From Escherichia phage PE37: 64,000 nucleotides of DNA. Numbering within the stretch: position 1 is the stretch's first letter; each line of letters starts with the position of its first letter. The position numbers were made by a program, and so were the translations under genes. The notes beneath the pieces were generated by a model. It worked only from the letters and a program-made list of their open reading frames with translations, was not told where the DNA came from and did no database searches. This document shows positions 1 through 64,000 of this stretch, in pieces. Location: sequence record NC_054929.1; one strand, 5' to 3'.

Positions 1-26
1 ATACAGAAAACAACTTGGAGAATGAA

Positions 27-290
27 ATGGATAATTATGGTGAACTGTTCAACTTCTTTATGAAATGTGTTTCCGAAGATTTTGGTCGTACAGTGAATGA
101 TATTAAAGTTATCGGTCCTGACCATCCGATGTTTGAAACTTACGCAGTAATGGGTAATGAAGATGGTCAGTGGTATACTGTAAAGGTTGTGATTAACATG
201 TTCACAGCAGAAGGTTATGTTAAACTGTCTTCTAAAGTTTACCATGATAACGACGAAATCGCAGAAGAATATTTCAATAATATGAAATAA
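27..290 (+). CDS. hypothetical protein (e.8 position)
   Basis: ORF; ATG at 27 six nt after GGAG (track start 15 is a TTG inside the SD); preceded by conserved promoter-leader. Confidence 0.6.
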   Translation: MDNYGELFNFFMKCVSEDFGRTVNDIKVIGPDHPMFETYAVMGNEDGQWYTVKVVINMFTAEGYVKLSSKVYHDNDEIAEEYFNNMK

Positions 291-358
291 TTGTGTACAA
301 ACACCAAGGATGGTGTTATTATAGACTTATCAAAACAAATACAGAAACGGAGAAATAA

Positions 359-535
359 ATGACTACTTTAATTATTTGGTTTGACGAAAATGAAGAAACA
401 TATTGTGTGAACATTGGCGAAAGCCCAATGCCAGAATTTGAATCTTCAGATAAAAACTCGGTTATATCTTGGGCTGAAGGTTATAAAGCAGCAAAAGGCG
501 ATGTTGAAATAGTTTACAAACTATCCGGAGTATAA
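359..535 (+). CDS. small hypothetical protein (58 aa)
   Basis: ATG with GGAG upstream; fills gap between flanking genes; not in ORF track (<60 aa). Confidence 0.4.
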   Translation: MTTLIIWFDENEETYCVNIGESPMPEFESSDKNSVISWAEGYKAAKGDVEIVYKLSGV

Positions 536-578
536 TACTCTCATGGATTTTAAATCTTAATTAACCTAAGGAAATACT

Positions 579-1172
579 ATGAACACACTGAAGAAAATTG
601 TTGAGTTTATTCGCACTAAACTTGGTTCTGCTATGGCTAAAAATCTATCTGTTGAAGAGCAGTATACTGCCGCAGCAGCAAAATTGCTTGATAAAATTAA
701 AGATCTAAAAACTGCTTCTGTTAAATCTATTAATGAAGAAAAGCGTATTCGTGAACTTATTGTCGAAAAGAATAAGCAGGCCGAATCAAAAGAGCGTGAA
801 ATTCGCAAGCTCCTTTCGGAAGGTCAAGATGTAACAATGCATGCTAAACTTGGTTTACTATATCGTCGAACAGCTGAGCAGTTGACTACTAAAGCTGATG
901 GTTATGCTGAAATGCGAATTGAAATCGCCAAGAAAGTAGTTGAGTTAGATGATGCTCGCCAAGAACTTGCAGTTAAATTGGAATATATCCGTGAAACTCG
1001 TGCAGCGAATGCCCTTGGAATTAGTACTGCCGATGATGTAGTTGAAATTGCAGCGCTGACTAAGGTTGATATTGAAGATACTCTTGCTCGAGTTGAAACC
1101 TTTAACGGTAATATTTCTGGGGTTGAAACCACCTCTGCCGATGTTCAGGAATATATTAATTCTCTGAAATAA
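579..1172 (+). CDS. coiled-coil protein, PspA/IM30-like (e.6 position)
   Basis: ATG+SD; 197 aa helical, charge pattern resembling PspA/Vipp1 family. Confidence 0.6.
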
Positions 1173-1175
1173 TGA

Positions 1176-1199
1176 TAAGGGGCTTCGGCCCCTATTACT
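1176..1199 (+). terminator. UUCG-tetraloop hairpin (GGGGCTTCGGCCCC)
   Basis: perfect GC stem with UUCG loop; weak U tract. Confidence 0.5.
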
Positions 1200-1213
1200 T
1201 GGAGTAAGTAGGA

Positions 1214-1822
1214 ATGAAAATGCAAAGTGATTTCAATTCAATGTTTGAAGAGTTCCAAAGACAGGTTGATGTTCCAGACCAATTATTAAATGCTCTTAAA
1301 CGTATGGCAGAAGGACGTAATTATTATTGGGGTTCTTCATATGAAACTGTTGAAAGTCTTTCTGGAAGATTTTCTAGAGGTAAAAAGTCTTTAATACGTC
1401 CTGGAATACTTATTAACAGTATTGAATCAATTCATTTATTAACATGCGATTTTGACGTTGAATTTACTGATTTTGTTTCTCCTGAATGGACGGTCTGTTA
1501 TTTAAACGACGATTATGATTATCTTGGCGTTTATAGTTTAAGTGATGCATGGTTTAAACGTAATTTACAAAAGTCAAATTTATTCTATATTGATACTACT
1601 GTAAAATTTCAGGGCAAGAAATATTTCTTTACTCTTATAGTTGACTCTGAAACAAAATATGAAAATAAACGTATTCTTAGTAAAAAGAATATCTTAACTA
1701 CTGTCGATGATCTTTTTGATAAATTCGTAGAAAATCCCAATTTTGAAAGCGATTTATTATTAGAAAAATTTGTTAAGGAATGTAGAGAATATGTCAAAAC
1801 CATCACTATACCTTCCAAGTAA
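1214..1822 (+). CDS. hypothetical protein (e.5 position)
   Basis: ATG+SD GGAG; 202 aa. Confidence 0.65.
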   Translation: MKMQSDFNSMFEEFQRQVDVPDQLLNALKRMAEGRNYYWGSSYETVESLSGRFSRGKKSLIRPGILINSIESIHLLTCDFDVEFTDFVSPEWTVCYLNDDYDYLGVYSLSDAWFKRNLQKSNLFYIDTTVKFQGKKYFFTLIVDSETKYENKRILSKKNILTTVDDLFDKFVENPNFESDLLLEKFVKECREYVKTITIPSK

Positions 1823-2183
1823 ACCGTTGAAGTATGAATTAAAGCGTCAGATAATTTCTACTGATGTGTTAATAGGTCCTGTGGTAGCTGTATCATTTGT
1901 GATTCTGCTGATTGCTGGAATGGTTATAGACGTTATGACTGATATTGGATCTAATACAATATTTGCGTCAACGCTAATTCTTCCATTGGTAGTTCCGCTT
2001 TTATTAGTACCTATAAATTGGATAGGATATTGGTATCAAGGAAGACACTATCGTAAACGTGTACGTGATTGGAAAGCCCAGTGCAAAAAGATTAAAAAAG
2101 AACATCAGCTTAAACTTGCTGCGTATGAATTTGATGAAATTATGAAATTTGTTAAGGAATCACGATGCAAAAGCCAAAACTAA
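1791..2183 (+). CDS. membrane protein, e.x paralog family
   Basis: in-frame ATG at 1791; hydrophobic segments; C-terminal motif shared with neighbours. Confidence 0.55.
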   Translation: MSKPSLYLPSKPLKYELKRQIISTDVLIGPVVAVSFVILLIAGMVIDVMTDIGSNTIFASTLILPLVVPLLLVPINWIGYWYQGRHYRKRVRDWKAQCKKIKKEHQLKLAAYEFDEIMKFVKESRCKSQN

Positions 2184-2527
2184 ATAAAGCCAAATATTCG
2201 TTTCCAGAGGCACTATTAATTCTTGCCGTATCAGCATTTACAGCTCTTGCGGGTAGTCTTATTGGATTATTAATTGACTGTTTTATTTTAAACATCGACG
2301 GCACAGTAATTATAACAGAGGTTTGGAGTGAACTTCGTTATACTATAGCGATTTCATTATTTTCATTCTTTGGTACCATGTTATATTTTCATTATGATAA
2401 TTTTAAAATAAATTGGCAAAGAAAAAAAGATTACAAAATACAATTAAAAGAATATAATAGCTACATGTCTTATATTGAAAAAGAATCAATGGAAGAGTTT
2501 GTGAGTGATTGTAGGAAAATTAAATGA
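2165..2527 (+). CDS. membrane protein, e.x paralog family
   Basis: ATG; 2-3 TM segments; C-terminal ...DCRKIK. Confidence 0.6.
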   Translation: MQKPKLNKAKYSFPEALLILAVSAFTALAGSLIGLLIDCFILNIDGTVIITEVWSELRYTIAISLFSFFGTMLYFHYDNFKINWQRKKDYKIQLKEYNSYMSYIEKESMEEFVSDCRKIK

Positions 2528-3012
2528 TTTTAAAAACTCGCTGGTATGATTTAGATGACGGGGATGATGGCATTTCAGTTAATAGAGTTGACTGGAATGG
2601 CTGTTCCGAAGATATGAAAAATTTGCTGATTAGGGAGTTTAGAATGGGATATCAACCAGTTAAGCCATCTACTGCAACAGATGATAAATTCGTGTGTATT
2701 CATAATGGTCGCGCTAAATTAACGAACGCTGATTGGTTCACAGATAAAATTATGATTCTGTGGTATATTATTAGTCTTCCTGTGACATCATTCGTATTTT
2801 ACTTTTTTATAAAAAATCCAATGGACAGAATAGGAGATTGGATTCTTTTAACCATACTTGTTAATATTTTTACTGCAGCAATATTATCTGGGATATGGTA
2901 CACGTTCATTGAAATGCCATGGCGTTTACGCAGACAACAAAAGATTTTTGATGAAAAGAAATATACCCAAAATTTAAATAGCTTTATCACTGAATGCAGG
3001 AAATTAAAATGA
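2524..3012 (+). CDS. membrane protein, e.x paralog family (e.2 position)
   Basis: ATGA overlap with upstream gene; TM segments; C-terminal ...ECRKLK. Confidence 0.6.
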   Translation: MILKTRWYDLDDGDDGISVNRVDWNGCSEDMKNLLIREFRMGYQPVKPSTATDDKFVCIHNGRAKLTNADWFTDKIMILWYIISLPVTSFVFYFFIKNPMDRIGDWILLTILVNIFTAAILSGIWYTFIEMPWRLRRQQKIFDEKKYTQNLNSFITECRKLK

Positions 3013-3449
3013 AAACATTATCAGTTGGTATTATCTTTATGACAGAAGATAAAGATTTATTTATGGGTCGGGTTACTGGTTCTCGTAAGCCTGGAATGAT
3101 GGCACATCGCTGGGATATTCCAAAGGGCCGTGTAGAAAATTCTGATTTAAGCGCATTAGATGCAGCACGAAGAGAATGTTTAGAAGAGACTGGTTTTAGC
3201 AATTATAATCCAGACCTTCTAGAAGACCTAGGTGTATTTAAATATTCTAGTAATAAAGACTTACAGTTATTTTATTATACGATTCCAGTAGAGCATGAGA
3301 TGTTCAGAAATTGCCATTGCGAGTCTTATTTTGAAAATAAAGATGGTGTTATGATTCCAGAGATGGACGCTTTTGCTCTTATTCCTCATACTCAGTGGCA
3401 ATATGTGATGGGTCCTTCACTTTACCGAATAATGAACAACCTCTTTTAA
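3009..3449 (+). CDS. nudE: Nudix hydrolase NudE
   Basis: Nudix box G-x5-E-x7-REC-x-EETG; immediately upstream of e as in T4; start 3009 vs 2994 uncertain. Confidence 0.75.
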   Translation: MKTLSVGIIFMTEDKDLFMGRVTGSRKPGMMAHRWDIPKGRVENSDLSALDAARRECLEETGFSNYNPDLLEDLGVFKYSSNKDLQLFYYTIPVEHEMFRNCHCESYFENKDGVMIPEMDAFALIPHTQWQYVMGPSLYRIMNNLF

Positions 3450-4020
<571 letters not shown>

Positions 4021-4039
4021 AGTTACTTGGAGGGATAAA

Positions 4040-4456
4040 ATGACTCGTATTAATTTGACTTTAGTATCTGAACTTGCTGATCAACATTTAATCGCAGAAT
4101 ACCGTGAATTGCCACGTGTTTTTGGTATAGTTCGTAAACATGTGGCAAATGGTAAACGGGTTAAAGATTTTAAAATATCTTCCGAGTTTATTTTAGGTTC
4201 TGGTCATGTTACGTTCTTTTACGATAAGTTAGAATTTTTGCGAAAGCGTCAATCAGACATTATAACGGAATGCTTAAAACGCGGGTTTAGTATAAAAGAT
4301 ACTGAAGTTCCTGACATCGGCGATATTCCAGCAGAATGGAAAAATGATTATAATCCATGCAAATCAGCTATTAAATTGAGTCAACAACGACTCAATGAAA
4401 AAATTTTAATGAAGCCACACTGGTACAAGTATTACGGCAAAAATATTTACATTTAA
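4040..4456 (+). CDS. denV: endonuclease V, pyrimidine-dimer DNA glycosylase
   Basis: 138 aa, [17 protein letters not shown]..., matches T4 endo V. Confidence 0.95.
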
Positions 4457-4465
4457 AGGAAACAC

Positions 4466-4939
4466 ATGAAAACATATCAAGAATTTATTACTGAAGCAGC
4501 TATTAATTCTCAAATTATTGCTGAATCTTTTACTGATCTTTTGAAATTTAAAAAAGGTCAAAAAATCACTGCTGTATTGGATGATGGTACAGAAGTTGAG
4601 ATGGATGTACAGGGATATAATTATGCAGTAGATGGAAAACTGTATAATAAATCTCATGCTAAATTTGATTCATTTGACGACTTTGTTAATACAGTTGAAG
4701 ATGAAAAAACTCGTCGATCCATTGCAACTGGTGATGCTAAGGTTCTTATGGCACATGGTCATGAACGCATTCGCGCTAAACAGAATAAAATGGGCGAAGA
4801 TAATTTCGCATTAGTTGGTTATCAATCTGGTAAACAAACTTATGGTTATCAGCGTACTGCTACCATGTATAATAAAAATGGTAAAATTGCCTTTGTGAAT
4901 AGTAAGGGTTCTATTCAGTACGTTAAATCGTTCAAATAA
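4466..4939 (+). CDS. capsid internal protein (Ip family)
   Basis: N-terminal capsid-targeting sequence MKTYQEFITE with protease site after E; 157 aa, length differs from T4 ipII/ipIII. Confidence 0.75.
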   Translation: MKTYQEFITEAAINSQIIAESFTDLLKFKKGQKITAVLDDGTEVEMDVQGYNYAVDGKLYNKSHAKFDSFDDFVNTVEDEKTRRSIATGDAKVLMAHGHERIRAKQNKMGEDNFALVGYQSGKQTYGYQRTATMYNKNGKIAFVNSKGSIQYVKSFK

Positions 4940-5073
4940 TATGGGAACAGCCTGGACCTCATTTGAGGTATTCCCGCCAACCTGTAATAAGGTCGAGCCC
5001 AAGCGCGGTAATGGGTAAATACAGAAATGGACAATTCATGCGCCATGGAATGGCCCAAACTTAGAGAGAAGAA

Positions 5074-5613
5074 ATGAGAACATTTTTAACTGGTCCTTAT
5101 CTATCCCTGATGAATGCTTTTACACACCATTCTGATGCTAGAGTAGAAGAAATTTGTAAAAACGAATATATCCCGCCATTTGAAGACTTACTTAAGCAGT
5201 ATTGCACACTTCGTATAGATGGTGGACGTCAATCCGGTAAATCAACTGCTGTGACTAACTTTGCTGCTAATTGGCTGTATGATGGTGGAACAGTTATTGT
5301 TCTTTCTAATACTTCAGCTTACGCTAAAATTTCTGCAAATAACATTAAAAAAGAATTTTCTCGTTATTCTGGCGATGATATTCGATTCCGCTTATTTACC
5401 GATTCTGTCCGTAGTTTTATCGGTAATAAAGGAAGCAAGTTCAGAGGTTTATCGCTTTCACGAATTTTGTATATAATTGATGAGCCTGTTAAAGCTCCTG
5501 ATATGGATAAAATTTACGATATTCATATTGAAACTGTACATTACTGTTGCAATAGTAAATGCTGCATTGGTGGTATTACTCGTCCACAGTTTTTCATAAT
5601 CGGAATGCAATGA
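5074..5613 (+). CDS. small P-loop NTPase (vs.8 position)
   Basis: Walker A GGRQSGKST, Walker B ILYIIDEP. Confidence 0.6.
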   Translation: MRTFLTGPYLSLMNAFTHHSDARVEEICKNEYIPPFEDLLKQYCTLRIDGGRQSGKSTAVTNFAANWLYDGGTVIVLSNTSAYAKISANNIKKEFSRYSGDDIRFRLFTDSVRSFIGNKGSKFRGLSLSRILYIIDEPVKAPDMDKIYDIHIETVHYCCNSKCCIGGITRPQFFIIGMQ

Positions 5614-5939
5614 TGACAGACACACAGCTTTTCGAATATCTTTATTTTTCGCCAAAAACTATTAAAAATAAATTGGTGAATCATTTTGAAATTTTGGCAA
5701 ATAATAACGTCTTGAGCGAATTTTATCCTAAGCAATACAAATTACAAAAAGGCGTATTCAAAGGATGCAGAGTTTTGTGCACTGCTCCTAATGCAAGATT
5801 AATGAATAAAATTCCATATTTTACCATGGAATTTATTGATGGACCTTTTAAAGGACTAATCACCCAAAGTTTAATGGCATATGATTCTGAGCCATTTTTA
5901 ATTAAAGAACAGTCTTGGATAAATTTATTTTCTAATTGA
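5610..5939 (+). CDS. hypothetical protein
   Basis: ATGATGA overlap with upstream stop. Confidence 0.5.
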   Translation: MMTDTQLFEYLYFSPKTIKNKLVNHFEILANNNVLSEFYPKQYKLQKGVFKGCRVLCTAPNARLMNKIPYFTMEFIDGPFKGLITQSLMAYDSEPFLIKEQSWINLFSN

Positions 5940-5945
5940 GGTTAT

Positions 5946-6308
5946 ATGAAAGCATATCAAATTCTTGAAGGCACACATAAAGGTACTATTTATTTTGAAG
6001 ATGGTATTCAAGCACGAATTATTGTCTCCAAAACCTTTAAAGAGGACTCTTTTGTAGACCCAGAAATTTTCTACGGTTTGCATGCCCGTGAAATTGAAAT
6101 TGAACCACAGCCTACAGTTAAAATTGAAGGTGGTCAACACCTGAACGTTAACGTTCTGCGTCGTGAAACTCTGGAAGATGCAGTTAAGCATCCGGAAAAA
6201 TATCCGCAGCTGACCATCCGTGTATCCGGTTATGCAGTTCGCTTTAACTCTCTGACTCCGGAACAGCAGCGCGACGTTATCGCTCGTACCTTTACTGAGA
6301 GCTTGTAA
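5946..6308 (+). CDS. autonomous glycyl-radical cofactor (GrcA/YfiD-like)
   Basis: C-terminal [29 protein letters not shown] glycyl-radical motif; 3' half has E. coli-like codon usage. Confidence 0.85.
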
Positions 6309-6529
6309 TGGCAAAGATAATTATTGAAGGTTCTAAAGATGTGTTAAATGCTTTCGCCGAGTGGTTTAGTAATTCAGGCGAACAGCAATTTAATGAAGCG
6401 TGGACCATGGGTGATATTGATGGAATTTATCCTACGACAGAAATTTCTGTTCAAGGATATGGCATTCATGAACCTATTCGTTTAGTTGAATATGATTTAT
6501 GTACTGGTGAGGAAGTCAAATATGATTGA
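6308..6529 (+). CDS. hypothetical protein
   Basis: TAATG overlap; 73 aa. Confidence 0.55.
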   Translation: MAKIIIEGSKDVLNAFAEWFSNSGEQQFNEAWTMGDIDGIYPTTEISVQGYGIHEPIRLVEYDLCTGEEVKYD

Positions 6530-6788
6530 AGACATTAAGGGTTATAAGCCACATACTGAAGAGAAAATCGGTAAAGTGAATGCTATCAAAGATGCTGAAG
6601 TTCGTTTAGGACTTATCTTTGACGCTTTATATGATGAATTCTGGGAAGCACTAGATAATTGTGAAGACTGTGAATTCGCGAAGAATTATGCTGAAAGTCT
6701 CGATCAGTTAACTATTGCTAAAACGAAACTCAAAGAAGCCAGTATGTGGGCTTGTCGTGCTGTGTTCCAACCAGAGGAAAAATATTAA
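6522..6788 (+). CDS. hypothetical protein at vs.4 position (candidate Acb2-like cyclic-nucleotide sponge)
   Basis: in-frame ATG at 6522; assignment by synteny only. Confidence 0.5.
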
Positions 6789-7066
6789 TGGCTCAATTAA
6801 GCGCAGGGTTTGGTTATGAGTATTATACTGCCCCTCGTCGTGCATCTGTTGCTCCTAAGAAAATTCAAAGTCTTGATGACTTCCAAGAAGTAGTCCGTAA
6901 AGCTTTTCAGGACTATGCACGTTATCTTAAAGAAGATTCACAGGACTGTCTCGAAGAAGATGAAATTGCTTACTATACGCAGCGTCTTGAACAGCTCAAA
7001 AATCTACATGAGGTTCGTGCAGAAGTTTCAAAGTCTATGAATAAATTGATTAGATTTAAAGAATAA
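6788..7066 (+). CDS. hypothetical protein
   Basis: in-frame ATG at 6788 overlapping upstream stop. Confidence 0.5.
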
Positions 7067-7105
7067 CTGTTTACTTTTCCTCTTGACTGTGGTATAATTT
7101 TTCTA
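7060..7105 (+). promoter_or_regulatory. early promoter
   Basis: GTTTAC 7069-7074, 18 bp, TATAAT 7093-7098. Confidence 0.7.
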
Positions 7106-7125
7106 TCAGTTAAGAGGAGAATAAC

Positions 7126-7587
7126 ATGACTATCAATACAGAAGTTTTTATCCGTCGAAATAAGCTTCGTCGTCACTTTGAGTCGGAGTTTCGTCAAATT
7201 AACAATGAGATTCGTGAGGCATCAAAAGCAGCAGGGGTCTCATCGTTTCATCTAAAATATTCTCAGCATCTTCTTGATCGTGCAATTCAACGGGAGATTG
7301 ATGAGACATATGTTTTTGAATTATTCCACAAAATAAAAGACCATGTTTTAGAAGTTAATGAATTCCTGAGTATGCCTCCGCGTCCTGACATTGACGAGGA
7401 TTTTATTGATGGGGTTGAATATCGTCCTGGGCGTTTGGAAATTACAGATGGAAATCTTTGGCTTGGATTTACAGTTTGTAAGCCTAATGAGAAGTTCAAA
7501 AACCCGTCACTTCAATGCAGGATGGCAATTATCAACAGTCGTCGTTTACCAGGAAAGGCTTCTAAAGCAGTAATTAAAACTCAATGA
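7126..7587 (+). CDS. regB: endoribonuclease RegB
   Basis: 153 aa, MTINTEVFIRRNKLRRHFESEFRQ..., matches T4 RegB; SD GAGGAG. Confidence 0.9.
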   Translation: MTINTEVFIRRNKLRRHFESEFRQINNEIREASKAAGVSSFHLKYSQHLLDRAIQREIDETYVFELFHKIKDHVLEVNEFLSMPPRPDIDEDFIDGVEYRPGRLEITDGNLWLGFTVCKPNEKFKNPSLQCRMAIINSRRLPGKASKAVIKTQ

Positions 7588-7594
7588 GGTAAGC

Positions 7595-8140
7595 ATGAGA
7601 AAAGCACTACTCGCTGGTCTATTGGCCATTTCAATGATGGCACATAGCTCCGAGCATACTTTCAGTAATGTCCAACTCGATAACATGCGTTACGCGTATC
7701 AATTCGGGGAACAATTTTCTAAGGATGGAAAATATAAAACACACAAAAATATCCACAAGAGCGGATTAGGTCATATAATGGCTGCTATTTTATGGCAAGA
7801 AAGCTCTGGCGGAGTTAATTTAAAATCTAAACCAAAGCATCACGCCTACGGAATGTTCCAAAATTATTTGCCTACTATGCGAGCAAGAGTTAAGGAACTT
7901 GGTTATAATATGACCGATGCTGAAATAAAAAGAATGTTGAATAAACGGTCCAATTCAGCTTCCTGGGCGTACATTGAACTTTCTTATTGGTTAAATATAC
8001 ATAAGGGCGATATAAGAAAAGCAATATCCTCTTATAATTCGGGATGGAATGTTAAAGCAGGTTCTAAATATGCTTCTGAAGTCCTAGAAAAGGCTAATTA
8101 CCTTAAAAATAATAAACTTTTGGAAATAGTAAATGACTAA
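7595..8140 (+). CDS. secreted lytic transglycosylase-like protein (vs.1 position)
   Basis: signal peptide; SLT-like motifs (WQESSG, AYGMFQ). Confidence 0.65.
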   Translation: MRKALLAGLLAISMMAHSSEHTFSNVQLDNMRYAYQFGEQFSKDGKYKTHKNIHKSGLGHIMAAILWQESSGGVNLKSKPKHHAYGMFQNYLPTMRARVKELGYNMTDAEIKRMLNKRSNSASWAYIELSYWLNIHKGDIRKAISSYNSGWNVKAGSKYASEVLEKANYLKNNKLLEIVND

Positions 8141-8474
8141 AATTTTGGTTTTATGTATAGGATTAATTTCATTTTCTGCGTTAGCAAATACATCATATAC
8201 TGAAATTAGAGAGTATGTAAACCGTACTGCCGCGGATTATTGCGGGAAAAATAAAGCATGCCAAGCTGAATTTGCGCAGAAATTAATATATGCATATAAA
8301 GACGGAGAAAGAGATAAATCAAGCAGATACAAAAATGATACATTGTTAAAACGATATGCTAAAAAGTGGAATACCTTAGAATGTTCAGTTGCGGAGGAGA
8401 AAGATAAAGCCGCTTGTCATTCAATGGTTGACCGTTTAGTAGATTCTTATAATCGAGGATTGAGTACTAGATGA
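8133..8474 (+). CDS. vs: valyl-tRNA synthetase modifier-like protein
   Basis: 113 aa, position between regB/vs.1 and tk as in T4; signal-like N-terminus. Confidence 0.55.
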   Translation: MTKILVLCIGLISFSALANTSYTEIREYVNRTAADYCGKNKACQAEFAQKLIYAYKDGERDKSSRYKNDTLLKRYAKKWNTLECSVAEEKDKAACHSMVDRLVDSYNRGLSTR

Positions 8475-8950
8475 TTGTAAAATATATCAAGGGCGATATT
8501 GTCGCCCTATTTCTTCAAGGTAATATTATTGCGCACGGGTGCAATTGTTTTCATACTATGGGTTCAGGTGTAGCGGGTCAATTAGCAAGAGCCTATCCTA
8601 AAATTTTAGAAATAGATAAAACCACTACTGAGTACGGTTCTCGTGATAAATTAGGCGATATGTCTATTGTTTTTAAACATAATCCTACGGGATTTGGTAT
8701 ATGCTATAACCTGTATACGCAATACGAACCGGGTCCTAATCTTGATTATGGTGCTTTAGTAAACTGCATGATAGAATTAAATCTACAGGCAGAAACCCTT
8801 TTGTTTAAACCAGTAATTTACATTCCACGCATAGGTTGTGGTATTGCTGGCGGTGATTGGGATAAGGTTTCTAAATTAATCGACATGTTTACTCCTGATA
8901 TTGATTTAATAGTGGTGGATTATGAAAGTACATTACCCGCATCCGTTTGA
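8471..8950 (+). CDS. macro-domain protein (ADP-ribose binding/processing)
   Basis: GDIV...NIIAHGCNCFHTMGSGVAGQLA macro-domain signature. Confidence 0.6.
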   Translation: MIVKYIKGDIVALFLQGNIIAHGCNCFHTMGSGVAGQLARAYPKILEIDKTTTEYGSRDKLGDMSIVFKHNPTGFGICYNLYTQYEPGPNLDYGALVNCMIELNLQAETLLFKPVIYIPRIGCGIAGGDWDKVSKLIDMFTPDIDLIVVDYESTLPASV

Positions 8951-9134
8951 TCCTAAAAACAAAGTGGAAATTATTCGTCAATGGGAACGCATTTGCCGTA
9001 CTAAATGCCCAATTAATAGTCCACATGATGTAGATAAAGACTATATTGGAACATTCGTTGAATATACCTTTATTGATAGGAAAGGTCGTAAACAACATGT
9101 AGAAGAATATTGCTTAAAGGTTACATGGTTATGA
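8922..9134 (+). CDS. hypothetical protein
   Basis: ATG; 70 aa. Confidence 0.5.
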   Translation: MKVHYPHPFDPKNKVEIIRQWERICRTKCPINSPHDVDKDYIGTFVEYTFIDRKGRKQHVEEYCLKVTWL

Positions 9135-9337
9135 GCCAAACTAGTATTCTTAAAAATGCTCATTGTGAAAAGTGTGAATGGCCAGTTGTTTTTGCTTTAT
9201 GTAATGATGAAATGGCTTGTGATTTCGATTATTGGTGCTATTGTTCCAATAAAGGATGCATCAATCATAAAGGTGAAGGATTTTATTCAGGATTTTATCC
9301 TTATCCTGATTTCGTTAAAGAAGGTAAACCGAAATGA
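9131..9337 (+). CDS. Cys-rich small protein (probable zinc binding)
   Basis: ATGA overlap; CEKCEW...CDFDYWCYC...GC. Confidence 0.5.
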   Translation: MSQTSILKNAHCEKCEWPVVFALCNDEMACDFDYWCYCSNKGCINHKGEGFYSGFYPYPDFVKEGKPK

Positions 9338-9507
9338 ATAGTTTTGAGTTACAATATGAAGTGTTACGTGAGCTTGATAATTTAATTGAACTCGCTGCTA
9401 ATAAAGGTTTTGCCATTGGAATCGGTCAAAAAGATACTGACCATTTAACTACGGAAATATTTAAGCAAAAGCGAATTATTTTAAAACTCCTGGAAATTAA
9501 TATATGA
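9334..9507 (+). CDS. small hypothetical protein (57 aa)
   Basis: ATGA overlaps at both ends; not in ORF track. Confidence 0.45.
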   Translation: MNSFELQYEVLRELDNLIELAANKGFAIGIGQKDTDHLTTEIFKQKRIILKLLEINI

Positions 9508-9689
9508 GTCTGAGTAAAGAACAAAAAGATAAATTGTTTGAGCTTATCCATGAACTTCTAGATGAGCATGCAGAAGCAAACACCTTTTATGATGAATACG
9601 GCCCGCTATCTCCCGAACAACAAGAAGAATTTGCTGACCGGTTTGATAAGAAAGAAAACGAATTAATAGCTTATGTGAATACGCTTTAA
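9504..9689 (+). CDS. hypothetical acidic protein
   Basis: ATG; 61 aa. Confidence 0.5.
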   Translation: MSLSKEQKDKLFELIHELLDEHAEANTFYDEYGPLSPEQQEEFADRFDKKENELIAYVNTL

Positions 9690-9698
9690 GAAGGTGAT

Positions 9699-10280
9699 AT
9701 GGCGAGTTTAATTTTTACTTATGCAGCAATGAATGCTGGAAAATCTGCTTCTCTTTTGACTGCTGCACATAATTATAAAGAACGTGGAATGAGTGTATTA
9801 GTTCTTAAGCCTGCTATTGATACTCGCGATTCTGTCTGTGAAGTTGTTTCTCGCATTGGAATTAAACAGGAAGCGAATATTATTACAGATGATATGGATA
9901 TTTTCGAGTTCTATAAATGGGCTGAAGCACAAAAAGATATTCATTGTGTATTTGTAGATGAAGCTCAGTTTTTAAAAACTGAACAAGTGCATCAATTGAG
10001 CCGAATTGTTGATACATATAATGTTCCTGTTATGGCTTATGGATTAAGGACTGATTTCGCTGGAAAATTGTTTGAAGGTTCTAAAGAACTTTTAGCGATT
10101 GCAGATAAACTTATTGAACTAAAGGCAGTTTGTCATTGCGGCAAAAAAGCGATTATGACAGCTCGATTAATGGAAGATGGAACACCAGTTAAAGAAGGTA
10201 ATCAAATCTGTATTGGTGATGAAATTTATGTTTCTTTGTGCAGAAAACATTGGAATGAATTAACTAAAAAGCTCGGTTAG
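9699..10280 (+). CDS. tk: thymidine kinase
   Basis: 193 aa, MASLIFTYAAMNAGKSASLL..., P-loop plus C-terminal zinc ribbon; matches T4 Tk. Confidence 0.95.
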   Translation: MASLIFTYAAMNAGKSASLLTAAHNYKERGMSVLVLKPAIDTRDSVCEVVSRIGIKQEANIITDDMDIFEFYKWAEAQKDIHCVFVDEAQFLKTEQVHQLSRIVDTYNVPVMAYGLRTDFAGKLFEGSKELLAIADKLIELKAVCHCGKKAIMTARLMEDGTPVKEGNQICIGDEIYVSLCRKHWNELTKKLG

Positions 10281-10289
10281 TGCAAAAGT

Positions 10290-10297
10290 TATAAATA
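10290..10297 (+). promoter_or_regulatory. late promoter TATAAATA
   Basis: exact TATAAATA about 26 nt upstream of ATG 10323. Confidence 0.5.
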
Positions 10298-10322
10298 GGT
10301 TTATCTAACTAAAGGGGTATAT

Positions 10323-10535
10323 ATGCTACAATTAACTGAAAAGCAACTTCGCAATCTTACTGTTCTTCAATTAGATGAAATTCGTAGGGAAGTTGGAAAT
10401 ATCATTTCAGCTTTGCGTCGAGAAGTATCACTCAACCAATCTCCGGCAGACTATACTAGATTGCGAAATTTTGAAAAATACCTTGATAAAGTTAAGGCCG
10501 TGCATCGGCATAAAGTAAATACAGGACAAAAATGA
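10323..10535 (+). CDS. hypothetical protein
   Basis: ATG+SD GGGGTAT; 70 aa. Confidence 0.55.
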
Positions 10536-10547
10536 TAGGAGGCCTTT

Positions 10548-10841
10548 ATGGCCTTAAAAGCAACGGCACTATTTGCCATGCTAGGATTAGCGTTTGCTTT
10601 ATCTCCACCGATTGAAGCGAATGTCGATCCTCATTTTGATAAATTTATGGAATCTGGCATTAGACATGTTTATATGCTTTTTGAAAATAAAAGCGTAGAA
10701 TCATCTGAACAGTTCTATAGTTTTATGCGAACGACCTATAAAAATGACCCGTGCTCTTCCGATTTTGAATGTATAGAGCGAGGCGCGGAGATGGCACAAT
10801 CATACGCTAGAATTATGAACATTAAATTGGAGACTGAATGA
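10548..10841 (+). CDS. secreted hypothetical protein
   Basis: SD GGAGG; signal peptide. Confidence 0.6.
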   Translation: MALKATALFAMLGLAFALSPPIEANVDPHFDKFMESGIRHVYMLFENKSVESSEQFYSFMRTTYKNDPCSSDFECIERGAEMAQSYARIMNIKLETE

Positions 10842-11224
10842 AATTCAGCGACTTTTCACAAAGTGGAAAACCTTCAAAGGCAGATGAATACTTAGGTTTA
10901 TTAATGGCTGCACAAGCTTATTTTCATTCTGCACATTTTGAAACTAAAAGTTATGCTAGACACAAAGCATACGATTTTATTTTCTCCGAGTTGCCAGATT
11001 TGATTGATAAATTTGGTGAGCAATATTTGGGGTATTCTGGTAGAAAATACACACCTTCAATTCCAGATGCCAGTAAACTTCCTACCGACACAATTAAAAT
11101 GATTGATCGCATACTAGACCAATCTAACAGCATTTATAAAGAAATGCCTCCAGCCATCCAAAGCACGATAGATGATATTACTGGAATGTTTTACCAGAGT
11201 AAATATCTTCTTTCCCTCGAATAA
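10838..11224 (+). CDS. hypothetical protein
   Basis: ATGA overlap; 128 aa. Confidence 0.6.
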
Positions 11225-11228
11225 CATT

Positions 11229-11252
11229 AGTCTCCTTCGGGAGACTTTTTTC
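11229..11252 (+). terminator. rho-independent terminator (UUCG loop)
   Basis: AGTCTCCTTCGGGAGACT followed by TTTTTT. Confidence 0.8.
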
Positions 11253-11300
11253 ATTTTACCGGTTTACTTTCCATTTGAGCTGTGATACTATACAACTATC
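11252..11300 (+). promoter_or_regulatory. early promoter
   Basis: GTTTAC 11262-11267, 18 bp, TACTAT. Confidence 0.65.
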
Positions 11301-11319
11301 GGATAAAGAGGAGAACATC

Positions 11320-11508
11320 ATGAAAATTGAAGCACTTAATCAAGAAGGAAATATCTACGTCATTATTAATGGTGATTTTTTCGTCGACATGGATGAAGTT
11401 ACTAGTGAAGAACTTGTAGAACTTCTTAAGAAACGTTATAATATGTGTGATGAAGTTGCAACTCACATGGCGTGTGCAATATTCTCTCTTTCATATGTGG
11501 TGGAATAA
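11320..11508 (+). CDS. hypothetical protein
   Basis: ATG+SD GAGGAG. Confidence 0.55.
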
Positions 11509-11711
11509 TGATTAGTATTGAACAAGCAGATAAAATTAAGGAATTAGTGGCTTCAATTCGTAAAGCAGATGAAGAGCTGATTGACTTTGATTGGTATTCA
11601 TCGGGTATTTCTAATAAAGGCATTAAAGACTTTGAAACTAAAGTGGATAATGCTATAGAAGCGTTAGATATGTTTCTTGATGAAATTATCGATCATAATA
11701 CAAGAGTGTAA
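11508..11711 (+). CDS. hypothetical protein
   Basis: TAATG junction (GGTGGAATAATG). Confidence 0.5.
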   Translation: MISIEQADKIKELVASIRKADEELIDFDWYSSGISNKGIKDFETKVDNAIEALDMFLDEIIDHNTRV

Positions 11712-11713
11712 GT

Positions 11714-11908
11714 ATGCTAACACGCGAACAGTTTGAAAAAATCATTAAATTAGCACGTGATATTGAAATAGATTCATATCAATTAGCAGTTGAGCATTGT
11801 GAAGGATATTCATACGACGGTATAGAAGCAGCTAAAAAGGATTTGGATAAATCTAAAGCTAAGCTAGTTCAATATCTTGAAATGATTAGGTGGAATAATG
11901 AAAACTGA
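11714..11908 (+). CDS. hypothetical protein
   Basis: ATG; 64 aa. Confidence 0.5.
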   Translation: MLTREQFEKIIKLARDIEIDSYQLAVEHCEGYSYDGIEAAKKDLDKSKAKLVQYLEMIRWNNEN

Positions 11909-12071
11909 AAAGCAGATGTTTTTAATGAAACTAATTGAAGAATATGCTAATGCAGTTTCTGACTATGAATGTTCTTCTCGGGAAAGAGGTACAGCTTTCG
12001 CCAAAGAAGAAATGAAAATCATGGTTGATGCTCACACAAAGCTTCAGAATTTTATTGAAAACGTCATTTAA
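11898..12071 (+). CDS. small hypothetical protein (57 aa)
   Basis: same GGTGGAATAATG junction as 11508; not in ORF track. Confidence 0.4.
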   Translation: MKTEKQMFLMKLIEEYANAVSDYECSSRERGTAFAKEEMKIMVDAHTKLQNFIENVI

Positions 12072-12112
12072 TGGTTTACAAGTTGGCAAGGTTATGGTAT
12101 AGTAATCTTGTC
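12065..12112 (+). promoter_or_regulatory. early promoter
   Basis: GTTTAC 12074-12079, 18 bp, TATAGT. Confidence 0.65.
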
Positions 12113-12235
12113 AACTGCCAAGGAGAAGAGAATGAAAGTTTTGTTTGTTATATATGTGATGATTCAATATAATTACCCAATGTTTACTTATAATTTGGTG
12201 AATAACATTATTGATATTATTCAAAGGAGTATGTA

Positions 12236-12421
12236 ATGACAAGTGAGCAGGCTTTTAAATTAAGAGAATTAATTGAGACGTATAGTAGAGCTGTTCATAC
12301 ATCAACAATTATTGATGAATCAGCTTTCTCCGGACATGCTAACAAGATTAAATACAAAACTCTTATGGAAGAAGCTAAAGTAAATCTTGATTGTTATATT
12401 GAAACTTTAATTGGTAAATAA
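12236..12421 (+). CDS. hypothetical protein
   Basis: ATG+SD AGGAG. Confidence 0.55.
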   Translation: MTSEQAFKLRELIETYSRAVHTSTIIDESAFSGHANKIKYKTLMEEAKVNLDCYIETLIGK

Positions 12422-12422
12422 T

Positions 12423-12965
12423 ATGAAAGCTGTAATTGAAACAACTGATTTGTTCGGTAATCTAGTTATCGAAAAACGCGGTAATGTATATGTTCTGACG
12501 CAGGAAGACGATAGTATTATTATTCTTCCTATGGAACTGGCTGCGATTTTATCTTATGCTCCCTCAAGAGTTACCGGTGTAACTAATATTACAGACGACC
12601 TCCAAGTTCGTTTTTATCGTGGCCTTTACGGCGGTAATATTGAAACTGAATTTATGTGTCTTTCTATCAACAATTGGGCAACATTCGTTGCCAAGGTGAA
12701 AGAATTCTTGGAATCTGAAACAGTCGAAACACCCGAAAAGGCTAAACTTCAATGGGCTAAAGATCGCGGTGCTAGCATTATTAATCCAGTAGCTGCAAAT
12801 TATACTACGACTTTGGATGTCAAGACTTCTTATGAAGATGGCGATGTCGTACTTGTTCGCCAAATTGATGATTCTCGAGCACATATTGTCACATTTACCA
12901 AAGATGAAGCTATTGCACTAAAGACTTATCTTGATTCTGTCATTCCAACTATGATTTCAAAGTGA
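12423..12965 (+). CDS. hypothetical protein (paralog pair member 1)
   Basis: in-frame ATG at 12423; C-terminal EAIALKTYLDSVIPTM resembles next gene. Confidence 0.55.
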   Translation: MKAVIETTDLFGNLVIEKRGNVYVLTQEDDSIIILPMELAAILSYAPSRVTGVTNITDDLQVRFYRGLYGGNIETEFMCLSINNWATFVAKVKEFLESETVETPEKAKLQWAKDRGASIINPVAANYTTTLDVKTSYEDGDVVLVRQIDDSRAHIVTFTKDEAIALKTYLDSVIPTMISK

Positions 12966-12971
12966 GGAAAT

Positions 12972-13493
12972 ATGTTTATTTCAAGTGGAAGTGGTTTAAT
13001 TCGTGTTGAATTTAAAAATGACATCTTTCTTATTCAAGGAGATGATATTATTAAAATGAGTTATGACGAAATCAAGAAAATTTGTCATGCTCTTGAAAGT
13101 CATGGAAAAGTGAACGCTGTTATTGATATTGGCGATTTATGGGTGACACTTTATGAAGTATCCGAAGGATTTAACATTGAAGATGAAAATAACATTTTAG
13201 CTATTGATAAAAGAACTGATTTGTTTGATGTATTAAAAGTTTATGAACAGTCAAATGGCGGAAGAAAAGCTGTATTGATTTATCAAAAACCGCATTCATG
13301 TGGAACTGCTTCAATCATTTCAAATATTGAAGGCGAAGTTGATACTTATATGTGTGTTTTAAAAGCTGGTGGTGACCGTCATCCGGATTTTATTTCTATT
13401 CGTCAAAACAATGGAGAAATTTCATTGTCAAAATCAGAAGCTGAAGCTATGATTAAGTATTTAACAACCGTTACGCCTTCAATGAAAGGATAG
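12972..13493 (+). CDS. hypothetical protein (paralog pair member 2)
   Basis: SD GAGGAAA; C-terminal EAEAMIKYLTTVTPSM. Confidence 0.6.
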   Translation: MFISSGSGLIRVEFKNDIFLIQGDDIIKMSYDEIKKICHALESHGKVNAVIDIGDLWVTLYEVSEGFNIEDENNILAIDKRTDLFDVLKVYEQSNGGRKAVLIYQKPHSCGTASIISNIEGEVDTYMCVLKAGGDRHPDFISIRQNNGEISLSKSEAEAMIKYLTTVTPSMKG

Positions 13494-13495
13494 TT

Positions 13496-13957
13496 ATGAT
13501 TATTAATGAAAACTCTTGGCACTATAAATTATTCAAATTGTTTAACGATGAATGGCAACGACCTAAGACACTATGTGCATACTTTTGGTCTATTGTTATC
13601 CCTACATTTTTCGTTTCTTTTTTCGGATGCACTATACTCGCAGGTCTAACTATCATCTGTGCAGAAATCATACAGAAATGGCTTATTTTTGGTAGTTTAT
13701 GGACTCTTATTCCATCAGCATTTATACTTGCTATTTTGCTTGTTTTACTTATTATCGGTTCATTTGTTATTCCTGTACATTTGCATGAAAAATATAAAGA
13801 TTATAAATGGAAAAAGGATTATGCTTTACACGTAGAAAATATTGATAGAGCGTATAAAGGTTTACCTCCTATTCAACCCAAGAAATCTATTATCGTCGAA
13901 TTTTTAAAAGCGCGTAAAGCTAAAGTATGTCCTGTTATTGAATATAAGGCTGAATGA
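13496..13957 (+). CDS. membrane protein
   Basis: ATG; 3 predicted TM segments. Confidence 0.55.
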   Translation: MIINENSWHYKLFKLFNDEWQRPKTLCAYFWSIVIPTFFVSFFGCTILAGLTIICAEIIQKWLIFGSLWTLIPSAFILAILLVLLIIGSFVIPVHLHEKYKDYKWKKDYALHVENIDRAYKGLPPIQPKKSIIVEFLKARKAKVCPVIEYKAE

Positions 13958-14967
13958 TGAAAACAGTAATGAAAAGTTATTTTGGTAGTCATCTTTATGG
14001 AACTTCTACCCCAGAATCTGATGTAGATTTTAAAGAAATCTTTGTTCCTCCTGCTCGCGATATTCTTATTGGAAATGTCAAAGAGCATATGAGTAAAAAC
14101 ACTAACAACACATCATCTAAAAACACTAAAGATGATATTGACCATGAACTATACAGTCTTAAGTATTTCTTTAAATTAGCAGCAGATGGTGAAACTGTAG
14201 CGTTAGATATGCTTCACACTCCGCCTGAACTAGTGGTTAAATCTGATTTGCCTGATGTATGGAAGTTTATTCAAGACAATCGTTCTCGTTTTTATACGAC
14301 TAACATGAAATCCTACTTAGGATATGTTCGCAAGCAAGCTTCTAAATACGGTGTTAAGGGTTCTCGTTTGGCTGCATTACGTGATGTATTGAAAGTAGTT
14401 AATCAAATCCCCGATCAGTGGGTTGATTACCGAGAAGATGGAACACAAGGACAACGTCGCACTAAAGTTGAAGATATTAAGCATCGTCTTCCAGAAAACG
14501 AATTCTGTGAATGGGTGTTCCATAATCATGAGAAAACAGGTCCACAAACGTTCTACACTGTATTGGGTCGTAAATATCAGACAACGCTTTCTCTTATTGA
14601 GCTTAAGCAGTCTTTGAATAAACTTGATGCTGAATATGGTGAACGCGCTCGTAAGGCTGAAGCCAATGAAGGTATTGACTGGAAAGCTCTGAGCCATGCT
14701 TGTCGTGGTGGACTCCAACTATTGGAAATTTACAAAACTGGCGACTTAGTTTATCCACTCCAAGATGCTCCATTTATTCTCGACGTGAAGCTGGGTAAAC
14801 ATCCATTTAAAACTGTTCAAGAGTTTTTGGAAGATGTGGTCGATCAAGTAGAAGCAGCATCTACTGAAGCTTCTAAGAATGGTATGCCTAAAACAGTAGA
14901 TATGAGCTTTTGGAATAATTTCCTCGAACAGGTTTATCTTGAAAACCACCGAAGTTATTATAAATGA
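13954..14967 (+). CDS. nucleotidyltransferase-fold protein (Pol-beta-like NTase)
   Basis: GSHLYGTSTPESDVDF (GS...D-x-D) plus downstream acidic residue; 337 aa. Confidence 0.65.
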   Translation: MMKTVMKSYFGSHLYGTSTPESDVDFKEIFVPPARDILIGNVKEHMSKNTNNTSSKNTKDDIDHELYSLKYFFKLAADGETVALDMLHTPPELVVKSDLPDVWKFIQDNRSRFYTTNMKSYLGYVRKQASKYGVKGSRLAALRDVLKVVNQIPDQWVDYREDGTQGQRRTKVEDIKHRLPENEFCEWVFHNHEKTGPQTFYTVLGRKYQTTLSLIELKQSLNKLDAEYGERARKAEANEGIDWKALSHACRGGLQLLEIYKTGDLVYPLQDAPFILDVKLGKHPFKTVQEFLEDVVDQVEAASTEASKNGMPKTVDMSFWNNFLEQVYLENHRSYYK

Positions 14968-14969
14968 TA

Positions 14970-14995
14970 GGGAGCCTTCGGGCTCCCTTTTTATT
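14970..14995 (+). terminator. rho-independent terminator (UUCG loop)
   Basis: GGGAGCCTTCGGGCTCCC followed by TTTTTATTT. Confidence 0.85.
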
Positions 14996-14999
14996 TCAA

Positions 15000-15055
15000 A
15001 AATTTTTCACAAAGTTGTTTACAAGCATAAAGCTTTATGGTACTATACAACTATC
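15000..15055 (+). promoter_or_regulatory. early promoter
   Basis: GTTTAC 15017-15022, 18 bp, TACTAT 15041-15046. Confidence 0.7.
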
Positions 15056-15080
15056 AACTGATACGGATTTGGAGAATAAA

Positions 15081-16049
15081 ATGAAAACTGTAACTATCAA
15101 TAAGGGTATCTACTTCGGTAAAGAAATCTCTGGAACTTTTGAGCTCTTAGGCGAATGGTTCCCAGATAATGCTCCGGTAGATGCACAAGGAGATGGTAAA
15201 GTTTTTGTTGAAATTGACGGTAAGCGTCGCGGTGTTTGGGTTTACAAATCAGACATTTCATATGATGGTGTAAAAGTTGAAGAAGTTAAAGAATCGTATG
15301 AAGATATGAAAACCCGCATTAATAAAAGATTTAATGTTATGGGAATGATGACGAATGGTATTATTAATGGAAATATTCGTTCATTAATTATCTCTGGCGC
15401 AGCAGGTATTGGTAAAACGTATTCTTTAGATAAAGCTTTAAATAAAGCAAATGATATTGGATACATTGAATATAAAAGCATTAATGGTAAAATCTCTGGT
15501 ATTGGTCTTTATGAGCAGCTTTGGAATAATCGTGAAGAGAATTCTGTCCTTTTGATTGATGATGTGGATGTTTTCTCTGATATGGACATTCTTAATCTTC
15601 TGAAAGCTGCTCTGGACACTGGAGAGACCCGTAAAGTCTGCTGGAGCACCGCATCTTCTTACTTAGAAGAAAAAGGCATTGAGCGTGAGTTTGAATTTAA
15701 AGGAACGATTGTTTTTATCACAAACGTTGACATTGACCGCGAATTAGACCGTGGTACTAAACTTGCTCCACATTTACAAGCATTAGTGTCCCGCTCAGTT
15801 TATTTGGATTTGGGTGTTCACACTAATGAAGAAATTATGGTCAGGGTTGAAGATGTTATTCTTTCAACTGACATGATGCAAAAGCGCGGTCTTTCTGATG
15901 AAGAAACTTATAAAGCATTATCATGGATGAAAGTCAATGTTAATCGTTTACGCAATGTTTCACTGCGTACTGCTCTTTATCTTGCTGACTTTATTATGAC
16001 CGACAAAAACGGTTGGGAAGAAATTGCTACGGTTACTCTTCTGAAATAA
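15081..16049 (+). CDS. AAA+/P-loop ATPase
   Basis: Walker A GAAGIGKT, Walker B VLLIDDVD; start 15081 (track N-terminal extension runs through terminator and promoter). Confidence 0.7.
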   Translation: MKTVTINKGIYFGKEISGTFELLGEWFPDNAPVDAQGDGKVFVEIDGKRRGVWVYKSDISYDGVKVEEVKESYEDMKTRINKRFNVMGMMTNGIINGNIRSLIISGAAGIGKTYSLDKALNKANDIGYIEYKSINGKISGIGLYEQLWNNREENSVLLIDDVDVFSDMDILNLLKAALDTGETRKVCWSTASSYLEEKGIEREFEFKGTIVFITNVDIDRELDRGTKLAPHLQALVSRSVYLDLGVHTNEEIMVRVEDVILSTDMMQKRGLSDEETYKALSWMKVNVNRLRNVSLRTALYLADFIMTDKNGWEEIATVTLLK

Positions 16050-16151
16050 ATTCATAAGAGGACTTCTAAGACAAAAAGGCAGTTCAGAAATAGATTATAT
16101 GGACTGCCATCAAAAAGATGACTAGAATTAAACTGGTAAATGGAGGTAAAG

Positions 16152-16454
16152 ATGTTATACTCAAAAGCTCGTGAAATTTATGAAACTAAAATTAAAGACG
16201 CGGTTCATCAGTTCGCAACGACAATGCGTTGGACAAATGACTGGGAATACTCCAAGAATCATAAGAAGCCCTTGGTGACAAGAAAGGCTCATATGTTAGT
16301 GTTAATAGACCGTGAGCAGATTAAAGCCCGAGAAGCCCTCCAGAATCATAAAAAGGCTGCCTTTGAATGGTTTATGGATAACACTGCTCCTGAGACTAAG
16401 AAAGCAGTGAGCGCTTGGTTCAGTGGAAAAAATTGTGAAAGAAGTTTCTTTTAG
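16152..16454 (+). CDS. hypothetical protein
   Basis: ATG after GGAGG; 100 aa. Confidence 0.55.
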   Translation: MLYSKAREIYETKIKDAVHQFATTMRWTNDWEYSKNHKKPLVTRKAHMLVLIDREQIKAREALQNHKKAAFEWFMDNTAPETKKAVSAWFSGKNCERSFF

Positions 16455-16492
16455 TTGTTTACAAGACTGTTCCTCTGTGGTACTATACAACT
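16445..16492 (+). promoter_or_regulatory. early promoter
   Basis: GTTTAC 16456-16461, 18 bp, TACTAT. Confidence 0.7.
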
Positions 16493-16514
16493 ATCAACTA
16501 CGGAGGAACAGAAA

Positions 16515-17042
16515 ATGAACGCTAAAGATATTTTCAACTTGGTAAACTACAATGATGGTAAATTTAAATCTGAAGCACAAAGTAAGTTCTTTAATGACAT
16601 CTCAATCGGAGGTGAAATCACTGTTGATGGAGGACAAATTTACAAATCCCGTTGGAATTGGATCGTTATTATTGATGAGATTGGTATTGTAGAAATTTAC
16701 AAAAATACGAATAAAAATCGTACATTACACTGGTCTCGTGATACTAACGAACAGTACAAAAAGGATAAAGCATCTAAGTTATCTCGTGTAACTCAAGAAG
16801 ATATTGAGTTCATCAAGAAAGATATTTTGATGTATGATAACTTAATTGCTGAAGAGCAAGCTGTTATTGATAAATTTGATGAGATTAAAGCTTCTCATAA
16901 AATTCCTGATTTTATGAAAGAATCAGTAAATGAACGATACACTCTCATTTCAGAGCGTATTGAAACTTACAAAAAGCAAAGAGCTGAACGCCAGAATACT
17001 CTTCGGAAGTTTGAAGAACGGTTAAAGACGGTACTTGCATAA
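16515..17042 (+). CDS. hypothetical protein
   Basis: ATG+SD GGAGG; 175 aa. Confidence 0.6.
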   Translation: MNAKDIFNLVNYNDGKFKSEAQSKFFNDISIGGEITVDGGQIYKSRWNWIVIIDEIGIVEIYKNTNKNRTLHWSRDTNEQYKKDKASKLSRVTQEDIEFIKKDILMYDNLIAEEQAVIDKFDEIKASHKIPDFMKESVNERYTLISERIETYKKQRAERQNTLRKFEERLKTVLA

Positions 17043-17097
17043 CCGCTTTATACCAAGGATGGTATAATGGTTCTAAGCCCTTTTAATTGAGATTATT

Positions 17098-17505
17098 ATG
17101 AAACAGCTGATAATTAAAAGATTGAATTTATTGATATGTTGTTTATGTATAGTAATTGCATATGGTTATTACGCAATTAATGATTATATGCATTATAAAG
17201 ATTATGATGTTACTGTAGTTAATACCCTTACAGGAACTCAAGGAAAGGGGTCTAGTTTATCGTTTATTGCCGTATATGAACTCAAAGACGGTTATAGATT
17301 TAGCGAATATATTTCCCCAGAGATGTATTCATCAATAGAAAAAGGCGATAATATTACTGTAAGTTTACGTCCTTTCGACGTAAAACAGACATTGTTTGAT
17401 AATATTGTTTGGTTCTTTGGAATGGTATTAGTTCAATCTGTATGCGGTGCTTATATAGTCTTTTCCATCATATTCTGCGTATTTAGTAAAATTGAAATTG
17501 AGTGA
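17098..17505 (+). CDS. membrane protein
   Basis: ATG; N- and C-terminal TM segments. Confidence 0.55.
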   Translation: MKQLIIKRLNLLICCLCIVIAYGYYAINDYMHYKDYDVTVVNTLTGTQGKGSSLSFIAVYELKDGYRFSEYISPEMYSSIEKGDNITVSLRPFDVKQTLFDNIVWFFGMVLVQSVCGAYIVFSIIFCVFSKIEIE

Positions 17506-17512
17506 GGAAAAT

Positions 17513-18400
17513 ATGTCAGTAGTAATTAATAATGTCAATGCAGTAATTAAATCTTTAGTTAATAAAAAATTGAATGAATGGACTGTACTTCGTCGTGGAG
17601 AGCCAGATAAATTTTTTCATAGATTTAACCCAACTTTGGATTTGAATGTTATTGACAGAGATGTTCATGCAGAAATTTTAGATAAGTTTAAAGTTGATAT
17701 TGGATTTGGATTAGAAAAACATTTACAGCGAACAAACGGGTCTGGAATGGGTTTATCTAATCGCATCATGAAAGCCCTTAATAAAATTGGAGCATTGTCT
17801 CGTATTAACGCGAGTGAAATCCTTCGTAATTATAATAAAGGATATGACCTTTATGGCCGACTAATGCCGAAATTGTCATTCGATCAAATGATTGCGGATT
17901 TGTGGGAAAATCAACGACGATTATTAGCATTAGGCGCTAGATTAGCTAAAGGTCTAGATAAACAAATGATTTTTAAAACTAATAATACAGAAGACCTTAA
18001 ATGCTTTAAATTTAGTACTCGTGGAGATGACTATTACATCAGAGCTCACTCTACAGATTATGTCAATATGGGGCATCATCTCTGTTTAGCTTTTGAAGTT
18101 TTAAAAGAAGCCGGAACATTAGAATATTCATCTGGGGCAAAATGCCCGATTGGTTCAAATTGTATTTTAATTTATCGCCCGAATGAATCCAGTTCAACTA
18201 AATTGCCTACAAAACCTGTACCAGTTCGTAATAATGAAAAACATTCTGAGCAAATTGATTATTTTAATAAGCAAATTGAAGAGCTGAATATTTCTATTCA
18301 ACAATATGATGATGAAATTTTCAGACTATCTGGACTGAGTAGTAAAGCTAAATCTGAGCGTGAAAAGTTAATTAAAATTGTTGATTTACTTAAATCTTAA
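17513..18400 (+). CDS. hypothetical protein with C-terminal coiled coil (tandem set A)
   Basis: SD GAGGAAA; C-terminal heptad-rich helix. Confidence 0.6.
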   Translation: MSVVINNVNAVIKSLVNKKLNEWTVLRRGEPDKFFHRFNPTLDLNVIDRDVHAEILDKFKVDIGFGLEKHLQRTNGSGMGLSNRIMKALNKIGALSRINASEILRNYNKGYDLYGRLMPKLSFDQMIADLWENQRRLLALGARLAKGLDKQMIFKTNNTEDLKCFKFSTRGDDYYIRAHSTDYVNMGHHLCLAFEVLKEAGTLEYSSGAKCPIGSNCILIYRPNESSSTKLPTKPVPVRNNEKHSEQIDYFNKQIEELNISIQQYDDEIFRLSGLSSKAKSEREKLIKIVDLLKS

Positions 18401-18408
18401 GGAACACC

Positions 18409-19428
18409 ATGAAAACTCGTTCTCAAATTGAAGATATGGTTCGTAATGCCAGCTATACTCGTGATGTTATGACATTTTTGTGCCAAAATAATTTAGACCC
18501 TGATAAAGTTAATCGTGATATTCACTTTAAATATATGAATAGCAGTGAATGGTTACGTCATTTTAGTAAAGCGGGATATATTACACAAATGACTGCTCGT
18601 GAGCAGCTCACCGATTTCTGTAAAACTATTGATTATAAAAATCCTCTATTTGTTCAAGGCGTTGGTCAAAGTAAGGTCGATTTATCATCTGGATTTTTCA
18701 ATCCAAATCATTATCGTATTGAATGGAGATTTATTGCTCTGTTCCGTAGACAATTAAAGCAAATTTTGTCTACTGCTAGTCGATTAAAAGGCTCTGATAT
18801 TAACTTAAAGAATCTGAAATTTGATGGTTATACTCTTCAGATGGAAGTAAGACCGTTAAAAGAAAATAATAGAACTGCACGAATTAGCTTTAAACCTAAT
18901 ACAAAAAATTCTCTTTCAATTTGTGAATGCCTTAAATCACAGTTGACAGAAGCATTTAAGTATATGGATGTTGTTGCTGCTGTTCAATCTAAGATTTTAC
19001 CTCGTTTTGAACGATTTAAGTTAGATACAACATCATATGAACTTGATATGATCGTTTCATTTAAATACGATTTTTTGAGAAAGGACGAAGTCCCGCAAGA
19101 GAAAAAGCAAGAAGTGCAAGATAACTTAAATTTATCTAATTACTCATCAAACGATCCTAAATTTTGGATGTATAGTTCAGGCAATAAAGATGCATGGAAA
19201 TTCAATAAAGTGAATTTTCTTCCTATTGAAAATCCGAGTCTTAAACCTGTTGAAAAATGGCACGCGGATGCGATTGGGAAGTCTATCAAGGCAGTAGATG
19301 ATGAACTCGTTAAAGCAACTAATGAAGTGTTAGAAGCTGAAAAGATGCTAGAAAAAGCTCAAGAAAAAGTCAAAAATCTCACGAAGCAACGTTCTAAACT
19401 GAACAATGCACTAAATGCACTGAACTAG
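18409..19428 (+). CDS. hypothetical protein with C-terminal coiled coil (tandem set B)
   Basis: ATG+SD; C-terminal coiled coil. Confidence 0.65.
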   Translation: MKTRSQIEDMVRNASYTRDVMTFLCQNNLDPDKVNRDIHFKYMNSSEWLRHFSKAGYITQMTAREQLTDFCKTIDYKNPLFVQGVGQSKVDLSSGFFNPNHYRIEWRFIALFRRQLKQILSTASRLKGSDINLKNLKFDGYTLQMEVRPLKENNRTARISFKPNTKNSLSICECLKSQLTEAFKYMDVVAAVQSKILPRFERFKLDTTSYELDMIVSFKYDFLRKDEVPQEKKQEVQDNLNLSNYSSNDPKFWMYSSGNKDAWKFNKVNFLPIENPSLKPVEKWHADAIGKSIKAVDDELVKATNEVLEAEKMLEKAQEKVKNLTKQRSKLNNALNALN

Positions 19429-19462
19429 TTTACTTTGCCACAAGGATGTGGTATAATGTTCT
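19420..19462 (+). promoter_or_regulatory. early promoter
   Basis: GTTTAC 19428-19433, 18 bp, TATAAT 19452-19457. Confidence 0.65.
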
Positions 19463-19485
19463 TACTTTCTACTGAGGAGATTAAT

Positions 19486-20487
19486 ATGACTCGTAACGAA
19501 TATATCAAATCATTCAATAGCGTTATTGATGATAAAGCTATACCGATGTTTGGCCAAAATAGCGTTCTTTCTATTATCAATCAATGGCTCAATAGTGTTG
19601 ATGCAGGTATTGTTTCTTCTGCTAAATTTATTCATGAAATTCGTAAAATTTCTAGCCGTGTAGATAAAGATAATATCAAGAAAACCTTTAAAGAGTCTCG
19701 TCTTCTTTCATATTTGGTTAATCGGGATATTCTTGGTAATTTTGGGAAAGAAATTAAACGAACCAAAGATGTAGTAGGATATAATTGGTTCGGTGATGTT
19801 AATTCTTATCATCTTAATAATAAAGAAGACCCTGAGAATATTTTTACTCGTCGTTGGATTAGTAATTTCAGACTTTTTAAAGGACAAATTCTAAAATCAG
19901 CTTCTAAATTATGTTATGGCGATTATCGTCAAATTCATCCTTTGGCTTCTGATATGATTATCGTAAAAGAATATGAGCTTGATGAAAATAAAGTAGCTAT
20001 TTTTGTGAATTATGGATTTTTTACACCAAACGCTAATCAAAAGAATATTAATAAATTTTTCTCAATTGCTAGTGATATAACTCGACAATTAGAGACTGCA
20101 CTACTTTGTATGGAAACAGTAGAAAATATTCATACATATCCTTTTAAGAATATATGCGGATGGGAAGGATATAAAATTGTAATTAGTCTTCGTGAAGTGA
20201 AATGTGCTTATTCACCTACTGATAAAGAAATTTACCAACAAAAATGTGATGAAATTGTGAATACTCCTAAAGAAGAAACTACCCTTGAGGAACTAATGGA
20301 TAATCTTGATGATTCACCTGAACCGGTAGAAATTCGTCCAGAAGTTATTGCATTAGAAAAAGCTTATAAAGAAGTTCTAGAAATTTCTAATAAAGCGCAG
20401 AAAGAATATGAGCAGGCTAAAAAGATTTGGGAAGAATCCGTTAATCGTCTTGATCGTCTTGAACAAGCTTTAAAGTTAATTAAGTAA
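19486..20487 (+). CDS. hypothetical protein with C-terminal coiled coil (tandem set C)
   Basis: ATG+SD GAGGAG; C-terminal coiled coil. Confidence 0.65.
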   Translation: MTRNEYIKSFNSVIDDKAIPMFGQNSVLSIINQWLNSVDAGIVSSAKFIHEIRKISSRVDKDNIKKTFKESRLLSYLVNRDILGNFGKEIKRTKDVVGYNWFGDVNSYHLNNKEDPENIFTRRWISNFRLFKGQILKSASKLCYGDYRQIHPLASDMIIVKEYELDENKVAIFVNYGFFTPNANQKNINKFFSIASDITRQLETALLCMETVENIHTYPFKNICGWEGYKIVISLREVKCAYSPTDKEIYQQKCDEIVNTPKEETTLEELMDNLDDSPEPVEIRPEVIALEKAYKEVLEISNKAQKEYEQAKKIWEESVNRLDRLEQALKLIK

Positions 20488-20539
20488 TTTAAAGCCAAGG
20501 ATGGCTCGGAGTATAAATCATTAACCAAGTGAGAAGAAC

Positions 20540-21466
20540 ATGAAAACTCGTAAACATTATATTGATTATTTTGACAGTCTTATTACTAAACACCGTAATT
20601 ATCAAATCGGACACAGAGCAGTAATCAATAATATTCTTCGTGATTTTTTAGACTATATTGGTTGGGAAAACCATATTTGTAAAGATACACAAAATGCGTA
20701 TTCACATTCTCTTGGTTCTTTGCTCGAGTGGTTCAAGCGTTCCCGATTACTATCTTCTGTGATAGCTGTTAATAATGTTAAAAAATTTATGTATCCAATC
20801 TACATTAAGACTAATGTATCAAATGCTAGTGTTGTTACATTTAATATTATTAACGACGTGAAAAGAACTTATTTAGAAGAATGGTTTTCTAAAGATAGTA
20901 AAGAAAAATTTGCTAGTGAATTTTCACACGAATTCAATAATAACGTAAATATGCTTTTTAAGCATTCTCGTAGACTGTTTTGTCATGGTGATAACCGTAC
21001 TATTAATGTGAATGTAAAAGACTGGGTTACGGCTAAATTTATTCCATCGTCCCAGAATGGACAATTTGAATTGTCAATTATCGTTTGCGCTCCGCATGAG
21101 ATATATAAAAATCTTCCGTATATGAAACCACGCGAAGCTAATAAACACAATGAAACTATTAGTTCTTTGGCTTATAATTTGCGCGTGTTATTATCTGATA
21201 TGGATGTAGTCAAATCCTTTGATGATAATACGAATTATGGTCTTTCACTGTTTGAAACTAAATTTGTTATTAAATTAAAGGACCCTAGTGAATTTAAACC
21301 TATACCAAAATCCAATCATGGAAATGATACTATGAAAGAAGAACGTGAATATCTCAATGTCCGTTTGACTGAAGTTGAAAAACAAATTGAAGAGCATACT
21401 AAAGTTCTTAAGGCTTTAACCGCCAAAGCAAATGGTTTACGTAATGCTATTGAGGTATTGAAATGA
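20540..21466 (+). CDS. hypothetical protein with C-terminal coiled coil (tandem set D)
   Basis: ATG+SD; C-terminal coiled coil. Confidence 0.65.
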   Translation: MKTRKHYIDYFDSLITKHRNYQIGHRAVINNILRDFLDYIGWENHICKDTQNAYSHSLGSLLEWFKRSRLLSSVIAVNNVKKFMYPIYIKTNVSNASVVTFNIINDVKRTYLEEWFSKDSKEKFASEFSHEFNNNVNMLFKHSRRLFCHGDNRTINVNVKDWVTAKFIPSSQNGQFELSIIVCAPHEIYKNLPYMKPREANKHNETISSLAYNLRVLLSDMDVVKSFDDNTNYGLSLFETKFVIKLKDPSEFKPIPKSNHGNDTMKEEREYLNVRLTEVEKQIEEHTKVLKALTAKANGLRNAIEVLK

Positions 21467-21852
21467 AAAAGCGTTTATTAGAAGACATTGCAGCTTCAAG
21501 TAATTCCAGTTTAATTAAAATTATTATGGCTGGTGAGGAAGATGATATGGAAATGCGTGGAAAGATTCACGGCTGCGACGATTTAGATTTTAAACCTCCA
21601 GCATGGGATGCTATTATGGCTATGGTTGAACGACGTGAAAGAGCTTCTAAAAACGTTCCTAATTGCCCTGAATGCGATACTGAACAAGTTCAATTGATTA
21701 ACTGGCGTAAACCAGAGCTTGAATATAAATGCCGTCAATGTAAACATAAATTCAGTAAGCATGCTCCGGAAATGGTTAAATTGCCTGACTCTACTGAGTT
21801 CTTTAAAGAACTTGTGAGTGTTCAACCAATGCCTAATAATATTTTGGATTAA
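21463..21852 (+). CDS. zinc-ribbon protein
   Basis: ATGA overlap; CPECD...CRQC. Confidence 0.55.
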
Positions 21853-21854
21853 AA

Positions 21855-22097
21855 ATGACCAAGCGTAAAGAATATATGGAGGCTGCTGAAAAGGCAGTCC
21901 GTGAATTAGCAATAGCTTATTATAATGAACATGGTAAATTTCCTGATAGATACAGCGTGCTTAAATCTGCTTTAACTCGTTCATATAAAAATATGCTATC
22001 AGAAGTAAGTGATATTATATACAAACATAAAGAACAAACGGGCCAAAGTCTTGATTACGACGAGACTTTTAAACAAGTACTAGGAATTAAGGAATAA
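21855..22097 (+). CDS. hypothetical protein
   Basis: ATG; 80 aa. Confidence 0.55.
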
Positions 22098-22098
22098 T

Positions 22099-22362
22099 AT
22101 GTTTAAAGTATATGGTTATGATAGCAACATTCACAAATGTGTGTATTGCGATAATGCAAAACGTCTTTTGACCGTGAAGAAACAGCCGTTTGAATTTATC
22201 AACATTATGCCGGAAAAAGGTGTTTTTGATGATGAGAAAATCGCTGAGCTTCTGACTAAACTAGGTCGTGATACTCAAATCGGCTTGACAATGCCCCAGG
22301 TATTTGCTCCTGATGGAAGTCATATTGGTGGATTTGACCAACTGCGAGAATATTTTAAATGA
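22099..22362 (+). CDS. nrdC: thioredoxin/glutaredoxin NrdC
   Basis: 87 aa, MFKVYGYDSNIHKCVYCDNAKRL..., CVYC active site; matches T4 NrdC. Confidence 0.95.
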   Translation: MFKVYGYDSNIHKCVYCDNAKRLLTVKKQPFEFINIMPEKGVFDDEKIAELLTKLGRDTQIGLTMPQVFAPDGSHIGGFDQLREYFK

Positions 22363-22574
22363 TGCTCGAAGGAACTGACTATATTCACGATTACCGCGGA
22401 AGCGCGGTATATGTAGGTGATGAAGTTGCAGTTTATTATGGGTATGGAACTTTGATGACAGCAAAGGTTATTCAAATTAAAAATAATCGTGCTAAACTCG
22501 AAGTTTATTATTCTAATGATGAAAAGTCTATTTCTAAGTGGAAATACGGCGATTGTATGGTTAAATTGGGGTAA
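22359..22574 (+). CDS. hypothetical protein
   Basis: ATGA overlap; 71 aa. Confidence 0.5.
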   Translation: MMLEGTDYIHDYRGSAVYVGDEVAVYYGYGTLMTAKVIQIKNNRAKLEVYYSNDEKSISKWKYGDCMVKLG

Positions 22575-22576
22575 AT

Positions 22577-22747
22577 ATGATTTACGATATTAATGTATCA
22601 CGAGCTCCGTCAATGGTTACTATTCCAGCCGAAGAACTAGAACGTCTTCAGAAAATTGAAGAACTTCTTTGGGAAATTGAATGTGCCCTGCCATCAGGAC
22701 TAGAATCCTGGATTGATGATGAAGAACTTAATAAATTGCGAAATTAA
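22577..22747 (+). CDS. small hypothetical protein (56 aa)
   Basis: ATG after upstream stop; not in ORF track. Confidence 0.4.
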   Translation: MIYDINVSRAPSMVTIPAEELERLQKIEELLWEIECALPSGLESWIDDEELNKLRN

Positions 22748-22757
22748 TTGGTGAAAA

Positions 22758-23078
22758 ATGACTATTGAAAATAAATTAGATGTTGATGCAGTTCTGAGCG
22801 AAATCATTGAAGACCATGATGCATTTTCGGAAAACTATGATTTCGATTTTTCCGATTATCTTAAACCTGTCGAAATAGAAGACTGGGTGCAAGATGGTAA
22901 ATGTCAATATCGTCAGTGTGTTTACTTTAGTCCAAAACATAATGTACATGTGGCTGTAAATGAATCTCGGTTAGGTTCTTATCATTCTGACTGGTATTAT
23001 GCAGTTCCGACTGTTGAACTAGTCGAGCCCCATGAACGTGTAGTAACTCAGACAATACGAGAATGGATTACGCTATAA
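22758..23078 (+). CDS. hypothetical acidic protein
   Basis: ATG; 106 aa. Confidence 0.55.
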   Translation: MTIENKLDVDAVLSEIIEDHDAFSENYDFDFSDYLKPVEIEDWVQDGKCQYRQCVYFSPKHNVHVAVNESRLGSYHSDWYYAVPTVELVEPHERVVTQTIREWITL

Positions 23079-23201
23079 AACCTTGGTGGGCGGCTAGATG
23101 GGAAACTGTAGAGCCAGAGCCGGAAGAACCGGTTTACACTGATGAAGAAACAATATATAATGAACCAACGATAAATGACTTAATTGATATGGAGATGGGA
23201 C

Positions 23202-23687
23202 ATGATTACAGTAGATAAGTGGTTTAGAATTAATCGTGCTGATACAGGGCTGTGTAATTACTGGCCGGAACTTAGTGCAGGTACTGTCTTTAAAGTTCGT
23301 GAACTTGCAAAAGAATGTGAAGATGATATAGAGCCTGATACTGGAATTATTGAAATTGAACTTTCTGATGGAAAGATTATTAACATCTACGATAAGCCAA
23401 TTACGTATTGGTGCTTGTGGAATACTGAATCAGTAGAAAATGGCGAAATTGAAGAAGTTGTAGAGAGAACTAATCAAGTTGTTCAGAAGCCTAAAGCTGA
23501 TTTTCAAGGTGAACGTATTTCATACGCATTAGCTAAATTAGCTGCACAAGAAAATAACGATGGCTATGAAGGAAATTTGATGCAAGCTGCGGCAGAATAT
23601 ATTGAATGGCTTGAAACCCAAATTTCTTTTTCTGACCAAAAGATTCGGCAATATAAGCGATTGAATCAAATGTTTTACAATACTTGA
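23202..23687 (+). CDS. pin: probable protease inhibitor Pin
   Basis: position between nrdC and 49 as in T4; start 23202 vs 23184 uncertain. Confidence 0.5.
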   Translation: MITVDKWFRINRADTGLCNYWPELSAGTVFKVRELAKECEDDIEPDTGIIEIELSDGKIINIYDKPITYWCLWNTESVENGEIEEVVERTNQVVQKPKADFQGERISYALAKLAAQENNDGYEGNLMQAAAEYIEWLETQISFSDQKIRQYKRLNQMFYNT

Positions 23688-23728
23688 AAATAATAAATAC
23701 CCTTATCTATTTAAGGTAAGGGTTTATT

Positions 23729-24202
23729 ATGTTATTGACTGGCAAATTATATAAAGAAGAAAAACAGAAATTTTATGATGCACAAAATGGTAAATGTTTA
23801 ATTTGCCAACGAGAACTAAATCCTGACGTTCAAGCTAATCATCTTGATCATGACCATGAATTAAATGGACCAAAAGCAGGAAAAGTACGTGGATTGCTCT
23901 GTAATCTCTGCAATGCCGCGGAAGGTCAAATGAAGCATAAATTTAATCGTTCTGGCTTAAAGGGACAAGGCGTTGATTATCTTGAATGGTTAGAAAATTT
24001 ACTTACTTATTTAAAATCCGATTACACCCAAAATAATATTCATCCTAACTTTGTTGGAGATAAATCAAAGGAATTTTCTCGTTTAGGAAAAGAGGAAATG
24101 ATGGCTGAGATGCTTCAAAGAGGATTTGAATATAATGAATCTGACACTAAAACACAATTAATAGCTTCATTTAAGAAGCAGCTTAGAAAGAGTTTAAAAT
24201 GA
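23729..24202 (+). CDS. 49: endonuclease VII (Holliday junction resolvase)
   Basis: 157 aa, MLLTGKLYKEEKQKFYDAQNGKCLICQ..., matches T4 gp49. Confidence 0.95.
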   Translation: MLLTGKLYKEEKQKFYDAQNGKCLICQRELNPDVQANHLDHDHELNGPKAGKVRGLLCNLCNAAEGQMKHKFNRSGLKGQGVDYLEWLENLLTYLKSDYTQNNIHPNFVGDKSKEFSRLGKEEMMAEMLQRGFEYNESDTKTQLIASFKKQLRKSLK

Positions 24203-26016
24203 CAATTGAAAAAGAAATTGAAGGATTGATTCATAAAACTAATAAAGACCTTTTAAACGAGAATGCTAATAAAGATTCTCGTGTTTTTCCAACTCAACGG
24301 GACCTTATGGCTGGTATTGTGTCTAAACACATTGCCAAAAATATGGTCCCGTCTTTTATTATGAAAGCGCATGAAAGCGGAATTATTCATTTCCATGATA
24401 TTGATTATTCCCCTGCTCTTCCATTTACTAATTGCTGTTTAGTAGATTTAAAAGGAATGCTTGAGAACGGATTTAAGCTTGGTAATGCACAGATTGAAAC
24501 TCCTAAATCAATTGGTGTTGCTACTGCAATTATGGCACAAATTACTGCACAGGTTGCTTCCCATCAATACGGCGGAACGACTTTTGCTAATGTAGATAAA
24601 GTACTTTCTCCTTATGTTAAACGCACCTATGCAAAACATATTGAGGATGCAGAAAAATGGCAAATCGCTGATGCGTTGAATTATGCTCAATCTAAAACAG
24701 AAAAAGATGTATACGATGCATTCCAAGCTTATGAATATGAAGTAAATACTCTCTTTAGTTCAAACGGACAAACGCCTTTTGTAACAATTACATTTGGTAC
24801 GGGAACTGACTGGACTGAACGAATGATTCAGAAAGCAATTCTGAAAAATCGTATTAAAGGTCTCGGTCGTGATGGGATAACTCCTATTTTTCCTAAGCTT
24901 GTTATGTTCGTCGAAGAAGGCGTTAATCTTTACAAAGACGATCCGAATTACGACATTAAGCAACTTGCTCTAGAGTGCGCAAGCAAAAGGATGTATCCTG
25001 ATATTATTTCAGCTAAGAACAATAAAGCTATCACCGGCTCATCTATTCCTGTTTCTCCAATGGGTTGCCGCAGTTTCTTGAGTGTGTGGAAAGATTCAAC
25101 CGGTAATGAAATTCTTGATGGACGTAATAATCTCGGTGTTGTAACGCTGAATCTTCCTCGTATCGCATTAGATTCTTATATTGGAACACAGTTCAATGAA
25201 CAGAAATTTATCGAATTGTTCAATGAACGAATGGATTTATGTTTTGAAGCTTTGATGTGCAGAATTAGTTCCTTAAAAGGAGTTAAAGCGACTGTTGCTC
25301 CTATTCTTTACCAAGAAGGTGCATTCGGGGTTCGTCTTAAACCTGATGACGATATAATTGAGTTATTTAAAAACGGCAGAAGTTCAGTGTCTCTAGGATA
25401 CATTGGTATTCACGAATTGAATATTCTTGTCGGTCGTGATATTGGACGAGAAATTTTAACTAAAATGAATGCTCATCTTAAACAGTGGACTGAAAGAACC
25501 GGTTTTGCTTTTAGTTTGTATTCTACACCTGCTGAAAACCTGTGCTATCGCTTCTGTAAACTTGATACTGAAAAATATGGAAGTGTAAAGGATGTTACTG
25601 ATAAAGGCTGGTACACTAACAGTTTCCACGTTTCAGTAGAAGAAAATATCACTCCGTTTGAAAAGATTTCTCGCGAAGCACCATATCATTTCATTGCGAC
25701 AGGTGGCCACATTTCTTATGTTGAACTTCCTGATATGAAAAATAACTTAAAAGGTCTTGAGGCTGTATGGGATTATGCCGCACAACATTTAGATTATTTT
25801 GGTGTTAATATGCCGGTAGATAAATGTTTTACATGCGGAAGTACCCATGAAATGACTCCTACTGAAAACGGATTTGTTTGTTCTATTTGTGGAGAAACTG
25901 ATCCTAAAAAGATGAACACAATAAGAAGAACATGTGGTTATTTGGGAAATCCGAACGAACGCGGATTTAATCTCGGTAAAAATAAAGAAATCATGCATAG
26001 GGTTAAACACCAATGA
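24199..26016 (+). CDS. nrdD: anaerobic ribonucleoside-triphosphate reductase
   Basis: 605 aa uninterrupted ORF; C-terminal glycyl-radical and Cys motifs; matches T4 NrdD. Confidence 0.93.
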   Translation: MTIEKEIEGLIHKTNKDLLNENANKDSRVFPTQRDLMAGIVSKHIAKNMVPSFIMKAHESGIIHFHDIDYSPALPFTNCCLVDLKGMLENGFKLGNAQIETPKSIGVATAIMAQITAQVASHQYGGTTFANVDKVLSPYVKRTYAKHIEDAEKWQIADALNYAQSKTEKDVYDAFQAYEYEVNTLFSSNGQTPFVTITFGTGTDWTERMIQKAILKNRIKGLGRDGITPIFPKLVMFVEEGVNLYKDDPNYDIKQLALECASKRMYPDIISAKNNKAITGSSIPVSPMGCRSFLSVWKDSTGNEILDGRNNLGVVTLNLPRIALDSYIGTQFNEQKFIELFNERMDLCFEALMCRISSLKGVKATVAPILYQEGAFGVRLKPDDDIIELFKNGRSSVSLGYIGIHELNILVGRDIGREILTKMNAHLKQWTERTGFAFSLYSTPAENLCYRFCKLDTEKYGSVKDVTDKGWYTNSFHVSVEENITPFEKISREAPYHFIATGGHISYVELPDMKNNLKGLEAVWDYAAQHLDYFGVNMPVDKCFTCGSTHEMTPTENGFVCSICGETDPKKMNTIRRTCGYLGNPNERGFNLGKNKEIMHRVKHQ

Positions 26017-26483
26017 ATTATGATAGATTTTATCCTTGCGATTTTGTGAATGGTCCTGGATGCAGGACTGTTCTTTTCGTTACAGGTTGTTTGCATAAAT
26101 GTGAAGGGTGTTATAATAAATCAACATGGAATGCTAGAAATGGTATTCCATTCACTGGTGAAACACTAGAGCAATTAATTGAATGTTTGAATAATGATTA
26201 TATAGAAGGATTGACTATAACTGGAGGTGACCCTCTCTATCCTGATAATCGAGATGTTATTCATTGCATTGTTCAAACAGTAAAAAATCTTTATCCTAAT
26301 AAAAGCATTTGGTTGTGGACAGGATATAAGTTTGAAGATATTAAACAACTAGAAATGCTTAAATATGTTGATGTTATTATTGATGGGAAGTATGAGAAAA
26401 ATCTTCCGACCAAAAAGCTGTGGCGAGGTTCAGATAATCAGCGACTTTGGTCAAATACCGATGGGGTGTGGAAACATGATTAA
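26013..26483 (+). CDS. nrdG: anaerobic RNR activating enzyme (radical SAM)
   Basis: 156 aa; CxxxCxxC cluster GCLHKCEGC; ATGA overlap with nrdD. Confidence 0.9.
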   Translation: MNYDRFYPCDFVNGPGCRTVLFVTGCLHKCEGCYNKSTWNARNGIPFTGETLEQLIECLNNDYIEGLTITGGDPLYPDNRDVIHCIVQTVKNLYPNKSIWLWTGYKFEDIKQLEMLKYVDVIIDGKYEKNLPTKKLWRGSDNQRLWSNTDGVWKHD

Positions 26484-26597
26484 ATTGAATTACATTATGG
26501 ATACTATAAATGATATGATTTTTCATTTTGGTCCAGAATTTTATTCGCAATATAGTTTAGTGCTTATCAATGCTTGGTTAATCAATTAAGGGTAAAT

Positions 26598-26813
26598 ATG
26601 TATAAATTTCGTAAAGGTTTAGCTGATTTTCTTACAACTGTAACATTCTTTCTGTTTATGGCAGTTGGAGCTATTTTCCTTATTCCTTTTATTGCTATAT
26701 TTTTCGTGATTAGTTTGATTTCTCCAGAAAAAGGCTTATCTTCTAGTGAGTTCAATAAGCGTCTGGATAAAATTACTAACAAGCTGAATGCTGTTCTTGA
26801 TAAAAAGGCTTAA
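26598..26813 (+). CDS. small membrane protein
   Basis: ATG at 26598 after SD; single TM. Confidence 0.5.
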   Translation: MYKFRKGLADFLTTVTFFLFMAVGAIFLIPFIAIFFVISLISPEKGLSSSEFNKRLDKITNKLNAVLDKKA

Positions 26814-26815
26814 TT

Positions 26816-27127
26816 ATGATTAGTTTTGAGCGGTATGTAGTAGAGAGTTGGAATGGTTTTGATATGTTCGGTAATGACTATTATTTCTATGAATGTAGTC
26901 TGAACCCAAGCTTCTGGGCTGGACGTGAACAAGACCTCGAAGAAATCAACGCTCGTGCCGATTTGTTAGGTGAACTGCCTACTACTTATTTCACCTTTGA
27001 TGAATCCGGCTTCGTTATCCAGGTTTATTTTCCTGAAGAAAACTCTGGTGAGGATTCTGTTAATCCTCCTTATTGGGCTTATCAAGGAATTATTTCTCGT
27101 GGAACAAAACTCGAACTTAAAGAATAA
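26816..27127 (+). CDS. hypothetical acidic protein
   Basis: ATG; 103 aa. Confidence 0.6.
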   Translation: MISFERYVVESWNGFDMFGNDYYFYECSLNPSFWAGREQDLEEINARADLLGELPTTYFTFDESGFVIQVYFPEENSGEDSVNPPYWAYQGIISRGTKLELKE

Positions 27128-27128
27128 G

Positions 27129-27422
27129 ATTGAAGTCTATGGAATTCCAGATGAAGTAGGTCGTTGTCCTGGATGTCAATCAGTTACAAAACTTCTAAAG
27201 GAGCTCAATGCTCCTTTTACTTTCTATAAAGTTCTTACAAATAACGGTAAGATTGAGTATGATCGTCCGCTGATTGTATCTCTTGCTAAACGCGCTGGAT
27301 TCACATCTCTTAACATTCGTTATCCGGTCATTTTCATTAATGATTCTAGACAAAAGAACATTAAACACTTCAAAGAAACTCTCATTTCACTTGGATATGA
27401 TAGAGATATCATAGAAGATTAA
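27129..27422 (+). CDS. NrdH-like glutaredoxin
   Basis: CPGC redox motif near N-terminus; no in-frame ATG/GTG/TTG, so start (ATT 27129?) is uncertain. Confidence 0.5.
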   Translation: MEVYGIPDEVGRCPGCQSVTKLLKELNAPFTFYKVLTNNGKIEYDRPLIVSLAKRAGFTSLNIRYPVIFINDSRQKNIKHFKETLISLGYDRDIIED

Positions 27423-27423
27423 G

Positions 27424-27447
27424 ACGGGCCCTCTGGGCCTTTCTTTC
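27424..27447 (+). terminator. rho-independent terminator
   Basis: GGCCC-tct-GGGCC hairpin followed by T-rich tract. Confidence 0.6.
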
Positions 27448-27504
27448 TCGCATTCTGTATATTACCATTCTAAGCTATCGTTCCTTTCTTATCATTCCCT
27501 AAAA

Positions 27505-27556
27505 TATTTTTCACAAAGTTGTTTACAACGAGCTCAAACTGTGGTATTATTAACAC
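27505..27556 (+). promoter_or_regulatory. early promoter
   Basis: GTTTAC 27521-27526, 18 bp, TATTAT. Confidence 0.65.
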
Positions 27557-27580
27557 ATGAATTGCCTTTGAGGAATTGAT

Positions 27581-27763
27581 ATGGTTATGATTGATAAAGA
27601 AATTAAAAAGGGACAGTATTATCTCATTAATGGTAATGCTGTTCGTGTTACTCATGTAAATAGTTTTGAAGTTTGCTATATTATACTCAAGTTACATAAA
27701 CGCATGATTTGTGATCGTGCTGCATTTAGTTCAGTTGCTAAGGAAATTAAACTCCATGGGTAA
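27581..27763 (+). CDS. hypothetical protein
   Basis: ATG+SD GAGGAA. Confidence 0.5.
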   Translation: MVMIDKEIKKGQYYLINGNAVRVTHVNSFEVCYIILKLHKRMICDRAAFSSVAKEIKLHG

Positions 27764-28049
27764 AACGTATCGTCGTAAAGACTTGAAAGTTCGTGATTAT
27801 GACTATTTCGGAAAGCGTAAAGCTCCTGATGGGGTAAGTCATAAAGATATGGTTGAAAACATTTTTCGCTCAGATAAATGGCGTAGAATGAAAGGCATTG
27901 ATTCAGAAGTTAAAGATGAGCTAAATCGCCAATTACGTGGTGAAGTAAGAAAGTTGAAAAAATCAGTTTACATTGACGATGATTTTGATTATAATACTTC
28001 TCAACGAGTTGCTAAGCGCAAATCAAACGAGTGTTATCGTTACAGCTGA
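27756..28049 (+). CDS. basic hypothetical protein
   Basis: in-frame ATG at 27756; Arg/Lys-rich. Confidence 0.5.
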   Translation: MGKTYRRKDLKVRDYDYFGKRKAPDGVSHKDMVENIFRSDKWRRMKGIDSEVKDELNRQLRGEVRKLKKSVYIDDDFDYNTSQRVAKRKSNECYRYS

Positions 28050-28056
28050 GGAAAAT

Positions 28057-28188
28057 ATGAATATTAAACGAATGCTTTTTAAGCAAGGGCTATATACTTT
28101 AAATGTTACTCCAAAAGGCGATACAACTAAGTGGTCAGTAAATGACTGGATTAAATTTATTGATGAAAACGGTAACTGGAAAATTTAA
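28057..28188 (+). CDS. small hypothetical protein (43 aa)
   Basis: ATG+SD GAGGAAA. Confidence 0.4.
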   Translation: MNIKRMLFKQGLYTLNVTPKGDTTKWSVNDWIKFIDENGNWKI

Positions 28189-28389
28189 ATGAATCCTGAA
28201 TCTAAATTATCGCAACGAATTGCCGAAGCTCGTCGTCAGTTCTTTGAAAATATGATAGCCCAAGGTATTGATGACGAAGTTTTTCTGAACTGGTTTTGGA
28301 ATCACAAATACTCAAAATGCGCAGGAGCAATATTAATATCAGCTGCAATGATGTACGAAGGCTGGAAGGGTGCCAAACAGTTTAGCTAA
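28189..28389 (+). CDS. hypothetical protein
   Basis: ATG; 66 aa. Confidence 0.5.
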   Translation: MNPESKLSQRIAEARRQFFENMIAQGIDDEVFLNWFWNHKYSKCAGAILISAAMMYEGWKGAKQFS

Positions 28390-28407
28390 GGGCTTCGGCC
28401 CTTTTTG
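28389..28407 (+). terminator. rho-independent terminator (UUCG loop)
   Basis: GGGCTTCGGCCC followed by TTTTT. Confidence 0.85.
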
Positions 28408-28441
28408 GATAATAAAATTTTAATGTAATTGAGGATAATGT

Positions 28442-28768
28442 ATGACTATTCAAATTAAAAACGCCATCAATTCTTACGCATATGATAAAGTAGTTTCTTT
28501 GCTAGAAAAAGGCGATATTGTAACTCCTCAAATTTTGGATAAATGGGAAAAAGAGCTTCATCAGACGATGAAACAGAATGATCAGAAAATTGGACGCAAT
28601 ACTGTCCGTGAATTGTTGGTTCAATATATCTTGTCAGAATTTGATGTTAAAGCTTTTGGTGTAGAATCTAAAGCTTATCAGAAGCATGAAATTTCTGATA
28701 AAACTATTCGTCGTATGAAAAATCAACGCAAGAAAAAATTTGCTGACCTGAAAATTACTAAGGCATAA
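28442..28768 (+). CDS. hypothetical protein
   Basis: ATG+SD GAGGA. Confidence 0.6.
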   Translation: MTIQIKNAINSYAYDKVVSLLEKGDIVTPQILDKWEKELHQTMKQNDQKIGRNTVRELLVQYILSEFDVKAFGVESKAYQKHEISDKTIRRMKNQRKKKFADLKITKA

Positions 28769-28770
28769 TT

Positions 28771-28986
28771 ATGAATGAAGCTCTTATTAACGATTTGCGT
28801 CTTGCCGGATATGAAGTAAATACAAACGGCATTGGTTTAACTCAAATTGAAGGAAATGGATTCATCCTTGAGTATGAATTTAGCCAATGGTGGTTATACG
28901 CTAATTACGGCGAATTGATTGAATATGTTGACCAATTTGATTCACTAGATGCAGCTCTTGAAGCGGCTAAGTTGATGAATGTATGA
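28771..28986 (+). CDS. hypothetical protein
   Basis: ATG; 71 aa. Confidence 0.55.
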   Translation: MNEALINDLRLAGYEVNTNGIGLTQIEGNGFILEYEFSQWWLYANYGELIEYVDQFDSLDAALEAAKLMNV

Positions 28987-29252
28987 AATTTATTAATATT
29001 TCTATTACTATTGAAAATTATGGCATTTTCTATGTTGACCAATACATGAAAATTTCATTTTTCCCAAATAAGACTGGTGTTGGATATTGGGAAAGTCATG
29101 TTTCTGAATTAAATGAAAGTGAATATGTTAGCACACATGAAAAGTTTTTAGACTTTTTATATCATGCTGATTTAACTAGTCATTACATAGATATTCATGA
29201 ATTTAAAAAGATGATGGAGAAAGTGTTCCAAGCATACTGCTTACTTAGATAA
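28983..29252 (+). CDS. hypothetical protein
   Basis: ATGA overlap; 89 aa. Confidence 0.55.
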   Translation: MKFINISITIENYGIFYVDQYMKISFFPNKTGVGYWESHVSELNESEYVSTHEKFLDFLYHADLTSHYIDIHEFKKMMEKVFQAYCLLR

Positions 29253-29330
29253 CTGATATCCTCTATGCTTTAAGATAGATCTTCAAATATTATGATATAA
29301 TAGATCTATGAATTGAGCTAAGAGGTGAAA

Positions 29331-29888
29331 ATGTCAGAAACTAAGCCTAAATATAATTACGTAAACAATAAAGAGCTTTTACAAGCTATTATTGATTGGA
29401 AAACAGAATTAGCAAATAATAAAGACCCAAATAAAGTAGTTCGTCAGAATGATACTATCGGATTAGCCATTATGCTTATTGCAGAAGGCTTATCTAAACG
29501 TTTCAACTTTTCAGGATACACCCAGTCTTGGAAACAAGAAATGATTGCAGATGGTATAGAAGCTTCTATTAAGGGGCTTCATAATTTTGATGAAACGAAA
29601 TATAAAAACCCACATGCATATATAACTCAAGCTTGTTTTAATGCATTCGTCCAACGTATTAAAAAAGAACGTAAGGAAGTTGCAAAGAAATATAGTTACT
29701 TCGTTCACAATGTCTATGACAGCCGTGACGACGATATGGTTGCGTTAGTAGATGAAACTTTTATTCAAGACATCTATGATAAAATGACGCATTACGAAGA
29801 ATCAACCTATAGAACACCGGGGGCTGAAAAGAAAAGTGTTGTAGACGATTCTCCTAGTTTGGATTTTTTATATGAGGCTAACGATTAA
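29331..29888 (+). CDS. 55: late-transcription sigma factor gp55
   Basis: 185 aa, [23 protein letters not shown]..., matches T4 gp55. Confidence 0.93.
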
Positions 29889-30090
29889 CCTCTCCGGATT
29901 CTTGGAAGAAATACCTGAAGTTGAAGCTATTCCCTATTTACTTAAAATGTATCTCAGGGAAGTTTTAGCTCTTGACATTGATATTGATCCAGAAAATCCG
30001 TATGATACCGCTTTTAAATCTAATGGTGTAGAATTAAACTATCGGTATCATTTAACAGATGATGATTTTTATTTTATATTAGAGAAATAA
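29872..30090 (+). CDS. hypothetical protein
   Basis: ATG overlapping 55 stop. Confidence 0.5.
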
Positions 30091-30091
30091 T

Positions 30092-30409
30092 ATGACTGAT
30101 AAACCCGAAATTAATGATGAAGTGGAAAAGCTTATTTCTTCTATTGAAGAAAAGAACCGTCTTGAAGCAGAAAGAAAAGCAAATAAGTTATTGTCTAAAA
30201 ACAAACGCGAACTGAATCGTCTTTATAAGCACGCTCAGATTGCAGCTGAAAATAATAATTTTGCTCAATACGAATATGCTATCAAGAAAAGTCGGGATAT
30301 TCTAAAACAGCCATATAACGATGAACTCATCAGTATTCTTTGGAAGACTACTAGATCGCAGATTGAGGATATGATTGATGCTTACACACGTAAAATTCAA
30401 GCGTCTTAA
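30092..30409 (+). CDS. hypothetical protein
   Basis: ATG; 105 aa. Confidence 0.55.
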   Translation: MTDKPEINDEVEKLISSIEEKNRLEAERKANKLLSKNKRELNRLYKHAQIAAENNNFAQYEYAIKKSRDILKQPYNDELISILWKTTRSQIEDMIDAYTRKIQAS

Positions 30410-30581
30410 AATTAATGCAGGATTTACTGAATCTTTGAATGGTCATCTTTGTGTGAAAATTTCTGAAAAAGAATACCATGATAGTTCAATTAAAGAAGTT
30501 AATCCTCCTATTGTAAGAGCAGACCCTAATATGAAAGTGTGGGTTGATTCTTATCAAGTCAAAAAATGGTGGCAGTTATGA
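30375..30581 (+). CDS. hypothetical protein
   Basis: ATG; 68 aa; overlaps upstream gene. Confidence 0.45.
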   Translation: MMLTHVKFKRLKINAGFTESLNGHLCVKISEKEYHDSSIKEVNPPIVRADPNMKVWVDSYQVKKWWQL

Positions 30582-30642
30582 AAGATGAACACCCAGACTT
30601 CTGAAATAGATTATAATAAAGTTCGTTCCTTTAAAGAGGAAA

Positions 30643-30759
30643 TGATGAGACTCTTTAAAGAGTCTCATGATAAAGCTAAAGCAGAAGGAACTATAACATA
30701 TAAGCGCATAAAATTTAAAAGTTCTAACGAGCCTCTGTATGGCGTATTATGTGGATAGG
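30643..30759 (+). CDS. small hypothetical ORF (38 aa)
   Basis: ATG+SD GAGGAAA; contains 20-bp palindrome; weak. Confidence 0.3.
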
Positions 30760-30778
30760 AGCTTCGGCTCCTATATTG
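30756..30778 (+). terminator. terminator-like UUCG hairpin
   Basis: AGGAGCTTCGGCTCCT; short U tract. Confidence 0.55.
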
Positions 30779-30805
30779 CTTTATAAATTTTTGGTAAAAT
30801 AAACC
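30770..30805 (+). promoter_or_regulatory. candidate MotA-dependent middle promoter
   Basis: MotA-box-like TTGCTTTA 30776-30783, about 11 bp, TAAAAT. Confidence 0.4.
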
Positions 30806-30824
30806 AAAACAAAGAGGATATTAA

Positions 30825-32027
30825 ATGAAAGTATGTATTTTTATGGCTCGAGGTCTTGAAGGTTGTGGTGTAACAAAATTCTCACTCGAGCAACGTGATT
30901 GGTTTATTAAAAATGGTCATGAAGTGACTTTGGTTTATGCTAAAGATAAATCATTTACTCGTAACTGTGCACATGATTATAAATCATTTTCAATTCCGGT
31001 TTTATTGGCAAAAGAATACGATAAAACACTTAAGCTGGTAAATGATTGTGATATTCTAATTATCAATTCAGTTCCTGCTACTTCAGTTGAAGAAGACACT
31101 ATTAATAACTATAAAAAAATTATTGATAACATTAAACCTTCTGTTCGTGTTGTAGTTTATCAACATGACCATTCTTCTCTTTCTTTGCGCCGAAATTTGG
31201 GATTAGAAGAAACTATTCGTCGAGCTGATGTTATTTTTAGCCATTCTGATAATGGTGATTTTAATAAAGTTCTGATGAAAGAGTGGTATCCAGAAACTGT
31301 TTCTCTGTTTGATGATATTGAAGAAGCACCGACCGTATATAACTTTCAGCCTCCTATGGATATTGCGAAGGTTCGGTCAACTTACTGGAAAGATGTTTCT
31401 GAAATTAACATGAATATCAACCGTTGGATTGGTCGTACGACTACATGGAAAGGTTTTTATCAGATGTTTGATTTTCATGAAAAACATCTTAAACCTGCAG
31501 GACTAAGTACTGTTATGGAAGGTCTGGAACGTTCTCCAGCGTTCATTCCTATTAAAGAAAAAGGAATTCCATACGAGTATTATCGTCTTCATCAAGTAGA
31601 CCAAATTAAAATTGCTCCTAATTTGCCAACGCAAATTCTTGACCGTTATGTAAATAGCGAAATGCTTGAACGCATGAGTAAATCCGGATTTGGTTATCAA
31701 TTGAGTAAGTTGGATAAAAAATATCTACAACGTTCTTTAGAATATACTCATCTCGAGCTTGGTGCATGTGGAACAATTCCGGTATTTTGGAAATCTACTG
31801 GCGAAAATTTAAAATTCCGTGTTGATAATACTCCTTTGACCTCGCATGATAGCGGTATCATTTGGTTTGATGAAAATGACATGGAATCAACATTTGAACG
31901 TATTAAAGAACTGTCATCTGACCGAGCTCTTTATGACCGTGAGCGAGAAAAAGCATATGAATTTTTGTATCAGCATCAAGATTCAAGCTTCTGCTTTAAA
32001 GAACAGTTTGACATTATTACAAAATAA
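30825..32027 (+). CDS. agt: DNA alpha-glucosyltransferase
   Basis: 400 aa, ...CIFMARGLEGCGVTKFSLEQRDWFIKNGHEV..., matches T4 alpha-gt. Confidence 0.93.
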   Translation: MKVCIFMARGLEGCGVTKFSLEQRDWFIKNGHEVTLVYAKDKSFTRNCAHDYKSFSIPVLLAKEYDKTLKLVNDCDILIINSVPATSVEEDTINNYKKIIDNIKPSVRVVVYQHDHSSLSLRRNLGLEETIRRADVIFSHSDNGDFNKVLMKEWYPETVSLFDDIEEAPTVYNFQPPMDIAKVRSTYWKDVSEINMNINRWIGRTTTWKGFYQMFDFHEKHLKPAGLSTVMEGLERSPAFIPIKEKGIPYEYYRLHQVDQIKIAPNLPTQILDRYVNSEMLERMSKSGFGYQLSKLDKKYLQRSLEYTHLELGACGTIPVFWKSTGENLKFRVDNTPLTSHDSGIIWFDENDMESTFERIKELSSDRALYDREREKAYEFLYQHQDSSFCFKEQFDIITK

Positions 32028-32045
32028 AGGGCTTCGGCCCTTTAG
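32027..32045 (+). terminator. rho-independent terminator (UUCG loop)
   Basis: GGGCTTCGGCCC followed by TTT. Confidence 0.75.
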
Positions 32046-32066
32046 CTTTATACGGAGTTTGATATA

Positions 32067-32207
32067 ATGATATTTCTTGGATATGTGATACTTTTTCTTG
32101 CATTTTATCTATTCACTAGAGCATGTTGGATTGGGTTCTTTAGCACTCCAGATGGATTTATTTCAATAATTTTATTTTGCATTTCAATGACGGTTCTTGA
32201 TATATGA
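32067..32207 (+). CDS. small membrane peptide (47.1 position)
   Basis: ATG 7 nt after TATAAT-like; 46 aa hydrophobic; ATGA overlap with 47. Confidence 0.4.
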   Translation: MIFLGYVILFLAFYLFTRACWIGFFSTPDGFISIILFCISMTVLDI

Positions 32208-33223
32208 AAATTTTAAATTTAGGTGATTGGCATTTAGGCGTTAAAGCTGATGATGAGTGGGTTCAATCCATTCAGTTGGATGGAATTAAACAAGCAATAG
32301 AATATTCTAAGAAAAATGGAATTACTACATGGATTCAATATGGTGATATTTTTGATGTGCGAAAAGCAATCACGCATAAAACTATGGAGTTCGCTCGTGA
32401 AATAGTTCAAATGCTTGATGATGCTGGTATTACCCTACATACTGTTGTAGGAAACCATGATATGCACTTTAAAAATACTTTAACTCCAAATGCCTCTACT
32501 GAGCTTTTGGCTAAATATCCTAATGTTAAAGTATATGATAAGCCTACTACAGTAGATTTTGACGGATGTTTAATTGATTTAATTCCTTGGATGTGTGAAG
32601 AAAATACTGGTGAAATTCTTGAACACATCAAAACTTCATCTGCTTCTTTTTGCGTTGGTCACTGGGAACTGAACGGATTTTATTTTTATAAAGGAATGAA
32701 ATCTCATGGTCTTGAACCTGATTTCCTTAAGACTTATAAAGAAGTGTGGTCTGGTCACTTCCATACTATCTCTGAGGCTGCTAACGTCAGATATATTGGG
32801 ACACCATGGACACTAACTGCAGGTGACGAGAATGACCCTCGTGGGTTCTGGATGTTTGATACAGAAACAGAACGAATGGAATTTATTCCAAACAACACTA
32901 CCTGGCATCGTAGAATTCATTATCCATTTAAAGGAAAAATTGATTATAAAGATTTTACAAATCTATCAGTACGTGTTATAGTAACTGAGGTAGACAAAAA
33001 TCTGACGAAGTTCGAATCTGAACTAGAAAAAGTTGTGCATTCATTACGAGTTGTGTCAAAGATTGATAACTCTGTCGAGTCAGATGACAGTGAAGAAGTT
33101 GAAGTTCAATCGCTTCAGACATTAATGGAAGAGTATATTAATGCAATTCCAGACATCACTGATTCTGACCGTGAAGCACTTATTCAATATGCAAATCAGC
33201 TATATGTAGAGGCAACACAATGA
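32204..33223 (+). CDS. 47: recombination endonuclease subunit gp47 (Mre11/SbcD-like)
   Basis: 339 aa, MKILNLGDWHLG..., phosphoesterase motifs; matches T4 gp47. Confidence 0.92.
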   Translation: MKILNLGDWHLGVKADDEWVQSIQLDGIKQAIEYSKKNGITTWIQYGDIFDVRKAITHKTMEFAREIVQMLDDAGITLHTVVGNHDMHFKNTLTPNASTELLAKYPNVKVYDKPTTVDFDGCLIDLIPWMCEENTGEILEHIKTSSASFCVGHWELNGFYFYKGMKSHGLEPDFLKTYKEVWSGHFHTISEAANVRYIGTPWTLTAGDENDPRGFWMFDTETERMEFIPNNTTWHRRIHYPFKGKIDYKDFTNLSVRVIVTEVDKNLTKFESELEKVVHSLRVVSKIDNSVESDDSEEVEVQSLQTLMEEYINAIPDITDSDREALIQYANQLYVEATQ

Positions 33224-33483
33224 CTTTTGATGAATTTAAAAATGTTATGATGAGTCAGCATTTTGAATGCGAAGTAAAAGATGATATTGGGCATAAAGAA
33301 ATTATTGAATATTGGTTTGAACCGTTAGAGGTTGAAGATAATTGTATTAAAAAGGTTACGGTCTGCACTGATTGGGCTGTATCCTTTAACTTCAACATTT
33401 TAGATAATGACACACCTAAATCATTACGAGATATGGCTGTATCTTGTATTAAGGATGCATACTGTGAAGTTTTCGACATTTGA
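33220..33483 (+). CDS. hypothetical protein (46.2 position)
   Basis: ATGA overlap. Confidence 0.55.
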   Translation: MTFDEFKNVMMSQHFECEVKDDIGHKEIIEYWFEPLEVEDNCIKKVTVCTDWAVSFNFNILDNDTPKSLRDMAVSCIKDAYCEVFDI

Positions 33484-33670
33484 CATTAATGATGAATTCA
33501 TAGCAAACATTGATTATACCGAAGAAGATTCTAGATATGTTGGAATAATTTATATTACATCAAAAACAGCACAAGGTGTTGTTTGCATGGCTGAATTTGA
33601 TGAATACTTTTTAGATTATGATGATATGATAGAATGGTCTAAAAGATACATTAAAAGGAATCTTTTGTGA
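33455..33670 (+). CDS. hypothetical protein (46.1 position)
   Basis: in-frame ATG at 33455. Confidence 0.45.
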   Translation: MHTVKFSTFDINDEFIANIDYTEEDSRYVGIIYITSKTAQGVVCMAEFDEYFLDYDDMIEWSKRYIKRNLL

Positions 33671-35349
33671 AGAATTTTAAACTTAATAGAGTAAAATATA
33701 AAAATATAATGTCAGTTGGTCAAAATGGGATTGACATTCAATTAGATAAGGTTCAAAAAACTCTTATTACTGGACGAAATGGCGGTGGTAAGTCTACTAT
33801 GCTAGAAGCCATCACATTTGGGCTTTTTGGCAAGCCATTTCGTGATGTAAAGAAAGGTCAATTAATAAACAGCACAAATAAGAAAGAACTTTTAGTTGAA
33901 CTGTGGATGGAATATGATGAGAAAAAGTACTATATCAAAAGAGGACAAAAACCGAACGTTTTCGAAATCACCGTTAACGGTACACGTCTTAATGAATCTG
34001 CCAGCAGTAAAGATTTCCAAGCAGAATTTGAACAGCTTATCGGAATGTCATATGCCAGTTTCAAGCAGATTGTTGTCCTTGGTACAGCAGGGTATACCCC
34101 TTTCATGGGTTTGTCGACCCCTGCGCGAAGAAAGCTTGTGGAAGACCTGCTCGAGGTAGGAACATTAGCTGAAATGGATAAGCTTAATAAAGCACTAATA
34201 CGTGAATTAAATTCACAAAACCAAGTGCTTGATGTTAAAAAAGATAGTATTATCCAACAAATTAAAATATATAATGATAACGTTGAACGCCAGAAAAAAT
34301 TAACGGGTGACAACCTTACTCGTCTTCAAAATATGTATGATGATTTGGCAAAAGAAGCTAGAACGCTAAAATCGGAAATAGAAGAAGCTAATGAAAGATT
34401 AGTTAATATTGTTTTAGATGAAGACCCTACTGATGCATTTAATAAAATCGGTCAAGAAGCAGTTTTAATTAAATCAAAAATTGACTCGTATAATAAAGTC
34501 ATTAATATGTATCACGAAGGTGGATTATGTCCAACCTGTTTGTCACAATTAAGTTCCGGTGATAAAGTTGTTTCTAAAATTAAAGATAAAGTTTCTGAAT
34601 GCACGCATTCGTTTGAACAGCTTTCAACACATCGTGATAATTTAAAAGTTCTTGTTGATGAATACCGAGATAATATTAAAACCCAGCAGTCGCTGGCAAA
34701 TGATATTCGCAATAAAAAGCAATCTCTAATCACGACGGTAGATAAAGCTAAAAAGGTTAAAGCGGCTATAGAAAAAGCATCTTCTGAGTTTATTGACCAT
34801 GCTGATGAAATAGCATTGCTTCAAGAAGAACTTGATAAAATTGTTAAGACAAAAACTAATTTAGTAATGGAAAAATACCACCGAGGAATTTTGACTGATA
34901 TGCTCAAAGATTCTGGTATTAAAGGTGCTATTATTAAAAAGTACATTCCATTATTTAATAAGCAGATTAACCATTATCTTAAAATAATGGAAGCGGATTA
35001 TGTGTTTACATTAGATGAAGAATTTAATGAGACAATTAAATCCCGTGGTCGTGAAGATTTTAGTTATGCTTCATTTAGTGAAGGTGAAAAAGCAAGAATT
35101 GATATTGCTCTTTTATTTACTTGGCGTGATATTGCTTCTATTGTATCTGGTGTTAGTATTAGTACATTAATACTCGATGAAGTGTTTGATGGGTCATTTG
35201 ATGCCGAAGGTATTAAAGGTGTAGCTAATATTATAAATTCAATGAAAAACACTAATGTTTTTATAATTTCGCATAAAGACCATGACCCGCAAGAATACGG
35301 TCAGCATCTTCAAATGAAGAAAGTTGGTCGATTTACTGTAATGGTTTAA
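33667..35349 (+). CDS. 46: recombination endonuclease subunit gp46 (Rad50/SbcC-like)
   Basis: 560 aa from GTG start; Walker A GRNGGGKST; coiled coil with CPTC zinc hook; Walker B/D-loop. Confidence 0.9.
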   Translation: MKNFKLNRVKYKNIMSVGQNGIDIQLDKVQKTLITGRNGGGKSTMLEAITFGLFGKPFRDVKKGQLINSTNKKELLVELWMEYDEKKYYIKRGQKPNVFEITVNGTRLNESASSKDFQAEFEQLIGMSYASFKQIVVLGTAGYTPFMGLSTPARRKLVEDLLEVGTLAEMDKLNKALIRELNSQNQVLDVKKDSIIQQIKIYNDNVERQKKLTGDNLTRLQNMYDDLAKEARTLKSEIEEANERLVNIVLDEDPTDAFNKIGQEAVLIKSKIDSYNKVINMYHEGGLCPTCLSQLSSGDKVVSKIKDKVSECTHSFEQLSTHRDNLKVLVDEYRDNIKTQQSLANDIRNKKQSLITTVDKAKKVKAAIEKASSEFIDHADEIALLQEELDKIVKTKTNLVMEKYHRGILTDMLKDSGIKGAIIKKYIPLFNKQINHYLKIMEADYVFTLDEEFNETIKSRGREDFSYASFSEGEKARIDIALLFTWRDIASIVSGVSISTLILDEVFDGSFDAEGIKGVANIINSMKNTNVFIISHKDHDPQEYGQHLQMKKVGRFTVMV

Positions 35350-35404
35350 TTTATAAGAGATTATGCTTTAATTTATTAGAGTATAATCTCTATGGAGGAA
35401 AAAC

Positions 35405-35593
35405 ATGGAATATTCAACTGGACAGCATCTATTAACTTTTCCTGAAATAAAACGATATATTCTGAGAAATAATTTTTCTAATGAAGAGCATATAGTTACT
35501 GAATCTATGCTTAGGAATGCATTTAAAGCAGAATATACAAAAATAATGTCCAATAGAAATGAAGCTTGGACTGTTACTGATTATTATGACTAA
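35405..35593 (+). CDS. hypothetical protein (45.2 position)
   Basis: ATG+SD GGAGG. Confidence 0.55.
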   Translation: MEYSTGQHLLTFPEIKRYILRNNFSNEEHIVTESMLRNAFKAEYTKIMSNRNEAWTVTDYYD

Positions 35594-35602
35594 AGGTGTA
35601 TT

Positions 35603-35992
35603 ATGACTAAAATTACTGTGAATTATAACGTTGATGTAAAAGATATTCAGCCAAAACACGTGCGTTCTGAATCAAATCCACAAAACCAAAATAAAATTCG
35701 TCGAGCATGGGTTTTGTCTCTTTCTGATAACGCAATGGAAGTTATTCAAAACAAAATTAAATCTGCACCTGCTCGTCATGCGTATTATGAAGCTATCGAT
35801 CGTGAAGTAAGTAATAAATGGATTGAACTAATGCGCAAACATACTACAGAATCCCTAAACGCCGGTGCTAAATTTATTATGACTTCATGTGGTGAACGCC
35901 TTGAAGATGATTATTGCGGTAATGCAGATGAACGTCTAATTGTTGCTGCTCAAATTGTTGCGGAAACAATTGCGGCTGATTTTAATCGTTAA
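35603..35992 (+). CDS. rpbA: RNA polymerase-binding protein RpbA
   Basis: 129 aa directly upstream of gene 45 as in T4. Confidence 0.7.
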
Positions 35993-36025
35993 TTGCTTTA
36001 TTAAATTAGTTATAAAATTAAATCT
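35990..36025 (+). promoter_or_regulatory. candidate MotA-dependent middle promoter for gene 45
   Basis: MotA-box TTGCTTTA 35993-36000, about 10 bp, TATAAA. Confidence 0.45.
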
Positions 36026-36047
36026 CATTTGAATTGAAGGAAATTAC

Positions 36048-36734
36048 ATGAAACTGTCTAAAGATACTACTGCTCTGCTTAAAAATTTCGCTACTATTAA
36101 CTCCGGTATTATGCTTAAATCCGGTCAATTTATTATGACTCGCGCAGTTAATGGTACAACTTACGCAGAAGCAAATATTTCTGACACTATTGATTTTGAT
36201 GTAGCAATTTACGATTTGAACGGTTTTCTCGGTATTCTGTCCCTAGTTAATGACGATGCAGAAATTTCCCAGTCAGAAGATGGAAATATTAAAATTGCTG
36301 ATGCCCGTTCAACAATTTTTTGGCCAGCAGCCGATCCGAGTACAGTAGTTGCTCCTAATAAACCAATTCCATTCCCGGTAGCATCTGTTGTTACTGAAAT
36401 TAAAGCTGAAGACCTTCAACAACTGTTGCGTGTATCTCGTGGTCTGCAGATTGATACAATTGCTATCACGGTAAAAGAAGGTAAAATCGTAATTAACGGT
36501 TTTAATAAAGTGGAAGATTCTGCTTTGACCCGTGTTAAATATTCTTTGACTCTTGGTGATTATGATGGTGAAAATACATTTAATTTCATTATCAATATGG
36601 CAAATATGAAAATGCAACCAGGAAATTATAAACTTCTGCTCTGGGCAAAAGGTAAACAAGGTGCTGCTAAATTTGAAGGTGAACATGCGAATTATGTAGT
36701 AGCTCTTGAAGCTGATTCTACCCACGATTTTTAA
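36048..36734 (+). CDS. 45: sliding clamp gp45
   Basis: 228 aa, MKLSKDTTALLKNFATINSGIML..., matches T4 gp45. Confidence 0.95.
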   Translation: MKLSKDTTALLKNFATINSGIMLKSGQFIMTRAVNGTTYAEANISDTIDFDVAIYDLNGFLGILSLVNDDAEISQSEDGNIKIADARSTIFWPAADPSTVVAPNKPIPFPVASVVTEIKAEDLQQLLRVSRGLQIDTIAITVKEGKIVINGFNKVEDSALTRVKYSLTLGDYDGENTFNFIINMANMKMQPGNYKLLLWAKGKQGAAKFEGEHANYVVALEADSTHDF

Positions 36735-36736
36735 TA

Positions 36737-36756
36737 GAGGGCTTCGGCCCTTTATA
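36737..36756 (+). terminator. rho-independent terminator (UUCG loop)
   Basis: GGGCTTCGGCCC followed by TTT. Confidence 0.7.
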
Positions 36757-36785
36757 ATTTACACTAAAACTTGAATGAGGAAATT

Positions 36786-37745
36786 ATGATTACCGTAAAT
36801 GAAAAAGAACACATTCTTGAACAGAAATATCGTCCATCTACTATCGATGAATGTATTCTTCCCGCCTTTGATAAAGAAACCTTTAAATCTATTACAAGTA
36901 AAGGTAAGATTCCACATATTATTCTTCATTCTCCTTCTCCAGGAACAGGTAAAACAACTGTAGCGAAAGCATTGTGTCATGATGTAAATGCTGATATGAT
37001 GTTTGTAAATGGATCAGACTGTAAAATTGATTTCGTTCGTGGTCCTTTGACTAATTTTGCTAGTGCAGCTTCATTTGATGGTCGTCAAAAGGTAATTGTT
37101 ATTGATGAATTTGACCGCTCAGGTTTAGCAGAGTCTCAGCGACATCTTCGTTCCTTTATGGAAGCTTATAGTTCAAACTGTAGTATTATTATTACTGCTA
37201 ACAATATTGATGGTATTATTAAACCTCTCCAGTCACGCTGCCGAGTTATTACATTCGGTCAACCGACCGATGAAGATAAAATTGAAATGATGAAGCAGAT
37301 GATTCGTCGATTGACTGAAATCTGCAAGCATGAAGGAATTGCTATAGCTGATATGAAAGTTGTAGCAGCTTTGGTTAAAAAGAATTTTCCTGATTTTCGT
37401 AAAACTATTGGCGAGCTCGATAGTTATTCATCTAAAGGTATTTTGGATGCTGGTATTTTATCACTGGTTACTAACGATCGTGGTGCTATTGATGATGTTC
37501 TTGAGTCTCTCAAAAATAAAGATGTTAAACAACTCAGAGCTTTAGCACCAAAATATGCAGCCGATTATTCGTGGTTCGTGGGTAAACTTGCCGAAGAAAT
37601 CTATTCACGTGTAACTCCACAGAGTATTATTCGTATGTACGAAATTGTCGGCGAAAATAATCAGTATCATGGTATTGCAGCTAATACTGAATTGCATTTA
37701 GCTTATCTTTTCATTCAGTTAGCATGTGAAATGCAATGGAAGTGA
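36786..37745 (+). CDS. 44: clamp loader large subunit gp44
   Basis: 319 aa from [17 protein letters not shown]; Walker A GTGKTT; matches T4 gp44. Confidence 0.93.
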
Positions 37746-37746
37746 T

Positions 37747-38310
37747 ATGAGCTTATTTGAAGATGATATTCAATTAAACGAGCATCAAGTTGCTTGGTAT
37801 TCAAAAGATTGGACAGCTGTCCAATCCGCTGCTGATTCTTTTAAAGAAAAAGCTGAAAATGAGTTTTTTGAAATAATTGGAGCTATTAATAATAAAACTA
37901 AATGTTCTATTGCTCAAAAAGATTATTCAAAATTCATGGTTGAAAATGCATTATCACAATTTCCAGAGTGCATGCCAGCTGTATATGCTATGAATTTAAT
38001 TGGATCAGGTTTAAGTGATGAAGCTCATTTTAATTATCTAATGGCTGCAGTTCCTCGTGGTAAAAGATATGGTAAATGGGCAAAACTGGTTGAAGATTCC
38101 ACCGAAGTATTGATTATTAAGTTACTTGCTAAGCGGTATCAAGTTAATACAAATGATGCAATTAACTATAAATCAATTCTTACTAAAAATGGAAAACTTC
38201 CTTTAGTATTAAAAGAACTAAAAGGTTTAGTCACGGATGATTTCTTGAAAGAAGTGACTAAGAACGTAAAAGAACAGAAACAACTCAAAAAACTAGCATT
38301 GGAATGGTAA
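37747..38310 (+). CDS. 62: clamp loader small subunit gp62
   Basis: 187 aa from [14 protein letters not shown]; directly follows 44. Confidence 0.9.
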
Positions 38311-38311
38311 A

Positions 38312-38680
38312 ATGATTGAAATTACTCTTAAAAAACCTGAAGATTTTCTGAAAGTAAAAGAAACTTTGACTCGTATGGGAATTGCTAATAATAAAGATAA
38401 AGTTCTGTATCAGTCCTGCCACATTCTTCAGAAAAAAGGACTATACTATATCGTTCATTTTAAAGAAATGCTTCGTATGGATGGTCGCCAGGTTGAAATG
38501 ACAGAAGAAGATGAAGTTCGTCGTGATTCGATTGCATGGCTGTTAGAAGATTGGGGACTGATTGAAATCGTTCCTGGACAAAGAACTTTTATGAAAGATT
38601 TAACTAATAACTTCCGAGTTATTTCTTTTAAACAGAAACATGAATGGAAACTCGTTCCTAAATATACGATTGGTAATTAA
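38312..38680 (+). CDS. regA: translational repressor RegA
   Basis: 122 aa, MIEITLKKPEDFLKVKETLTRMG..., matches T4 RegA. Confidence 0.93.
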   Translation: MIEITLKKPEDFLKVKETLTRMGIANNKDKVLYQSCHILQKKGLYYIVHFKEMLRMDGRQVEMTEEDEVRRDSIAWLLEDWGLIEIVPGQRTFMKDLTNNFRVISFKQKHEWKLVPKYTIGN

Positions 38681-38681
38681 T

Positions 38682-38903
38682 ATGACTGCTATAACTCCAC
38701 AAGAATACATGGCGTCTCTTAAAGAAAAATATAATCTTTCTGCAACAGAAACACTTTTTGATTTACCAGAAAACCTCCAACTAAAATTTCAGGTAGAATT
38801 TCAAAAATTAATTCATCCAGAACAAAAACACTTTACCGCAGTCGTTAAGTCAATTAATGCAGATGGAATGACAATTTTTCACCGACAAATAGTACTAATT
38901 TAA
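38682..38903 (+). CDS. hypothetical protein
   Basis: in-frame ATG at 38682 after regA stop. Confidence 0.45.
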   Translation: MTAITPQEYMASLKEKYNLSATETLFDLPENLQLKFQVEFQKLIHPEQKHFTAVVKSINADGMTIFHRQIVLI

Positions 38904-38905
38904 GC

Positions 38906-38928
38906 AAGGGGCTTCGGCCCCTTATTTG
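38906..38928 (+). terminator. rho-independent terminator (UUCG loop)
   Basis: GGGGCTTCGGCCCC followed by TTATTT. Confidence 0.75.
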
Positions 38929-38981
38929 GAGTATAATATATCAAGAGCCTAATAACTCGGGCTATAAACTAAGGAATATCT

Positions 38982-41678
38982 ATGAAAGAATTTTATATCT
39001 CTATTGAAACAGTCGGAAATAACATTGTTGAACGTTATATTGATGAAAACGGAAAGGAACGTACTCGTGAAGTAGAATATCTTCCAACTATGTTTAGGCA
39101 TTGTAAGGAAGAGTCAAAATACAAAGACATCTATGGTAAAAATTGTGCTCCTCAAAAATTTCCATCAATGAAAGATGCTCGAGATTGGATGAAACGAATG
39201 GAAGACATCGGTCTCGAAGCTCTCGGTATGAACGATTTTAAACTCGCTTATATCAGTGATACATATGGTTCAGAAATTGTTTATGACCGAAAATTTGTTC
39301 GTGTAGCTAACTGTGACATTGAGGTTACTGGTGATAAATTTCCTGACCCAATGAAAGCTGAATATGAAATTGATGCTATCACTCATTACGATTCAATTGA
39401 CGATCGTTTTTATGTTTTCGACCTTTTGAATTCAATGTATGGTTCAGTATCAAAATGGGATGCAAAGTTAGCTGCTAAGCTTGACTGTGAAGGTGGTGAT
39501 GAAGTTCCTCAAGAAATTCTTGACCGAGTAATTTATATGCCATTCGATAATGAGCGTGATATGCTCATGGAATATATTAATCTTTGGGAACAGAAACGAC
39601 CTGCTATTTTTACCGGTTGGAATATTGAGGGATTTGACGTTCCGTATATCATGAATCGCGTTAAAATGGTTCTCGGTGAACGTAGTATGAAACGCTTCTC
39701 TCCAATCGGTCGAGTAAAATCTAAATTAATTCAAAATATGTACGGTAGCAAAGAAATTTATTCTATTGATGGCGTATCTATTCTTGATTATTTAGATTTG
39801 TACAAGAAATTCGCTTTTACTAATTTGCCGTCATTCTCTTTGGAATCAGTTGCTCAACATGAAACCAAAAAAGGTAAATTACCATACGACGGTCCTATTA
39901 ATAAACTTCGTGAGACTAATCATCAACGATACATTAGTTATAACATCATTGACGTAGAATCAGTTCAAGCAATTGATAAAATTCGCGGGTTTATCGATCT
40001 AGTTTTAAGTATGTCTTATTACGCTAAAATGCCTTTTTCCGGTGTAATGAGTCCTATTAAAACTTGGGATGCTATTATTTTTAACTCATTGAAAGGTGAA
40101 CATAAGGTTATTCCTCAACAAGGTTCGCACGTTAAACAGAGTTTTCCGGGTGCATTTGTATTTGAACCTAAACCAATTGCTCGTCGATATATTATGAGTT
40201 TTGACTTGACGTCTCTGTATCCGAGCATTATTCGTCAGGTTAACATTAGTCCTGAAACTATTCGTGGTCAGTTTAAAGTTCATCCAATTCATGAATATAT
40301 CGCAGGAACAGCTCCTAAACCGAGTGATGAATATTCTTGTTCTCCGAATGGATGGATGTATGATAAGCATCAAGAAGGTATCATTCCAAAGGAAATCGCT
40401 AAAGTATTTTTCCAGCGTAAAGACTGGAAAAAGAAAATGTTCGCTGAAGAAATGAATGCCGAAGCTATTAAAAAGATTATTATGAAAGGCGCAGGGTCTT
40501 GTTCAACTAAACCTGAAGTTGAACGATATGTTAAGTTCAGTGATGATTTCTTAAATGAACTATCGAATTATACTGAATCTGTTCTCAATAGTTTGATTGA
40601 AGAATGTGAAAAAGCAGCTACACTTGCTAATACAAATCAGCTGAACCGTAAAATTCTTATTAACAGTCTTTATGGTGCTCTTGGTAATATTCATTTCCGT
40701 TACTATGATTTGCGAAATGCTACTGCTATCACAATTTTCGGCCAAGTTGGTATTCAGTGGATTGCTCGTAAAATTAATGAATACCTGAATAAGGTGTGTG
40801 GAACTAATGGCGAAGATTTCATCGCAGCAGGTGATACTGATTCGGTATATGTTTGTGTAGATAAAGTTATTGAAAAAGTAGGTCTTGACCGCTTTAAAGA
40901 ACAAAATGATTTAGTTGAATTCATGAATCAGTTCGGTAAGAAAAAGATGGAACCTATGATTGATGTTGCATATCGTGAGTTATGTGATTATATGAATAAC
41001 CGCGAGCATCTGATGCATATGGACCGTGAAGCTATTTCTTGTCCTCCGCTCGGTTCAAAGGGTGTTGGTGGATTTTGGAAAGCGAAAAAACGTTATGCTC
41101 TGAACGTTTATGATATGGAAGATAAGCGATTTGCTGAACCGCATCTAAAAATCATGGGTATGGAAACTCAGCAAAGTTCAACACCAAAAGCAGTACAAGA
41201 AGCTCTTGAAGAAAGTATTCGTCGTATTCTTCAGGAAGGTGAAGAGTCTGTCCAAGAATATTACAAGAACTTCGAGAAAGAATATCGTCAACTTGACTAT
41301 AAAGTTATTGCTGAAGTAAAAACTGCGAACGATATAGCGAAATATGATGATAAAGGTTGGCCAGGGTTTAAATGCCCGTTCCATATTCGCGGTGTGCTAA
41401 CTTATCGTCGAGCTGTTAGCGGTCTGGGTGTAGCTCCAATTTTGGATGGAAATAAAGTAATGGTTCTTCCATTACGTGAAGGAAATCCATTTGGCGACAA
41501 GTGCATTGCTTGGCCGTCGGGTACGGAACTTCCAAAAGAAATTCGTTCTGATGTACTGTCTTGGATTGACTACTCAACTTTGTTCCAAAAATCGTTTGTT
41601 AAACCGCTTGCGGGCATGTGTGAATCGGCTGGTATGGACTATGAAGAAAAAGCTTCGTTAGACTTCCTGTTTGGCTGA
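38982..41678 (+). CDS. 43: DNA polymerase gp43 (family B, with 3'-5' exonuclease)
   Basis: 898 aa uninterrupted; exonuclease and polymerase motifs (DTDS, YGDTDS-type); matches T4 gp43. Confidence 0.95.
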   Translation: MKEFYISIETVGNNIVERYIDENGKERTREVEYLPTMFRHCKEESKYKDIYGKNCAPQKFPSMKDARDWMKRMEDIGLEALGMNDFKLAYISDTYGSEIVYDRKFVRVANCDIEVTGDKFPDPMKAEYEIDAITHYDSIDDRFYVFDLLNSMYGSVSKWDAKLAAKLDCEGGDEVPQEILDRVIYMPFDNERDMLMEYINLWEQKRPAIFTGWNIEGFDVPYIMNRVKMVLGERSMKRFSPIGRVKSKLIQNMYGSKEIYSIDGVSILDYLDLYKKFAFTNLPSFSLESVAQHETKKGKLPYDGPINKLRETNHQRYISYNIIDVESVQAIDKIRGFIDLVLSMSYYAKMPFSGVMSPIKTWDAIIFNSLKGEHKVIPQQGSHVKQSFPGAFVFEPKPIARRYIMSFDLTSLYPSIIRQVNISPETIRGQFKVHPIHEYIAGTAPKPSDEYSCSPNGWMYDKHQEGIIPKEIAKVFFQRKDWKKKMFAEEMNAEAIKKIIMKGAGSCSTKPEVERYVKFSDDFLNELSNYTESVLNSLIEECEKAATLANTNQLNRKILINSLYGALGNIHFRYYDLRNATAITIFGQVGIQWIARKINEYLNKVCGTNGEDFIAAGDTDSVYVCVDKVIEKVGLDRFKEQNDLVEFMNQFGKKKMEPMIDVAYRELCDYMNNREHLMHMDREAISCPPLGSKGVGGFWKAKKRYALNVYDMEDKRFAEPHLKIMGMETQQSSTPKAVQEALEESIRRILQEGEESVQEYYKNFEKEYRQLDYKVIAEVKTANDIAKYDDKGWPGFKCPFHIRGVLTYRRAVSGLGVAPILDGNKVMVLPLREGNPFGDKCIAWPSGTELPKEIRSDVLSWIDYSTLFQKSFVKPLAGMCESAGMDYEEKASLDFLFG

Positions 41679-41689
41679 TAGAATAAATC

Positions 41690-41713
41690 TAGGGACCTCC
41701 AGGTCCCTTTTTC
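41690..41713 (+). terminator. rho-independent terminator
   Basis: AGGGACCTCCAGGTCCCT followed by TTTTT. Confidence 0.85.
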
Positions 41714-41779
41714 ATACAAGTAATATAAATCTATACTTATGAAAAACAGATGATTCTGGACATTTAGAATTCCCTAAAA

Positions 41780-41830
41780 AATTTTCACAAAACTGTTTAC
41801 AAGAATGTTCTTCCATGGTACTATACAACT
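41780..41830 (+). promoter_or_regulatory. early promoter
   Basis: GTTTAC 41795-41800, 18 bp, TACTAT; conserved leader follows. Confidence 0.7.
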
Positions 41831-41861
41831 ATCAACTACTGATACGGATTTGGATAATAAA

Positions 41862-42098
41862 ATGAAAATTGTTATGGGTTGCTTAGCAGTTTGTTTAGTT
41901 GCATTAGCAGCAGTTCCATTTGTTAGTGTTGAAAATGATACTCAACCTGTGATTGAATCTAGCACTGTTATTCACACTAATGGTAAAATATCAGTTAAAA
42001 TTGATGATAATCTTCATGTGAATACAAATGGATCTTTAGGTGTGCAAATGGGTAATACCTGCATAAGCACTACTGGAGTAATTACTACTTGCATTTGA
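41862..42098 (+). CDS. secreted small protein
   Basis: ATG after leader SD; signal peptide. Confidence 0.55.
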   Translation: MKIVMGCLAVCLVALAAVPFVSVENDTQPVIESSTVIHTNGKISVKIDDNLHVNTNGSLGVQMGNTCISTTGVITTCI

Positions 42099-42108
42099 GG
42101 AAATTATT

Positions 42109-42489
42109 ATGAAAATCGCTATTTTGGTTATTGCATTAGGTCTTACTGGTTGTGTGGCTCAAGGACCGGTAGTAAATCAGTCTGATGCAGGAAAAATTGT
42201 AAACTGTTCAAGCAAGTTTTATAATCCTAATGTCAAGTGTTATAAAGAAGCTCCAAAGCAAACAGTCGAACAAATGCAGGCGAATTTTGACGAAGCTATT
42301 CGTCCAGATGAATCTGCTCAAGCATATCGTAATTCGGATGTAATTACACGCGAAGAAAAAATTGAAAACTACTGCGCCGAGCTTTGGGCAAATTGGGCTA
42401 ATAATTACCAATGGCGTACCGGTAAAAATGCTCCGATGGAGTATGTAGTGAATTCTTATAATTCATGCGTAAAAAATTTGACTAAGTGA
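42109..42489 (+). CDS. lipoprotein
   Basis: SD GAGGAAA; lipobox LTGC. Confidence 0.6.
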   Translation: MKIAILVIALGLTGCVAQGPVVNQSDAGKIVNCSSKFYNPNVKCYKEAPKQTVEQMQANFDEAIRPDESAQAYRNSDVITREEKIENYCAELWANWANNYQWRTGKNAPMEYVVNSYNSCVKNLTK

Positions 42490-42496
42490 GGAAAAC

Positions 42497-42748
42497 ATGG
42501 AAACTTTAGTAGCAGGTTCAATTTTTATGGTTTTAGTTTCAGGTGTGTTGGCTATTATTATATACATGCTTCCATGGTTTATCGCCTTGATGCGTGGGTC
42601 AAAATCGACAGTAGGAATCTTTTTCACATCTTTACTGTTTAACTGGTCAATTATTGGTTGGTTTATTACATTTATTTGGTCAATTGCGGGTGAAACTAAA
42701 AAGTCTGCACAACCAAATCAGGTAATTATCATCAGAGAGAAGGAATGA
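42497..42748 (+). CDS. imm: superinfection immunity protein Imm
   Basis: 83-aa two-TM membrane protein immediately upstream of gene 42 as in T4. Confidence 0.75.
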   Translation: METLVAGSIFMVLVSGVLAIIIYMLPWFIALMRGSKSTVGIFFTSLLFNWSIIGWFITFIWSIAGETKKSAQPNQVIIIREKE

Positions 42749-42894
42749 AAAGCAAAATTATAGCAGTGTTGCTTTTAATCTTGATGATTATAATAAGTAT
42801 ATACTATAGTGTAACGGTTCCTCTTATGATTCCAACTATTATTTTAGGTTGGGGTTTATTACTGTTACAAGTTAAATATGAATGTATCAATTGA
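42745..42894 (+). CDS. small membrane peptide (49 aa)
   Basis: ATGA overlap with imm; hydrophobic; not in ORF track. Confidence 0.4.
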   Translation: MKSKIIAVLLLILMIIISIYYSVTVPLMIPTIILGWGLLLLQVKYECIN

Positions 42895-42901
42895 GGTTTA
42901 A

Positions 42902-43642
42902 ATGATTAGTGACTCTATGACAGTTGAAGAAATCCGTCTTCATTTGGGGCTTGCATTAAAAGAAAAAGATTTCGTAGTTGATAAAACCGGTGTTAAAACT
43001 ATTGAAATTATTGGCGCATCATTTGTAGCAGATGAACCGTTTATTTTTGGCGCTCTTAATGATGAATACATTCAGCGTGAACTTGAATGGTATAAATCTA
43101 AGAGCTTGTTTGTTAAAGATATTCCAGGTGAAACACCAAAGATTTGGCAGCAGGTAGCATCTTCTAAAGGCGAAATTAACTCGAATTATGGTTGGGCTAT
43201 TTGGTCAGAAGATAACTATGCCCAGTATGATATGTGTTTAGCTGAACTTGGTCAAAATCCTGATTCTCGACGTGGTATCATGATTTATACTCGTCCATCC
43301 ATGCAATTTGACTACAATAAAGATGGTATGTCAGATTTCATGTGTACGAATACCGTACAATACTTGATTCGTGACAAGAAAATCAATGCGGTTGTTAACA
43401 TGAGAAGCAATGATTGCTGGGCAGGCTATCGTAATGATTATGCATGGCAAAAATACGTATTAGATAAATTAGTATCTGATTTGAATGCAGGCGACCCATC
43501 GCGGCAATATAAAGCAGGTTCTATTATATGGAACGTTGGAAGTCTTCATGTGTACGAAAATCAGTTTTATTTAGTTGACCATTGGTGGAACACTGGTGAA
43601 ACTCATATTGCTAAAAAGGATTATACTGGAAAATGGAAGTAA
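42902..43642 (+). CDS. 42: dCMP hydroxymethylase gp42
   Basis: 246 aa; thymidylate-synthase-like fold; size and position match T4 gp42. Confidence 0.88.
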   Translation: MISDSMTVEEIRLHLGLALKEKDFVVDKTGVKTIEIIGASFVADEPFIFGALNDEYIQRELEWYKSKSLFVKDIPGETPKIWQQVASSKGEINSNYGWAIWSEDNYAQYDMCLAELGQNPDSRRGIMIYTRPSMQFDYNKDGMSDFMCTNTVQYLIRDKKINAVVNMRSNDCWAGYRNDYAWQKYVLDKLVSDLNAGDPSRQYKAGSIIWNVGSLHVYENQFYLVDHWWNTGETHIAKKDYTGKWK

Positions 43643-44274
43643 ATGCGCCACATGTTTATAAGTATAAACATCCTAAAACTAAAAAGTGGTATATAGGAAG
43701 TCATGATGGTCACAACCCGAATTATGATGGTTCGGGTGTAGTTTGGCAACATGCTAAAAAGAAATATGGAATAAAATCCTTTAATAAAGAAATATTATAT
43801 GAAGGACCAATGTTTAGACAGGTTGAAGAAATTATTTTAACTTGTTTAGATGCTGCTAATTGTCCGGATTCATATAATTTAAAGAATGAAGCATGGGGAG
43901 GAAGTTTTCCAGGCAAATTAAATGGAATGTACGGTAAAAAACTATCTCCAGAAGAAAGATATAAGTGCGGAAATGCCTTTCGTGGAATCAAGCGTCCTGA
44001 TCATTCTAAAAGAATGAAAGGCGAAGGTAATCCAATGTATGGTAAAAATGAGCAAGCATATGGAATTATAAATCGAGCAAAGGAAAATTCTGGTAAAACT
44101 TATGAAGAAATTTTTGGCGCAGAAAAAGCTAAAATAATTAAAGAAACGATGTCTAAAAATCGTAAAGGAAAACCTCATAATTTGATAGAAAAAATATGTC
44201 CGTATTGCGGACTAAAAGGACGTGGGCCAAATATGACAAGATACCATTTTGACAAATGTAAGGCACTTAAATGA
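43633..44274 (+). CDS. GIY-YIG homing endonuclease, Seg-like (free-standing)
   Basis: N-terminal YKYKHPKTKKWYIGS (GIY-YIG variant), NUMOD3-like repeats, C-terminal CPYC zinc finger. Confidence 0.7.
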   Translation: MEVNAPHVYKYKHPKTKKWYIGSHDGHNPNYDGSGVVWQHAKKKYGIKSFNKEILYEGPMFRQVEEIILTCLDAANCPDSYNLKNEAWGGSFPGKLNGMYGKKLSPEERYKCGNAFRGIKRPDHSKRMKGEGNPMYGKNEQAYGIINRAKENSGKTYEEIFGAEKAKIIKETMSKNRKGKPHNLIEKICPYCGLKGRGPNMTRYHFDKCKALK

Positions 44275-45113
44275 TTCAATTCGTAATTCCAAGCTATCAA
44301 CGCGTAGGGGCAGTTTCTGCCCTTGATATGTTTCCGACTGATTATGAACCTCATATTGTAGTACGTGAACATGAAGAAAAAGCTTATTATGACGCTTACG
44401 GGTCTAGGGCTAAAATTATAACTATTCCTGATGATGTTAATGGAATTGCTGGTACTCGTAAAGCAATTACTGATATGTATGCAGGTCAACGAATCTGGAT
44501 GATTGATGATGATACTACTATTCGTATGAGTTCAATGCGAAAAAGAGATGATCGTCGTTGTGTGGATAAAGTCAATCAATTGACTCGTGAACAGTTCTAT
44601 GAATTGATTCAATATGTTGAGGATGCCATGGATTGTGGGTATTATCATGGCCATGCTCGTCTACCTATTTTTAAAATTACTTCATCTTGGGGTAATTATC
44701 GTGAAAATTCATATGGATTCACGAATACATGGTATGACCTCGGAAAACTTACGACAGAACAAATTGGGTATGGAAAAATTGATTTGTGCGAAGATATGTA
44801 TGCATTTCTCAATTTAATTAATCAAGGTTATCCGCATTTGGCCTTGTTCAAATATCTGGTTGTATCTGGAAAAGCACAAGCTCCTGGCGGGTGCAGTTCA
44901 ATTCGTAGTAATTCTAAACATAATAGAGCGCTTGAACAAATCAATAGAGAATTTCCAGAGCAAGCTCGTTGGAAAACTTCTAATATTGAAAAACGAAAAT
45001 CGTTGGGTGAAGAAGATGAGCCATTAAAGGTTCTTCGTATGTGTGTTTCGCGCAAAGAAAAATCAGAAGCATTTCATAAGTTTAATGCTATTCATCCGAT
45101 AGCAGTTGATTAA
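44271..45113 (+). CDS. GT-A-like glycosyltransferase at the beta-gt locus
   Basis: DxD-type motif WMIDDDTT; 280 aa; not similar to T4 beta-gt as recalled. Confidence 0.5.
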   Translation: MIQFVIPSYQRVGAVSALDMFPTDYEPHIVVREHEEKAYYDAYGSRAKIITIPDDVNGIAGTRKAITDMYAGQRIWMIDDDTTIRMSSMRKRDDRRCVDKVNQLTREQFYELIQYVEDAMDCGYYHGHARLPIFKITSSWGNYRENSYGFTNTWYDLGKLTTEQIGYGKIDLCEDMYAFLNLINQGYPHLALFKYLVVSGKAQAPGGCSSIRSNSKHNRALEQINREFPEQARWKTSNIEKRKSLGEEDEPLKVLRMCVSRKEKSEAFHKFNAIHPIAVD

Positions 45114-45190
45114 TGCCTAAATTTATTGTGTTATAATTACTCTATCTTTAACCAGTGAGGAAAATATAATGATGCCTATGGAAAAAATGA

Positions 45191-46372
45191 ATGTCTATTG
45201 CAGATTTAAAATCCCGTTTGATTAAAGCTTCCACTTCTAAAATGACTGCTGAACTGACTACATCTAAATTCTTTAATGAAAAGGATGTAATCCGTACAAA
45301 AATTCCAATGCTGAATATTGCTATTTCTGGTGCGATTGATGGCGGTATGCAGTCTGGTTTAACTATTTTCGCAGGGCCTTCTAAACACTTTAAATCAAAT
45401 ATGTCTTTGACTATGGTTGCGGCATATTTGAACAAATATCCTGACGCGGTTTGTCTATTCTATGATAGCGAATTTGGTATTACTCCAGCTTATTTGCGAT
45501 CCATGGGAGTTGACCCGGAACGAGTAATTCATACGCCAATCCAGTCAGTTGAACAGCTGAAAATTGATATGGTGAATCAGCTTGAAGCTATTGAGCGTGG
45601 TGAAAAGGTTATTGTATTCATCGACTCAATCGGTAATATGGCTTCTAAGAAAGAAACGGAAGATGCTTTGAATGAAAAATCTGTGGCAGATATGACTCGT
45701 GCTAAATCACTGAAGTCATTATTCCGTATTGTTACTCCTTATTTTAGCATTAAAAATATTCCATGTGTTGCGGTTAACCATACAATTGAAACAATTGAAA
45801 TGTTTAGTAAAACCGTGATGACAGGTGGTACAGGCGTAATGTATTCGGCTGATACTGTATTCATTATCGGTAAACGTCAGATTAAAGATGGTTCTGATCT
45901 TCAAGGGTATCAATTTGTTCTAAATGTAGAAAAATCTCGTACCGTTAAAGAAAAAAGTAAATTCTTTATTGATGTTAAATTTGACGGTGGTATCGATCCT
46001 TATTCTGGATTGTTAGATATGGCTCTAGAATTAGGATTCGTAGTAAAACCTAAGAATGGTTGGTATGCTCGTGAATTTCTTGACGAAGAAACCGGCGAGA
46101 TGATTCGCGAAGAAAAATCTTGGCGTGCAAAAGATACTAACTGCACTACATTCTGGGGTCCTTTATTTAAGCATCAACCATTCCGAGATGCTATTAAACG
46201 TGCTTATCAGTTAGGTGCTATTGATAGTAATGAAATTGTTGAAGCTGAAGTTGACGAATTGATTAACTCAAAGGTTGAAAAATTTAAATCTCCAGAAAGT
46301 AAAAGTAAATCAGCAGCTGATTTAGAAACTGACCTAGAACAGTTAAGTGATATGGAAGAATTTAATGAATAA
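45191..46372 (+). CDS. uvsX: recombinase UvsX (RecA-like)
   Basis: 393 aa, MSIADLKSRLIKASTSK..., Walker A GPSKHFKS; matches T4 UvsX. Confidence 0.95.
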   Translation: MSIADLKSRLIKASTSKMTAELTTSKFFNEKDVIRTKIPMLNIAISGAIDGGMQSGLTIFAGPSKHFKSNMSLTMVAAYLNKYPDAVCLFYDSEFGITPAYLRSMGVDPERVIHTPIQSVEQLKIDMVNQLEAIERGEKVIVFIDSIGNMASKKETEDALNEKSVADMTRAKSLKSLFRIVTPYFSIKNIPCVAVNHTIETIEMFSKTVMTGGTGVMYSADTVFIIGKRQIKDGSDLQGYQFVLNVEKSRTVKEKSKFFIDVKFDGGIDPYSGLLDMALELGFVVKPKNGWYAREFLDEETGEMIREEKSWRAKDTNCTTFWGPLFKHQPFRDAIKRAYQLGAIDSNEIVEAEVDELINSKVEKFKSPESKSKSAADLETDLEQLSDMEEFNE

Positions 46373-46709
46373 AGATGATTTAGATTTAGATCTAGAAATT
46401 ATCGATGAATCCCCCTCTTCGGAGGGGGAAGAAGAAAGAAAAGAACGTCTTTTTAATGAGTCTCTTAAGATAATTAAATCCGCTATGGAAAATGTTATCC
46501 AGGAGATTGTCATTAAACTAGAAGATGGTTCTACACATATAGTGTATGTAACTAAACTGGATTGGGTTGATGGAAAGGTTGTAATGGACTTTGCTGTTCT
46601 TGACCAAGAAAGAAAAGCTGAGTTAGCTCCTCATGTAGAAAAATGTATTACAATGCAACTGCAAGATGCATTTAATAAAAGGTCAAAGAAAAAATTTAAA
46701 TTCTTTTAA
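46365..46709 (+). CDS. 40: gp40-like protein
   Basis: between uvsX and 41 as in T4; start 46365 vs 46347 uncertain. Confidence 0.6.
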   Translation: MNKDDLDLDLEIIDESPSSEGEEERKERLFNESLKIIKSAMENVIQEIVIKLEDGSTHIVYVTKLDWVDGKVVMDFAVLDQERKAELAPHVEKCITMQLQDAFNKRSKKKFKFF

Positions 46710-46718
46710 GGAGTAAGT

Positions 46719-48146
46719 GTGGTAGAAATTATTCTTTCTCATCTCATATTTGATCAAGCTTATTTTTCAAAAGTTTGGCCATATATGGATTCAGAATATT
46801 TTGAAAGTGGTCCAGCTAAAAATACATTCAAATTAATTAAATCTCATGTTAATGAGTACCATAGCGTTCCATCTATTAATGCGTTAAATGTTGCATTAGA
46901 AAATAGTTCATTTACTGAAACAGAATATTCTGGTGTAAAAACACTTATTTCAAAACTGGCTGATTCTCCAGAAGACCACAGTTGGTTAGTAAAAGAAACA
47001 GAAAAATATGTTCAGCAAAGGGCGATGTTTAATGCTACGTCTAAAATAATCGAAATTCAAACTAATGCTGAACTTCCTCCGGAAAAACGAAATAAGAAAA
47101 TGCCGGATGTTGGTGCTATTCCTGACATCATGCGCCAGGCATTATCAATTTCATTTGATAGTTACGTTGGTCATGACTGGATGGATGACTACGAAGCACG
47201 TTGGCTATCTTATATGAATAAAGCTCGTAAGGTTCCATTTAAACTCAAAATTCTAAATAAAATTACTAAAGGCGGAGCTGAGACTGGAACACTGAACGTT
47301 TTAATGGCTGGTGTTAACGTTGGTAAGTCATTAGGTCTGTGTTCATTGGCAGCAGATTATTTACAGCTCGGTCATAATGTTCTTTACATTTCAATGGAAA
47401 TGGCAGAAGAAGTCTGTGCTAAACGTATTGACGCTAACATGCTTGATGTTTCTCTTGATGACATTGATGATGGGCATATTTCTTACGCTGAATATAAAGG
47501 AAAAATGGAAAAATGGCGTGAGAAATCTACTCTCGGTCGTTTAATCGTTAAACAGTATCCTACTGGTGGAGCAGACGCTAATACATTTCGATCACTTTTA
47601 AACGAATTGAAGCTCAAAAAGAATTTTGTTCCAACAATCATTATCGTCGACTATTTAGGTATTTGTAAATCTTGCCGCATTAGAGTTTATTCAGAAAATA
47701 GTTACACAACTGTTAAAGCTATCGCAGAGGAATTGCGTGCTCTGGCTGTTGAAACCGAAACTGTTCTTTGGACCGCAGCACAAGTTGGTAAGCAAGCTTG
47801 GGATTCTTCTGATGTTAACATGAGCGATATTGCAGAATCTGCTGGTCTTCCAGCAACAGCTGATTTTATGCTTGCGGTCATTGAAACCGAGGAGCTAGCA
47901 GCTGCTGAACAACAACTCATTAAGCAAATCAAATCACGATATGGCGATAAGAATAAGTGGAATAAGTTTTTAATGGGTGTTCAAAAGGGAAATCAGAAAT
48001 GGGTAGAAATTGAACAAGATTCTACTCCAACTGAAGTGAACGAAGTAGCAGGTTCACAGCAGATTCAGGCTGAACAGAATCGCTATCAAAGAAATGAATC
48101 CACTCGAGCTCAGTTAGATGCTTTGGCGAATGAATTAAAATTTTAG
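46719..48146 (+). CDS. 41: replicative helicase gp41 (DnaB-like)
   Basis: 475 aa from GTG; Walker A GVNVGKS; matches T4 gp41. Confidence 0.93.
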   Translation: MVEIILSHLIFDQAYFSKVWPYMDSEYFESGPAKNTFKLIKSHVNEYHSVPSINALNVALENSSFTETEYSGVKTLISKLADSPEDHSWLVKETEKYVQQRAMFNATSKIIEIQTNAELPPEKRNKKMPDVGAIPDIMRQALSISFDSYVGHDWMDDYEARWLSYMNKARKVPFKLKILNKITKGGAETGTLNVLMAGVNVGKSLGLCSLAADYLQLGHNVLYISMEMAEEVCAKRIDANMLDVSLDDIDDGHISYAEYKGKMEKWREKSTLGRLIVKQYPTGGADANTFRSLLNELKLKKNFVPTIIIVDYLGICKSCRIRVYSENSYTTVKAIAEELRALAVETETVLWTAAQVGKQAWDSSDVNMSDIAESAGLPATADFMLAVIETEELAAAEQQLIKQIKSRYGDKNKWNKFLMGVQKGNQKWVEIEQDSTPTEVNEVAGSQQIQAEQNRYQRNESTRAQLDALANELKF

Positions 48147-48182
48147 TTTACAAACTGACAAGACTATGGTATAGTAGTCCTG
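48135..48182 (+). promoter_or_regulatory. early promoter
   Basis: GTTTAC 48146-48151, 18 bp, TATAGT. Confidence 0.65.
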
Positions 48183-48204
48183 TTGGTTAAATGAGGAGAT
48201 TGTT

Positions 48205-48387
48205 ATGGAATTGGTAAAGGTAGTTTTTATGGGGTGGTTTAAGAATGAAAGCATGTTTACTAAAGAAACCACAATGATGAAAGATGACGTTCAATGGGCT
48301 ACTACTCAGTATGCTGAAGTTAATAAAGCATTAGTTAAAGCTTTCATTGATGACAAGAAAGTATGTGAAGTAGATTGCCGAGGATAA
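48205..48387 (+). CDS. dmd: antitoxin Dmd
   Basis: 60 aa, MELVKVVFMGWFKNESMFTKE..., matches T4 Dmd (61.5). Confidence 0.85.
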   Translation: MELVKVVFMGWFKNESMFTKETTMMKDDVQWATTQYAEVNKALVKAFIDDKKVCEVDCRG

Positions 48388-48388
48388 T

Positions 48389-48646
48389 ATGCATATTGTT
48401 TTATTTAAACCTACTCCGTATAACGTCAGGAAAAATACTCAATTCAAAGCACTTATTGCGGATACGTGGGAATTGGTGTTAGATATTCCAGCAGAAGAAA
48501 GTCCTCCATTTGGTCGAGTGGAATTTATTAAGTTTGCTGTACGTCCTACGAAGCGACAGATTCGTCAGTGTAAAAGGTATTTTCGTAAGATCGTTAAGCT
48601 AGAGAAACAGTTTGTAACATGTGATTACGCAGAAATTTTAAAATAA
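48389..48646 (+). CDS. hypothetical protein (61.4 position)
   Basis: ATG; 85 aa. Confidence 0.55.
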   Translation: MHIVLFKPTPYNVRKNTQFKALIADTWELVLDIPAEESPPFGRVEFIKFAVRPTKRQIRQCKRYFRKIVKLEKQFVTCDYAEILK

Positions 48647-48685
48647 CTGTTTACTTTTGTTGGAAATTGAGATACTATATAAACA
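48640..48685 (+). promoter_or_regulatory. early promoter
   Basis: GTTTAC 48649-48654, 18 bp, TACTAT. Confidence 0.65.
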
Positions 48686-48706
48686 TAAACTACTGAGGAG
48701 ATTATC

Positions 48707-49000
48707 ATGAAAAAATTTATTTTTGCTACAATTTTTACTTTGGCTTCTTGTGCTGCTCAGCCTGCTATGGCAGGATATGATAAAGACTTGTGCGAATGGT
48801 CTATGACTGCAGATCAGACTGAAGTTGAAACTCAAATTGAAGCGGATATTATGAATATTGTTGAGCGCGATCGTCCTGAAATGAAAGCTGAAGTGCAAAA
48901 ACAACTTAAGTCTGGTGGTGTAATGCAGTATAATTATGTTCTGTATTGCGATAAAAACTTTAATAACAAAAATATCGTAACCGAAATCACAGGCGAATAA
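48707..49000 (+). CDS. sp: periplasmic Spackle-like protein
   Basis: 97 aa with signal peptide; SD GAGGAG; 61.3 position. Confidence 0.75.
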   Translation: MKKFIFATIFTLASCAAQPAMAGYDKDLCEWSMTADQTEVETQIEADIMNIVERDRPEMKAEVQKQLKSGGVMQYNYVLYCDKNFNNKNIVTEITGE

Positions 49001-49001
49001 T

Positions 49002-49637
49002 ATGATTTATTATATGCACAAAAATCCACCGTTTAAATACGGTAAATTTCCTGATGCACAATGTTATAATATAACACCTGATGAAAATAACCGTGGATAT
49101 CTTATTGGCACAATTTTTGTAATTGTTAAAGATAACGAAATCGTTGCCTGGGCAGATTTTAAAGGTACAACATATGATGTTAATCCGGTGCCTTTCACAT
49201 ATTACAATATAATGGATTTGGCGTACGATTATAATTGGTTTAATCATGACACGTTGGCTCCTCATATTGAAGGTGTAGGATTTGACATCTCTTATTCTAG
49301 TTACTCGTTGTGTCCTATGAGCCGAGCTCATAGAGAGCCTGAATATTTTTCATTTCGTCGGCGTGTAGACTTTAAACGCAGCACAGAGTATGTCGGTGGA
49401 ATATTTGTTAAAGATAATCGAATTACTCGCATTATTTATCCTTTGGGCGGTGGTCAAAAAGATATTGATGTTGATTTAGACTTTACTGAAAACATCATTA
49501 ATCATATTGCTTCTGTGTATTTTGATATTGATCACAAAATTGTAATATGTGGATATGAATTACCATCAGAAAAACAGTCTAAAGTAAATGTTTCTATTGA
49601 TGACCAAATTTTTAATGCTTTTATGAATAGAGGTTAA
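49002..49637 (+). CDS. hypothetical protein (61.2 position)
   Basis: ATG; 211 aa. Confidence 0.6.
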   Translation: MIYYMHKNPPFKYGKFPDAQCYNITPDENNRGYLIGTIFVIVKDNEIVAWADFKGTTYDVNPVPFTYYNIMDLAYDYNWFNHDTLAPHIEGVGFDISYSSYSLCPMSRAHREPEYFSFRRRVDFKRSTEYVGGIFVKDNRITRIIYPLGGGQKDIDVDLDFTENIINHIASVYFDIDHKIVICGYELPSEKQSKVNVSIDDQIFNAFMNRG

Positions 49638-49638
49638 T

Positions 49639-49803
49639 ATGAAAACATATAAAGAATTTATCAAAGAAGATATGGTCGCTGGAGATTCAGGTGGTAATCC
49701 TGAAAATATCTCTACTGGAACAACGTCAGGCGCTGTAGTAAATAAAGGTCCTGAACAGATTCCTAAAAAGAAGAAAGAGGAATCTAAAGAAAAAGAAGAG
49801 TAA
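49639..49803 (+). CDS. small protein with capsid-targeting-like leader MKTYKEFIKE
   Basis: ATG 1 nt after upstream stop; N-terminus resembles Ip capsid-targeting sequence; not in ORF track. Confidence 0.45.
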   Translation: MKTYKEFIKEDMVAGDSGGNPENISTGTTSGAVVNKGPEQIPKKKKEESKEKEE

Positions 49804-49805
49804 AA

Positions 49806-50834
49806 ATGTCATCAATACCTTGGATTGATAATGAGTTTGCGTATCGTGCATTAGCTCATTTACCTAAATTCACACAAGTAAATAACAGTTCAACTTTTAA
49901 ATTGCGGTTTAGATGTCCTGTTTGTGGAGATTCAAAAACCGACCAAAATAAAGCCCGTGGATGGTATTATGGTGATAATAATGAAGGAAATATTCATTGT
50001 TATAACTGTAACTATCATGCACCAATCGGAATATATTTAAAGGAGTTTGAACCCGATTTATATCGTGAGTATATCCTTGAAATAAGAAAAGAAAAAGGTA
50101 AAAGTCGTCCAGTAGAAAAACCTAAAGAACTTCCTAAGCGACCTGAGAAGAAAATAATTAAATCTCTTCCGTCATGTGTTAGATTAGATAAACTGGCGGA
50201 AGACCATCCAATTATAAAATATGTAAAAGCTCGTTGTATTCCAAAGGATAAATGGAAATATCTTTGGTTTACAACCGAATGGCCTAAATTAGTTAATAGC
50301 ATAGCACCGGGAACATACAAAAAGGAAATTTCTGAGCCTCGTCTTGTTATTCCAATTTATAATGCTAATGGAAAAGCTGAGTCTTTTCAAGGACGTGCAT
50401 TAAAGAAAGATGCTCCTCAAAAATATATCACCATTAAAGCTTATCCTGAGGCAACAAAAATATATGGAGTCGAACGAGTTAAAGATGGTGATGTATATGT
50501 TCTAGAAGGACCTATAGATTCACTTTTTATTGAAAATGGTATAGCTATTACGGGTGGTCAATTAGACCTAGAAGTTGTTCCATTTAAAGATAGACGTGTG
50601 TGGGTCTTAGATAATGAACCTCGTCACCCTGACACTATCAAACGAATGACTAAATTAGTTGATGCAGGAGAAAGGGTTATGTTTTGGGATAAATCTCCCT
50701 GGAAATCAAAAGATGTCAATGATATGATTAGAAAGGAAGGTGCAACCCCTGAACAAATTATGGAATATATGAAAAATAATATTGCACAGGGGTTGATGGC
50801 TAAAATGCGGCTATCTAAATATGCCAAGATTTAA
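49806..50834 (+). CDS. 61: DNA primase gp61
   Basis: 342 aa; zinc ribbon CPVCGDSKTD...CYNC; TOPRIM-like region. Confidence 0.9.
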   Translation: MSSIPWIDNEFAYRALAHLPKFTQVNNSSTFKLRFRCPVCGDSKTDQNKARGWYYGDNNEGNIHCYNCNYHAPIGIYLKEFEPDLYREYILEIRKEKGKSRPVEKPKELPKRPEKKIIKSLPSCVRLDKLAEDHPIIKYVKARCIPKDKWKYLWFTTEWPKLVNSIAPGTYKKEISEPRLVIPIYNANGKAESFQGRALKKDAPQKYITIKAYPEATKIYGVERVKDGDVYVLEGPIDSLFIENGIAITGGQLDLEVVPFKDRRVWVLDNEPRHPDTIKRMTKLVDAGERVMFWDKSPWKSKDVNDMIRKEGATPEQIMEYMKNNIAQGLMAKMRLSKYAKI

Positions 50835-51031
50835 ATTAACCCAACTAAAGCAAATGCTAAATCTACGAATGTATCAAGAGTAACTACTGGAATATTAATA
50901 CCATGTGCAATTGCAACAGGTGATAGAATAAAGTTCCAGAGTAAAATTCCTACCATAGCAGAAATAGTAAAAGCTATACGTTTCTTATTACCTTTTATGG
51001 CATTAACAAGTGCCATTAATTTTTGTACCAT
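50831..51031 (-). CDS. small membrane protein (66 aa), opposite strand
   Basis: minus-strand ORF in an intergenic gap with strong SD (AAGGAGG, 10 nt, ATG); two hydrophobic segments. Confidence 0.5.
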   Translation of the reverse strand: MVQKLMALVNAIKGNKKRIAFTISAMVGILLWNFILSPVAIAHGINIPVVTLDTFVDLAFALVGLI

Positions 51032-51059
51032 ATATATATATCCTCCTTTAAATTAATAT

Positions 51060-51110
51060 TTATCATAAATTTGTTTACTTTCTCAGCTTGTTATGGTATT
51101 ATAAAATAAA
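51060..51110 (+). promoter_or_regulatory. early promoter
   Basis: GTTTAC 51073-51078, 18 bp, TATTAT. Confidence 0.65.
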
Positions 51111-51127
51111 TTGCTGAGGATGATATA

Positions 51128-52467
<1,340 letters not shown>

Positions 52468-52527
52468 TTGCTTACATACTCAAATGATATAATTATTTAA
52501 CTTATTAATGAATTGAAAGGAAAAATA

Positions 52528-53046
52528 ATGTCTCACTTTAATGAATGCGCTCATTTGATCGAAGGTGTTGATAAAGCAACTCGTGCATATGCTGAGAATA
52601 TTATGCGCAATATTGACCCATTGCAGGTTATGCTTGATATGCAGCGGTCTTTACAGATTCGTTTGGCTAATGATAAACCAGAAACAAATCGTCATCCTGA
52701 TTCACTTGAAACAGCAGGAGAAGTTCTTGCTTGGTTGCGAAACCAAGACGATTATATCGCAGATGAAACTCGCGAACTATATACTTCTCTTGGTGGTATG
52801 AGTAATGGTGAAAAAGAAGCTTCTGCTGTATGGAAACCTTGGAAGAAACGTTATTCTGAAATGCAATCCAAGAAAATTCAAGATTTATCTCCCGAAGATC
52901 AGCTTGAAATTAAATTTGAACTGATTGACCAATTTCACTTTTTCATGAATAAATTTATTGCTCTTGGAATGTCAGCTGAAGAAATATTTAAACTTTATTA
53001 TCTGAAAAATGCTGAAAATTTCGCTCGTCAAGACCGAGGTTATTGA
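52528..53046 (+). CDS. 56: dCTPase/dUTPase gp56
   Basis: 172 aa from MSHFNECAHL; position after dam. Confidence 0.8.
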   Translation: MSHFNECAHLIEGVDKATRAYAENIMRNIDPLQVMLDMQRSLQIRLANDKPETNRHPDSLETAGEVLAWLRNQDDYIADETRELYTSLGGMSNGEKEASAVWKPWKKRYSEMQSKKIQDLSPEDQLEIKFELIDQFHFFMNKFIALGMSAEEIFKLYYLKNAENFARQDRGY

Positions 53047-53049
53047 TGA

Positions 53050-53057
53050 TATAAATA
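53050..53057 (+). promoter_or_regulatory. late promoter TATAAATA for soc
   Basis: exact TATAAATA about 30 nt upstream of soc ATG. Confidence 0.6.
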
Positions 53058-53088
53058 TACCTGTAATTAAACAATAAAGGAGTTTATT

Positions 53089-53325
53089 ATGGGTGGTTTC
53101 GTTAACATCAAGACCTTTACTCATCCAGCGGGTGAAGGCAAAGAAGTTAAAGGTATGGAAGTTTCTGTTCCGTTTGAAATCTATTCTAACGAGCATCGTA
53201 TTGCAGATTCTCATTATCAAATCTTTCCGTCAGAAAAAGCAGCTTATTCTGATGTAGTTTCCGATGCAGCAACTTGGAAAACTAAGAATGCTGCAATGTT
53301 TACGCCTACAGAAATAGGTGGTTAA
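53089..53325 (+). CDS. soc: small outer capsid protein Soc
   Basis: 78 aa; ...VNIKTF...HYQIFPSEKAAYS... resembles T4 Soc; late promoter upstream. Confidence 0.8.
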   Translation: MGGFVNIKTFTHPAGEGKEVKGMEVSVPFEIYSNEHRIADSHYQIFPSEKAAYSDVVSDAATWKTKNAAMFTPTEIGG

Positions 53326-53332
53326 TAATTCA

Positions 53333-53361
53333 AGGACTCCCGAAGGAGTCCTTTTTTTCAT
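53333..53361 (+). terminator. rho-independent terminator
   Basis: AGGACTCCCGAAGGAGTCCT followed by TTTTTTT. Confidence 0.85.
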
Positions 53362-53405
53362 TTAAATGGTTTACTTTCCAAAATGAGTATGGTATAATAA
53401 AATTA
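53360..53405 (+). promoter_or_regulatory. early promoter
   Basis: GTTTAC 53370-53375, 18 bp, TATAAT 53394-53399. Confidence 0.7.
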
Positions 53406-53424
53406 TCTTATAGAGGAGAGCACT

Positions 53425-53631
53425 ATGTTAAATCGTTGGATTAAACCAAATGAAGATTTAGATATTATCATTTCACGACATGTAATGAAGAAATATGAAC
53501 TGCAGCCATGGTCTACAGAAGTTGTTGTGCATTCATTTATGATGTACGCAGATGGTTCTGTCGAATTTAATGCAGAGATTCGATATGATTATGGTGAAAA
53601 GCAAGTCGAATTCAAGAGAGGCTTTTTGTAA
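53425..53631 (+). CDS. hypothetical protein
   Basis: ATG+SD GAGGAG. Confidence 0.55.
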   Translation: MLNRWIKPNEDLDIIISRHVMKKYELQPWSTEVVVHSFMMYADGSVEFNAEIRYDYGEKQVEFKRGFL

Positions 53632-53972
53632 TGTTTATCTTTAATTGGTTTAAAAATTTCTTTACAGATTTTTTCTCTACGACTCCTGGGGAAGGTGTAG
53701 TTCCTATTTCAAATGACTATCTTCCTTTAACTGTAGTTGAGTATGTTTATATGGGAGATGGAACAGTAGAAGCAGTTACTATGACTTATGAAGAAGCCCA
53801 AGAATATTATAAAAATCCTTGGCGCTGGTCAGTACCTACTACATCATCTAACACACAGAATACACAGTCTAGTTCTGATTCATATGATACGAATGTTCCT
53901 GTTCATGTGTGGACGGGCGATTCATGTGGAAGTTCTTGTGATTCTAGTTGTTCATCTACATCTTGCGATTGA
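53631..53972 (+). CDS. hypothetical protein with Ser/Cys-rich C-terminal tail
   Basis: TAATG junction; C-terminus [15 protein letters not shown]. Confidence 0.5.
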
Positions 53973-53980
53973 GGAAAATT

Positions 53981-54466
53981 ATGGAAGCGATTTTGTTTGA
54001 AATGTATATTAGCAGTAATAGTATGTCGTTTGCTAAAGACGTTCCAATTACCGTAGCAGTAATGATTGATAAGGGTTATTGCGACCCAATGTATCTCGTA
54101 GAAAATTTCGTTTCAATGCCAATTCCAGAAGATGCTGAAATAAAACTTAAAAAGATTGGTATTATTGAAACTGTGCCAAATATTCCATTTAGAGCAATTG
54201 AAGCATTTACTAAATCAGAATACATTAATGTTAACACAGAAAAATATAATGATGAACCTTTATCTTTTTATTCGTACGATTCAGTATATAGTTGGAAAAT
54301 AGATAAAGGAAATAAATTTATAATTGTGGACGAAGATGCTTTATCATACTTTATTTCTTCTGTATGGAATAGTTTACATCCAAATTTGCTAAAAATTCAT
54401 GAATTTGATGATGCTCCTACTGTTGTTTTAGGTAAAACAGATGAAAGTTCTGAAGAAAATGCTTGA
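53981..54466 (+). CDS. hypothetical protein
   Basis: ATG+SD GAGGAAA; 161 aa. Confidence 0.6.
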
Positions 54467-54644
54467 ATGGTTCAGTAGACCAAACTCAATGTATATTGAC
54501 GATGGTTGGGTTGAACAAGCAAATAAAGAAATGCAGAACGAGTCAGAAGAATGGATGAAATCAATGATTAGTGCTGAGAAAGAAAAGAAATTAGAACGCT
54601 CAGCGCTTAAATTGATGAGAGACATCTATGGGGATAAATCATGA
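54441..54644 (+). CDS. hypothetical protein
   Basis: ORF overlapping upstream gene; alternative start 54459. Confidence 0.45.
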
Positions 54645-54805
54645 ACAAGAATATGGCGTTAGAAGAGGCTAAAGCTAAAGCAAATGAAGCAATGGATTTG
54701 CTTCTTAAAATTGGCAGTAAAATGATGGAAGAAAATGAGAAATACATTCAGGAAAACAAAATTCCTGACGGTCCATTAGTAGGCAAAAGGAAATCACATG
54801 ATTGA
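54641..54805 (+). CDS. small hypothetical protein (54 aa)
   Basis: ATGA overlap; not in ORF track. Confidence 0.4.
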
Positions 54806-55268
54806 AGTAGCAAAACATTATTCAATAGAATTTATGTCTAAAGAAGGTAAATCAGTAAATACACTTGATAAAAATTGCTCATTAATTATTCCTTTAGCAG
54901 AAAATCCGGATATTTTAATTAAAGATATAAAAGAAAGAAAATATCCAGAAAATGTTATTCTAATTATAAAGCATACTGAAGATATTTTGCAGAATACTGA
55001 TTCACCATTTTCTTCTTCTGAAGCTTTAACTATTAAAGGCTATAAAAGAGCTCATGAATATAGTCTTTTTGACCTGTTTGAAGATGATAAAGTTAAATTA
55101 GCTAGTCAACCTTCTAAAAGTAAAACATTCATTATTGAAGATATTAAAGATATAAATGCATTTGTTAAGATGGTCTGGGCTCATTTTGATGTTGGACTAC
55201 GCTGGAGAATGTCCGAAGAAGAAAGAAAGATTATTGAAGCTAATCGTCAATTTGGTTTTTATCGCTAA
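54798..55268 (+). CDS. hypothetical protein (mrh region)
   Basis: ATG; 156 aa. Confidence 0.55.
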
Positions 55269-55276
55269 GAATTAGT

Positions 55277-55459
55277 ATGGATTTATTTGAGATGTTAGAA
55301 GATAATCATTCTACGAATATCCAGAATGATTCTAGTGATTATAAGAAAGAGTACCGTATAGTATTACAGAATTATGGAATTGAAGCCCCAGATGCTCTTC
55401 TAGAAGAACTAGCTTCATACCATCTTGACCCTCCGCCTTGGGCTCCCTGGGCAAAATAA
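55277..55459 (+). CDS. hypothetical acidic protein
   Basis: ATG; 60 aa. Confidence 0.5.
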   Translation: MDLFEMLEDNHSTNIQNDSSDYKKEYRIVLQNYGIEAPDALLEELASYHLDPPPWAPWAK

Positions 55460-55507
55460 TTCAAAAAGTTGTTTACTTTCCTTTCTAACGATGATATGAT
55501 AGCTTCT
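55455..55507 (+). promoter_or_regulatory. early promoter
   Basis: GTTTAC 55471-55476, 18 bp, TATGAT. Confidence 0.6.
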
Positions 55508-55526
55508 GAAGTATACGGAGGCTATC

Positions 55527-56150
55527 ATGATTATTAATCCTGCAGATGTTGAACAGTTATCTATAAAAGCTGAAAGCGTTGATTTTCAATATGATATGTA
55601 TAAAAAGGTCTGTGAAAAATTTACTGACTTTGAACAGTCAGTTCTTTGGCAGTGTATGGAAGCCAAAAAGAATGAAGCTCTTCATCGGCAGTTGAATAAA
55701 ATCATTAAAAAGCATTTAACTAAATCGCCTTATCAATTATATCGTGGTATATCAAAATCGACAAAAGAACTTATTAAAGATTTACAAGTTGGAGAAGTGT
55801 TTTCAACGAACAGGGTAGATTCATTTACTACTAGTTTGCATACAGCGTGTTCTTTTTCTTATGCTGAATATTTCACTGAAACAATACTTCGTTTAAAAAC
55901 TGATAAAGCTTTTAATTACTCTGACCATATCAGCGATATTATACTTTCTTCTCCTAATACTGAGTTTAAGTACACGTATGAAGACACTGATGGATTAGAT
56001 TCAGAGCGTACTGATAACTTAATGATGATTGTACATGAACAAGAATGGATGATTCCAATTGGAAAGTATAGAATAACTTCTATTTCAAAAGAAAAATTAC
56101 ATGATTCATTTGGAACATTTAAAGTTTATGATATTGAGGTAGTTGAATGA
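55527..56150 (+). CDS. modB: ADP-ribosyltransferase ModB
   Basis: 207 aa; ART motifs R (LYRG), STS-like, E-x-E (EQEWMIP); tandem with modA. Confidence 0.8.
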   Translation: MIINPADVEQLSIKAESVDFQYDMYKKVCEKFTDFEQSVLWQCMEAKKNEALHRQLNKIIKKHLTKSPYQLYRGISKSTKELIKDLQVGEVFSTNRVDSFTTSLHTACSFSYAEYFTETILRLKTDKAFNYSDHISDIILSSPNTEFKYTYEDTDGLDSERTDNLMMIVHEQEWMIPIGKYRITSISKEKLHDSFGTFKVYDIEVVE

Positions 56151-56749
56151 AATACTCAGTAATGCAACTAAAAGATTTTAAAATAAAATCAATGGATGCA
56201 TCGGTGCGTGCTTCTATTCGTGAAGAATTACTTTCTGAAGGGTTTAATTTATCTGAAATTGAACTTTTAATTCATTGTATTACTAATAAGCCAGATGACC
56301 ATACTTGGTTAAATGAAATAATCAAATCTCGTTTGGTTCCAAACGATAAACCTCTTTGGAGAGGTGTTCCAGTCGAGACTAAGCAGGTGTTAAATCAAGG
56401 AATTGATATTATTACATTTGATAAAGTCGTATCAGCTTCATATGATAAAAATATAGCTCTACATTTTGCTTCCGGTTTAGAGTATAACACGCAAGTTATT
56501 TTTGAATTCAAAGCTCCTATGGTATTCAATTTTCAGGAGTATGCTATAAAAGCTCTACGCTGTAAAGAATACAATCCAAACTTTAAGTTTCCGGATAGCC
56601 ATCGTTATCGTAATATGGAATTAGTTTCAGATGAACAAGAAGTAATGATACCAGCTGGAAGTGTATTTAGAATTGCAGATAGATATGAGTACAAAAAGTA
56701 TTCAACATACACTATCTATACTCTTGATTTTGAAGGATTTAATCTATAA
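56147..56749 (+). CDS. modA: ADP-ribosyltransferase ModA
   Basis: 200 aa; motifs LWRG, SAS, EQEVMIP; ATGA overlap. Confidence 0.8.
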   Translation: MKYSVMQLKDFKIKSMDASVRASIREELLSEGFNLSEIELLIHCITNKPDDHTWLNEIIKSRLVPNDKPLWRGVPVETKQVLNQGIDIITFDKVVSASYDKNIALHFASGLEYNTQVIFEFKAPMVFNFQEYAIKALRCKEYNPNFKFPDSHRYRNMELVSDEQEVMIPAGSVFRIADRYEYKKYSTYTIYTLDFEGFNL

Positions 56750-56794
56750 TGGAAGGACTTAGATTCATTATACCATGAAATTTTTGAAGCATTT

Positions 56795-56845
56795 TTCATA
56801 AAATTGTTTACAAGCCAAGGTAAAAATGTTATAGTATAGTAGTCA
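56795..56845 (+). promoter_or_regulatory. early promoter
   Basis: GTTTAC 56806-56811, 18 bp, TATAGT. Confidence 0.65.
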
Positions 56846-56870
56846 ATCGTCCGTAAGATGTGAGAAAAAT

Positions 56871-57626
56871 ATGAAACTGCATAATATGTCTAATAATCAA
56901 ATTCGTAAAATTAAACGTCGTTTAGAGCACACTCAGGCATCTGCAAAAAGGCGTTCTAAAGATTTTAACTTAGACTTCAATTACATTAAGAATATTTTAG
57001 ATCAAAAAGTTTGTGCTTACTCGGGAGAACCTTTTGATAATCGTATTGAAGGAGAGAAATTATCATTAGAACGTTTTGATAATAACGTTGGATACATTAA
57101 AGGGAATGTTATTGCAGTAAAGAAAAAGTATAATACATTTCGTTCTGATTATACTTTAGAAGAGTTGATTGAAAAACGGGATTTATTTGCTTTGCGAATT
57201 GGTCGTTCATCTGCGAAAAAAGTTCATAAACTAAATTTAGATGAAAAGAAATGGGCTAAAATCAAAAAGACTTATAATCAAATTAAAGCTATACAGAAAA
57301 AGCGTGAAAATCGAATTGAACACATTTCTCAGCTTTCTAAATCAAAACAGACCTCTGACATTAAGCTAAGGATTATAGCACTTAAAGCTCGTATTGATGG
57401 TTCTCGCATAGCAGAAGGCGCTGAAGTTGTTAAACTGAACGTTCTTCTTAAAGGCTCGGATTGGAAAACTGTGAAAAAGTTGTCAGAAGCAGAAATGCAA
57501 TATGATATGTGTGATAAAATTATTCAAGGTGTAGAGCGGTATCAAAACTTGTCTTTTATTGATAAACTTAAACTGAAAAGAGGATACCCGCTAAATTGTT
57601 CAATTTTTAAACTTATCCGAGGATAA
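56871..57626 (+). CDS. srd: Srd-like basic protein
   Basis: 251 aa, Lys/Arg-rich; position between modA and dda as in T4. Confidence 0.55.
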   Translation: MKLHNMSNNQIRKIKRRLEHTQASAKRRSKDFNLDFNYIKNILDQKVCAYSGEPFDNRIEGEKLSLERFDNNVGYIKGNVIAVKKKYNTFRSDYTLEELIEKRDLFALRIGRSSAKKVHKLNLDEKKWAKIKKTYNQIKAIQKKRENRIEHISQLSKSKQTSDIKLRIIALKARIDGSRIAEGAEVVKLNVLLKGSDWKTVKKLSEAEMQYDMCDKIIQGVERYQNLSFIDKLKLKRGYPLNCSIFKLIRG

Positions 57627-57627
57627 T

Positions 57628-57939
57628 ATGTTTTATGTATATGCGATAGTGTATAGAGATAAAGATGGATTTGCGGTGCCTGTTCCTCTTGATGAACATC
57701 GTCCTGCTGTGTTTTTTGAAAGAGAGATTGCTGATAGAGTTTTTACTACTCTCAAAGACCAATATAAACTAGCTTTAGGTATGGGAATTCCAAGACTAGT
57801 TGAGACTCCACGCAAGTTTTGGTTTAATAAAATAGAAGTTAAACATGTTAAGCCTGATGTAGATACACAAAGATTATATCAACGAATTTTAGATACTGGG
57901 CGTATTGTTAGTATACCAATTGCAGGGAATTTACGATGA
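57628..57939 (+). CDS. hypothetical protein (dda.1 position)
   Basis: ATG; 103 aa. Confidence 0.6.
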   Translation: MFYVYAIVYRDKDGFAVPVPLDEHRPAVFFEREIADRVFTTLKDQYKLALGMGIPRLVETPRKFWFNKIEVKHVKPDVDTQRLYQRILDTGRIVSIPIAGNLR

Positions 57940-59255
57940 CATTTGATGATTTGACCGAAGGCCAGAAAAATGCCTTTAACATCGTTATGAGGGCTATTAA
58001 AGAAAAGAAACATCATGTAACTATTAATGGACCTGCTGGTACTGGTAAGACTACTCTTACTAAGTTCATCATTGAAGCCTTAATATCTACGGGCGAAACT
58101 GGTATCATTTTAGCAGCTCCTACTCATGCAGCTAAAAAGATTCTTTCAAAACTGTCAGGGAAAGAAGCGAGTACTATTCACAGTATTCTTAAAATTAACC
58201 CAGTAACATATGAAGAAAACGTTCTTTTTGAACAAAAAGAAGTACCGGATTTAGCTAAATGCAGGGTATTAATCTGCGATGAAGTATCAATGTATGATAG
58301 AAAGCTATTTAAAATTCTGCTTTCAACTATCCCGCCGTGGTGTACTATAATTGGAATAGGCGATAATAAGCAAATTAGACCTGTTGACCCAGGAGAAAAC
58401 ACTGCTTATATCAGTCCATTCTTTACACATAAAGATTTTTATCAGTGTGAACTCACTGAAGTTAAACGCAGTAATGCTCCTATTATTGATGTAGCTACTG
58501 ACGTTCGTAACGGTAAGTGGATTTATGATAAAGTTGTTGACGGGCATGGAGTACGTGGATTTACTGGTGATACCGCTTTACGCGATTTTATGGTAAATTA
58601 TTTTTCAATCGTCAAATCTTTAGATGATTTGTTTGAAAATCGCGTAATGGCATTTACGAATAAATCTGTTGACAAGTTAAATAGCATTATTCGTAAAAAG
58701 ATTTTTGAAACTGATAAAGATTTTATTGTCGGTGAAATTATTGTAATGCAGGAACCATTAATTAAAACATATAAAATTGATGGAAAGCCTGTGTCAGAAA
58801 TTATTTTTAATAATGGACAATTAGTTCGTATTATAGAAGCAGAGTATACATCGACGTTTGTTAAAGCTCGTGGTGTTCCTGGAGAATATCTAATTCGTCA
58901 TTGGGATTTAACAGTAGAAACTTACGGCGATGATGAATATTATCGTGAAAAGATTAAAATAATTTCATCTGATGAAGAGCTATATAAGTTTAACCTGTTT
59001 TTAGGTAAAACGGCAGAAACTTATAAAAATTGGAATAAAGGCGGAAAAGCTCCATGGAGTGATTTTTGGGATGCTAAATCACAGTTTAGTAAAGTGAAAG
59101 CACTTCCTGCATCAACATTCCATAAAGCTCAGGGTATGTCTGTAGACCGTGCTTTCATTTATACGCCTTGTATTCATTATGCAGATGCTGAACTAGCTCA
59201 GCAGCTTCTTTATGTTGGTGTAACACGTGGTCGTTATGATGTGTTTTACGTATGA
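57936..59255 (+). CDS. dda: DNA helicase Dda (SF1B)
   Basis: 439 aa, MTFDDLTEGQKNAFNIVMRAIKEKKHHVTINGPAGTGKTT...; matches T4 Dda. Confidence 0.95.
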   Translation: MTFDDLTEGQKNAFNIVMRAIKEKKHHVTINGPAGTGKTTLTKFIIEALISTGETGIILAAPTHAAKKILSKLSGKEASTIHSILKINPVTYEENVLFEQKEVPDLAKCRVLICDEVSMYDRKLFKILLSTIPPWCTIIGIGDNKQIRPVDPGENTAYISPFFTHKDFYQCELTEVKRSNAPIIDVATDVRNGKWIYDKVVDGHGVRGFTGDTALRDFMVNYFSIVKSLDDLFENRVMAFTNKSVDKLNSIIRKKIFETDKDFIVGEIIVMQEPLIKTYKIDGKPVSEIIFNNGQLVRIIEAEYTSTFVKARGVPGEYLIRHWDLTVETYGDDEYYREKIKIISSDEELYKFNLFLGKTAETYKNWNKGGKAPWSDFWDAKSQFSKVKALPASTFHKAQGMSVDRAFIYTPCIHYADAELAQQLLYVGVTRGRYDVFYV

Positions 59256-59276
59256 TTAAATTCGAGGAAGCTATTC

Positions 59277-59522
59277 GTGGAAATAACTAAAGACCAGTTT
59301 TATCTGCTTCAAGATAAAGTGAGCGAAATTTATGAAATAGCTTATAGTAAAAATCGCAAAAACGTGAAAATTGAATCGGGAAAGTTAATGCTTCAATTGG
59401 AAGAAATTGAACGAGATTTAATTGCGTTAGAATTCTTTTGTGGTGAAGTGAAAACTGTTACAATCAGTGATTATGTTTTAGGTGAAATTAGCCATCTTTA
59501 TAAGGCGGTTATTAATGATTGA
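59277..59522 (+). CDS. hypothetical protein
   Basis: ORF with GTG start after SD-like GAGGAAG. Confidence 0.45.
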   Translation: MEITKDQFYLLQDKVSEIYEIAYSKNRKNVKIESGKLMLQLEEIERDLIALEFFCGEVKTVTISDYVLGEISHLYKAVIND

Positions 59523-59724
59523 ATTAAGTTTGCATCAGTTTAAATCTCTTGTGGCAAATGTTAAAGCTGTCATTCAAGAAAATTCAGGACCTGATAATGT
59601 TACTATTCGCGAAAAAGCTTTAAAGATAGTATACAGTCTTGAAGAGATACAAAAAGATATTGAATCTATGGCAAAATTTATTGATGAGCCCATTAATAAA
59701 GTTATATCCAAGATTATACTGTAG
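59515..59724 (+). CDS. hypothetical protein
   Basis: in-frame ATG at 59515 overlapping upstream stop. Confidence 0.45.
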   Translation: MIELSLHQFKSLVANVKAVIQENSGPDNVTIREKALKIVYSLEEIQKDIESMAKFIDEPINKVISKIIL

Positions 59725-59755
59725 GTCAAATTCGCGATTTAGCGAGGAAAATTTA

Positions 59756-60439
59756 ATGTTTGATTTTATTATAGATTTTGAAACAATGGGAAGCGGTGAA
59801 AAGGCAGCTGTTATTGATTTGGCTGTAATTGCTTTTGACCCTAATCCGGAAGTTGTTGAAACATTCGATGAACTAGTTTCACGTGGCATTAAAATTAAAT
59901 TTGACTTAAAAAGTCAAAAAGGACACCGTCTTTTTACTAAAAGCACTATTGAATGGTGGAAAAATCAATCGCCTGAAGCTAGAAAAAATATTGCACCATC
60001 AGATGAAGATGTAAGCACCATTGATGGTATTGCAAAATTCAATGATTACATCAATGCACATAATATCGATCCTTGGAAATCTCAAGGCTGGTGCCGTGGA
60101 ATGTCGTTTGATTTTCCAATTTTAGTCGATCTCATTCGCGATATTCAACGTCTTAACGGCGTTTCCGAGAATGAGCTTGACACATTTAAGTTAGAACCAT
60201 GTAAATTCTGGAATCAGCGTGATATTCGTACCAGAATTGAAGCACTTCTACTTGTTCGTGATATGACCACATGTCCTCTTCCAAAGGGAACTTTAGATGG
60301 ATTCGTTGCGCATGATTCTATTCATGACTGTGCGAAAGACATCCTGATGATGAAGTATGCTTTGCGCTATGCTATGGGTCTTGAAGATGCTCCGTCAGAG
60401 GAAGAGTGCGATCCTCTGTCTCTTCCAACAAAACGATAA
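59756..60439 (+). CDS. dexA: exonuclease A (DEDD-type 3'-5')
   Basis: 227 aa from MFDFIIDFETMGSG; SD GAGGAAA; matches T4 DexA. Confidence 0.9.
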   Translation: MFDFIIDFETMGSGEKAAVIDLAVIAFDPNPEVVETFDELVSRGIKIKFDLKSQKGHRLFTKSTIEWWKNQSPEARKNIAPSDEDVSTIDGIAKFNDYINAHNIDPWKSQGWCRGMSFDFPILVDLIRDIQRLNGVSENELDTFKLEPCKFWNQRDIRTRIEALLLVRDMTTCPLPKGTLDGFVAHDSIHDCAKDILMMKYALRYAMGLEDAPSEEECDPLSLPTKR

Positions 60440-60485
60440 AAAGTTGTTTACTTCCTCGGTTAGTTGTGGTATTATAACAGCATAG
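60435..60485 (+). promoter_or_regulatory. early promoter
   Basis: GTTTAC 60446-60451, 18 bp, TATTAT. Confidence 0.65.
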
Positions 60486-60502
60486 CTACTGAGGATAATA
60501 AA

Positions 60503-61015
60503 ATGAAAATTTATCGTGTTGAATCATCGTTTAGCGCATTAAATGATGATAGTGGTATAATGAAAATTAGGCAAGAGTTATGTGTTCAATCAACTCCTTA
60601 TCGTGGATTTGATTCTATGAAAACTCGAACTTGGCTAAAATTTTGCGGTATTAATTCATCGTCATTTCATCATCATAGCGATAATTATGAAAGTCATGAA
60701 AGTATTCCTATTCCACACGATGATAAGTTATTAGTTGAAAATGCTAATGATGCTATTAAAACTAAATGGAATAAAGATTATTCACGAATTGAAAATTATA
60801 TTCCATTATGGTTTATTGCATTATATCATTTTGCTTTCGCTAGTGAATATGATATAATGAGATGGTTTACTCGAGAAGAGCGTGAAGACTTAAAAGATCG
60901 TGGAATGTACATTGCGATTTATGAAGTGCCAGATGATCAAGTTATCATTGGTGGGCATCAAGTAATGTTTCGCAAATCGCATGCCGAATTAAAAGGCTTT
61001 ATTACCTTAGATTAA
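60503..61015 (+). CDS. hypothetical protein (motB.2 position)
   Basis: ATG+SD GAGGA. Confidence 0.6.
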   Translation: MKIYRVESSFSALNDDSGIMKIRQELCVQSTPYRGFDSMKTRTWLKFCGINSSSFHHHSDNYESHESIPIPHDDKLLVENANDAIKTKWNKDYSRIENYIPLWFIALYHFAFASEYDIMRWFTREEREDLKDRGMYIAIYEVPDDQVIIGGHQVMFRKSHAELKGFITLD

Positions 61016-61024
61016 AGGAAAATT

Positions 61025-61525
61025 ATGATTAAAATTAATACTACGTATCAAATGAAAAAACCATCTGAAATTGATTTCCAGACAATGTCGAATACGACTG
61101 ATAGCAAGTTTTGGGAACTTCTTGGTACAACTGGCGGATATCCTTTTACTGTTATTAGTGTTAATAGCGGAATTCTCATTGGTACAGTGTACATGGAAAT
61201 TAGAAACTATTATGGAAGGGTATCATCATTCATCATCTATGAAGAAGATTTCAATTTATTGACAGAAATTGAAAAAGAAGAACAAGAAAAATCCCATATT
61301 GATATGGATTTAGTTTCTATGTATGTAACACCAGTTGAAAAAATTGAAGACCCGACTGATTTGTTGTGTAAGGCAGTTTATATTCGTCGTCCATTCGCGA
61401 ATCCGATTGGCGGTTGGGTAACTGATCAGTGGATTGAAGATGGTGTTGAACTTCTGAACGTAGTTCATGCTGGAGAGTACTCTGTAGTTCCTCGCAGCGC
61501 AGTGATTAATGTTCGTGTAAGCTAG
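61025..61525 (+). CDS. hypothetical protein, C-terminal domain paralogous to MotB (motB.1 position)
   Basis: ATG; C-terminus GGWVTDQWIEDGVELLNVVHAGEYSVVP resembles next gene. Confidence 0.6.
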   Translation: MIKINTTYQMKKPSEIDFQTMSNTTDSKFWELLGTTGGYPFTVISVNSGILIGTVYMEIRNYYGRVSSFIIYEEDFNLLTEIEKEEQEKSHIDMDLVSMYVTPVEKIEDPTDLLCKAVYIRRPFANPIGGWVTDQWIEDGVELLNVVHAGEYSVVPRSAVINVRVS

Positions 61526-61562
61526 TTTACAAACTCTTGGGATCAGAGTATAATGATCCCGT
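61515..61562 (+). promoter_or_regulatory. early promoter with GATC-containing inverted repeat around -10
   Basis: GTTTAC 61525-61530, 18 bp, TATAAT 61549-61554; GGGATCA/TGATCCC arms. Confidence 0.65.
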
Positions 61563-61598
61563 GGAGTATAAAATCTTTTTAACAAGTGAGAGATAACT

Positions 61599-62087
61599 AT
61601 GATTATTAATATTGGTGAAATTGCTCGTGTATCTGATAAATCCCGTTCTAAAGCAGCAGGAAAATTGGTTGAAATTGTAAGCATTCAGCTTAAACACGGT
61701 GTTAAAGATGAAGATTCTGAAGTAAAAGTGCGTATCATTCCTAAAGATGGAAAGTCTAAACCTCAGTTTGGCTATGTTCGTGCGAAATTTCTTGAGTCTG
61801 CGTTTTTGAAAGCTGTTCCTGCTAAAGGAATTGAAACGATTGATACTTCGCATGTAGGCGTAGACTTTAAGTGGAAACTCGGTCAGGCTATTAAGTTCAT
61901 TGCTCCTTGCGAATTTAAATTTATCAAAGATGATGGAAAGGCTGCTTATACTCGCGCTATGTGTGGATACATTACCGATCAATGGGTAGAAGATGGCGTT
62001 AAGTTGTACAACGTGGTATTTTTAGGAACATACAAAGTCATTCCTGAAAGTTGGATTAAACACTATAGCAATGCTCTCTATGCATAA
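61599..62087 (+). CDS. motB: MotB-like DNA-binding protein
   Basis: 162 aa; position between dexA cluster and goF/cef as in T4. Confidence 0.65.
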   Translation: MIINIGEIARVSDKSRSKAAGKLVEIVSIQLKHGVKDEDSEVKVRIIPKDGKSKPQFGYVRAKFLESAFLKAVPAKGIETIDTSHVGVDFKWKLGQAIKFIAPCEFKFIKDDGKAAYTRAMCGYITDQWVEDGVKLYNVVFLGTYKVIPESWIKHYSNALYA

Positions 62088-62099
62088 AGTTTAAAATTT

Positions 62100-62140
62100 T
62101 TTCATAAAACTATATACATCAGTAGTTGATTATGGTACTA
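62100..62140 (+). promoter_or_regulatory. early promoter (variant -35) with conserved leader
   Basis: -10 TACTAT 62126-62131; leader shared with 15041, 41819 and window start. Confidence 0.5.
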
Positions 62141-62184
62141 TATCAATATCAACTACTGATACAGAAAACAACTTGGAGAATAAA

Positions 62185-62454
62185 ATGGAAAACTTAATTA
62201 TCATCGAGCAATCTTTCAACGATTATGGTATGGCTTACGGTTATCGTGCGATAATGGAAGATTCTCGTGGATGTGTTATCGATATTGCTGAATGTAAAGA
62301 TTTACTACAGCTTTTGAAGATTGTTCGTAAAAATTGGGATTGTGAAAATATTAAAGTTCGAGTTGTTACAGAAGAAGAAACTGTTTTTCATGATGTAAAA
62401 TTCGCTAAAGGTGCTGCTACTCTTCTGAAACGTATCGCTCCAATGTTTAATTAA
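62185..62454 (+). CDS. hypothetical protein
   Basis: ATG six nt after GGAG (track start 62173 is TTG). Confidence 0.55.
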   Translation: MENLIIIEQSFNDYGMAYGYRAIMEDSRGCVIDIAECKDLLQLLKIVRKNWDCENIKVRVVTEEETVFHDVKFAKGAATLLKRIAPMFN

Positions 62455-62467
62455 TGAGGAAATTGTA

Positions 62468-62683
62468 ATGAAACGTAAAATTGTTCAGAATTGCACTAAT
62501 GACGAATTTGAAGATGTATTATTTGATCCAAATCTTGTAGTAGTTCAAAAGGAACATACTAATAAGTTTACTCACTTGACTTCGGTTTATGTGTACGAAA
62601 AAGTTGGTGATAAACAACCAATTTATGGTGTGTTTCGCGAAATTACTGAAGATGGTACAACTTATTGGAAGGAAACTTATTAA
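62468..62683 (+). CDS. hypothetical protein
   Basis: ATG+SD GAGGAAA; 71 aa. Confidence 0.55.
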
Positions 62684-63108
62684 TGGCTATTAAATTTGAA
62701 GTTAATAAATGGTATCAATTTAAAAATAAACAAGCTCAAGAAGATTTTATCAAGGACCATACTGAAAACGGAATTTATGCACGACGTCTTGGTATGGAAC
62801 CTTTTAGAGTTACAGATATTGACTATCTTGGTCGTCCTACTAAACTTGTGACATCTAGTGGAAAATTGGGGTTATCTTCTGGTAAAGATATTTTGGATGA
62901 AGATTTTATCTGGCTTTCAACGAGTGAAGCTGTGTTCTTTGATGAAGTGGAAAATCCATACCAGGCAGCTGAAGAGCAAGAGCAGGAAGAGAAAGAGCAA
63001 GAACAAATAGAAGATTTCACAGAATTCCCGGTCATGAAAGTTACTATTGAAAATAATGAACAGGCATGGTCTTTGTATCAGATGTTGAAAGCACACTTTA
63101 AGGAATAA
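62683..63108 (+). CDS. hypothetical acidic protein (goF position)
   Basis: TAATG junction; 141 aa. Confidence 0.55.
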
Positions 63109-63110
63109 TT

Positions 63111-63287
63111 ATGCCAATGTATGATTATAAATGCCAATCCGAAGATTGCGGGCATGAATATGAAAAAATTAAAAAGATTTCTGAACGAGAAAATGATGTT
63201 TGCCCTAAATGTCATCGTTTGTCTACTCGTCGGCCTTCTGCTCCTAAGCATGTGAATGGCGGTTTTTACGATTTACTTAAAGGGTGA
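63111..63287 (+). CDS. zinc-ribbon mini-protein (FmdB-like CxxC...CxxC)
   Basis: ATG+SD AAGGAA; CQSEDC...CPKC; not in ORF track. Confidence 0.45.
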   Translation: MPMYDYKCQSEDCGHEYEKIKKISERENDVCPKCHRLSTRRPSAPKHVNGGFYDLLKG

Positions 63288-63289
63288 TT

Positions 63290-63664
63290 ATGTTTAAAAT
63301 CGGTAAGAAATATCGTGTTCGCGAAGGTGAAGAAAAGAAATATCTACTTTCTGCTAGTAATAGGAATGGTTCTATTAATGCCGTAATATCTACAAGCGAA
63401 TTTATCGTTGAAGATATGAAAGGTCATAATGTTACAATGATTAGTACAGCAACTAGCAGAAATGCTGGAAAAATTCTTCACAGTCTGCGGAGTGAAGTTC
63501 TAATTTATGATGAAGAATTTGACTTCTTCGAAGAAGTCACTGAAGATTTTGATTTTGAATGCACTATCACTATGAAATCTGGCGACCCTCTTTCTTTTAC
63601 AGTTAAAGATGAAAGAAGCCGTTTGAGAATTATTAGTCTCCTTCAAGCCATTAAATTTAAGTGA
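63290..63664 (+). CDS. hypothetical protein
   Basis: ATG overlapping upstream stop; 124 aa. Confidence 0.55.
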   Translation: MFKIGKKYRVREGEEKKYLLSASNRNGSINAVISTSEFIVEDMKGHNVTMISTATSRNAGKILHSLRSEVLIYDEEFDFFEEVTEDFDFECTITMKSGDPLSFTVKDERSRLRIISLLQAIKFK

Positions 63665-63669
63665 AAACT

Positions 63670-63930
63670 ATGAAATATATTAATCGTTCTATTGCAGCAT
63701 TAGTATTAGCAGTATCTTTAGTAGGATGTACTGATGCTGATAATGCAACTAAAATTTTATCATCAAGTGGTTTTACGAATATTGAAATCACTGGATATAA
63801 CTGGTTCGGTTGCTCTGAAAATGATTTCCAACATACTGGATTTCGTGCTATTGGACCTACTGGGCAGAAAGTAGAAGGAACAGTATGTTCTGGGTTGTTC
63901 TTTAAGGATTCAACTATTCGTTTTAAATAA
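63670..63930 (+). CDS. lipoprotein
   Basis: signal peptide with lipobox LVGC. Confidence 0.55.
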   Translation: MKYINRSIAALVLAVSLVGCTDADNATKILSSSGFTNIEITGYNWFGCSENDFQHTGFRAIGPTGQKVEGTVCSGLFFKDSTIRFK

Positions 63931-63950
63931 AAGGCCTTCGGGCCTTTAGC
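63930..63950 (+). terminator. rho-independent terminator (UUCG loop)
   Basis: AAGGCCTTCGGGCCTT followed by T-rich tract. Confidence 0.75.
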
Positions 63951-64000
63951 TTTATGATTGCCGGAGTATAATATTCCCGAAACCAAACGAGGATAAGTAA

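Follow-up and report, generated by a model that had tools for sequence, protein, structure and literature searches.

The tandem nrdC.3 to nrdC.6 genes of Escherichia phage PE37 are diverged paralogues and include the orthologue of the T4 anti-Dsr1 gene nrdC.5

Introduction

T4 is the best-studied lytic phage, and approximately half of its genes have no known function. One T4 gene for which a role has been described is nrdC.5, which restores plating on dsr1+ Escherichia coli when it is supplied on a plasmid (Srikant, Guegler & Laub, eLife 2022; PMC9391042). In that study, nrdC.5 was called an early gene and was treated as a single uncharacterised gene, without a mechanism, a structure or a family relationship; the anti-Dsr1 role is already published, and the relationship of nrdC.5 to nrdC.3, nrdC.4 and nrdC.6 is not given there. 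For the adjacent gene product gp49.2, an anti-OLD activity has been published (PMC13096335), so this stretch of the genome already holds counter-defence genes. Outside the T4-like phages, a phage-encoded protein that neutralises a SIR2-domain NADase non-enzymatically is DSAD1 of Bacillus phages, which inhibits the sirtuin defence protein DSR2 (PMC10973363, PMC10981675). Finally, exchangeable ORFan cassettes flanked by promoter-early stem-loop (PeSL) elements have been defined in the hyperplastic regions of phages of the T4 type (Arbiol et al., 2010; PMC2839356).

Results

Gene content and identity

We analysed a stretch of 64,000 nucleotides of Escherichia phage PE37 (NC_054929.1), hereafter the window, in which an earlier note had reported four consecutive genes on the same strand. 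The coordinates were found to be exact, and all four are open reading frames of the plus strand, to which every position given below also refers. Synteny with the annotated genomes of T4 and RB51 shows that the order along the window, 5′ to 3′, is nrdC.6, nrdC.5, nrdC.4 and nrdC.3, and the earlier placement of the genes at nrdC.3-nrdC.6 by count was right. The nrdC.6-type gene (17513-18400) encodes 295 aa and matches phrog_2257 (E 2.8e-152); the nrdC.5-type gene (18409-19428) encodes 339 aa and scores 412.5 bits with Pfam DUF7235 (PF23882), for which the cut-off is 30; and the nrdC.4-type (19486-20487, 333 aa) and nrdC.3-type (20540-21466, 308 aa, E 1.9e-98) genes share phrog_1435. Homologues of nrdC.6 fall into 105 clusters and those of nrdC.4 into 64, with the precomputed Pfam families PF26899 and PF26897, respectively. 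A Shine-Dalgarno sequence of the GAGG/GGAG type lies 6-9 nt 5′ of the ATG in nrdC.6, nrdC.5 and nrdC.4, and that of nrdC.3 is weaker (GTGAGAAG only).

The nrdC.5 protein of the window is 95% identical in amino acids to T4 nrdC.5, is covered by PF23882 over its full length and is encoded at the same genomic position. It alone among the four passes the gathering threshold of this family (30 bits); nrdC.3 reaches 14.3 bits through its C-terminal helix only, and the PF23882 search returned no match for nrdC.4 or nrdC.6.

Many GenBank records label these genes as thioredoxin or glutaredoxin. Membership would require a match to a thioredoxin-fold domain with a CxxC motif, and searches of Pfam and NCBIfam returned no thioredoxin-family match for any of the four proteins. 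Because several records give the label to the whole run of genes nrdC.8 to nrdC, it looks like a name propagated from the neighbouring nrdC. No enzyme motif was matched by the four proteins, and comparison of the family with the PDB returned no significant sequence or fold match, and hence no relative, over the globular domain.

The spacer between nrdC.5 and nrdC.4 contains a putative promoter of the T4 early type (19429-19457), which consists of GTTTAC, 17 nt and TATAAT with a TG and scores 10 of 12 matches with TG in a promoter scan. Thus nrdC.4 appears to have its own early-type promoter. A stem-loop (19436-19453) lies between the two hexamers, and judging from its sequence the arrangement is like that of a PeSL cassette.

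Homology among the four genes

The N-terminal regions had been described as diverged beyond obvious similarity. This description holds for BLASTP, with which the best pair, nrdC.3 and nrdC.4, reaches E 0.005 and the other pairs are essentially negative, but homology emerges from profile and structure methods. Profile comparison with hhalign joins nrdC.4 to nrdC.3 (98.2% probability, E 2.8e-14) and nrdC.5 to nrdC.4 (81.6-89.8%, E 1e-5 to 2e-6). Direct comparison of nrdC.6 with the single-family profiles of nrdC.5 or nrdC.4 gave no significant match, whereas comparison with a merged nrdC.5/4/3 profile gave 92.9-95% (E 3.7e-7 to 3.7e-8). Reversed-alignment controls gave E values of 0.012-0.6 overall and 0.012-0.018 for nrdC.6 against the merged profile, and neighbouring genes, including nrdC.8 with its heptad-rich tail, had no detectable match to the family profiles. 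In addition, two bridging proteins, P0235 and P0238, are matched by the HMMs of both nrdC.5 and nrdC.4.

The alignment of nrdC.6 with the merged profile covers a conserved helical core (aa 65-152, 17705-17968), which carries two motifs in common with nrdC.5/4/3, 'LSR.NA..IL.NY' and 'NQRRLLALGARLA.G.DKQ'. The AlphaFold2 models of nrdC.6 and nrdC.5 are of moderate quality and were built from shallow alignments (pLDDT 77.7 and 66.5, respectively), and their secondary-structure elements follow in the same order. With Foldseek, the nrdC.5 model matches nrdC.6 entries of BFVD (E 5.5e-5 and 1.6e-4, probability 1.00) with low TM-scores (0.32-0.37), which are due to the flexible linker and the helix.

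These results bear on the possibility that the four genes share no ancestry, being ORFans gathered in a hyperplastic region, and that their C-terminal helices are convergent or coincidental. Such an origin would agree with the pairwise BLASTP results, with the division of the four genes into three families by Pfam and PHROGs, with the direct nrdC.6 comparisons that stay below significance and with the heptad-rich tail of nrdC.8. However, comparison with the merged profile is significant and its controls are clean, bridging sequences join the families, the motifs and secondary-structure elements are colinear, and Foldseek cross-matches the families. We consider independent origins to be already largely refuted and almost untenable. 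By profile similarity beyond the controls, nrdC.3-nrdC.6 form one paralogous superfamily, and the predicted topologies of nrdC.6 and nrdC.5 agree with this assignment. The genes are ancient tandem paralogues that occur only in T4-like phages (Straboviridae). The earlier note had allowed that they might be known but unrelated T4 nrdC.x products; they are known T4 ORFs, yet they are related.

Globular region and C-terminal helix

The earlier description gave each protein a globular N-terminal region of about 250 aa and a single terminal helix of 35-45 aa in the form of a coiled coil. An ordered N-terminal part is predicted, but it spans about 225 aa, after which comes a flexible linker. In nrdC.5, this linker (aa 226-280, 19084-19248) is predicted to be disordered (pLDDT 29-39) and is one of the least conserved parts within Tequatrovirus; column entropy is highest at approximately aa 180-280, with a peak at 220-260. 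One long amphipathic helix of 56 residues then closes the AlphaFold2 model of nrdC.5 (aa 283-338, 19255-19422, ending ...QRSKLNNALNALN; heptad segment 285-339), with a block pLDDT of 77-89 from residue 291. The nrdC.6 model instead ends in a helix-loop-helix (aa 242-294, 18236-18394, ending ...EREKLIKIVDLLKS), with helices at 242-271 and 277-294 that are predicted to form an intramolecular hairpin. The Pro/Gly-free C-terminal segment of nrdC.4 (aa 286-333, 20341-20484, ending ...NRLDRLEQALKLIK) and the C-terminal heptad segment of nrdC.3 (aa 263-308, 21326-21463; heptads at 263-305) align in sequence to the nrdC.5 helix.

The heptad-rich character of the tails was borne out. We applied a crude, home-made heptad score (not COILS or MARCOIL) to the last 50 aa of the 76 non-overlapping plus-strand ORFs of at least 100 aa in the window, and the four proteins ranked 1, 2, 3 and 5, with nrdC.4 fifth and the nearby nrdC.8 fourth. 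Among 200 composition-preserving shuffles per protein, the observed score was reached by none for nrdC.6 and nrdC.5, by 6 for nrdC.3 and by 11 for nrdC.4, which is therefore the weakest case of the four. The heptad scores and the AlphaFold2 helices together indicate heptad periodicity in long Pro/Gly-poor helices. The proposed coiled coil thus stands as amphipathic, heptad-rich C-terminal helices, and winding between chains is hypothetical.

All four proteins have the terminal motif L-x-x-A/I/V-L/I-x-x-L-K, and the C-terminal helix is usually the best-conserved region within each family. The nrdC.4 tail is 65-75% identical across genera compared with 16-48% for the remaining protein, and the nrdC.3 tail is 80% identical between allele classes compared with 42-45% for aa 101-262. 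This conservation and the common motif are compatible with a conserved interaction. Part of the conservation of the gene ends could also have a cause other than protein function, namely that they serve as linkers in recombination.

Variation, gain and loss

The earlier note proposed a diversifying family, and the genomic comparisons agree. In Tequatrovirus, nrdC.3 is dimorphic, with two allele classes that are about 60% identical; the window carries the rarer class (tblastn, 136 records at ≥90% identity vs >220 records at ~60%), and the flanks are about 97-100% identical. Compared with phage Pinarejo, DNA identity is 0.55-0.67 over 20750-21350 and rises to 0.87-1.0 from 21350; the C-terminal heptad segment belongs to this conserved flank and not to the divergent cassette of the allele. 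The Jiaodavirus homologue has 57% DNA identity between two phages with flanks of 94-99%. Between 0 and 4 copies are present in the T4-like phages sampled: there are three in Mosigvirus, Gaprivervirus and Dhakavirus and one in Jiaodavirus and Moonvirus, and the family is absent at this locus in Krischvirus. Pinarejo lacks nrdC.6, ACG-C40 lacks nrdC.5-3, nrdC.6 and nrdC.4 are split in T2, and the reference T4 record has a frameshifted nrdC.6 tail without the helix.

This pattern is informative about a strong form of the earlier idea that the proteins are anchored through a coiled coil, in which the four are subunits of one hetero-oligomer joined by their C-terminal helices. Tandem genes on one strand, a common terminal motif and heptad-rich tails throughout would suit such a complex, but copy number differs between genera, single members are missing or split in phages that are otherwise intact, the nrdC.6 of the T4 reference has no tail, and nrdC.5 alone complements a T4 mutant (of unchecked deletion extent) in trans. 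We regard the hetero-oligomer as very unlikely. Because of the natural losses, the single-copy genera and the rescue of that deletion mutant by plasmid-borne nrdC.5, the data suggest that members can act independently.

For nrdC.3-5, dN/dS is 0.15-0.38 (0.21-0.31 for nrdC.4), mostly 0.03-0.11 in the conserved flanking genes and thus 3-6 times the neighbours; no gene has a gene-wide dN/dS above 1. Taken with the allele classes, the Jiaodavirus divergence and the deletions and splits, these values resemble the signature of an arms race. The most conserved member is nrdC.6, which is 95-99% identical across Tequatrovirus, with a dN/dS of 0.04-0.07 at full length and 0.17 for the split copy of T2, measured over its intact two-thirds. 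By this measure nrdC.6 is under strong purifying selection, and its profile resembles that of a conserved gene for housekeeping or takeover more than that of an arms-race gene, which counts against an anti-defence reading for this member.

Another reading is that the proteins act primarily in host takeover or regulation, docking by way of the conserved C-terminal helix on a single abundant complex of the host or the phage, and that the anti-Dsr1 effect is indirect, for example through removal of the Dsr1 trigger. The low dN/dS of nrdC.6 (near 0.05), the early class of the genes, the terminal motif in all paralogues with a helix that is usually the most conserved part, and a published Dsr1 rescue that leaves the mechanism unspecified (PMC9391042) are all in its favour. 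However, natural phages do without each of the four genes (Pinarejo, ACG-C40 and T2), Krischvirus has no family member at this locus, and allele replacement with raised dN/dS in nrdC.3-5 is not what is usually seen in factors directed against a conserved hub of the host. We therefore consider docking onto a common hub to be unlikely.

Discussion

We consider it probable, if by a modest measure, that these genes encode paralogous early proteins that act non-enzymatically, by binding host immune proteins and thereby neutralising them. The earlier note offered anti-defence effectors as an example; that role is published for the T4 orthologue of nrdC.5, and nrdC.3, nrdC.4 and nrdC.6 become candidates for further immune-evasion factors through their paralogy to it. 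Functional data among the four genes concern nrdC.5.

Each protein consists of a conserved N-terminal helical core with the two shared motifs, a beta-hairpin/helix/beta-hairpin subdomain, a flexible linker that with this subdomain holds most of the sequence variation, a conserved 'KP(V/I)' element, and a conserved C-terminal amphipathic helix with the terminal motif. According to the mechanism that we propose, the variable parts would recognise a particular defence protein by direct binding, and the C-terminal helix would oligomerise the inhibitor and thereby give avidity against oligomeric defence effectors. The target of nrdC.5 would be Dsr1, an NADase with a SIR2 domain; other systems or variants may be the targets of its paralogues and of the divergent nrdC.3 alleles, and cassette-like recombination in the hyperplastic region would reshuffle paralogues and alleles. 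A bolder form of this proposal, which we hold to be decidedly unlikely, is a battery of inhibitors on one scaffold, in which the conserved helix serves assembly or docking, the hypervariable middles are tuned to different oligomeric NAD+-depleting or related effectors (Dsr1 for nrdC.5, and other sirtuin, TIR or STAND-type effectors for nrdC.3, nrdC.4 and nrdC.6), and allele swapping is a main determinant of the host range of T-even phages on wild E. coli.

Through paralogy to nrdC.5, three ORFs without a known function become specific candidates, with the prediction that the variable middle determines specificity and the C-terminal helix is the constant module, and this paralogy offers a rationale for the marked allele dimorphism seen in nrdC.3 and in the homologue of Jiaodavirus. 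Should this prediction prove right, the block would offer a small setting in which to study how a phage diversifies a single inhibitor scaffold against multiple immune systems, and it would provide a host-range marker for T4-like phages used in therapy. Should it prove wrong, the nrdC proteins still represent a fold specific to Straboviridae, with no solved relative.

The closest described system is T4 NrdC.5 itself, of which the 18409-19428 gene of the window is the orthologue and the other three are distant paralogues. For DSAD1 we propose a functional analogy to nrdC.5, although its target is different and it has no detectable sequence or fold relationship to the nrdC family. Similarity to the alpha-helical hairpin coiled coils of the prefoldin tentacles and of CHMP4B is generic and structural only, without homology or a shared globular domain. 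As in the PeSL-flanked cassettes, the nrdC locus behaves like a set of exchangeable cassettes, and the nrdC.5/nrdC.4 spacer combines an early promoter with an embedded stem-loop. However, only one such spacer is seen among the four nrdC genes, and in nrdC.3 the boundary of the allele falls within the coding sequence, ahead of the C-terminal helix, and not in a spacer. The Dmd/TifA/AdfA 'anti-TA island', IPIII and gp49.2 are, like the nrdC block, non-essential, clustered early genes that are variable between T-even phages. Selection causes such counter-defence genes of the T4 hyperplastic regions to be lost or amplified, and they are adapted to individual host systems, as the nrdC block would be. 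Those proteins are small and mutually unrelated, whereas the nrdC block consists of three to four large (~300 aa) tandem paralogues with a common architecture.

Results

The window is a segment of a Tequatrovirus (T4-like) genome, and because its orientation is opposite to the coordinates of the T4 GenBank record, the early genes lie on the + strand. Over 5.4 kb (17000-22400) it shares 97.2% identity with Escherichia phage 303Ecol101PP, and this stretch has matches in 692 phage records. The four tandem + strand genes are nrdC.6 (17513-18400, 295 aa), nrdC.5 (18409-19428, 339 aa), nrdC.4 (19486-20487, 333 aa) and nrdC.3 (20540-21466, 308 aa), and beyond them lie nrdC (thioredoxin; 22099-22362) and gp49 (endonuclease VII; 23729-24202). 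The Shine-Dalgarno sequence is clear for three of the four genes and weaker in nrdC.3. The coordinates in the earlier note are exact. Its count of the genes as nrdC.3-nrdC.6 is also right, as the names transferred by alignment from the annotated T4 and RB51 records are the same. In many deposited GenBank phage genomes, every gene from nrdC.8 to nrdC.1 is labelled "thioredoxin". Since none of nrdC.3-6 contains a thioredoxin domain, this label looks like name propagation from the neighbouring nrdC.

Pairwise BLASTP among the four proteins finds similarity between nrdC.3 and nrdC.4 alone, and it is weak (E 0.005). PHROGs places these two together in phrog_1435 and nrdC.5 and nrdC.6 in separate families, and nrdC.5 corresponds to DUF7235 in Pfam. 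The proposal that the N-terminal regions have diverged beyond obvious similarity therefore holds at the level of BLASTP but not at that of profile comparison or Foldseek. When family profiles built from collected homologues were compared by hhalign, a check suggested in the earlier note, nrdC.4 was linked to nrdC.3 (98.2%, E 2.8e-14) and nrdC.5 to nrdC.4 (89.8% over 243 columns, E 1.8e-6; 81.6%, E 1.1e-5 with the tool alignments), and reversed-alignment controls gave E 0.012-0.6. When 1.84 billion representative proteins were searched with a profile built from nrdC.5, nrdC.4 and nrdC.3, only 19 matched at E <= 0.001. Two of these, P0235 and P0238, were each matched independently by the nrdC.5 HMM and the nrdC.4 HMM and bridge the two families. 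Against single families, nrdC.6 was not significant in hhalign (E 0.003-0.2, no better than the reversed controls), and its relationship was resolved only by a merged nrdC.5/4/3 profile that took in the two bridging sequences (95%, E 3.7e-8). After N-terminal artefact columns from mis-called upstream starts were trimmed, this match remained at 92.9% (E 3.7e-7) and spanned residues 65-152 of nrdC.6 and 33-129 of nrdC.5. The six neighbouring genes matched neither of these two profiles.

The AlphaFold2 models of nrdC.5 and nrdC.6 have the same order of secondary structure, in accord with the profile alignment: N-terminal helices including the aligned helix pairs, a beta-hairpin, a helix, a second beta-hairpin, a disordered linker and the terminal helix. 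A Foldseek search of BFVD with the nrdC.5 model retrieved nrdC.6 entries of phages JS10 and Sf25 (E 5.5e-5 and 1.6e-4). In addition, inspection by eye of the family alignment and its invariant columns shows the colinear motifs 'SR(L)LS...L..FG', 'IL..A.KL..GD' and 'QL..AL..M..V'. The four genes are paralogues, and the alternative that their similarity arose by chance or convergence is essentially excluded. Pfam, NCBIfam and PDB sequence searches identified no functional domain in the four proteins; the globular part, with neither a solved relative nor a catalytic signature, fits a binding protein.

The C-terminal helix was evaluated with a simple in-house heptad score, which favours hydrophobic residues at positions a and d and polar residues elsewhere and penalises Pro and Gly. 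Heptad segments occur at residues 242-275 of nrdC.6, 285-339 of nrdC.5 and 263-305 of nrdC.3, with a weaker one in nrdC.4. Composition-preserving shuffles reached the observed maximum in 0/200 cases for nrdC.6, 0/200 for nrdC.5, 6/200 for nrdC.3 and 11/200 for nrdC.4. Ranked by the last 50 residues, the four genes stand 1, 2, 3 and 5 among the window's 76 + strand ORFs. In the AlphaFold2 model of nrdC.5, a disordered linker (226-280) leads into a single helix of 56 residues (283-338); in that of nrdC.6, a short stretch of disorder leads into a helix-loop-helix (242-271 and 277-294). Ranks, shuffles and models thus bear out the heptad-rich C-terminal helix attributed to the four genes, as a helix only, no oligomer being implied. 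A 'KP(V/I)' motif immediately ahead of the helix and a terminal motif colinear across all four proteins are evident in the same alignment and column lists; the terminal sequences are EKLIKIVDLLKS in nrdC.6, SKLNNALNALN in nrdC.5 and DRLEQALKLIK in nrdC.4. Two genes upstream, nrdC.8 (16515-17042, 175 aa) also has a heptad-rich C-terminal helix (...ERIETYKKQRAERQNTLRKFEERLKTVLA) and ranks 4 of 76, but it was rejected as a fifth member because it has no detectable homology to nrdC.3-6 (hhalign E >0.1).

The family is confined to T4-like phages, and every homologue detected by sequence belongs to a T-even-type phage or to an assembly that contains phage. Foldseek matches extend the set with uncharacterised ~300-370-aa proteins encoded by T4-like phages of Enterobacter, Pectobacterium, Acinetobacter, Yersinia, Erwinia, Klebsiella, Serratia and Citrobacter. 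The comparison across T-even phages revealed gain and loss, with 0 to 4 copies per group: four at the locus in Tequatrovirus, three in Mosigvirus, Gaprivervirus and Dhakavirus, one in Jiaodavirus and Moonvirus, one detected in Acinetobacter phage AB-Navy71 (335 aa, encoded immediately upstream of nrdC; 93% probability, E 2.7e-7) and none in Krischvirus GEC-3S. Members are also missing within Tequatrovirus, where nrdC.3-6 are dispensable. Pinarejo lacks nrdC.6, and ACG-C40 lacks most of nrdC.5 and all of nrdC.4 and nrdC.3. In the T2 record PV648363.1, frameshift or pseudogenisation has divided nrdC.6 (3602-4492) and nrdC.4 (5640-6579) into two ORFs each, and nrdC.5 and nrdC.3 are intact. The 275-aa NrdC.6 of the reference T4 record AF158101.6 (1967-2794) has its last ~16 residues out of frame (...QIEELIFLFNNMMMKFSDYLD) and consequently lacks the C-terminal helix-loop-helix. 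The intact frame of 295-296 aa is present in another T4 record, OZ035787.1, and in most relatives, and the change is either a laboratory-strain frameshift or an old sequencing error.

Several unusual variants were found among the homologues. The nrdC.6 of Shigella phage Sf25 (P0122, 378 aa) contains an 83-aa internal tandem duplication. In P0120, residues 145-271 of nrdC.5 are joined to the C-terminal half of nrdC.3 (allele B) and nrdC.4 is deleted; the junction lies at non-equivalent positions, and we consider this a deletion instead of a recombination between paralogues. P0236, in which an unrelated N-terminus of 120 aa precedes the exact nrdC.5 helix, was rejected as evidence of a modular tail because no phage record matches the first 479 bases of its 803-bp metagenome contig, and it is probably an assembly chimera. 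The 262-aa products of JD18 gp071 (4142-4930) and Merlin gp92 (4393-5181) were rejected as family members. In Jiaodavirus and Moonvirus, their gene directly precedes the hypervariable family member; it is conserved, with 99% DNA identity between two Jiaodavirus phages.

Pairwise dN/dS between the window and six relatives is 0.15-0.30 for nrdC.5, 0.21-0.31 for nrdC.4, 0.16-0.38 for nrdC.3 and 0.04-0.07 for nrdC.6 (0.17 for the split T2 copy, compared over its intact two-thirds). The values are 0.00-0.12 for nrdC.8-10, nrdC, pin and gp49, and scatter more widely (0.00-0.49) for nrdC.7, nrdC.2 and nrdC.1, which are smaller, allele-variable neighbours. Moreover, nrdC.3 is dimorphic, identity to the window copy being 90% or higher in 136 records and only ~60% in >220. 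Its DNA identity is 0.55-0.67 over the gene body and returns to 0.87-1.0 just ahead of the C-terminal helix. The single Jiaodavirus homologue behaves likewise, with 57% DNA identity between two phages and flanks of 94-99%. The neighbouring nrdC.2 (21463-21852, 129 aa) is also dimorphic, being 99% identical to Pinarejo and MLP2 and only 79% identical, at 75% coverage and dS ~0.8-1.0, to the shorter gene (104 aa) of T4 and ACG-C40. The breakpoints of the two dimorphisms differ, which makes the locus a mosaic whose cassettes have been exchanged independently.

The C-terminal helix is the most conserved region (60-80% identity) in seven of the eight cross-genus or cross-allele comparisons within the four families; the exception is the nrdC.5 helix between the window and Gaprivervirus (35%). 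The beta subdomain and linker, at 16-56% identity, are usually among the least conserved parts, and within the genus the variability of nrdC.5 peaks at residues 180-280. The Jiaodavirus alleles run contrary to this pattern, their tail being the least conserved part (31%).

Near the locus, a strong GC-rich hairpin at 14969-14988 (8 bp, of which 6 are GC) has runs of T on each strand and is terminator-like in both directions. It lies just upstream of an early-type promoter (15018-15046) and of nrdC.10, which contains the Walker A motif GAAGIGKT, and the transcription unit that holds nrdC.3-6 probably starts at this point. On the other side, a 106-aa ORF (22758-23078) is a copy of gp49.2, identical to that of T4 at 100 of 106 residues; gp49.2 of T6 has been published as inhibiting the OLD defence (PMC13096335). 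Two ORFs between nrdC and gp49.2 (22359-22574 and 22577-22747) are unlike 49.3 of T4 and are arranged as in other T-even phages, in which the second carries the annotation 'antitoxin'.

Discussion

According to Srikant, Guegler and Laub (eLife 2022, PMC9391042), a T4 deletion mutant does not plate on ECOR17 or on MG1655 with ECOR17 dsr1, and expression of T4 nrdC.5 alone restores plating. Dsr1 carries a sirtuin domain and is thought to deplete NAD+, and nrdC.5 is described as an early gene; the study gives neither its mechanism nor its relation to the neighbouring genes (PMC9391042). A full-text search for nrdC.3-6 beyond this study returned nothing of substance, and for a role of nrdC.3, nrdC.4 or nrdC.6 the literature searched yielded genome announcements only. 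The earlier suggestion of anti-defence effectors is thus supported for T4 nrdC.5 against Dsr1, and the other three genes are candidates. The possibility that all four were known, unrelated T4 products is correct in that nrdC.3-6 are known T4 ORFs, one of them (nrdC.5) with a known role, but they are related, and the idea of a diversifying family holds, a common anchoring partner being hypothetical. In the literature searched, we found no prior description of the family's paralogy, common architecture, pattern of conservation or spread across T4-like phages.

In the reading that we consider best supported, the four genes form a paralogous family encoding early counter-defence proteins that are non-enzymatic and built on one scaffold. 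We hold this reading with only slightly better than even confidence because functional support concerns nrdC.5 only and the evolution of nrdC.6 resembles that of a conserved housekeeping gene. In such a scaffold, the helical core and C-terminal helix would be the constant parts, and the beta subdomain and linker the variable parts, presumably target-recognising. A takeover function exerted through a common partner is also conceivable, and we regard it as unlikely. An obligate hetero-complex of the four proteins appears still more improbable, for the copy number varies, members are lost naturally and nrdC.5 complements alone. In the counter-defence scaffold, the C-terminal helix would probably oligomerise the protein. 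Many defence effectors, including those of the sirtuin type, act as oligomers, and a multivalent inhibitor would therefore be plausible.

The 57-bp spacer between nrdC.5 and nrdC.4 (19429-19485) contains a predicted near-consensus, TG-extended T4 early promoter, GTTTAC - 17 nt - TATAAT, with a stem-loop (19436-19453) between its two hexamers. This arrangement resembles the promoter/stem-loop layout of the PeSL cassettes, which have been proposed as agents of modular shuffling in the hyperplastic regions of T4-like genomes (PMC2839356).

Follow-up and report, generated by a model that had tools for sequence, protein, structure and literature searches.

A predicted Seg-like GIY-YIG endonuclease linked to the 3' end of gene 42 beside a T2/T6-type glucosyltransferase in Escherichia phage PE37

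In phage T4, the beta-glucosyltransferase gene b-gt and segA lie between gene 42 and uvsX (42 / b-gt / segA / uvsX), as the original prediction stated and as the T4 gene order confirms. The same interval of Escherichia phage PE37 (NC_054929.1) is occupied by two other genes, which raises the question of what they encode and whether one of them drives the exchange of the other between phages. The window, that is, the whole stretch of 64,000 nucleotides that was analyzed, holds the following genes bearing on this question.

30825-32027, + strand: a-gt, alpha-glucosyltransferase (Pfam PF11440, E = 1.8e-237; PHROG 2888)
42902-43642, + strand: gene 42, dCMP hydroxymethylase of the thymidylate-synthase family (Pfam PF00303, E = 4.6e-15)
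43633-44274, + strand: predicted Seg-like GIY-YIG endonuclease, free-standing, 213 aa (PHROG 314, homing endonuclease, E = 1.2e-30)
44271-45113, + strand: beta-glucosyl-HMC-alpha-glucosyltransferase (ba-gt), TAGT family, GT-A fold, 280 aa
45191-46372, + strand: uvsX, the right boundary of the variable interval (Pfam T4_UVSX_C and RecA)

The two reading frames that had been placed between gene 42 and uvsX are both real according to the list of open reading frames, and they are not chance ORFs, because hundreds of conserved homologues were found for both. The 213-aa frame does overlap the stop codon of gene 42, as had been noticed, since it starts at 43633, 10 nt inside the end of gene 42, whose TAA occupies 43640 to 43642. 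Its own TGA shares an ATGA with the ATG of the 280-aa frame; T2 and T6 have no endonuclease gene, and there 42 and ba-gt are themselves linked through ATGA. Scans for consensus promoters and terminators, for the T4 late promoter TATAAATA, and for the MotA box found no dedicated endonuclease promoter, with neither a T4 late nor a MotA-type promoter beside the gene, and we assume that the endonuclease is expressed by read-through of gene 42 transcripts and translational coupling.

The 280-aa protein had been suggested to be the T2/T6-type beta-glucosyl-HMC-alpha-glucosyltransferase, and this identity is borne out by 278 of 280 residues identical to the T2 enzyme, 258 of 261 identical to that of T6, and matches to PHROG 842 (E = 6e-89) and the Pfam TAGT family (PF20691; 38.9 bits, curated cutoff 27.5). 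The gene was found in 687 phage records. The DxD-type motif WMIDDDTT to which the original prediction pointed is present as residues 76 to 83 (44496 to 44519 of the window), and its three aspartates are invariant in the family alignment.

44505-44513, + strand: DxD motif of ba-gt (D79-D80-D81)

The AF2 model of ba-gt has a GT-A-type (nucleotide-diphospho-sugar transferase) fold, with a model quality that is only moderate because the homologue search gave just 11 ba-gt relatives and hence a shallow alignment. Direct PDB sequence search with ba-gt gave no matches, and NCBIfam contains no ba-gt model. T4 b-gt was rejected as the identity of this protein, the best BLASTP alignment having an E value of 2.2 over 8 residues and PF09198 giving no match, in keeping with the earlier impression that the two proteins are unlike. 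Neither a full-length alignment to T4 b-gt nor the lack of a glycosyltransferase fold was obtained, and this part of the locus is already known biology and its annotation routine. A GC-rich hairpin lies within ba-gt at 44305 to 44325 and is not significant (z = -1.66).

With a-gt at 30825 to 32027 and ba-gt both present, PE37 has the complete T2/T6 gene set for gentiobiosyl-hmC. The product of a-gt, alpha-glucosyl-hmC, would be the acceptor to which ba-gt would add a beta-1,6 glucose to form gentiobiosyl-hmC. Judging from these genes, PE37 DNA should contain alpha-glucosyl-hmC and gentiobiosyl-hmC and no beta-glucosyl-hmC, because ba-gt extends the product of the encoded alpha-glucosyltransferase. 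The closely related phages EL and BGP have a ba-gt enzyme that is 97.5% identical to that of PE37, and alpha-5-gentiobiosyl-methyl-dC was detected in their DNA by LC-MS (PMC13390438). Gentiobiosylation amounts to 5% in T2 and 72% in T6 (PMC13390438), and its extent in PE37 is not predictable. The identity of ba-gt tells users of PE37 which DNA modification to expect, and this modification bears on Brig1-type glycosylases, GmrSD/BrxU-type restriction, and CRISPR sensitivity (PMC13216743, PMC13390438).

The 213-aa protein had been described as a GIY-YIG/NUMOD3/zinc-finger endonuclease, and the corresponding regions are as follows.

43651-43905, + strand: GIY-YIG catalytic domain (about aa 7-91), with Y9, Y20-I21-G22, Y31-x-G33-S34-G35, E65/E66, and N82
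44005-44046, + strand: NUMOD3-like DNA-binding repeat (aa 125-138), sub-threshold in the PE37 protein (PF07460, 18.1 bits against a cutoff of 20.4)
44197-44259, + strand: C-terminal CCHC zinc-finger-like motif (C189, C192, H205, C209), in nearly invariant columns of the family alignment

The GIY-YIG and zinc-finger parts of this description hold, whereas NUMOD3 falls below the Pfam cutoff in the protein itself, PF07460 being matched by 19 of its 29 relatives. The catalytic Tyr, YIG, Glu, and Asn and the zinc ligands are kept across these 29 diverse relatives, and the family profile matches the I-TevI catalytic domain (1LN0, E = 4e-4; also 1MK0), aligning to I-TevI residues 3 to 95, where an E-rich segment of the family faces the E75 region and YN faces N90. 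The region of I-TevI R27 is a 9-residue gap in the family alignment, and T4 SegA, to which the PE37 protein is 31% identical over 167 aa (E = 4e-9), has the same Y-x-GSG / AKKKYG variant. The Pfam GIY-YIG models PF01541 and PF19835 did not match the PE37 protein at an E value of 0.1 or less, and one or the other is matched by 17 of the 29 family members; TIGR01453 (NCBIfam, group-I-intron-endonuclease) gave an E value of 1.8e-5, below its cutoff. PDB search with the 213-aa sequence alone returned noise only, and I-TevI was reached through the family profile. The motifs, the SegA similarity, and the I-TevI profile match support the prediction of a Seg-like GIY-YIG endonuclease, probably of the homing type. 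Literature searches found no paper naming or characterizing this endonuclease, which is a new, uncharacterized Seg-like family. Orthology to SegA was rejected, identity being only 31% and the insertion being on the gene 42 side and not on the uvsX side; a true segA with 98% identity to T4 SegA stands beside ba-gt in PD112.

The endonuclease occurs in about 76 records, compared with about 471 close relatives (ba-gt at 90% identity or more), and its ORF is intact and 95 to 100% identical in the 76 records. A frameshifted copy is found in REP3, and only the last 30 or so endonuclease codons are left in Klebsiella phage GF.

The 3' 240 nt of gene 42 are distinct in every endonuclease-bearing genome examined, with two dense patches of changes, and the PE37 gene is of this endonuclease-linked allele.

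43403-43429, + strand: patch 1, gene 42 nt 502-528, VVFGF to CWAGY
43555-43564, + strand: patch 2, gene 42 nt 654-663, SRH to ENQ

Comparison of endonuclease-plus (7/7) with endonuclease-minus (8/8) Tequatroviruses revealed 32 fixed differences, all at gene 42 nt 502 to 741, and none in the first 500 nt of gene 42 or in ba-gt of the same 15 phages. The two groups differ in the final 50 nt of gene 42 as well. At the same gene 42 breakpoint, identity between the Jiaodaviruses KPN6 (plus) and pKp20 (minus) falls from 90 to 100% to 67 to 75%, and gene 42 of KPN6, a Klebsiella phage, likewise carries the two patches, reading CWAGY and QNQ, beside an endonuclease that is only 70% identical to that of PE37. 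Both patches are also present in MHG19. The endonuclease shows linkage to the gene 42 3' end and none to ba-gt alleles; it is present or absent at one fixed position flanked by conserved genes, next to diverged sequence, and the 240-nt haplotype that accompanies it resembles a co-conversion tract.

Recombinants were found that have patch 1 only (SNUABM01, SP21535, and LH2) or patches 1 and 2 without the endonuclease (PD112 and CE1), besides the roughly 76 records with both patches and the endonuclease. BLAST with a synthetic chimera, used because IMG/VR, scanned for exact patterns of each of the four patch combinations, gave too few contigs to inform (4 in total: 1 plus/plus, 3 minus/minus, and 0 chimeric), found no record in which patch 2 or the endonuclease is combined with the endonuclease-minus patch 1. 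This nested-recombinant argument draws on only a few genomes, whose states were taken from BLAST summaries.

That the 213-aa frame is an inactive or decaying hitch-hiking relic, with the gene 42 haplotype just marking the descent of one Tequatrovirus clade, is improbable. Such decay would agree with the lack of a direct Pfam GIY-YIG match, the sub-threshold NUMOD3, the missing aligned equivalent of Arg27, the frameshifted copy in REP3, and the C-terminal remnant in Klebsiella phage GF, but it sits poorly with the intact ORFs and conserved catalytic and zinc residues described above, and the gene 42 breakpoint and patches turn up again in another genus, whose endonuclease shares just 70% identity. 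Simple common descent is also disfavored, because neither ba-gt nor the remainder of gene 42 has clade-specific differences.

The locus probably combines two unrelated things, a T2/T6-type ba-gt and a free-standing Seg-like homing endonuclease that targets gene 42. Free-standing T4 endonucleases typically cut conserved genes hundreds of base pairs from their own gene (PMC2988022). The PE37 endonuclease gene is inserted precisely where 42 and ba-gt meet, and in a mixed infection its product would cut gene 42 of phages without the endonuclease, with the likely cut in or near the codons of a conserved motif, MRSND-VVF-G-FRND, about 215 to 240 bp upstream of the endonuclease gene. Because the endonuclease gene comes after gene 42, any such cleavage site would lie over 200 bp away from where that gene is inserted. 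Repair templated by the endonuclease-bearing genome would carry over the last part of gene 42, often together with the endonuclease gene (intronless homing, with marker exclusion), and the altered gene 42 allele (CWAGY, ENQ) would protect its carrier. Patch 1 is proposed to be the cleavage or immunity determinant and the left edge of the co-converted tract. The putative nuclease activity, the cleavage position, and the immunity conferred by the patches are inferred from sequence comparisons.

In each of 8 unrelated loci examined, an endonuclease homologue with 43 to 65% identity immediately follows a PF00303 gene, and the gene on its other side is different at each of the 8. Patch 1 aligns to the end of td exon 1, QRSVDVFLG/LPFN, where the slash is the td intron insertion site and I-TevI homing site. 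The intron-encoded enzymes I-TevI and I-BmoI use the RS-x-D...G motif at this spot in td and thyA. We raise tentatively, and with some doubt, that the PE37 protein represents an undescribed free-standing GIY-YIG family specialized on thymidylate-synthase-fold genes (td-like genes and gene 42), which would cut RS-x-D...G codons as I-TevI and I-BmoI do and whose co-conversion would, in T-even phages, extend downstream enough to swap b-gt and ba-gt cassettes. If this were true, a selfish nuclease would help to rearrange the sugar code with which phage DNA counters restriction. The question raised is whether intron-encoded and free-standing GIY-YIG enzymes converge on one thymidylate-synthase motif.

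The amino acid patches are not a general immunity rule, because VFG-like and His residues are kept at both patches in 4 of the 8 distant endonuclease-bearing loci. Among 14 thymidylate-synthase-family sequences, those with WAG at patch 1 are exactly those that have lost the His of patch 2, and this could come from protein-structural coupling and not from two nuclease determinants. Structural coupling of this kind, together with the group-specific last 50 nt of gene 42, would suit an account in which the patches are adaptive or compensatory enzyme changes and the real cut falls at some other place, such as the point where 42 and ba-gt meet or ba-gt itself. We regard that account as unlikely: PD112 has the endonuclease-minus junction sequence and yet carries both patches, the endonuclease was never seen with the endonuclease-minus patch 1, and in two genera patch 1 is where divergence starts.

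It is likewise unlikely that the endonuclease makes T-even phages exchange their entire glycosyltransferase cassette (b-gt/segA versus ba-gt). A break in gene 42 of a phage with another transferase would be repairable only through homology in gene 42 and uvsX, so that the transferase would be co-converted. Consistent with this, endonuclease homologues adjoin T4-type b-gt (PF09198) in Yersinia phage MHG19 and contig L028 as well as TAGT in PE37 and KPN6, and the 42–uvsX interval is a mosaic of gene orders, namely, 42/ba-gt, 42/HEG/ba-gt, 42/ba-gt/segA (PD112), 42/b-gt/segA (T4), and 42/TAGT/b-gt (CC31). However, within Tequatrovirus ba-gt has no fixed differences that separate endonuclease-plus from endonuclease-minus phages, the linked tract is wholly upstream of ba-gt, and the constant neighbor is the thymidylate-synthase-family gene and not a transferase. 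T4-type genomes with a-gt plus b-gt number 6 of 753 (PMC13216743), and because they are rare, crosses with T4-type phages leave little trace. The data point to linkage with the 3' end of gene 42, not to cassette exchange.

Homing into gene 42, the reading that we prefer, predicts a target that can be tested, within a gene that is both essential and highly conserved and for which natural recombinants and putatively resistant alleles exist, and offers a tidy case for how free-standing homing endonucleases choose active-site-coding sequences. New here are the endonuclease-linked gene 42 haplotype, its recurrence in Klebsiella phages, and the constant thymidylate-synthase-family neighbor.

Among known systems, the ba-gt genes of T2 and T6 occupy the same slot after gene 42, have the same partner a-gt, and share the GT-A fold and the invariant DDD; an endonuclease gene stands between 42 and ba-gt in PE37, whereas T2 ba-gt overlaps 42 by ATGA, and they are otherwise essentially identical. 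T4 b-gt has the syntenic 42–uvsX position and hmC DNA modification in common with PE37 ba-gt, but there is no sequence similarity, and its acceptor is hmC instead of alpha-glucosyl-hmC. The fold of T4 b-gt is GT-B, and that of the ba-gt type is GT-A (PMC13216743).

The endonuclease resembles T4 SegA in its Seg-type GIY-YIG variant (Y..YIG, Y-x-GSG, AKKKYG) and in being free-standing, co-oriented, and within the 42–uvsX interval. T4 SegA lies between b-gt and uvsX and cuts uvsX. It differs from the PE37 protein in having no C-terminal CCHC motif and in its uvsX-side insertion, and the target presumed for the PE37 protein is a different one. SegA is an active endonuclease (PMC2988022). The mechanism predicted for PE37, a cut in a conserved neighbor with co-conversion of the flank, is the same as that of T4 SegF, SegG, and MobE (PMC2988022), whose target gene is not gene 42. 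With I-TevI and I-BmoI, the PE37 endonuclease shares the GIY-YIG catalytic domain and a thymidylate-synthase-fold gene as host or target, and gene 42 patch 1 is homologous to the td codons at the I-TevI intron insertion site. I-TevI is intron encoded, whereas the 213-aa endonuclease is free-standing, with a shortened loop at the position of Arg27 and another C-terminal DNA-binding region.

The region around the interval between gene 42 (dCMP hydroxymethylase, of the thymidylate synthase family PF00303) and uvsX in this Tequatrovirus (T4-like) segment, whose orientation is opposite to that of the standard T4 map, is organized as follows.

38982-41678, + strand, DNA polymerase gp43
between gp43 and the gene 42 region, + strand, homologues of imm.1 and imm
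42745-42894, + strand, 42.1-like ORF of 49 amino acids (PHROG 3610), overlapping the end of imm just upstream of gene 42
42902-43642, + strand, gene 42
43633-44274, + strand, 213-amino-acid ORF
44271-45113, + strand, 280-amino-acid ORF
45191-46372, + strand, uvsX
after uvsX, + strand, genes 40 and 41

The last 10 nt of gene 42 are shared with the start of the 213-amino-acid ORF, whose own TGA overlaps the ATG that opens the 280-amino-acid ORF. WMIDDDTT occupies residues 76 to 83 of the 280-amino-acid protein. T4 carries b-gt (β-glucosyltransferase) and segA in this interval. The arrangement originally described was confirmed as written. Annotation of the 42.1-like ORF varies among relatives: some, such as RB32 (42.1), have it annotated and others do not.

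The 280-amino-acid protein had been proposed to be the T2/T6-type β-glucosyl-HMC-α-glucosyltransferase (ba-gt) rather than the T4 b-gt, and this was borne out. It is identical to the T2 enzyme at 278 of 280 residues and to the annotated T6 protein at 258 of 261, and it matches PHROG 842, "beta-glucosyl-HMC-alpha-glucosyltransferase" (E = 6e-89), as well as Pfam PF20691 (TAGT) above the curated cutoff. Sequence comparison detected no similarity to T4 b-gt, and sequence searches detected no solved structure for the protein. The window also encodes an alpha-gt (30825-32027; PF11440, E = 1.8e-237), the predicted supplier of the α-glucosyl-hmC acceptor for ba-gt, and the alpha-gt plus ba-gt gene set is complete. 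The Durham collection phages EL and BGP encode an enzyme 97.5% identical to that of the window, and their DNA contains α-5-gentiobiosyl-methyl-dC by LC-MS (PMC13390438). The predicted identity and function of ba-gt are virtually certain, and this half of the finding is correct and was already known. Of the 687 phage records that carry ba-gt, 471 do so at an identity of at least 90%.

A GC-rich hairpin (GGGGCAG-TTT-CTGCCCT, 44305-44325) lies inside ba-gt codons 12 to 18. Klebsiella phages retain its stem but not its loop sequence; because its folding z-score is only −1.66, it probably reflects just coding constraint. In T6 (MH550421, 3138-3980 of its locus, minus strand), the tenth codon of the ba-gt frame is TAG (MIQFVIPSY*); the window encodes Q10 there, and T2 is identical up to this point. 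Annotation of the T6 gene as a 261-amino-acid protein that starts at M20, without the first β-strand, follows from this stop. The stop is odd given that T6 is reported to have 72% gentiobiosyl-hmC (PMC13390438), and it may represent a mutation in the stock, suppression, or an error in sequencing. Enterobacter phage CC31 (767-3404) has two transferase genes in tandem in the gene 42-uvsX interval, one a TAGT homologue and the other a b-gt of the T4 type; this may be an ancestral arrangement, with b-gt retained in T4 and TAGT in T2/T6.

The assignment of the 213-amino-acid protein as a Seg-like GIY-YIG endonuclease also held. It matches PHROG 314 (homing endonuclease; E = 1.2e-30) and is 31% identical to T4 SegA over 167 residues (E = 4e-9), with subthreshold matches to NUMOD3 and TIGR01453 (group I intron endonuclease). 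Among 5.8 billion proteins searched, 65 relatives were recovered, with identities as low as about 28%, and in an alignment of 29 of these, the GIY tyrosine (Y9), YIG (Y20 and G22), a Y-x-GSG motif, N82, and a C-terminal CCHC motif (C189, C192, H205, and C209) are conserved. Pfam SegE_GIY-YIG or GIY-YIG is matched by 17 of the 29 and NUMOD3 by 19, and a profile of the alignment matched the I-TevI catalytic domain (PDB 1LN0, E = 4e-4). The loop that carries Arg27 in I-TevI is shorter in this family; the same variant occurs in T4 SegA, which a 2010 review (PMC2988022) lists as an active endonuclease. Orthology with SegA was rejected. Phage PD112 encodes a true SegA (98% identical to that of T4) on the uvsX side of ba-gt. 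Promoter scans found no dedicated promoter for the endonuclease gene.

The endonuclease gene is an insertion polymorphism. At 95% identity or more it occurs in only about 76 phage records, and a copy about 70% identical occurs in 11 Klebsiella phage records; it is absent from T2, T6, RB32, ECML-134, FriedrichZschokke, EL, and HY01, where gene 42 and ba-gt overlap as ATGA. In REP3 (1601-2241) a frameshift splits it, and the two parts are annotated as separate ORFs (1601-1984 and 1981-2241), representing either a decaying gene or a sequencing error, and the Jiaodavirus Klebsiella phage vB_KpnM_GF (MK421971) keeps just the last ~30 codons. Such a pattern of gain and decay is what a selfish homing endonuclease gene is expected to show. 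The deletion in GF (~2490-2600) fuses gene 42 codon ~214 (IIWNA) to the endonuclease remnant and takes out the C-terminal 31 codons of essential gene 42; the record is labeled a partial genome, and the deletion could reflect either genuine decay that followed a break or an artifact of assembly.

Carriage is linked to a gene 42 haplotype. Seven genomes with the endonuclease (plus: the window, ACG-C40, HY03, JK23, RPN226, REP3, and BF15) were compared with eight without it (minus: T2, T6, RB32, ECML-134, FriedrichZschokke, EL, HY01, and T4). At 32 positions, all within gene 42 nt 502 to 741, all seven plus genomes share a base never found in the eight minus genomes; over nt 1 to 500 of the gene there were no such differences. 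The fixed differences include three clusters.

Patch 1: gene 42 nt 502-528, window 43403-43429, VVFGF to CWAGY
Patch 2: gene 42 nt 654-663, window 43555-43564, SRH to ENQ
Third cluster: last ~50 nt of gene 42

In the phage database, 83 records have at least 95% identity to the window allele of gene 42 and 421 have 80 to 90%, as would fit ~76 carriers and a small number of recombinants. A second genus shows the same breakpoint: Jiaodavirus KPN6, whose endonuclease is 70% identical to that of the window, is 90 to 100% identical in gene 42 to its minus relative pKp20 over nt 1 to 480 and 67 to 75% thereafter, with CWAGY and QNQ at the patches, versus VVFG[YF] and ERH in pKp20 and CC31. Yersinia phage MHG19 (endonuclease 65% identical) has CWAGF and ENQ.

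The original prediction also held that the endonuclease could drive exchange of the transferase cassette between phages. This is mechanistically possible, as a b-gt phage cut in gene 42 could be repaired only through homology in gene 42 and uvsX, and endonuclease homologues adjoin transferases of both kinds; however, there were no fixed differences in ba-gt between the seven plus and eight minus genomes of Tequatrovirus, and there is therefore no positive evidence for such exchange.

The recombinants form a nested series, in classes that rest on few genomes: patch 1 alone without the endonuclease (SNUABM01, whose allele SP21535 and LH2 match at 95 to 97%), both patches without the endonuclease and with a minus-type junction (PD112 and CE1), and both patches with it (~76 records). 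A search for the reciprocal class gave none; a synthetic query joining minus patch 1 to plus patch 2 and tail had a best full-length match of 91.8% among ~550 records, a level that corresponds to ordinary minus alleles. The polarity suggests that the endonuclease has to be accompanied by patch 1, as expected of an immunity determinant or of a site at the break where conversion tracts start. Across 14 thymidylate synthase family sequences (the window and loci L021 to L028 among them), WAG at the RSND-xxx-G motif of patch 1 covaries perfectly with Q/N replacing the His of the SLHxY-xx-H motif of patch 2, so structural coupling inside the enzyme may link the patches, in place of a nuclease-determinant role for both. 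PD112 (1308-3557), which CE1 and CJY920 resemble in layout, combines the doubly patched gene 42 with segA between ba-gt and uvsX, bringing the configurations of this interval within Tequatrovirus to at least four.

Synteny holds family-wide. In all eight contigs encoding relatives 43 to 65% identical, a PF00303 gene in the same orientation immediately precedes the endonuclease gene, while the downstream neighbor was recorded as different in each: T4-type b-gt (MHG19 and L028), dCMP deaminase with a family A polymerase, a helicase, an IMPDH-like gene, an NTP-transferase, or unknown ORFs. What stays constant is thus the pairing with gene 42 or a relative of it, and not with the glycosyltransferase. 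VFG-like and His residues persist at patches 1 and 2 in four of these eight distant loci. In MHG19 (1776-4246) and L028 (1697-4293), the transferase beyond the endonuclease homologue is a PF09198 b-gt, not TAGT.

The 213-amino-acid protein is probably a functional homing endonuclease that targets gene 42. As an active nuclease, it would cut endonuclease-lacking gene 42 near patch 1, ~215 to 240 bp upstream of its own gene; repair would then copy the 3′ end of gene 42, often with the endonuclease gene, and the altered allele would shield its carrier. Placement of the cut at or near patch 1 is tentative. The finding is correct and mostly ordinary, comprising a known enzyme, an arrangement common to dozens of sequenced phages, and an uncharacterized Seg-like member; its modest added value lies in the predicted target and in an endonuclease family that tracks thymidylate synthase-fold genes. 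Patch 1 and the place where the intron is inserted in T4 td are exact homologues: the end of td exon 1, CAACGCTCAGTAGATGTTTTCTTGGGT, encodes QRSVDVFLG, followed by LPFN, and aligns with MRSND-[VVF/CWA]-G, followed by [F/Y]RND, in gp42. Intron-encoded endonucleases cut at most 25 bp from the insertion site, and the free-standing endonucleases of T4 cut hundreds of base pairs from their own genes, mostly in DNA coding for active sites (PMC2988022).

Follow-up and report, generated by a model that had tools for sequence, protein, structure and literature searches.

Head assembly in bacteriophage T4 is among the most thoroughly studied of assembly pathways, and the list of prohead-core components and substrates of the prohead protease, gp21, is regarded as closed: gp22, gp21 itself, gp67, gp68, IPI-III, Alt, gp23 and gp24. 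The internal (Ip) proteins of T4—IPI, IPII and IPIII—and those of other T-even phages carry a capsid-targeting sequence (CTS), are processed by gp21, and are ejected with the DNA. The capsid protein gp23 is cut by gp21 after Glu65, the mature form, gp23*, beginning at Ala66. Until the prohead expands, its disordered N-terminal region faces the interior of the shell and probably touches the core; once cleavage and expansion have taken place, the same region is found on the outside, as the N-arm and N-fist (PMC9546572). The N-fist (residues 66-91), an unusual structure at the N-terminus of gp23*, touches four subunits and contributes to the Soc site (PMC7136217; PMC9958956). For the CTS, suppressor analysis (Mullaney & Black 1996, summarised in PMC9026906) ascribed targeting to residues 4 and 7 and processing to residues 8 and 10. 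Longer pro-pieces are also known: gp50, gp53 and gp54, head and ejection proteins of the giant phage SPN3US, have propeptides of more than 100 residues that are removed by a gp21-like protease.

We analysed a stretch of 64,000 nucleotides (the window) from Escherichia phage PE37 (NC_054929.1), a segment of a Tequatrovirus (T4-like) genome which between positions 49000 and 50200 is 97-99% identical to ECP52 and RB27. The original prediction had drawn attention to a short open reading frame (ORF) within it (Table 1), whose product starts with what resembles the CTS of the internal proteins, at a locus held to be unexpected for such a leader. The reading frame turns out to be one that T4 itself possesses: it is identical at 161/165 nt to gene 61.1 of the T4 reference (18966-19130), two residues of the product differing (F4Y and I26T); it matches phrog_1823 over residues 1-54 (E 7e-34); and it occupies the position between genes 41 and 61 that marks the gp61.1 family. 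By this identity it is T4 gene 61.1, already annotated as 'hypothetical protein', and hence not a new locus. Its neighbours had been named correctly, 61.2 (adfA) upstream and primase gene 61 downstream; further 5' of adfA come helicase gene 41, dmd, tifA (61.4) and spackle. The genes are closely packed: the 61.1 ATG begins 1 nt beyond the adfA stop (TAA, 49635-49637), and the primase ATG follows the 61.1 stop after 2 nt. A Pfam search with gp61.1 returned no match, the Gp23 family included; no paper on the function of the gene was found in the literature searched, and it is missing from the core-gene list of Petrov 2010.

Table 1. Features of the gene 61.1 locus, with the reference internal-protein gene of the same window
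Feature	Position	Strand	Remarks
Reference Ip gene	4466..4939	+	157 aa; leader MKTYQEFITE; DUF7412, E 6e-96; phrog_3155 'internal virion protein'
adfA (61.2), anti-DarT factor A, upstream neighbour	49002..49637	+	Pfam PF23813 AdfA, E 2.4e-135
Shine-Dalgarno GAGG	49630..49633	+	5 nt 5' of the gene 61.1 ATG; read off the sequence
Gene 61.1 ORF	49639..49803	+	54 codons plus TAA stop; product MKTYKEFIKEDMVAGDSGGNPENISTGTTSGAVVNKGPEQIPKKKKEESKEKEE
CTS-like leader MKTYKEFIKE, codons 1-10	49639..49668	+	ends I-K-E; predicted gp21 cut at 49668/49669, after Glu10
gp23-homologous segment, codons 2-38	49642..49752	+	corresponds to gp23 57-93: propeptide end, cleavage site, N-fist
N-fist counterpart, codons 11-36, DMVAGDSGGNPENISTGTTSGAVVNK	49669..49746	+	corresponds to gp23 residues 66-91, BLASTP register
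Charged Lys/Glu tail, codons 43-54, KKKKEESKEKEE	49765..49800	+	polybasic (KKKRKKK-like) in most homologues
Gene 61, DNA primase, downstream neighbour	49806..50834	+	annotated relatives; DNAG_N match

The likeness of the leader to the CTS, on which attention had first been fixed, stands up well. T4 IPII and IPIII both begin MKTYQEFIAE, to which the first ten residues of gp61.1 are identical at eight; the two differences, Q5K and A9K, are outside the determinant residues, and Tyr4, Phe7, Ile8 and Glu10 are each identical to their counterparts in IPII and IPIII. Since all four mapped determinants are thus preserved and the differences lie elsewhere, the leader looks competent by the known sequence rules. 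The resemblance, as measured by scanning the sequence, is far beyond chance. A six-frame scan of the window for identity of at least 6/10 to MKTYQEFIAE found only the leaders at 4466 (9/10) and 49639 (8/10), no 10-mer reached this level in the shuffled window (n=20), and a degenerate pattern for the leader DNA matched at the same two positions only, with 0 expected. The two are close in nucleotide sequence as well, the gene 61.1 leader being identical at 26/30 nt to that of the gene at 4466 and at 22/23 to that of T4 ipIII. The putative gp21 site (hydrophobic residue 8, Glu10) reads I-K-E in gp61.1 and its motif is conserved family-wide, cleavage itself being a prediction. Its P1' residue is Asp, and gp21 sites are not known to have residues other than Ala, Ser or Gly there, a point against processing.

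The gene at 4466, cited originally as the canonical copy of the leader, is rightly so described, its product being an internal virion protein (Table 1). It follows e and denV, is neither T4 IPII (100 aa) nor IPIII (193 aa), and has the sole other CTS-type leader of the 64-kb window, so that the ip locus differs from that of T4. A scan of phage RB49 (1-150 kb) for CTS-like leaders yielded only 61.1 (MIGFKQFVEE...) and gp24 (MTHIFTELLRE↓S); the Alt-like proteins of this phage start MFNLEIDDLMIES and MFKKLQDFRLSEE. No Ip-type gene with the RB49 61.1 leader was seen in these 150 kb, so that covariation of leader and CTS could not be demonstrated.

Sequence comparison shows the leader to be part of a larger homology, missed by the original prediction, to the cleavage-site and N-fist region of gp23. 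BLASTP aligns gp61.1 with gp23 without gaps, 16 of 37 residues being identical (E 1e-8), in a register that sets Glu10 of gp61.1 opposite Glu65 of gp23 (L-T-E↓A-E-I-G-G-D). Profile-profile alignment with gp23 (hhalign) gave a probability of 97% (E 8e-11) with the short forms of the gp61.1 family described below and 98.4% (E 4.9e-15) with the long, and a PDB-wide profile search with gp61.1 returned gp23 chains only. The length of the mature gp23 chains in the PDB, 456 residues, agrees with gp23* beginning at Ala66, and a second lineage places the site in the same register as gp23 and 61.1: in the KVP20 record the mature capsid protein is annotated as starting after L-N-E. Whichever 61.1 is paired with whichever gp23 among seven lineages, 15-22 of the 37 core positions carry the same residue, the common motif being G-D-x-G-x-x-x-x-N-I-A-x-G-x-T-S-G-A-V-x-x-x-G-P. 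Identity between 61.1 and the gp23 N-fist of its own lineage averaged 18.3 of the 37 positions, against 17.5 for other pairings (permutation p 0.045), the seven pairs being genus-level and approximate; so marginal a difference is too weak to show co-variation. The gp23 of one cyanophage lacks the N-fist motif.

The homology is confined to residues 50-101 of gp23, a region that also contains the petite/giant mutations A66D, A94V and G97S. Like gp23, then, gp61.1 has a propeptide cleavage site, with its Glu in register, and an N-fist segment; unlike gp23, the family retains only a 37-50-residue segment and has a polybasic or K/E tail where gp23 continues into the N-arm, and nothing of the HK97-fold body (A and P domains, E-loop, insertion domain) is present in the 54 residues of gp61.1, which AF2 predicts to be disordered. 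Homology to gp23 explains why 61.1 homologues of 54-165 aa are often named 'major capsid (domain-containing) protein' in GenBank and UniProt; on the extent of the alignment these names are misannotations. There appears to be no earlier description of a protein in which an Ip-type leader and a charged tail flank a segment paralogous to the cleavage site and N-fist of gp23.

By tblastn the module is present in 1431 phage records, from phages of Escherichia, Klebsiella, Aeromonas, Acinetobacter, Vibrio and other hosts, and an exhaustive HMM search gave 52 representatives at 50% clustering. Two forms are found. Short forms, of 50-70 aa, have CTS-like starts: MKTYKEFIKE, MKSFKEVMNE, MIGFKQFVEE, MIKFKDFVES, MKIKTFDEFVEA and others. 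Long forms, of 120-165 aa (phrog_2086), have no CTS-like leader and start instead with an N-domain of about 100 residues, which AF2 models as a confident helical bundle, the module that follows being disordered; these occur in Slopekvirus, Acinetobacter, Aeromonas and Vibrio phages and in Mosigvirus, the sister genus of T4. Conservation of the N-terminal similarity in homologues, on which the original prediction had staked itself, thus holds for the short forms of several lineages and fails in many others, Mosigvirus included, where the ~100-aa domain stands in place of the leader. The exchange is precise: the long form of Mosigvirus phage PhAPEC2 reads ...KEIFKELPLFE↓DMVAGDSGG..., and the T4-type leader of Tequatrovirus substitutes for the N-domain exactly at the conserved Glu (E↓DMVAGD). 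Because of the distribution of the long form among genera, which was our guide here rather than a phylogeny, that form is apparently ancestral and the T4 form derived.

Whatever precedes it, the putative cleavage site is retained. Of 75 members, 74 have a Glu 3-5 residues ahead of the G-D core, and two positions before this Glu (P3) 60 of the 75 have L, I, M, V or F, in keeping with the gp21 motif; the 20 residues past the core contain a median of 6 K/R. Comparison with orthologues (pS 0.4-0.8, pN 0.11-0.31; pN/pS 0.19-0.54) indicates that the 61.1 core is under purifying selection. Position is no less conserved: in Straboviridae 61.1 is always between helicase gene 41 and primase gene 61, a synteny seen in seven genera, and it is often the lone gene there and overlaps the helicase stop codon. 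Insertion of the counter-defence genes dmd, tifA, sp and adfA varies among phages; 61.1 is the constant gene beside the primase and is among the most position-stable small genes of the family.

The N-domain of the long form did not align with the gp23 propeptide (residues 1-50), and fold searches with it matched nothing. In having some 100 residues followed by a hydrophobic-x-Glu site the long form is like gp50, gp53 and gp54 of SPN3US, its processing being putative; unlike them, it shows no sequence or fold similarity to their propeptides. In BFVD the long-form model matches parts of A0A411BBR2 (672 aa), A0A1B1IT15 (913), A0A6J7WVK5 (396) and A0A7S5R3P1 (387), all uncharacterised phage proteins; they may be fusions, and so Rosetta-stone candidates able to reveal a partner of the N-domain. 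Some 61.1 homologues, long or short (P0038, P0053, P0055), extend beyond the polybasic tail into a second domain, whose CTS-like start, M(N/T)E(V/M)..FKQFVE.LEA, suggests an Ip-like gene immediately 3' of 61.1, to which certain phages have fused it or into which they read through.

Two further reading frames near the locus deserve a record. Most close relatives have a 118-aa ORF which separates adfA from 61.1, as in Ec_O157kw (357 bp, L001 3137-3493) and RB27-type relatives; the window (junction 49637/49639) and T4 are without it. Its final 14 codons (SIDDQIFNAFMNRG) repeat the AdfA C-terminus, and it looks like an insertion with a repeated junction. As a candidate for a detached long-form N-domain, the 118-aa ORF of the RB27-type relatives was rejected (hhalign probability 0.1%). 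On the other side, between the primase region and dam, is a 186-aa ORF (51128-51688, +), its stop codon overlapping the start of dam. Searches of Pfam and of PDB sequences found no match for it; within it a D...E-x-K pattern, directly upstream of the Dam methyltransferase, is reminiscent of PD-(D/E)XK nucleases. The region is found in T2 and about 144 records at coverage of at least 80%, annotated 'hypothetical'.

Because a soluble protein here has both an Ip leader and a gp23 cleavage-site/N-fist segment, the simplest reading of gp61.1 is as a head passenger, targeted to the prohead core and processed by gp21; we favour it tentatively, at rather less than an even chance. The protein would be a small disordered pro-peptide composed of the 10-residue Ip-type leader, the paralogue of the gp23 cleavage site and 26-residue N-fist, and the Lys/Glu-rich tail. 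The leader, possibly together with the N-fist-like segment, would co-assemble it with the scaffolding core; gp21 would cut at I-K-E↓D, behind Glu10, a site corresponding exactly to L-T-E65↓A66 of gp23, and yield a 44-residue peptide with a new N-terminus mimicking that of mature gp23*. Held on the packaged DNA by its charged tail, this peptide would leave the head with the DNA at infection; alternatively, it might be expelled like other core fragments. That gp61.1 is targeted, cut and carried in heads, and what its tail does, we infer from sequence comparisons. The prediction is sharp and inexpensive to check, turning on one semi-tryptic peptide in virion mass spectrometry: the cleaved product would start at Asp11 and show the signature DMVAGDSGGNPENIS(T/I)GTTSGAVVNK, the unprocessed protein (M)KT(F/Y)KEFIKEDMVAGD....

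Within the family, the exchange of leader and N-domain exactly at E↓DMVAGD is as expected if both are removable N-terminal pro-pieces. The genomic location of 61.1 is no argument against a head role, since gene 40, which acts in head assembly, lies in the same conserved replication cluster. Other observations do count against such a role: the early RNA, the lack of a late promoter, the strict helicase/primase synteny, and the existence of long forms with no CTS-like leader. The exact late promoter sequence, TATAAATA, does not occur on the + strand between 10290 and 53050, and matches with one mismatch are at chance level. In the T4 data set that assigns these classes, 61.1 RNA is early, and IPII and IPIII are early as RNA and late as protein; gp61.1 was not detected in a time-resolved proteome of T4 infection, and the late promoter or late protein that would suit prohead assembly, as for the Ip class, was not found for it. 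Nor is gp61.1 listed in the accessible parts of the published T4 virion mass spectrometry (main text and supplements), and it is absent from the classical inventory of core proteins (PMC9958956). Knock-down of 61.1 by CRISPRi-ART in laboratory E. coli scored -0.84 ('Not Fit'), with no fitness effect. The gene is dispensable on this host, as fits a non-essential core or internal protein; the neutral result is equally compatible with the rival readings below.

Exact TATAAATA boxes are under-represented on the + strand of the window as a whole, 4 being found against about 11 expected. Those at 3452-3459 and 3465-3472 precede e, denV and the Ip gene; the others are at 10290-10297 and at 53050-53057, the last being after dam, near the soc of annotated relatives.

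How far gp61.1 can be counted with the internal proteins bears on the function first proposed for it, protection against restriction in the manner of IpI. It shares with them the leader pattern (MKTY.EFI.E), the targeting determinants and Glu10, as well as near-identical leader DNA, and like them it is small, charged and non-essential. Unlike them, it has as its mature part a conserved capsid-protein paralogue, present from Escherichia to Vibrio phages, and not a hypervariable lineage-specific domain; throughout Straboviridae its gene keeps its place between 41 and 61, the ip loci being polymorphic; it lacks a nearby late promoter and in many genera replaces the leader with a 100-aa domain; and its packaging and ejection are only predicted. 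Because Ip proteins are hypervariable and host-specific, and 61.1 is conserved, position-stable and under purifying selection, the anti-restriction analogy is weak, the least supported part of the original proposal.

Of the alternatives to a head passenger, the one that survives best, though we consider it unlikely, is that gp61.1 is an early-made cytoplasmic mimic or decoy, in which the cleavage site and N-fist of gp23 are copied in soluble form and which never enters heads. It could compete for whatever binds the original: gp21, as a competitive substrate or regulator, a chaperone, the sites where the N-fist docks during assembly, or a host immune sensor of capsid protein. The early RNA and lack of a late promoter, awkward for a head role, are natural here, and the homology is both strong and specific to a functional capsid segment. 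The company kept by 61.1 is suggestive too, since its neighbours dmd, tifA and adfA are proven counter-defence genes, small-protein genes of the same operon-like early cluster; Srikant et al. describe an 'anti-TA island' containing these three and call its other genes 'attractive candidates'. Unlike these genes, which come and go, 61.1 is the conserved anchor beside the primase gene, kept at one position in phages of Vibrio, Aeromonas, Acinetobacter and Enterobacteria, and such conservation at a fixed position is atypical for a host-specific anti-defence factor. A capsid sensor is on record in the Lit exclusion system, which responds to a peptide within the first quarter of gp23, the Gol peptide, at about residues 93-122, and the most conserved stretch of gp23 in our alignment (93-116) is immediately downstream of the mimicked segment. 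However, the homology reaches only residues 93-101 of the Gol region and is divergent there; adjacency is all that could be shown. A decoy also leaves unexplained the conserved hydrophobic-x-Glu motif and an Ip-type leader with its targeting residues intact. Were gp61.1 cytoplasmic after all, it would be a capsid-protein mimic within a counter-defence cluster, of relevance to capsid-sensing immunity.

Less likely still, to the point of being improbable, is a role as a replication accessory, a small DNA-binding protein working with the gp41 helicase and gp61 primase, in which resemblance to gp23 and the CTS would be historical and now functionless. Its invariable place between the helicase and primase genes, often alone and overlapping the helicase stop codon, would be accounted for, as would the polybasic tail and early expression alongside replication genes; but the presence of gene 40 in the same cluster weakens the argument from synteny. 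That the ORF arose by chance, or is a decaying fragment of gene 23 with an accidental CTS-like start, is hardly credible: its shortness, the undetected protein and the absence of a knock-down phenotype might suggest it, but the conservation of the module across so many records and 52 distant representatives, together with the selection data, effectively refutes it, and the good Shine-Dalgarno sequence, the tight coupling to neighbouring genes and the extent of the leader match also speak against it.

We return to gp61.1 as a head passenger. With a conserved gene that joins the Ip targeting leader to a duplicate of the cleavage site and N-fist of the capsid protein, the list of core components and gp21 substrates would gain a member. 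In its fullest form the proposal is that Straboviridae possess a free-standing, protease-activated copy of the N-fist, a tenth T4 substrate of gp21, which has a gp23*-like N-terminus and a DNA-binding tail and acts in the maturing head; this we regard as possible, but doubtful. If it is true, the copy might occupy the sites on scaffold or capsid that recognise the gp23 N-terminus, or link the DNA to the shell, and the head-targeting pro-pieces would be interchangeable, T-even phages using the Ip-type leader and other genera the 100-aa N-domain. Gene 61.1 would then provide a natural experiment on recognition by scaffold and protease, and a handle on the unsolved problem of what brings proteins to the scaffolding core of T4, a localisation that in the words of a 2023 review of the T4 head 'remains mysterious' (PMC9958956).
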